Positions 1 to 20,000 of a DNA stretch of 20,000 bases are shown in pieces. The stretch is from an uncultured virus (IMG/VR IMGVR_UViG_3300043411_001904) (lineage: Duplodnaviria; Heunggongvirae; Uroviricota; Caudoviricetes). The notes under the pieces are model-generated. The model did not search any database. It had not been told where the DNA came from and worked only from the letters and a program-made list of their open reading frames with translations. Each line of letters starts with the position of its first letter. Positions within the stretch are counted from its first letter, which is position 1. The position numbers and the translations under genes are program-made. The stretch lies in IMG/VR virus record IMGVR_UViG_3300043411_001904. One strand, 5' to 3'.

Positions 1-74
1 TTTCTTTAGGTGCTTCATTTAGAATTGATATATTTTTTAATATATATTAAAGATTTCAATGAAAAAGATGCTTT

Positions 75-542
75 ATGACACTTTTTCAAAAATATAATAT
101 GAAGATAGAAAAATTCAACAATTTTAATAATGATTTATCAATCTTAATTGATATTTTTGAATGTGAAATATATGATGATTTTGATATAAAAAGCATTAAG
201 TGGTGGGACAATGACCAAGATTCGGGATTTTTCAGAGAAAATGGAATCATTCGAGACTTAAATAACAAAGGCCCTAAAGAATCCTTAACAATAGAAATGA
301 GGGATGAAACCACAAAGATATTAAATTTCATATCTAAATACATCTCTGAAATAGACCCAAAATATTCTACAGAAATTAAATACCTAGAAAAAGACCAAAT
401 AGAAACCAACGACTTCTGTCAAAGAATATCCAATCTATCCAGCTATGAAGTTAATAAAGTATACTTCAGACACACACGAGGCGGATACATTCCAGAACCT
501 GGTTCTGTGTTGGGATTCGAACTTTTATTGAATAAACAATAG
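75..542 (+). CDS. hypothetical phage protein (alternative start at Met 99, MKIEKFNNF)
   Basis: 155-aa ORF on the main coding strand with ATATATA upstream (40-46); no motif recognised. Confidence 0.7.
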   Translation: MTLFQKYNMKIEKFNNFNNDLSILIDIFECEIYDDFDIKSIKWWDNDQDSGFFRENGIIRDLNNKGPKESLTIEMRDETTKILNFISKYISEIDPKYSTEIKYLEKDQIETNDFCQRISNLSSYEVNKVYFRHTRGGYIPEPGSVLGFELLLNKQ

Positions 543-565
543 GGGTCTTTATAATATAATGTGTC

Positions 566-1897
566 ATGACGACTTCTTTAGAAAAAGTATTTTTTAATTA
601 CATATTAAAAAATAAAAAATACTTCGATATTGTAATGCCTTATTTCTTTAGAAACACAGAAATACAATTTGTATATGGAACTCTTAAAGAATACATATCA
701 AAAAGTATTGATGCAAAAGTTCCGTCAGCTAGGCAAATTTGGGATATGGTAAATTTAGATGATAAAGAAGGACTAATAACCAAAGAAATATTAAAATCTA
801 TCTTAACAACTAATTTAGAAGAATATGATGAAAAGAACTTCACCGAGCCTAAATTCAACGCTTGGGTACTAACAAACAAATTAAAAGCAGGAACAGTAGA
901 AATTGTCGATGAATCAAGAAATCTCGATAATATATCTGATTTCGAACAAGCATTGGAGTCAGCTAATAAAATAAAATCCATAATAGACGAGGTATCATCG
1001 ACAAGTTTTTTAACTGATGATAATATGGGATCTGATTTTGATGAAGCTGATAACCATATCCAAGATTCTAGTAGATTCAAGGTAAAATCAGGATTTCCAA
1101 CAATTGATCATATGTTAAATGGTGGATGGGATCAAGGAAGCTTAAATATTCTAATGGCTGAGACATCAAATGGCAAATCTCTATGGATGCAAAATTTTGC
1201 ATTTAAGTCCGCAGATCTTGGGTACAACGCCTTATATGTAACATTAGAAATGAGCGAGCGAAAGGTCCTAAAACGAATAGGATCTATGAGGCTCAAAATA
1301 CCTATAAATGACTATGATCAAGTCAGTATGGATACAAGCTTCATTAAGAAGAAAATATCAGCCCTAGGTGGCAATTCTACTCAAGGGGGTGATCTTTTTC
1401 AAAATAAAATAGGAAAAATATATACAAAGTTCTGGGCCGCTGGAACAGCCACCATAGTCGATATCGATAATTATATACAAAAGCTTCAGCAAAAAAAGTC
1501 CATAAAATTCGATTTAATCATAATCGATTACATAACCCTAATTGCTCCCACAAAGGGAAATGCTGAAAGTCTTTACCTAAAAGGCAAACATCTAGCCGAG
1601 GGATTAAGAGCATTAGGAGCTAAATATAAAGCCCCAGTAGTGACTGGAATACAGGTAGCTAAAGATGCTTGGAACTCTGTTGATATAACTCTAGGATCAG
1701 TCCCAGAGTCAAAAGCTATTGCTGAAACAGCCGATACATTTTTTGCTATAATTAGAAATTCCGAAATGAAAAGGCAAAATCTATATAGATTAAAGCTTCT
1801 AAAGCAACGTGATGGAGATTTTCTAAAATCACAAGTCAAAATAGTACTGAATCCAACGTTTCTAACATTGGAAAATGATCAATTTGTGGATCAATAA
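566..1897 (+). CDS. replicative DNA helicase, DnaB / T4 gp41-like (SF4)
   Basis: SGFPTIDHMLNGG precedes Walker A AETSNGKS; also YVTLEMSE, Walker B IIIDYI, ESKAIAETAD and the LKQR arginine finger. 443 aa, similar in size to gp41. Confidence 0.93.
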   Translation: MTTSLEKVFFNYILKNKKYFDIVMPYFFRNTEIQFVYGTLKEYISKSIDAKVPSARQIWDMVNLDDKEGLITKEILKSILTTNLEEYDEKNFTEPKFNAWVLTNKLKAGTVEIVDESRNLDNISDFEQALESANKIKSIIDEVSSTSFLTDDNMGSDFDEADNHIQDSSRFKVKSGFPTIDHMLNGGWDQGSLNILMAETSNGKSLWMQNFAFKSADLGYNALYVTLEMSERKVLKRIGSMRLKIPINDYDQVSMDTSFIKKKISALGGNSTQGGDLFQNKIGKIYTKFWAAGTATIVDIDNYIQKLQQKKSIKFDLIIIDYITLIAPTKGNAESLYLKGKHLAEGLRALGAKYKAPVVTGIQVAKDAWNSVDITLGSVPESKAIAETADTFFAIIRNSEMKRQNLYRLKLLKQRDGDFLKSQVKIVLNPTFLTLENDQFVDQ

Positions 1898-1912
1898 AAA
1901 AAATTAGATAAT

Positions 1913-2863
1913 ATGTCTAAAAAAAAGATAGAGATAAGTGAAGAAGAGTTCGAAGAAAATGAAGATCCAAATATAGAAAGCACTGAAGAATCAAACGAAT
2001 CTTCTGACTCAGAAGAAAATGAATCAGATGATTTTATATCTGACGAAGATGAGATAGATATAATTATTGAAATATCAGACGATGACTTAGATTTATCCTT
2101 GGATATTAAAGATGTTGAAAAAGAAATAGATACATCCGAATCTATAGATGATATAATATTGTCTAAACATCAGATGGAAGGAAAACACTCTCTGAAATAT
2201 GATTCAATTTTCAAAGGCAAAAAGGAAGAAAAAATATCCGAAGATGATAACACCTTAGGATACTTTAATGAAAAATTCGAAGTAGATAAATCGTCTTTCT
2301 TTTACACCGAATCATTTGAAAATGAACAATATAATAGATCAAAAGGACTAAAAGAAAAAGTCTATATTGTTTTAGCTGAACACACGAATATAAACTTCTT
2401 AAATAATAGAAGAAAACCATCTAAAATTGATTTTAATAACTATTACTATTTATTAGTTCAAAATCTAAGCCAAGAAAAATTTACTAATGTCGAGTTATTC
2501 AATGAACTATCAGTCTATTTTTCTGATAATTTATTCAACATGTTTAAATTATTAGATAACAAATGGAGAAACATGATAATAAACGAACTTCAAGACCATA
2601 TCGGAAAAAATAAAAACTCCAAAGAGATCAAAAATAGAAACATATATGTTGGCACTGAAGTAGAATTCACACACGAAGATAATTTAGGAGAAGTAAAATT
2701 ATACACTGGAGTAATAACAGAGACAATATATGAGGAGTCAACATTTATAATCGACTCATATGAAAATCTATATGAAGTCGACATAATTAACATAACAAAA
2801 ATACTTAATAATTCAAAATTCAAATACAATTTAAATAAACTAAACAACATTGATTTTCTTTAA
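1913..2863 (+). CDS. hypothetical protein with a long acidic, low-complexity N-terminus
   Basis: 316-aa ORF lying tightly between the helicase and nrdA; the first ~80 aa are very D/E-rich. Confidence 0.8.
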   Translation: MSKKKIEISEEEFEENEDPNIESTEESNESSDSEENESDDFISDEDEIDIIIEISDDDLDLSLDIKDVEKEIDTSESIDDIILSKHQMEGKHSLKYDSIFKGKKEEKISEDDNTLGYFNEKFEVDKSSFFYTESFENEQYNRSKGLKEKVYIVLAEHTNINFLNNRRKPSKIDFNNYYYLLVQNLSQEKFTNVELFNELSVYFSDNLFNMFKLLDNKWRNMIINELQDHIGKNKNSKEIKNRNIYVGTEVEFTHEDNLGEVKLYTGVITETIYEESTFIIDSYENLYEVDIINITKILNNSKFKYNLNKLNNIDFL

Positions 2864-2934
2864 AATTTCAAGGAAGACATCTTTGTTAACAAAAATCGGT
2901 AAATATATATTTACCTAAAAAATAAATAAATAAA

Positions 2935-5250
2935 ATGGTAGAAACGATAGTAGAGGAAAAAATAACCAAGTCAGGAGATTTAATAGTAACCAAAAGAAAT
3001 GGATCAAGAGAGACATTTGAAGCAGAAAAAATAAATAAAGTCCTAATTTGGGCAACATCTGGAATAAGTGGAGTATCAGCATCTGACGTTGCTATGAATG
3101 CTCAGTTACAATTTTATCTAGGAATTAAAACCTCAGAAATACACAAAGTTCTAATTCAATCAGCAGTTGATATGATATCGGAAAAAAATCCAAACTATCA
3201 ATATGTAGCCTCAAATTTATTAAACTATCTTTTGAGAAAAGAAGTGTTTGAAACAAAAGTCGAAATGCCAAATCTCATTGATTGTATAAAAAGGAATATT
3301 AAATTGGATCTATATGATTCAGGCATCCTAGAAAAATATAGCGAAGAAGAGATAAAGGAATGTGAAGGATTCATAAAACATGATAGAGATTATGAATTGA
3401 CATATGCTGGATTACAACAACTAATTGATAAATATCTTGTTAAGGACAGATCAACTGGAAAATCATATGAAACACCACAGTTCGCATTCATAATGATATC
3501 AATGACGGTATTTGCCGAGTATGAAAAATCAACTAGATTATTATATGTAAAAGAACTGTATGATATGATATCTGAACATAAAATATCACTACCAACTCCA
3601 ATAATGGCTGGTATAAGAACCCCAAATAGACAATTTTCTTCTTGTACACTAATAGAAATCGGAGACTCATTGGATTCAATTTTTTATGGAAATGTAGCCA
3701 TTGGACAATATGTTGCAAAAAGAGCTGGAATAGGAATAAACTGTGGATCAATTAGGGCACAGGGATCAAAGGTGAGAAATGGCGAAGTTGTTCATACCGG
3801 AGTTATACCATTCTTTAAAATGTTCCAATCAACTCTACATTCTTGCTCACAAGGAGGAATTAGAAAAGGATCCGCAACTCTATACTTCCCGTGGTGGCAT
3901 AAAGAAATAGAAGATGTATTAGTTTTAAAAAATAACAAGGGAACAGATGACAATAGGGTTAGACATATGGATTATGGAATACAATTTGAAAAGGTATTCT
4001 ATTCAAGATTTATATCAGATGGTGATATATCTCTGTTTTCACCCTCAGATGTCCCTGGGCTATATGATGTATTTGGACTACCAGAATTCGAGGAAATTTA
4101 TTTAAAGTACGAATCTGATAAATCCATCCCAAGAAAAACCGTAAAATCAAGAAATCTAATGAATGCGTTTGCACAGGAACGAATAGGAACTGGAAGGATG
4201 TATGTAATGAACATAGATAACGCCAATAATAATTCTCCATTTCTAGAAAGAATGAAAATGAGTAATTTGTGTGCGGAAATAATACTACCCACAAATCCAA
4301 TTGAGTCAATATATGATATTGATGACAAAAAAGAAAATGAAAATCGATCAGAAGGTGAAATAGCACTGTGTACACTAGCAGCTTTCAATCTAGGTAATAT
4401 TAAATCATTTAAAGAATTACACAAAGTAGCCGAATATATCGTAAGGATTCTTGAATACGTTGTTGAAAATCAAGATTATCCAATTAACGCGGCTAAGAAA
4501 ATGACCAAAAGAAGATCAGTTGGTGTTGGAGTCACAAACTTTGCATACTGGCTAGCAAAGCAGGGGATAAAATATTCAGAAAAGGAAGCACTTTTCTATG
4601 TAGACGAACTATTTGAACATATTCAGTACTCACTACTTAAAGCATCCAATAAATTATCAAAAGAATTAGGACCATGTGAATGGTTCGATAAAACATCATA
4701 CTCCAAAGGAATTCTACCTATTGATAGGTATAATAAAAACGTTGATGAATTAATAAAGAGAGACTATTCTTGTGATTGGGAATCTCTCAGAGATGACATT
4801 AAGACCTGGGGACTACGAAACAGTGTCCTAACAGCAATAATGCCAGCTGAATCCTCAGCGGTTGTTCAAAATGCCACAAATGGAATTGAACCTATAAGAT
4901 CTTTAGTAATAACAAAAAAATCAAAATCTGGCCTTGTTAAGCAAGTTGCTCCAGAATCTACAAAGCTAAAAAATAAATATGAATATGCGTTTGAAATGCC
5001 TCACAACCGAGGATATACAAACATAGTTGCTGTAATCCAAAAATGGATTGATCAATCTGTCGCCGCAAATCATTACTATCAATATTCCAATGATGGTATA
5101 TCAATAGGTGGTGTAATCAAGGATATATTATATTCCTATAAGTACGGTCTAAAAACTTTATACTATGCTAACACCGATGATAAAAAGTCCGATGATATGG
5201 AAACAATGGGCAATAGCTCTGGATGTGATGATGGCGGGTGTACAATCTAA
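2935..5250 (+). CDS. nrdA: ribonucleoside-diphosphate reductase class Ia alpha subunit with ATP cone
   Basis: N-terminal ATP cone (VTKRNGSRETFEAEKI), PTPIMAG, FSSC, catalytic SNLCAEI, MPAESS, GLKTLYY and a C-terminal redox Cys pair (GCDDGGCTI). Confidence 0.97.
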   Translation: MVETIVEEKITKSGDLIVTKRNGSRETFEAEKINKVLIWATSGISGVSASDVAMNAQLQFYLGIKTSEIHKVLIQSAVDMISEKNPNYQYVASNLLNYLLRKEVFETKVEMPNLIDCIKRNIKLDLYDSGILEKYSEEEIKECEGFIKHDRDYELTYAGLQQLIDKYLVKDRSTGKSYETPQFAFIMISMTVFAEYEKSTRLLYVKELYDMISEHKISLPTPIMAGIRTPNRQFSSCTLIEIGDSLDSIFYGNVAIGQYVAKRAGIGINCGSIRAQGSKVRNGEVVHTGVIPFFKMFQSTLHSCSQGGIRKGSATLYFPWWHKEIEDVLVLKNNKGTDDNRVRHMDYGIQFEKVFYSRFISDGDISLFSPSDVPGLYDVFGLPEFEEIYLKYESDKSIPRKTVKSRNLMNAFAQERIGTGRMYVMNIDNANNNSPFLERMKMSNLCAEIILPTNPIESIYDIDDKKENENRSEGEIALCTLAAFNLGNIKSFKELHKVAEYIVRILEYVVENQDYPINAAKKMTKRRSVGVGVTNFAYWLAKQGIKYSEKEALFYVDELFEHIQYSLLKASNKLSKELGPCEWFDKTSYSKGILPIDRYNKNVDELIKRDYSCDWESLRDDIKTWGLRNSVLTAIMPAESSAVVQNATNGIEPIRSLVITKKSKSGLVKQVAPESTKLKNKYEYAFEMPHNRGYTNIVAVIQKWIDQSVAANHYYQYSNDGISIGGVIKDILYSYKYGLKTLYYANTDDKKSDDMETMGNSSGCDDGGCTI

Positions 5251-5253
5251 ACT

Positions 5254-5283
5254 AAAACCCTCCGAATTTCGGAGGGTTTTTTT
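5254..5283 (+). terminator. intrinsic terminator after nrdA
   Basis: AAAACCCTCCGAA-T-TTCGGAGGGTTTT inverted repeat followed by a T run. Confidence 0.9.
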
Positions 5284-5294
5284 ATATATACAAT

Positions 5295-5624
5295 ATGAAC
5301 TACAAAATCCAGAAATCAATTGATCAAATTGATGATTTCTTTGGTGTACAAAAAGGAATAAAAGTCACCCGAGCTATTCGAAATAAAGCTAAAATCGCAA
5401 TATCCGATATCAAGTCTAAAGAAATATATAAAAATGACGAGTCTCTCCAAAATCTAATAGATGTCGTTAATGATGTTTTAAAAGCATCAGCTATTGGAAC
5501 AGGATATATACTGATTCCAGGATCTGTTATTCTATTTCCTTTTATCCGAAAAGCTCTACAAAAAAGCAAAATCGAAAAAATAAGAAAAATACTAGAATTG
5601 ACAGTTGAAAAAGACATCAAATAG
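5295..5624 (+). CDS. small hypothetical protein with one hydrophobic segment
   Basis: 109 aa; ATATATA at 5284-5290 just upstream; hydrophobic stretch AIGTGYILIPGSVILFPFI. Confidence 0.65.
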   Translation: MNYKIQKSIDQIDDFFGVQKGIKVTRAIRNKAKIAISDIKSKEIYKNDESLQNLIDVVNDVLKASAIGTGYILIPGSVILFPFIRKALQKSKIEKIRKILELTVEKDIK

Positions 5625-6387
5625 ATTCTTCTAAGTTCCACCCACTAGTCCTCCCCTTCATAATGGGTATTTTTGTCTTTAAACATTTACGAAGAGTAGA
5701 ATATGATATATTATTTTCTCTGCAAAAATTTCTCAATCCATTCGAAATAATAATTTTATCACCACTCGGATTTGTGACAATCCATTTTCTACAAGAATGA
5801 CTCCCATTTATAATAATTCTTTCTTTCGCTTTCTGTGATATTTTACTTTTTGTTTCTTCAGTTAACTTAACTCCCCATCTAGGATTATTTTCTTTGGAAG
5901 TAGAATCAGATATCTTCTTTTTTGTTTCTTCTGAATGTGAACGCTTATAAAGTCTGTGATTTTCTTTTATGGAGATTCTTCTCTTCTCGATTTCTTCTTC
6001 CCACCTATCTCCATATATTTCTTTATATGTTTTTCCAAATAAATTAGGTGGTTCGTTTTTTAAGCACAAATTCAGAAGGGGACCGTCAACTATATCAGAT
6101 ATAAAATCTGATCCAATTTGAGATATCAATTTTATTTCATTTTGATAAGCCAAATTCTCCAATTCTGTATGATTGAATACTTCAATATATGGATTAATTC
6201 CTGTTCTTATCAACTTTGAAATTTTATTCTTGAAAATTGGATTATCAATTCGAGATCTATTTATATGACTTTGATATCGATTTCCTTTTCCCTTACCAAC
6301 ATAAAATGGTTCAAAAAGAAAACAAATCTCATCATAAGAATATTTTCCGTTTTTCCTCGGATCTAAATAAACATAATTATAATACAT
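5617..6387 (-). CDS. free-standing GIY-YIG homing endonuclease with NUMOD3 repeats
   Basis: YNYVYLDP...FYVGKGKGNR GIY-YIG-like N-terminus, conserved E (YQNEIKLI) and N; NUMOD3-like HSEETKKKIS and LTEETKSKIS; putative C-terminal HTH (LRNFCRENNISYSTL). Confidence 0.85.
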   Translation of the reverse strand: MYYNYVYLDPRKNGKYSYDEICFLFEPFYVGKGKGNRYQSHINRSRIDNPIFKNKISKLIRTGINPYIEVFNHTELENLAYQNEIKLISQIGSDFISDIVDGPLLNLCLKNEPPNLFGKTYKEIYGDRWEEEIEKRRISIKENHRLYKRSHSEETKKKISDSTSKENNPRWGVKLTEETKSKISQKAKERIIINGSHSCRKWIVTNPSGDKIIISNGLRNFCRENNISYSTLRKCLKTKIPIMKGRTSGWNLEESI

Positions 6388-6433
6388 AACACTTAACTTT
6401 AGTTTAGTGTATATATAATAATTTCAATCTATG

Positions 6434-7516
6434 TTAAAAATTAAATTCTTTATAGTCAGATTCATCAAGATCTTGCTTAAATGCGCCTGTAACATAGTTT
6501 TCTATTTCAGTCTCCTGAGCAGCTGCTTGTACATTGTTACTACCACTTATCCAATTATTAATCCAATTAATGGGATTCTGAACTTTATCAAAGATGGGAT
6601 CCAATCCAATTATCTTCATTCGGCTATTTGTTAAGTATTTCATATACTGTATCAATATTTCAGCATTCAATCCTATCATTGAACCATCTTTAAATAAATA
6701 TTCTGCCCACTCCATTTCTTCTTTGGCAGCGTCTTCATACATTTTATACACTATTGGTTCACATTCCTCAACAATTGTCTGGAAACCCTCTTCCCAATTC
6801 TCCTTCAAAGTTTTTAATAAGAATGAAGTGAATCCCATATGTAGATTCTCATCCCTTGCAATAAGAGATATTATTTTAGCATTTCCTTCCATTTTCTTAT
6901 TCTGAGCAAAGCAGAAAGAACAGGCAAAAGAAACATAGAATCTAATACCCTCAAGGATATTAATAGAAACTAGTGTCAAGTAGAGTTTTTTCTTTTTATC
7001 CCTCTCACTTTCATCAGGAATCGAATTGATAAGATCATCATAATACTTTGTAACAGATGAAGCTCTTTTAAGAATCTCTTCATCCATCATAATAGAATCA
7101 AACATTTCCGATGGGTCTGAATAGATGTTCTTAATAATATATGTATATGAATAGCTATGAATTGTCTCTGCAAATTCCCATGTCTTTGAGAATAGTTCAA
7201 CCTCTTGATTAGAACAATTTTCTAAAAGATTTGAAATTCCTCGACTTTGAATTGAATCTAATAGAATTTGGTATCCAAGATTCTTCGTAAAAATAAACTT
7301 CTCATGATCATTCAAAGATTGAAAATCTCCCTTATCCTTCGATAGATTAATCTCTTCAGGTCTCCAAAAATATGAAATATGTTGCTTAAACATATTAAAA
7401 ATCTTATCATATCTAAACTTATCATATCTCTGAATTGACATCCCATCGGATGATCCAAAAAAGACTGGAAGTTTAGTAAAATCGACGCTACTATCTGTAT
7501 TTATTATGTGTTTCAT
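6434..7516 (-). CDS. nrdB: ribonucleoside-diphosphate reductase class Ia beta subunit
   Basis: FWRPEE, LLDSIQ, ETIHSYSY (radical Tyr), LEGIRFY, IARDENLH and a C-terminal QETEIENY tail. Confidence 0.97.
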   Translation of the reverse strand: MKHIINTDSSVDFTKLPVFFGSSDGMSIQRYDKFRYDKIFNMFKQHISYFWRPEEINLSKDKGDFQSLNDHEKFIFTKNLGYQILLDSIQSRGISNLLENCSNQEVELFSKTWEFAETIHSYSYTYIIKNIYSDPSEMFDSIMMDEEILKRASSVTKYYDDLINSIPDESERDKKKKLYLTLVSINILEGIRFYVSFACSFCFAQNKKMEGNAKIISLIARDENLHMGFTSFLLKTLKENWEEGFQTIVEECEPIVYKMYEDAAKEEMEWAEYLFKDGSMIGLNAEILIQYMKYLTNSRMKIIGLDPIFDKVQNPINWINNWISGSNNVQAAAQETEIENYVTGAFKQDLDESDYKEFNF

Positions 7517-7565
7517 GATTGGACTATTTTTATGCTAGATATTTGGAAAGTTTTATATATATCAT

Positions 7566-8123
7566 ATGAAATATTTAAATCTGTTTGAATCTCTATCAAA
7601 AATAAAATCTATAAAAAACACAATATATCAAATACATGATATATGTGAATCATTGGAGGACGAATATAAAGGATCATATAAATCATATATTTTGTTTTTC
7701 TTGTGTGATGGAAATACCCATCCAATAAAGAATCCTAGTTCCGATCTAATAAGAAATAATGGTAAAAATACAACATGGTTCTCATTAAGAAAAAAGGAAA
7801 TATACATCAGGGGGTCAAATAACTGGGAATTAGAAGGAATTTATTATAATGAAAATGAAGATCCAAAAGGAAATTTTCAAAAATCAATAGAACTATCTAA
7901 AAAATTAAAAATAGATTTCAAATCCATAACTATTCAAATAGTAATATTAGAAGATCCGGATAATATATTCAATGATCCAACAAAAAAAGAAATACTAGAG
8001 TGTGGTCAAATGGTCAATAATCTAATTAAACATTTACAACAACAACTTGAATTCTTCAAGTTTGATAATTTCGAGGACGACCCTAGAGGATTCTTCATGC
8101 AATGCTCCTTAGAGGATCTATAA
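7566..8123 (+). CDS. hypothetical phage protein (N-terminus MKYLNLFES)
   Basis: 185 aa; ATATATA immediately upstream (7555-7561). Confidence 0.7.
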   Translation: MKYLNLFESLSKIKSIKNTIYQIHDICESLEDEYKGSYKSYILFFLCDGNTHPIKNPSSDLIRNNGKNTTWFSLRKKEIYIRGSNNWELEGIYYNENEDPKGNFQKSIELSKKLKIDFKSITIQIVILEDPDNIFNDPTKKEILECGQMVNNLIKHLQQQLEFFKFDNFEDDPRGFFMQCSLEDL

Positions 8124-8159
8124 TACATCAAAGGCGGTGTATATTGAAATATATAATGG

Positions 8160-9374
8160 ATGGAAAAGAAAATACTACCTTATCTAGTTTTATTATCAGC
8201 ATTATCAGTATCTCTATCAGCAGCGTTTTATTCTGTATCAGGAATAGGGAAGCTATTTGCAGGAGCAAGTGTCCAAGCAATGATAATGATGTCATCCCTA
8301 GAAATATCAAAGCTTGTTTTAGCATCAGTACTATATCAGTATTGGGATAAATTAAACACATTTATAAAAACATATTACTTCATTGCAATATTCATTCTAA
8401 TGGGACTAACGTCTGCTGGAATATATGGATACTTATCATCAGCCTACTCAGAAACATCGAATAAAATCGAAAATGTCGCGAAAAGAGTCAATGTACTAGA
8501 TCTTAAAAGAAATTTATTTGAAACCCAACTAAAAGATGTTCGGAGTGAAAAGGAATCAATAAGTCAGAATATATCTGATCTAACCAAAGGCCTATCCTCA
8601 AACTACATAGAAGTTAGAGGAAGGGACGGACAAATCACAAGAACAACATCAAGTGGAAATAGAAAAGTTTTTGAAAGCCAATTAATATCAGCTCAAAAAA
8701 ATCGAGATGAGATATCAAAAAGAGAAATATCATTAACTGATTCAATATCTTCTATTGATATTCAAAAATTAAATCTAGAATCCAACGATGAAATAGCTGG
8801 TGAGATAGGATCTCTGAAGTATTTAGCAAAAATAACAAATAAAACAACTGATCAAGTTATAAATTGGATTATAATTGCCCTGATGTTAGTATTTGATCCC
8901 TTAGCTGTATCTCTAATTGTAGGTGCGAACGTCATATTCAAAGATAAAGAAAAGGAAGGAGAAAAAATTAAAATATCTCAAAAAATTGATCAAAAAATTC
9001 AAGATTTTAAGGTAAGAGAAGACGAAATAAAAAAAATAGAGGAGGAGATATTGGATAAAGTACATCTCATAGAAGAGAGGGAATCAAAAATAAAGGAAGA
9101 GGAACTAAAAATGATCAATAAGGAAGAGGAACTAAAAATTAGAGAAAATCAATACGATAAAGTAAAAGATGAAATAGAATCTATAGAAATAACAAAGAAG
9201 AATATAATCGAAGAAAAGGAATCTATAGAAAAAGAAAAAGAAATTCTCAAAGAAAGAGAATCTAATCTAGAAAAATCTAAAGAAGAACTTACAAATCTCG
9301 ATCAAGAAATAAAAAGATGGGAAGCCACTCATTGGAAAATGAGAAGAAGAACTCCCCCACCATCTAGTATATAA
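8160..9374 (+). CDS. membrane protein with long coiled coils
   Basis: About three N-terminal hydrophobic helices, then a coiled coil, another TM segment (WIIIALMLVFDPLAVSLIV) and an E/K-rich C-terminal coiled coil. Confidence 0.85.
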   Translation: MEKKILPYLVLLSALSVSLSAAFYSVSGIGKLFAGASVQAMIMMSSLEISKLVLASVLYQYWDKLNTFIKTYYFIAIFILMGLTSAGIYGYLSSAYSETSNKIENVAKRVNVLDLKRNLFETQLKDVRSEKESISQNISDLTKGLSSNYIEVRGRDGQITRTTSSGNRKVFESQLISAQKNRDEISKREISLTDSISSIDIQKLNLESNDEIAGEIGSLKYLAKITNKTTDQVINWIIIALMLVFDPLAVSLIVGANVIFKDKEKEGEKIKISQKIDQKIQDFKVREDEIKKIEEEILDKVHLIEERESKIKEEELKMINKEEELKIRENQYDKVKDEIESIEITKKNIIEEKESIEKEKEILKERESNLEKSKEELTNLDQEIKRWEATHWKMRRRTPPPSSI

Positions 9375-9488
9375 AAAATCCATTGTTTGAATTCCAATAA
9401 AAATGAACATCGATATATAATTATATTTTTTTGAAGATTTTTTACAACTTTTGTAAATCATCATCATAGAATAAAAACTGAAAATGTT

Positions 9489-9551
9489 CCAGTAGTAACT
9501 TCAAGAGATACTTCAATTTGGTGAAAAAAAACTCTTGATATTTTTCTCTGG
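9489..9551 (+). ncRNA. structured RNA element 1 upstream of Ro60/TROVE (candidate Y-RNA-like or Ro-binding element)
   Basis: CCAG(9489-92)/CTGG(9548-51) outer stem and TCAAGAG(9501-07)/CTCTTGA(9532-38) inner stem; TAGT, ATACTTC and TTTCT motifs are shared with element 2. Confidence 0.55.
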
Positions 9552-9563
9552 TCAATTATATTC

Positions 9564-9704
9564 AGACATAGTGATAAATTAGGATACTTCTACAAAAACA
9601 ATTAGAAAGAGAGAAAGCTTGTCCAAGCAATCTCCACCGAAAAGGGTTAAAAAGGATAGGTTCGTAACCTCAACAACAATCTCCTAAATTAATCTTTCTT
9701 GTCT
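9564..9704 (+). ncRNA. structured RNA element 2 upstream of Ro60/TROVE, with three internal hairpins
   Basis: AGACA(9564-68)/TGTCT(9700-04) outer stem and TTAGGA(9579-84)/TCCTAA(9682-87) inner stem; same TAGT, ATACTTC and TTTCT motifs. Internal hairpins: GAGA..GCTT-GTCC-AAGC..TCTC, ACC-GAAAAG-GGT and AGG-TTCGTAA-CCT. Confidence 0.6.
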
Positions 9705-9711
9705 AAATATC

Positions 9712-9745
9712 AAAGACCAGATAACCATCTGGTCTTTTCATTTTT
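9712..9745 (+). terminator. intrinsic terminator or attenuator between the RNA elements and the TROVE gene
   Basis: AAAGACCAGAT-AACC-ATCTGGTCTTT perfect 11-bp stem followed by TCATTTTT. Confidence 0.8.
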
Positions 9746-9762
9746 AAAAAATAACATATATT

Positions 9763-11259
9763 ATGTCAAAATTTAACACAACTCTTCAGAAGCCAAAAAA
9801 ATCCATCAATATAGCAGGTGGAGAATCATATAACCAATCTAAGAAGATAGAATTAGTATCAATATTATTAACATCTTTTGTCAATGATCAATTCTATAGA
9901 TCATCTAATGATACATTAGTTCGACTAAAAGAGTTAATCCGAGAAGTTGATCCTCTATTTGCGGCTAAAGCAGCTCTATTTGCAAGAGATAAATTTGGAA
10001 TGAGATCGATAAGTCATGTTTTAGCATCAGAAATCGCACATAATCTAGGAGGCAAGGAATGGGCAAAAAGTTTTTATGATAAAATAGTTGTAAGACTAGA
10101 TGACATGACAGAAATAGTATCCTATTACCTAAATAACAACACTGATAAGATAAATCCAAAATTTCCTAATTCAATGAAGAAAGGATTTGCGTCAGCATTT
10201 GATAGATATAATGAATATCATTTAGCTAAATATAGAGGTGAGAACAAGGAGGTCAAATTAGTTGATATAGTCAACTTAGTACACCCAATACCAACTGAAT
10301 CAAATGCTGAGGCTCTAAAAAGTCTTATAAATGGCACACTTAGAAATCTAGACACATGGGAATCCAAATTATCAAAGGCTGGTCAGTCGGAAGATGGTGA
10401 CGTCAATCAACTAAAATCAGAAGCATGGAAAGACTTAATAGAATCTAAAAAATTAGGATATTTCGCTGCCCTGAGAAACATCAAAAATATTTTAAATCAA
10501 TCTCCTGAACAAATAGATAATCTATGCTCTATCCTGACGAATGAAAAGATGATACAATCATCTAGAGTGATGCCATTCAGGTTCGATACTGCCTACAATG
10601 AGATCAAATCTCTAGGATCATCAAAGGATGTAAGAAAATGCTTAGTTGCTATAGATCAAGCATTGAACATATCAACATGTAATGTTCCAAAATTAGATGG
10701 AGAAACTTTAGTTGTAATTGATTCATCTAGTTCAATGAAAAGCAGACCATCTAGGACAGGACTATTGGGATCAACAAATATTCCTGATTCAATGAAGGAA
10801 AAGCCATACCAGATAGCATCCCTATTCGGTGCTATATTAGCTAAATCTAACATGTGTGATGTCATGACATTTGATAGAGATGCTAGATATGTGAATTATA
10901 ATCCAAATGATTCAGTCTTGACCATTAAAGATAGTTTTGTTTTCACGGGAGGTGCAACAAATTTCCACGCTATATTTGAATCAGCAAATAAAGCATACGA
11001 TAATATCATCATTCTAAGTGATTGCCAAGGCTGGGTAGGAAAAACAACTCCAACAGAGGCTTTCAAAAACTACAAATCTAGATTTAATTGCAATCCATAT
11101 ATCTATTCATGGGATTTAGCTGGATATGGATCATTACAATTTCCAGAAAATAACGTATTTTGTTTAGCAGGATTTTCAGAGAAGGTTTTTGATTTAATGT
11201 CAGCTCTGAAAGAAGACAAAAGAGCATTAATAAACGAAATCAAATCAATCTCTCTTTAA
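9763..11259 (+). CDS. Ro60/Rsr-like TROVE-domain RNA-binding protein with C-terminal vWA domain
   Basis: NIAGGESY, DQFY, ARDKFGMRS, YHLAKYR, LVDIVNLVHP, TWESKLS, LGYFAALRNI and SRVMPFRF; MIDAS DSSSSM...GATN...LSD. 498 aa. Confidence 0.93.
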   Translation: MSKFNTTLQKPKKSINIAGGESYNQSKKIELVSILLTSFVNDQFYRSSNDTLVRLKELIREVDPLFAAKAALFARDKFGMRSISHVLASEIAHNLGGKEWAKSFYDKIVVRLDDMTEIVSYYLNNNTDKINPKFPNSMKKGFASAFDRYNEYHLAKYRGENKEVKLVDIVNLVHPIPTESNAEALKSLINGTLRNLDTWESKLSKAGQSEDGDVNQLKSEAWKDLIESKKLGYFAALRNIKNILNQSPEQIDNLCSILTNEKMIQSSRVMPFRFDTAYNEIKSLGSSKDVRKCLVAIDQALNISTCNVPKLDGETLVVIDSSSSMKSRPSRTGLLGSTNIPDSMKEKPYQIASLFGAILAKSNMCDVMTFDRDARYVNYNPNDSVLTIKDSFVFTGGATNFHAIFESANKAYDNIIILSDCQGWVGKTTPTEAFKNYKSRFNCNPYIYSWDLAGYGSLQFPENNVFCLAGFSEKVFDLMSALKEDKRALINEIKSISL

Positions 11260-11293
11260 ATTCTGATTCGGATAATCTATTTTTAGAGGAATT

Positions 11294-11359
11294 AATCGAT
11301 CTCTTTGTTATACATAGATTTTCCAATCTACTTATGATAAAGGGATCGATTTTATTTTT
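11294..11359 (+). terminator. long hairpin downstream of TROVE (terminator, processing site or small RNA)
   Basis: About 25-bp imperfect stem at 11294-11351 with three G-U wobbles on the + strand and a TTCC loop, followed by TTATTTTT. Confidence 0.6.
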
Positions 11360-11429
11360 AAATCCTACCTTATGATCAATGTTCCTAGTGATTGGTAATC
11401 AGAATTAATTTGCACTTAGATGTATTTTC

Positions 11430-11464
11430 AAAATAAACCCCTCAAATCTGAGGGGTTTATTTTT
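11430..11464. terminator. bidirectional intrinsic terminator between convergent genes
   Basis: AAAATAAACCCCTCA-AATC-TGAGGGGTTTATTTT; overlaps the stop codon of the minus-strand nucleotidyltransferase. Confidence 0.85.
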
Positions 11465-12071
11465 GAGTAACAATTCTGAATTCAGAATTAATTTTATTCC
11501 TTAAATCTCTAAATTCAGTATCCAAATCATTCCATTTCCATTTCTTGGAGGATATTTCCTCATAGATCCAGTTTGCCTCTATAAAATCATATATATGATT
11601 AGATTTAGCAATTTGAGTACCAAACATAGGTATTCTCAAACTATGAAAAAGAGACTTAGTACCAAGATAATAATCTCCTTGCATCATTTTCTTTTTAGCT
11701 TTAACCCAAGAGTTTGAAGAAGTATGGGAGAATGAGTGTCTAAGAGAAGGAATACTAGGAACCCAGCTAATATCTATATCCTCCAAAAGTCTAAACTCAT
11801 CAGGAGCCATAAATGCCTCCACCTGAGACGTCTTATGATCTTTCAAGCAATTCATAAATCCATCGGGTGTCATAACATGAATATTAAAATCTCCCGATCT
11901 AATCTCTTGGTTAGATATCGACGTATTAGCAACAACAATCCAATCCCAGTCCGAATCATAGGATGCAGTTTGATAAACACGAGACCCAAATCCAAAAATG
12001 GCTTTAATTCGCACTGGATGTATTTTTGATCTCTTGATCACCTCATCTTTACTTGGAATATCATATTTCAT
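11457..12071 (-). CDS. DNA polymerase beta superfamily nucleotidyltransferase
   Basis: FGSRVY...SDWDWIVV matches the GS..DxD signature; a third acidic strand DFNIH follows, then a helical C-terminal region (KSLFHSLRI). Confidence 0.8.
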   Translation of the reverse strand: MKYDIPSKDEVIKRSKIHPVRIKAIFGFGSRVYQTASYDSDWDWIVVANTSISNQEIRSGDFNIHVMTPDGFMNCLKDHKTSQVEAFMAPDEFRLLEDIDISWVPSIPSLRHSFSHTSSNSWVKAKKKMMQGDYYLGTKSLFHSLRIPMFGTQIAKSNHIYDFIEANWIYEEISSKKWKWNDLDTEFRDLRNKINSEFRIVTQK

Positions 12072-12075
12072 ATTA

Positions 12076-12083
12076 CAAAGATA
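12076..12083 (-). promoter_or_regulatory. Bacteroidota-type -7 promoter element for the nucleotidyltransferase
   Basis: TATCTTTG (TAnnTTTG) on the minus strand, 4 nt upstream of the ATG; no clear -33 element. Confidence 0.5.
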
Positions 12084-12094
12084 ATATATATTTT

Positions 12095-12481
12095 ATGATT
12101 TATAGTTTCCAGAAATTTTTTGAAGGAAAGTCAAAATTTCCCAACATACAAGAAGTAAAAATAGGAGATTTCAAAGTACTCATTGGTAAAGATTCAGAAT
12201 CAAATGATTATCTAACAACTAAAATGGCTAATGAAAACGATATTTGGATGCACGCAAAAGGTGTCCCCGGAAGTCATGTTATAATAAGAGTAAAAGAAAA
12301 TCTACCAACTCTTGAACTAATAAAAGAGGTTGGAGAATTAGCAATAAAAAATTCAAAATATAAAACAGAGGGAACAGTTATATACTGCAAAGCTAAATTT
12401 GTAAAAAAGAAAAAAGAAATGAAACCGGGTCAAGTTTCTGTTGACTACAAAAATGCTTATGAAATTAAAATAAAAATATAA
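12095..12481 (+). CDS. stand-alone NFACT-R RNA-binding domain protein (domain shared with RqcH/Rqc2/NEMF)
   Basis: VLIGKDSESNDYLT...DIWMHAKGVPGSHVII...A...NSK...VIYC..KFVKK...PGQV. Start moved to ATG 12095 because 12053 overlaps the divergent gene. Confidence 0.9.
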   Translation: MIYSFQKFFEGKSKFPNIQEVKIGDFKVLIGKDSESNDYLTTKMANENDIWMHAKGVPGSHVIIRVKENLPTLELIKEVGELAIKNSKYKTEGTVIYCKAKFVKKKKEMKPGQVSVDYKNAYEIKIKI

Positions 12482-12493
12482 TATATACAAATT

Positions 12494-14059
12494 ATGGCTG
12501 GAACACAATCGGGTTTTCGTGATGAAAGAGTGGAAGGTGAGAATAGATGGGCGATGAAAGATGCTTTTAGATTAGCACAAGAAAGAAAAAGACAGGAAGA
12601 GGAAAAGAAGAAAGGAGCAAAACAAACTGTTGTGTCATCATACGTACCAGGAAAAATTACCAATATCTCTGGAAATATAACAGATGGGAAGAAGAAAAAT
12701 GAGCCAAAAATCGATCCTCTTCCACTGATAAAATTATCAGATGAAATATATGACATACTTGATGAAGTAAAAAGTCCGATAGGAAGATCAATTCTAGAAT
12801 TGGAAAGTTCTGCACTAGTTCATAATGGACTGAGAATTGAATTAATTGATGTTTCAAAATCCGATTGGTGCTTTGAGGTAAAAATAAGAGATAAATCTCA
12901 TAGCATGAAAATTGGAAAGTTTATCAGATACTATTTCAACACAACATATACACAAAGGGAGGTTTTCAATTTCTCTGAGGAATACAATAAATTAAAAAAA
13001 GGAACTGAAAAGGGACAAGGAGATAATGTGTCCAATTTTAGATTAATAAATTCAGACGAATATTCAAAAAAACAAGACCCAAATGATATAAAATCAACTT
13101 TTATATCCCTTGTTACAAAGACATACCCACATGGACACGAAGAAGAGGTCATGCACCTAATGCCAACGGATTTAACAAAAGACGAATTTGGTAACTATTA
13201 CAAAATAATTGGAAAGTCCACAACCATGTTTACTAGTCACTTGGACACGGCTGACCGAAACAAATCCAATACAGTTCTTTATGAGATGGAGAGGGATGGT
13301 CAAATTTATATAACAACAGATGGTACAACAATACTCGGAGCTGATGATAAATCTGGGGTCGCAGTTATGTTATATATGATGTCACATAATATACCTGGAG
13401 TATATTATTTTTTCATAGGAGAAGAAAGAGGTGGAATTGGATCAGGTAAGGTAGCTAATAATTTTGAAGGAATAACACACATACAAAAGTTAAAAAAATG
13501 TATATCATTTGATAGACGAAACTACTACTCGATAATAACTAGCCAAATGGGTAAAGAATGTTGTTCAGATGGATTTGCCACAGCACTCTCAAATGAATTA
13601 AATAAAGGTGGTTTAGAAATTTCTCTAGACCCAACAGGAATCTATACCGACTCAGCAAACTTTGTTGAAGATATACCGGAATGCACAAATATTTCTGTAG
13701 GATATTTCAATGAGCACACTGAAAGTGAATACCAGAATATAACATATTTAGAAAAATTATGCAAAGCTTGTCTAAATGTTGATTGGGAAAACCTACCAAT
13801 TAATCGAAAAGTTGGATTTGGTGAATCTCTAAGATCGAAATATAGAATTTTGTTCAAAGATTTTAGAAAGTGTGTATTTAACTCAGATGTAAGAATAGTA
13901 GGCGAAAATGATAGAGCGTTTATAAAAATCAATTTTGAGGACTCATCAATCAAAGAAGCAACGGAGGATCTTCTAATTCTATCTGGTATTTTAAGAAAAA
14001 ATAATATTGATCCAAATATATACTTCAGTGAGCAATATGTCAAAATTGAATTAAAATAA
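12494..14059 (+). CDS. M28/M20-clan zinc peptidase-like hydrolase with an N-terminal extension
   Basis: SHLDT, LGADDKSG, GEERGGIGS, SFDRR, YTDS and GYFNEHT motifs. Confidence 0.88.
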   Translation: MAGTQSGFRDERVEGENRWAMKDAFRLAQERKRQEEEKKKGAKQTVVSSYVPGKITNISGNITDGKKKNEPKIDPLPLIKLSDEIYDILDEVKSPIGRSILELESSALVHNGLRIELIDVSKSDWCFEVKIRDKSHSMKIGKFIRYYFNTTYTQREVFNFSEEYNKLKKGTEKGQGDNVSNFRLINSDEYSKKQDPNDIKSTFISLVTKTYPHGHEEEVMHLMPTDLTKDEFGNYYKIIGKSTTMFTSHLDTADRNKSNTVLYEMERDGQIYITTDGTTILGADDKSGVAVMLYMMSHNIPGVYYFFIGEERGGIGSGKVANNFEGITHIQKLKKCISFDRRNYYSIITSQMGKECCSDGFATALSNELNKGGLEISLDPTGIYTDSANFVEDIPECTNISVGYFNEHTESEYQNITYLEKLCKACLNVDWENLPINRKVGFGESLRSKYRILFKDFRKCVFNSDVRIVGENDRAFIKINFEDSSIKEATEDLLILSGILRKNNIDPNIYFSEQYVKIELK

Positions 14060-14532
14060 TGAAGAAGATCAACACATACAAATCATTCAACGAGTCCTGG
14101 GAAGAGGAAGAGGAAGATGAAAACGCATCCGATCTATATGATGGGATTGAAGAGCTAGGAGAGTTGGGAGACTTACCAGAGGATGACTTACCAGAGGATG
14201 ACTTTGATTCCGAAATGAACTATCTATGCGATACAATACAATCATTGTTTGATAATAGTGATTTATATGTAGATATAAATTATGAGGACCTAAACATCAC
14301 TGTATTCGTCTTTCTTGAAAAGGTAGAAAGAATGAAAAGCCTGACAAAGGCTTTTGACATAGCTAATAAATTAAGAAAAGATATATTACCACAATATGAG
14401 TCCGAATTTGAATTATACGAAAACAAGGAAGGATATCCTGTAATATGTTTTGAATTCACTATCAATGAAAATCCTAGGTCTGAAGAAGATGAAAGAAATC
14501 TATCTAGACTAAATGCTAGAGATTTTAGTTAG
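14059..14532 (+). CDS. acidic hypothetical protein (N-terminus MKKINTYKSFNES)
   Basis: 157 aa; TAATG stop/start overlap with the peptidase gene. Confidence 0.8.
   Translation: MKKINTYKSFNESWEEEEEDENASDLYDGIEELGELGDLPEDDLPEDDFDSEMNYLCDTIQSLFDNSDLYVDINYEDLNITVFVFLEKVERMKSLTKAFDIANKLRKDILPQYESEFELYENKEGYPVICFEFTINENPRSEEDERNLSRLNARDFS
14170..14204 (+). repeat. 15-bp in-frame tandem repeat (DLPED x2)
   Basis: GACTTACCAGAGGAT twice, plus GACTT. Confidence 0.85.
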
Positions 14533-14543
14533 AAAAGAATCAT

Positions 14544-14574
14544 TTTGAAATATCAATATATAAGTGTATATTTG
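14544..14574 (+). promoter_or_regulatory. Bacteroidota primary-sigma promoter for tmRNA
   Basis: TTTG(14544-47)-N19-TATATTTG(14567-74), ending 12 nt before the mature tmRNA 5' end. Confidence 0.75.
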
Positions 14575-14586
14575 TATTATCAATCT

Positions 14587-14950
14587 GGGGGCGTTAATGG
14601 AAATTGATTCATGACGTGAGGATGGTTGAGCAAGCATCGGTTGGTGGAGTCCGATTAAAATAAACTATCAAAACACAGCAAACGGCAACGTTTCTGAAGT
14701 AGGAACCCGTGAAGATCTAGTAGCGGCTCTACGCAACAATATCCTCGTTGCTAACGAGGTCGAAGTAGCCTAATAAGCTCTCGTAAAAGTTAGCACCTGA
14801 TTCAAACAGGTAAAAAGTTGATAGTTTTTTGTGAGCTGTTTTTGAGTCGAAACAACTCTCTTGTTTGAATGTTTAGAAAAACGTTCTAAGCCTGTGAACG
14901 ATTGATTTGATTCAATCATGAAAAAATCGGTTCGAATCCGATCGCCTCCA
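14587..14950 (+). ncRNA. ssrA: tmRNA (transfer-messenger RNA)
   Basis: Acceptor stem GGGGGCG/CGCCTCC with G3-U wobble and discriminator A; T-arm ATCGG-TTCGAAT-CCGAT; TTCATGA/TCATGAA helix 2; internal tag ORF 14678-14773; 364 nt. Confidence 0.93.
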
Positions 14951-14952
14951 CT

Positions 14953-14988
14953 AGAAAGAGGACACTTAAAGTGTCCTCTTTCTTTTTT
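14953..14988 (+). terminator. intrinsic terminator after tmRNA
   Basis: AGAAAGAGGACACTT-A-AAGTGTCCTCTTTCT inverted repeat followed by a T run. Confidence 0.9.
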
Positions 14989-15019
14989 AAACTTTTGTTG
15001 TTATTTAAGTAAAAGCAAA

Positions 15020-15520
15020 ATGATAAACACATTCACAGGAAGGTGGAGATTTCTATCAAATTTCTATCCAGTAAAAATTGAACACAAAGGTATAATATAC
15101 CCATCTGTAGAAAATTTCTATGTGGCAATGAAAATAAAGGAAGACCAGGTAATAAATAACAAATTTATCACCGCTCCGGACTGCCATGAATTAATATCTA
15201 AAATAAGAAATCCAGCTGAGGCAAAAAAATTAGGAAAAATCATTAAAGTCAGAAAGGATTGGGATGAAATAAAGTTCAAAATAATGGAATGGGGAGTAAA
15301 TGAGAAATTTAAAAATCCTGAACTCTCAAAAATGCTAATCGACACTGGAGAAGAGGAATTGATAGAGGGGAATTTCTGGCACGATGTCTACTGGGGAAAA
15401 TGCAATTGTGGTAGATGTGGAAACACTGGAGAAAATAATTTGGGAAAAATACTAATGTCAGTTAGAGAAAAAATAAAAAACAAACCAAAAGAACAAGAAT
15501 TAATCGTATCCAAAAAGTAA
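15020..15520 (+). CDS. NADAR family (YbiA-like) hydrolase
   Basis: FLSNFY, YPSVENFYVAMK, PAEAKKLG, DWDEIK, KF..L...L..TG...LIEGN..D.YWG and GENNLGKILM.VR. Start at ATG 15020 because 14918 lies inside the tmRNA. Confidence 0.92.
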   Translation: MINTFTGRWRFLSNFYPVKIEHKGIIYPSVENFYVAMKIKEDQVINNKFITAPDCHELISKIRNPAEAKKLGKIIKVRKDWDEIKFKIMEWGVNEKFKNPELSKMLIDTGEEELIEGNFWHDVYWGKCNCGRCGNTGENNLGKILMSVREKIKNKPKEQELIVSKK

Positions 15521-15552
15521 TGTAGATTCTACATAAAAAAATAAGCAATAAT

Positions 15553-16251
15553 ATGCCAAAAGCAAAAGTAATTAACAAAGAAAAACTATCACCAAAAGAA
15601 ACCCACTACCTACTAATAGTAGATGGATCATCATCAATGAGTCCTCTATCAAAATCAACAATAAGTGGAGTAAATGAACAAATTGATACTATAAAAAGCC
15701 TAGAAAAGGAATTTCCAGGTCAAAAGTATAACATGTCATTTATACACTTTAACAATGCCGTAACAATCGAATATACAAATAGACAAGTCAACGCCTTGGA
15801 ACACATCTCTGAGAATAACTATAAGTGTCAAGGAATGACAGCTCTTTTAGATGCTATAGGTGTTGGTGTAAGAAATCTAAACGAAAGGATAGGCGAAAAA
15901 ATATCCTCAGGAGAGGCATCAGCCGTTGTTGTTATAATAACCGATGGTGAAGAAAATGCATCAAAAGAATTTGATGGTGGAAAAGTAAAATCTATGATCG
16001 AGGAGCTCCAGAATACGGGAAGGTGGACATTCACTTTTGTCGGAGCAAATATCGACTCTATATCGACAGCAAAAAACTACGGAATAAACGTTAATAACGT
16101 CATGACATTTAGTGCAGATATACACTCAAATACCAAAGTATATAAATCAATGTCTAAATCGTTCGCAACAAGAGCCTCAACAATGGATGCAGGAACATAC
16201 CAATCTGATATATTCCTATCCGAAGAAGATAAGGATGTGACAACAAAATAA
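15553..16251 (+). CDS. stand-alone von Willebrand factor A domain protein
   Basis: MIDAS DGSSSM, GMTALLDAIG, IITDGEENAS and WTFTFVGAN. Confidence 0.9.
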   Translation: MPKAKVINKEKLSPKETHYLLIVDGSSSMSPLSKSTISGVNEQIDTIKSLEKEFPGQKYNMSFIHFNNAVTIEYTNRQVNALEHISENNYKCQGMTALLDAIGVGVRNLNERIGEKISSGEASAVVVIITDGEENASKEFDGGKVKSMIEELQNTGRWTFTFVGANIDSISTAKNYGINVNNVMTFSADIHSNTKVYKSMSKSFATRASTMDAGTYQSDIFLSEEDKDVTTK

Positions 16252-16279
16252 GGTAGATAGAACTCTATTTTTTGATAAT

Positions 16280-16308
16280 AAAAAAACCCACTCAATGTGG
16301 GTTTTTTT
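16280..16308 (+). terminator. intrinsic terminator after vWA gene
   Basis: AAAAAAACCCAC-TCAAT-GTGGGTTTTTTT. Confidence 0.85.
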
Positions 16309-16346
16309 AGGCGATATTATCTGGATATATATTTAATATATACATT

Positions 16347-17150
16347 ATGATTGCAAAAGATATCAAAGACAAAATATTTGAAAAGAAATTCTATGTGTAT
16401 CAGCTAATTGACCCACTCACAAATTTAGTTTTTTACATTGGGAAAGGAAATGGATATCGATGTTTCACACACGAATACCAATCCAAAAATGGAAATATAC
16501 CACATAATAATAAACATCTATTCAACAAGATTATTAAAATACTAAACACTGGAGACAAAATAGTATATAAAATAATTTTTACATCTGATATGGAAGAGGA
16601 ATGTTATGACCTTGAGGAAAAATCCATTCGGGAATATGGAATAGAAAAATTATGTAACATAGAATTGTCTAATAGGGGAGTCAAACACACAAATGAAACT
16701 CGAAAGAAAATATCAAAATCCCACACCGGTAAAATTCTATCAGAGCAGACTAAAGAGAAGCTCAGAATTATAAATATTGATAAAAAACAATCTGAAGAAA
16801 CAAAGAAGAAAAGATCAGATAAATTGAAAGGGAAGTCCACTCACATGAAAGGCAAAAACCACTCTGAAGAAACTAAGAGAAAAATATCCGAATCAAATAT
16901 TGGCAAAAAACACACAGAAGAGAGCATTCAAAAAATGAGAATTAAACACAAAGGTAAAATAATATCCGAAGAACAAAAAAGAAAAATTAAAGAAACTCTA
17001 ACAAAAGAAAGGATATCAGTAGTTAAAAATTGTGAAATATGTAATACAGAATTCGAAATAATAATAATTAAAGACGGCTCAAATCGAATAAAAAAATGTT
17101 GCAGTGGTAAATGTTCTTCAACATTGGCGAATAAAACTAGAATTAAATGA
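16347..17150 (+). CDS. free-standing GIY-YIG homing endonuclease with multiple NUMOD3 repeats
   Basis: FYVYQLIDP...FYIGKGNGYR; repeats HTNETRKKIS, QSEETKKKRS, HSEETKRKIS and HTEESIQKMR; C-terminal CEIC...CCSGKC. Confidence 0.87.
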   Translation: MIAKDIKDKIFEKKFYVYQLIDPLTNLVFYIGKGNGYRCFTHEYQSKNGNIPHNNKHLFNKIIKILNTGDKIVYKIIFTSDMEEECYDLEEKSIREYGIEKLCNIELSNRGVKHTNETRKKISKSHTGKILSEQTKEKLRIINIDKKQSEETKKKRSDKLKGKSTHMKGKNHSEETKRKISESNIGKKHTEESIQKMRIKHKGKIISEEQKRKIKETLTKERISVVKNCEICNTEFEIIIIKDGSNRIKKCCSGKCSSTLANKTRIK

Positions 17151-17644
17151 GCAGGAAATCAAACATTCGAAAAATTAAAAGAAATAACCAAACATCAAAA
17201 AATATCGAGGGAGCTTTATCGATGTATTTATATGAAAAGCAACACTCTCCTATTACAACACACTTCACTGGACTTGGGCTAGGAGAATGTGATGTAATAT
17301 CTGTCAGTAAATCAAATTACATTTATGAATATGAAGTTAAAATATCCAGATCGGATTTTTTTGCCGATTTTAAAAAAGACAAGCACACCCCAATGCTAGA
17401 AGGAAAAAGCACAAAAGGTGATATTTATCTATCTCCAAATTATTTCTATTTTGTATCACCAACAAATCTAATATCCATCGAAGAAGTACCCACATATTCA
17501 GGACTAATATACATGAATGACTTGTTACAGTTTACTATTGTAAAAAAAGCACCACTAATCCACAACGAAAAAGCCAATGATAGATTTATTCGAAAATTAT
17601 CACATAATCTTACTTGCAAACTCGTGTTTAATCCGAAACAATAG
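17147..17644 (+). CDS. PD-(D/E)XK nuclease-fold protein, MmcB-like
   Basis: ECDVISV...YEYEVKISRSDFFADFKK and PNYFYFVSP; ATGA overlap with the upstream gene. Confidence 0.75.
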   Translation: MSRKSNIRKIKRNNQTSKNIEGALSMYLYEKQHSPITTHFTGLGLGECDVISVSKSNYIYEYEVKISRSDFFADFKKDKHTPMLEGKSTKGDIYLSPNYFYFVSPTNLISIEEVPTYSGLIYMNDLLQFTIVKKAPLIHNEKANDRFIRKLSHNLTCKLVFNPKQ

Positions 17645-17666
17645 TATTAATTTCCCATAAAATAGA

Positions 17667-17846
17667 ATGGGAAAAGAAACAGAATTAACAGAATTTAGAA
17701 TAACAACAATAAATGGTACTGTACTATACGAAGGATTTGAAAGGATAATGGCTGTCAAATCCTTCGCTAGAATAGATGCCCAAAATCAATACGAGCGAAG
17801 AGGTAACGATGATTGGAAATGTAAATTTTACAAGCCAATCAAATAA
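17667..17846 (+). CDS. 59-aa hypothetical protein missing from the ORF track
   Basis: MGKETELTEFRITTINGTVLYEGFERIMAVKSFARIDAQNQYERRGNDDWKCKFYKPIK*; fills the gap exactly and has an AAAC-N17-ATAAAA motif upstream. Confidence 0.65.
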   Translation: MGKETELTEFRITTINGTVLYEGFERIMAVKSFARIDAQNQYERRGNDDWKCKFYKPIK

Positions 17847-17848
17847 TT

Positions 17849-18535
17849 TTACGAAAGTAATTCCAACTTACCTCTACTAATATTCTTATAAGACGTCTCT
17901 TTATTTGTCAGATGGTCAATAACAATATCATCCTTTACTCTATAGGTCCTTCTCTTCTGAGATCGACTAGAATTACCGACTTGAGAAAATCTATCGTCAT
18001 AGACAGACTTATCATGCTTTTTCTCTTCAATATTTTTAACTCTCTGATACAATCTATCCCAAGCTATTTCCTCATTTTTACATTGATCTCTTGTGTCTTG
18101 ACACTTAACTTGAATTCCTGATGGTGTGTGAGTTAATTGAACACAAGATGATGTTTTGTTAACATTTTGGCCCCCCTTCCCGGAACTCCGGATACATTTT
18201 CGAATAACTTTTGATCTATCAAATTGAAACTGAAGTTGGTATTCGGGATCAATTACAGCGATTGTAACGATAGATGTCTGTGTTCTACCCCTCTTCTCTG
18301 TAGGTGGAATTCGAATAAACCTATGTCCCCCTCCCTCATTACCGTAATAGGATTTAGACCCCTTACCAATGAATTGAATAGAAGCATACCCATCTCTCCT
18401 CTCAAGTACTTTCGATTCAAAGCTATTTACTCTGGCAGATTTTAGATAGATATTCATCATATCTTCTACTATTAATTTTGAATCCGATCCACCTTCGGAT
18501 GCCCTAATTTCTAGGACTATTGATTCCTTTTTCAT
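17849..18535 (-). CDS. short class I peptide release factor homolog (RF1-like PxT, GGQ; lacks domain 1, PrfH-like size)
   Basis: LEIRASEGG, EGGGHRFIRIPPTEKRGRTQTS, RSSGKGGQNVNKTSSCV.LTH.PSGI.V.CQ..R.Q..N, RS.KRRTY and VIDH. 228 aa. Confidence 0.9.
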   Translation of the reverse strand: MKKESIVLEIRASEGGSDSKLIVEDMMNIYLKSARVNSFESKVLERRDGYASIQFIGKGSKSYYGNEGGGHRFIRIPPTEKRGRTQTSIVTIAVIDPEYQLQFQFDRSKVIRKCIRSSGKGGQNVNKTSSCVQLTHTPSGIQVKCQDTRDQCKNEEIAWDRLYQRVKNIEEKKHDKSVYDDRFSQVGNSSRSQKRRTYRVKDDIVIDHLTNKETSYKNISRGKLELLS

Positions 18536-18592
18536 TTTTATATGTTTATTTTTTGGTTTAAATGCAAAAACTCTCCTACTTGAAGAAGTTCC

Positions 18593-18628
18593 TCAACCAA
18601 AAACAAACATATTTATTGAAATCAACAT
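18593..18628 (-). promoter_or_regulatory. upstream ORF MLISINMFVFG-UGA, in frame with the release factor gene
   Basis: ATG at 18628 and TGA at 18595-18593, then 19 sense codons to the release factor ATG; overlaps the 5' arm of an inverted repeat. Confidence 0.6.
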
Positions 18629-18680
18629 AGTGTAAATATACAAAATTTTATTTAATATATATTAAAAGTTTATTCTATAA

Positions 18681-19343
18681 ATGACGTACAAGGACAACAC
18701 ACCTACATACAATGTCAATCGAAAGGTTGTAAATTTCAAAGACTTTGATCCAAAATCTGAAAAAGAAGAACTAGAAACAATCAAGAAATCATATAAAAAG
18801 AACGAACTTGAAAAAGGACAAAAGGAAAGAAAAACTAAATATAATAAAATTACAAGAAAATTAGATGATCTAGACAAATCAGAAGTCGAAGATAAATTAG
18901 ATTCTTTAAAAGAATCAATAGATCATAGTTCAAATTGGAAAGAATTCAAGGAATTTCTGTATCATATGGATTTTGATTTATATGATGGAGAAAAACAATT
19001 ACATAATAAATTTGTTGAAATATGCAATATGAAATTATCACCTAGTGAAAAATCAGAGAAAATCTGCTCATATATGGAAGATAGTTGGGGATTATATGAT
19101 TCTTATAGAGAAACAAAAGTGTTCTTGGAAAATCTAATTTCAAAGAGCGAATCCGTAAAAGAAAACATACTCCCATTCACCAAGAGAATTAGCTCCCTTA
19201 ATGATAATCAAGAGGGAATACTCGACGGTGCTGTAGAAGAAGAAATAATACTGAAAATCAATGAAATTATAAAGGAAATAAATAGCATTCGAAATCAGAT
19301 TGGTCCAAATTCATCGACTAGTGGCCCAAAAAGAAAATACTAA
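18681..19343 (+). CDS. hypothetical phage protein
   Basis: 220 aa, charged; ATATATA upstream (18655-61). Confidence 0.75.
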   Translation: MTYKDNTPTYNVNRKVVNFKDFDPKSEKEELETIKKSYKKNELEKGQKERKTKYNKITRKLDDLDKSEVEDKLDSLKESIDHSSNWKEFKEFLYHMDFDLYDGEKQLHNKFVEICNMKLSPSEKSEKICSYMEDSWGLYDSYRETKVFLENLISKSESVKENILPFTKRISSLNDNQEGILDGAVEEEIILKINEIIKEINSIRNQIGPNSSTSGPKRKY

Positions 19344-20000
19344 CCCTTCAGTCTCTCATCCAACATCTTAGCTACGTGGGACCCTATCATATAATGAATG
19401 TTATTTATAGTATCAGACTCAAATGTCTTTATCTCATCCATAAACTTAAATTGAAATTTATAAGTGTCTGAATCTTCAGAATCACTAGGTTGATCAATCT
19501 TATGGACTGAAACTTCAATTGTATAGTTATTATTTATATCAATTTCAAAATCAAATGTGACTTTATCACACGGTGATGTTTTAAACTTAGGATCATATTT
19601 AACATCGAAAATGGAATATTCCGTTATTTTAGATCTCCTCATATAGTGATTCAAAAACATAGCCGGAGCAGCAATGAAGTCTGATAAAATCTTAATATCT
19701 TCGCCAAAATTGTTAGTCTCCAATATCTTTTCGATTTTGTCTTTCAGATCTAGTGGACTATCAAAATCCAATTTATGATAAACACAGTTAATATCAAAAA
19801 GATAAATAAAAGATTTGTCTATTATACTTCTCTTCTCTAGATCAGCCTTAAAAATAAATTTCGTGTGAATAATTAAAGCATCCTGAAAGGATAGCCCATG
19901 AATAGAAATAACCAATTTATAAAAATCTTCATCTTCTGATAACTCATAGACGGTATCAACTGACTGAACCAGTCCCTCTTCTTCCTCAAAGATGTCCTTA
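19340..20000 (-). CDS. hypothetical protein, 5'-truncated by the window edge
   Basis: The frame of ORF 19340..19915 (TTG start in the track) stays open to the window end (KDIFEEEEGLVQSVDTVYELSEDEDFYKL...). Confidence 0.8.
   Translation of the reverse strand, partial: KDIFEEEEGLVQSVDTVYELSEDEDFYKLVISIHGLSFQDALIIHTKFIFKADLEKRSIIDKSFIYLFDINCVYHKLDFDSPLDLKDKIEKILETNNFGEDIKILSDFIAAPAMFLNHYMRRSKITEYSIFDVKYDPKFKTSPCDKVTFDFEIDINNNYTIEVSVHKIDQPSDSEDSDTYKFQFKFMDEIKTFESDTINNIHYMIGSHVAKMLDERLKG

Follow-up and report, generated by a model that had tools for sequence, protein, structure and literature searches.

Among release factors, UAG is read by RF1 alone and UGA by RF2 alone. To our knowledge, feedback control of release-factor supply is known only for RF2, via the prfB frameshift. 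In the leaders of ermC/ermB, cat/cmlA and SecM-secA, the initiation region of the downstream gene is masked by a hairpin, one arm of which coincides with part of a short upstream ORF (uORF); a ribosome held on the uORF frees this region. PMC8450073 concerns regulation at the termination step of the tnaC leader ORF, which ends in UGA. Tryptophan inhibits the action of RF2 at this codon; the system requires a specific arrest peptide as well as free tryptophan, and its effect is on Rho-dependent transcription termination. According to PMC12421855, programmed frameshifting has not been demonstrated for prfA and TAG is absent from the prfB motif. Among viruses, the abstract of Jeudy et al. 2012 (PMC3521657) presents a class-I release factor gene of Mimivirus/Megavirus that is expressed by readthrough and frameshifting and is autoregulatory.

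Here, we analyzed a DNA stretch of 20,000 nucleotides from an uncultured Caudoviricetes virus (IMG/VR record IMGVR_UViG_3300043411_001904), hereafter the window, in which a short release factor (RF) gene is preceded by a UGA-ending uORF and a predicted hairpin. The relevant features are:

17849..18535, minus strand: short RF1-type class-I release factor gene, 228 aa, TAA stop (ORF, profile searches, alignment)
18633..18640, minus strand: promoter-like -7 box TATATTTA, read from the sequence against the Bacteroidota sigma-A consensus TAnnTTTG
18593..18628, minus strand: uORF of 11 codons plus TGA, MLISINMFVFG*, predicted to be leaderless (sequence)
18593..18595, minus strand: uORF stop UGA, at the 3' end of the hairpin 5' arm (sequence)
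18595..18612, minus strand: hairpin 5' arm within uORF codons 6-11, pairing with the RF start region (sequence, predicted fold)
18559..18592, minus strand: apical part of the long hairpin, an inner imperfect stem-loop with a conserved UAGGAGA (predicted folds)
18540..18558, minus strand: hairpin 3' arm, i.e., the A-rich RF initiation region, with the family-wide AAAAAATAAA box inside (sequence, fold)
18627-18618 with 18518..18527, minus strand: outer 10-bp helix between the uORF and RF codons 3-6 (MFE prediction)

An earlier note on this DNA had described a -7-like box, a 4-nt gap and an ATG opening MLISINMFVFG-TGA, a frame that continues without a stop into the RF ATG, and a pairing that reaches up to 4 nt before this ATG with the TGA at the end of the 5' arm. 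This observation of a uORF and hairpin leader is confirmed in every coordinate. On the minus strand, TATATTTA (18640-18633) matches the sigma-A -7 consensus at 7/8 positions and is followed by 4 nt (CACT) and the uORF ATG (18628-18626). Past the TGA, the frame remains open through GTSSSRRVFAFKPKNKHIK into the RF ATG (18535-18533). The stretches ATATGTTTGTTTTTGGTT (18612-18595) and AACCAAAAAATAAACATAT (18558-18540) are complementary; the latter stops 4 nt 5' of the RF ATG, and the former, the 5' arm, has the first T of the uORF TGA as its final base. A -7-type box lies 4, 7 or 10 nt 5' of the uORF ATG in 12 loci, reading TATATTTG in L001 and L003. As a section of PMC9723704 places the -7 box at -12 to -5, we infer that transcription in the window would start at the A of the uORF ATG, leaving the uORF to be translated with no or almost no 5' leader. 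The same section gives leaderless mRNAs as 5.5% of the mRNAs in a flavobacterium, which counts against a leaderless uORF.

The RF protein deviates from the canonical factors in its domain composition. Pfam recovers only positions 99-194 of 194 of the PCRF domain, next to an RF-1 domain. NCBIfam prfA (TIGR00019) scores 176.7 bits (cut-off 400), PRK00591 165.1 bits (cut-off 423) and the prfB profile 126.5 bits, while PrfH (TIGR03072) does not reach its cut-off (78.3 vs 166.65 bits). The RF1 profile matches begin at profile position 103 or 111, from which we conclude that domain 1 is absent, and the protein does not classify as a full-length four-domain RF1. A PPT motif (RIPPTEKRGRTQTS) and a GGQ motif (GKGGQ) are both present in the alignment. 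The PxT tripeptide is said to determine UAA/UAG specificity. The protein has 272 relatives in IMG/VR and is 44-67% identical to the 16 that were aligned; its best matches in the phage collection are records of 485-735 kb, and the RNR large subunit of the window is 85% identical to that of phage fragment G002. Judged by these similarities, the RF of the window belongs to a group of RF1-type proteins of about 225 aa that are encoded on large phage contigs.

The source of the window is a huge phage that uses the standard code. Coding density under code 11 is 0.87-0.91, without gain from code 4 or 15, and 59 TGG and no in-frame TGA occur among 6018 codons. These counts, along with a frame break in L001 (see below), rule out an extended factor of 264 aa made under code 4 (TGA = Trp). 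UAA ends 14/21 ORFs in the window, 28/44 in G001 and 118/136 in G002 (a UAA share of gene stops of about 67-87% in these phages), and only 4/136 ORFs of G002 end in TAG.

According to the predictions, the leader structure exceeds chance. The 126-nt leader RNA has a predicted folding energy of -26.5 kcal/mol (z -2.98; equalled by 1 of 200 dinucleotide shuffles), and pairing of the RF start region (-22..+6) with the leader upstream of it gives -16.6 kcal/mol in the window (z -3.7; 1 of 200 shuffles). When the stretch from 15 nt 5' of the uORF stop to 9 nt 3' of it is blocked, the RF start region becomes more accessible, its mean unpaired probability going from 0.39 to 0.72 in the window and from 0.25 to 0.78 in L001. 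In the MFE fold of the window, the AUG at the predicted 5' end is taken up in the outer helix, for whose 3' partner (18518..18527) conservation was examined in L001 alone; such pairing of the uORF AUG could hinder uORF initiation.

The leader probably ties production of the factor to the speed at which ribosomes terminate. Transcription from the -7 box would start at or beside the uORF AUG. As long as the RNA is free of ribosomes, the 3' half of the uORF would pair with the A-rich RF initiation region and thus mask the start; initiation in Bacteroidota does not depend on Shine-Dalgarno pairing, so an open A-rich region would matter. A ribosome with the uORF UGA in its A site would occupy about 15 nt of the 18-nt arm, and during its wait for termination the RF start region would be single-stranded and open to initiation. 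After release of the ribosome, the hairpin would re-form. Because the start region would be open only during the wait, RF synthesis would rise with the dwell time at the UGA, a longer dwell corresponding to slow RF2-dependent termination or to UGA suppression. We infer that the identity of the stop matters and that slow termination is the physiological trigger; in our assessment, the proposition that the hairpin is kept open by a ribosome held at the uORF stop, with the factor produced under slow UGA (RF2) termination, has evenly balanced prospects. Given the RF1-type PPT motif, UGA sensing would report on host RF2 rather than constitute a prfB-like autoregulation, and it would not be self-sensing unless the factor of the window reads UGA.

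The leader of the window (type A) is shared by L001 only, together with a variant on one L001-like contig in the DNA run X2. The L001 contig was the sole find of IMG/VR pattern scans for this leader type, and only 1 of 71 IMG/VR matches to a leader 16-mer, and 1 of 19 to a 19-mer, adjoins an RF gene. Between -580 and +140, the window and L001 are 90-100% identical throughout. The flanks of the type A leader are hence conserved equally well, and the similarity of both sequences was dropped as a sign of selection on the leader. For the same reason, covariation cannot show in type A; the hairpins differ by three one-sided compatible changes and by no pair changed on both sides. The uORF peptide of L001 carries a single I-to-V change. 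In L001, indels after the uORF TGA break the frame, which ends with a TAA 12 nt 5' of the RF ATG. The in-frame continuation from uORF into RF gene is, by this comparison, not conserved, and neither is the potential for the N-terminally extended readthrough product that the earlier note had suggested. A second candidate mini-ORF (TTG after the hairpin-loop AGGAG, TAA 2 nt before the RF ATG) was rejected, as it stops after two codons in L001. Two RNA and two DNA runs were examined among 24 listed runs (two of them RNA); no RNA contig spans the leader or the beginning of the RF gene. The RNA contigs fall on part of the divergent gene only and are uninformative on leader expression.

To place this leader in its family, we sorted the leaders of 21 non-redundant relatives by inspection into about seven types; these loci share ancestry, and leader counts are thus not counts of independent events. 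L107, where the RF gene lies directly 3' of a longer ORF, was left out of this set. It shows a possible arm beside a UAA-ending ORF and as such is a possible exception to the absence of UAA reported below.

In all 21 leaders, an arm pairing with the RF start region is located within or directly after an upstream ORF, and these arms are built from about seven unrelated sequences. Significant duplexes between start region and leader include those of L110 (z -5.36), L014 (-4.68), L106 (-4.3), L125 (-3.61), L027 (-3.01), L019 (-2.8) and L105 (-2.69). The design recurs with other sequences, in support of the uORF-hairpin architecture that the earlier note proposed. The upstream-ORF stop adjoining the arm is UAG in 19 leaders, UGA in two and UAA in none, and this confinement to stops with a single cognate factor lends indirect support to a ribosome hold at the uORF stop. 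By this comparison, the UGA-only leader of the window is a minority variant. Of the 29 non-redundant loci whose RF is at least 50% identical, 9 show no leader helix.

In type B leaders, the box CATAATTATTAG, comprising the last uORF codons and the UAG, is perfectly complementary to CTAATAATTATG, a sequence that contains the RF start codon. Over 12 rows and both scored helices, 92.5% of the cells are standard pairs, compared to 26-56% when the partners are slid, and the long-range helix alone has 93.6% standard pairs. An alignment of homologous upstream regions in search of hairpin covariation, as proposed in the earlier note, yields two pairs changed on both sides in this long-range helix and none in type A (window and L001). 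Within types B and C, the distances from uORF ATG to stop differ in multiples of three, and the uORF retains its frame and position from one leader type to another. Both types have a UGA and then a UAG, and across leaders an in-frame UGA is conserved 3-4 codons 5' of the UAG in 14/19. Compared to such UGA-then-UAG mini-ORFs among the relatives, the window has a single UGA, lacks the UAG and has its arm inside an 11-codon uORF. The leader peptide is not conserved between leader types.

Stop codons also occur inside the RF genes themselves. An in-frame TGA or TAG interrupts the gene in 23/26 rows of one alignment and in 30/34 rows of another. At least 21 of 23 more distant relatives carry a CTT TGA or CTT TAG +1 frameshift site with GGAGG (GGAGG..CTT TGA in 17 loci, CTT TAG in five). 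The in-gene gates of relatives have a UGA-C/A context, with AUU UGA C as the family form, while the uORF stop of the window reads GGT TGA GGA, i.e., UGA-G without a slippery CUU U and without an upstream GGAGG. The 228-codon RF ORF of the window has no internal stop, showing CAA where 18 rows have TGA and three have TAG. Stop-codon gating therefore appears, across these alignments, to be the rule of the family, and the RF gene of the window to be without it. A UGA is present in the uORF of each of the three loci that lack an internal RF stop (window, L001 and L012). A wider reading, which we offer tentatively and with more doubt than confidence, is that huge phages of Bacteroidota carry leaderless mini-ORFs ending in UAG and/or UGA as sensors of release-factor activity, on which the terminating ribosome unmasks the start of a phage RF1-type gene, and that in the window the leader UGA has replaced the in-gene gate. 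As a possible corollary, the short PPT-type factor may also read UGA, in which case all gates would be self-sensing.

The geometry of a termination-sensing switch is identical to that of plain translational coupling, in which any ribosome passing the uORF opens the hairpin, output follows uORF initiation and the identity of the stop is irrelevant. No covariation links function to the stop in the type A leader, and the arm lies over, 5' of or 3' of the stop depending on the leader type, as coupling would allow. Against coupling stand the lack of UAA in 21 leaders from phages that mostly use it to end their genes, the UGA kept shortly before the UAG, and the stop gates in the RF genes of relatives. 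We consider it unlikely, though it deserves to be kept in mind.

Less credible still, and quite improbable in our view, is a sensor of UGA readthrough or suppression, in which a near-cognate tRNA-Trp or a phage suppressor tRNA would let ribosomes melt the hairpin and yield an extended factor in the window or reinitiation in L001. The frame of the window, open from the UGA into the RF ATG, and that of L001, ending shortly before it, would suit this reading, as would the UGA readthrough that relatives need within the gene in a UGA-C/A context and, in types B and C, the UAG located 3-4 codons past the UGA. Against it, indels pile up after the UGA and the frame differs between both loci, the UGA-G context of the window is not the family's AUU UGA C, and a suppressor tRNA was found neither among the 28 tRNAs of G002 nor in the window or G001, all three being fragments. 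A role without any translational switch (a hairpin for mRNA stability or processing, or a divergent promoter, with a chance uORF in an AT-rich spacer) fits the 145-nt divergent intergenic spacer in which the leader sits, the two near-identical sequences from which type A is known and the sigma-70-type promoter matches, which are not enriched (7 observed vs 10.6 expected), but is very improbable in view of the fold and duplex statistics, the arm pairing that recurs with unrelated sequences always beside the end of an upstream ORF, the failure to find a terminator-like site and an Rfam search at the leader with nothing beyond chance (only match mir-190, E 0.94).

Returning to the termination-sensing switch, text searches of the literature did not find such phage RF leaders and gates described. 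If true, it would be a second and mechanistically different control of release-factor supply, one in which a virus reads termination speed at a factor-specific stop through a uORF and a hairpin to set the output of an RF1-type factor, and it would imply that huge phages monitor the termination capacity of their host beyond supplementing it. Under the wider reading of a sensor family, these leaders would be the first described case of an RF1-type factor under autoregulation, and would also act as a cross-sensor of host RF2. The switch bears on the movement of phages towards stop-codon recoding, and the leaders could serve as compact natural reporters for RF1 or RF2 activity.

Compared to the erm and cat leaders, the likeness lies in a predicted hairpin that masks the start region with one arm in the uORF. 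Ribosomes on the erm, cat and SecM leaders stall at a sense codon or on an arrest peptide, in response to a drug or to secretion, whereas the candidate hold point in the window is a stop codon; moreover, the regulated gene encodes a termination factor and the peptide varies among leader types. TnaC-tnaA shares a leader ORF that ends in UGA and, under the proposed switch, a regulated termination step, and differs in that the phage leaders have no conserved peptide and their proposed output is translational unmasking. The Mimivirus/Megavirus factor is, according to its abstract, likewise a virus-encoded termination factor with autoregulatory synthesis through internal stops; it is of the eukaryotic/archaeal type, belongs to an amoebal giant virus and is recoded within the ORF, and that abstract mentions neither a uORF nor a hairpin. 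The prfB +1 frameshift, with its SD-like element and CUU UGA C, shares with the proposed switch a release-factor output set by the speed at which a specific stop is recognized. In the window, however, the gene has neither an internal stop nor a slippery site or frameshift, and the stop lies in a separate uORF; the switch would act through RNA structure at initiation, and an RF1-type factor would be set against a sensed UGA.

The release factor (RF) gene is preceded by a leader with an 11-codon upstream ORF (uORF), arranged as follows.

18640-18633, minus strand: -7 box TATATTTA, then CACT, then the uORF ATG
18628-18593, minus strand: uORF, ATG TTG ATT TCA ATA AAT ATG TTT GTT TTT GGT TGA
17849-18535, minus strand: RF ORF of 228 codons, opening with ATG at 18535

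The RF ORF matches Pfam RF-1 (E 5e-28), covers only the last half of Pfam PCRF (positions 99-194) and scores 176.7 bits against NCBIfam prfA (cut-off 400; match from profile position 103), 126.5 bits against prfB and 78.3 bits against PrfH (under the cut-off of 166.65). Given these profile matches, together with a GGQ motif and the tripeptide PPT, the protein is, as judged from its sequence, an RF1-type class-I factor without domain 1. Ito and co-workers reportedly linked a PxT tripeptide to the reading of UAA/UAG in 2000. Short RF genes of the same family (33-45% identity) also occur on many Myxococcota contigs (L253-L329, genome contigs); one lies on the Minicystis rosea complete chromosome (L305) and another on a Nannocystis sp. 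RBIL2 contig of 6.3 Mb (L328), so that the family extends beyond phages.

The window further encodes a DnaB-like helicase, both class I ribonucleotide reductase subunits, two GIY-YIG/NUMOD3 endonucleases and Ro60/TROVE, vWA and NADAR proteins. The reductase large subunit is 85% identical to that on G002, an IMG/VR contig of 134.9 kb (24% complete by CheckV), and in the phage collection the RF is best matched by uncultured-phage records 485-735 kb long. Passages of PMC7162821 report that huge phages encode RF1, RF2 and tmRNAs, with Bacteroidetes as the predicted place of replication for genomes >634 kb. A phage tmRNA is found at 14587-14953 on the plus strand (Rfam RF00023, 39.3 bits, E 9.7e-13, below the gathering score of 47; missed by ARAGORN). 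It starts with GGGGGCG, has a tRNA-like end (GGTTCGAATCC...CCTCCAC) and a possible, unusually long tag reading frame ending in TAA TAA, and follows GTGTATATTTGTATTATC, a box of the type that also stands ahead of the RF uORF. The Ro60/TROVE gene (9763-11259, plus strand) follows a 390-nt stretch (9375-9762) with no long ORF and a hairpin at its end, which might harbour a Y-RNA-like partner; Rfam gives no match at E <= 1 in this stretch. The window, G002 and G001 (the contig of L001, the sole relative with the same leader) use the standard code, since under code 11 a fraction of 0.87-0.91 of the DNA lies in ORFs of at least 100 aa, codes 4 and 15 raise coding density in none of the three, and the 6018 codons of the window include 59 TGG and no in-frame TGA.

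The earlier note had described a UGA-ending uORF and a hairpin, with the UGA at the end of the 5' arm, and all of these were found at the positions it gave. The 5' arm (18612-18595) is complementary to the 3' arm (18558-18540), the A-rich RF initiation region, which stops 4 nt short of the RF ATG, and the last base of the 5' arm is the first base of the UGA. The predicted fold of the 126-nt leader RNA reaches -26.5 kcal/mol (z -2.98; equalled by 1/200 dinucleotide shuffles), and the duplex between the RF start region (-22..+6) and the upstream leader -16.6 kcal/mol (z -3.7; 1/200 shuffles as good). No terminator-like site was found at the leader, and sigma-70-type promoter matches are not enriched. 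The apical loop (18568-18580, minus strand) holds UAGGAGA, kept in the L001 equivalent, an SD-like AGGAG in a lineage expected to do without SD pairing.

Relatives came from IMG/VR (4 loci, later joined by the best 80 of 272), metagenomes (77 loci), a phage collection (6 loci) and GTDB genomes (the best 80 of 117). For each RF start the preceding 170 nt were compared, and leader types were sorted by inspection. The window's leader sequence recurs in L001 alone, yet the leader design recurs among relatives. Type B leaders (L003, L017, L014, L027, L013, L105, L018, L019, L015 and L103) carry a -7 box and a uORF of the form M-(K/F..)-[UGA]-(L/I)-H-(N/K)-Y-UAG, the UGA being replaced by TTT in L018 and L019 and by AGA in L105. 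The last uORF codons and stop (CATAATTATTAG) are fully complementary to CTAATAATTATG, the stretch with the RF start codon; in L015 and L103 the start region is AGTCATGG and the partner is instead CTATGACT, UGA included. Variants in L005, L125, L106 and L026 have a longer ORF ending in the same module of UGA, 3-4 codons and UAG, with a double change from A-U to G-C in the helix of L125. Type C (L012, L016) has longer uORFs ending in ...I-UGA-LTK(S/L)-UAG, and the arm pairing with the RF start region (AGTGAcTTTTT or TTTTATTATTT) begins at or just past the UAG. Other sequences occur in L110 (MKNIFRYGLLS-UAG), L002 (23 codons, UAG) and L119 (UGA, 4 codons, UAG). Minimum-free-energy folds recover the predicted long-range helix in most of these leaders. 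Duplex z-scores of the start region against the leader (200 shuffles per locus) were as follows.

Predicted start-region duplexes (locus: z; shuffles as good)
L110: -5.36; 0/200
L001: -4.76; 0/200
L014: -4.68; 1/200
L106: -4.3; 0/200
L125: -3.61; 1/200
L027: -3.01; 1/200
L019: -2.8; 0/200
L105: -2.69; 3/200

Duplexes are weaker in L003, L013, L015, L018 and L026 (8, 12, 17, 24 and 34 of 200 shuffles as good, respectively). Across 12 aligned type B rows, 92.5% of the pair cells of two helices are standard (93.6% for the long-range helix alone), dropping to 26-56% after a shift of the 3' partners by 1-3 columns. Covariation within a leader type is modest in these alignments, because nine of the 12 long-range pairs are invariant and only two changed on both sides; the replacement of both partners between types is the stronger argument. 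Homologue alignment, the check proposed by the earlier note, bears out the uORF/arm design with other sequences, but covariation is modest and 9 of 29 non-redundant loci (at least 50% RF identity) have no leader helix (L021, L112, L024, L004, L109, L108, L006, L023 and L028). At several such loci the RF gene can be seen to follow coding sequence, with no separate leader.

With the ribosome footprint set at about -15 to +12 relative to the stop, placing an upstream-ORF stop in the A site would put at least 7 arm nucleotides under the ribosome in each of the 21 non-redundant leaders (15 in the window, 16 in L001); in L103 and L119 this stop is the in-frame UGA rather than the final UAG. The arm-adjoining ORF ends in UAG in 19 leaders, in UGA in two (window, L001) and in UAA in none, and 14 of the 19 UAG leaders also contain an in-frame UGA 3-4 codons earlier. 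These counts overstate independence, as the loci are related and comprise only about seven sequence-distinct leader types; L107, without a clear leader, is a possible UAA exception. UAG and UGA each depend on one factor for their reading. Were stop identity of no consequence, UAA would be expected to prevail, as TAA does among ORFs of at least 100 aa in the window (n = 21; TAA 14, TAG 5, TGA 2), G001 (n = 44; 28, 6 and 10) and G002 (n = 136; 118, 4 and 14). Among 22 window ORFs checked, TGA ends only the two GIY-YIG/NUMOD3 homing-endonuclease genes (5617-6387, minus strand; 16347-17150, plus strand), which suggests that their origin differs from that of the TAA-rich phage backbone.

When pairing was forbidden from 15 nt before to 9 nt after the stop, the mean unpaired probability of the RF start region (-20..+5) rose from 0.39 to 0.72 in the window, 0.25 to 0.78 in L001, 0.33 to 0.60 in L003, 0.37 to 0.74 in L014, 0.39 to 0.80 in L012 and 0.29 to 0.58 in L110. 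Because of this rise, we propose that the dwell time of the terminating ribosome would set how long the RF start stays open. UAG leaders would then feed back on RF1-type activity (host RF1 plus the phage factor), while the window's UGA would report on RF2-dependent termination or UGA suppression. An RF1-type factor might answer to RF2 activity because UAA, read by both factors, ends most genes of these phages, so that a UAA-reading factor would be needed more when RF2 capacity is lost; it may also be that the PPT factor reads UGA itself. The candidate switch of the earlier note is partly supported, as comparison upholds its architecture and stop-sensing logic. Its open frame from the UGA to the RF ATG is present in the window (19 sense codons) but is not conserved, as the region after the UGA carries indels in L001, along with an in-frame TAA 12 nt ahead of the RF ATG; the extended product is not supported. 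Identity between the window and L001 is 90-100% across -580 to +140, so conservation of the leader does not exceed that of its flanks; of 34 predicted pairs, three show one-sided compatible changes, none both-sided changes and none is broken.

Several features bear on possible translation of the uORF. In 12 loci a TAnnTTT(G/A) box precedes the uORF ATG by 4, 7 or 10 nt. The sigma-A box of a flavobacterium sits at -12 to -5 (PMC9723704); with the 4-nt spacer of the window, L001, L003, L013, L018 and L019, the predicted +1 is therefore the A of the AUG, which would make the uORF leaderless. The same arrangement, TATATAT-N4-ATG (5280-5297 and 7551-7568, plus strand), opens window ORFs 5295-5624 and 7566-8123, probably leaderless genes. 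ATG-to-stop lengths differ by whole codons within leader types; between types the peptides show no relationship, and this speaks against a specific arrest peptide. Translation of the uORF is made less likely by two findings: leaderless mRNAs are only 5.5% of mRNAs in that flavobacterium (PMC9723704), and the predicted transcript, folded at minimum free energy, has its 5' AUG region (18627-18618) paired with RF codons 3-6 (18527-18518). RNA contigs over the leader were absent from two RNA runs, which says nothing about expression.

Stop codons also lie inside the RF genes of relatives. An in-frame stop, always within codons 38-53, interrupts 23 of 26 close-relative rows, all 26 genes ending in TAA. 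The codon aligned with Gln54 of the window is TGA in 18 rows, mostly in AT(T/C/A) TGA (C/A)T(N), and TAG in three (two from one contig), against CAA in the window, TGT in L001 and CTT in L012. In-frame TGA and/or TAG occurs in 30 of 34 further IMG/VR loci, and L123, L124 and L128 carry both TGA (codon 43) and TAG (codon 51) in one gene, inexplicable by any single stop reassignment. As G002 is standard-code and its RF gene is one of just two coding-strand frames with a clean single-TGA interruption, these stops are gates rather than a general code change. Another 23 more distant loci do not read as a single frame; at least 21 have a prfB-like site (CTT TGA in 17, CTT TAG in 5), with GGAGG upstream in most, and 21 of the 23 keep PPT (exceptions: L133 PPN, L150 PST). 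The CTT TAG +1 frameshift sites (L129, L134, L143, L155, L162) sit in PPT-type short RF genes; passages of PMC12421855 report TAG as unseen in bacterial prfB motifs and no programmed frameshift in prfA. The RF start of L004 and L025 (about 1506-1530) reads METI and needs a +1 shift to reach VIEIRA, which may reflect faulty assembly or a further recoding site; their close relative L024 needs no shift. The three loci without a UGA/UAG gate (window, L001, L012) each have a UGA in the uORF, so that one of the two devices seems, from these sequences, to preserve UGA dependence.

Searches of the main text of articles open without subscription found papers on phage-encoded RFs, and neither such a leader nor stop gates in bacteriophage RF genes are described in those consulted; excerpts of a preprint (10.1101/2021.08.26.457843) place RF1 in TGA-recoded and RF2 in TAG-recoded phages within code-change modules, and the abstract of PMC3521657 concerns the Mimivirus RF gene. 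That a ribosome held in a leader ORF unmasks a start site is known already. The regulation proposed here would be new in what is sensed (termination at a factor-specific stop), in the gene it controls (an RF1-type factor) and in its putatively leaderless uORF.
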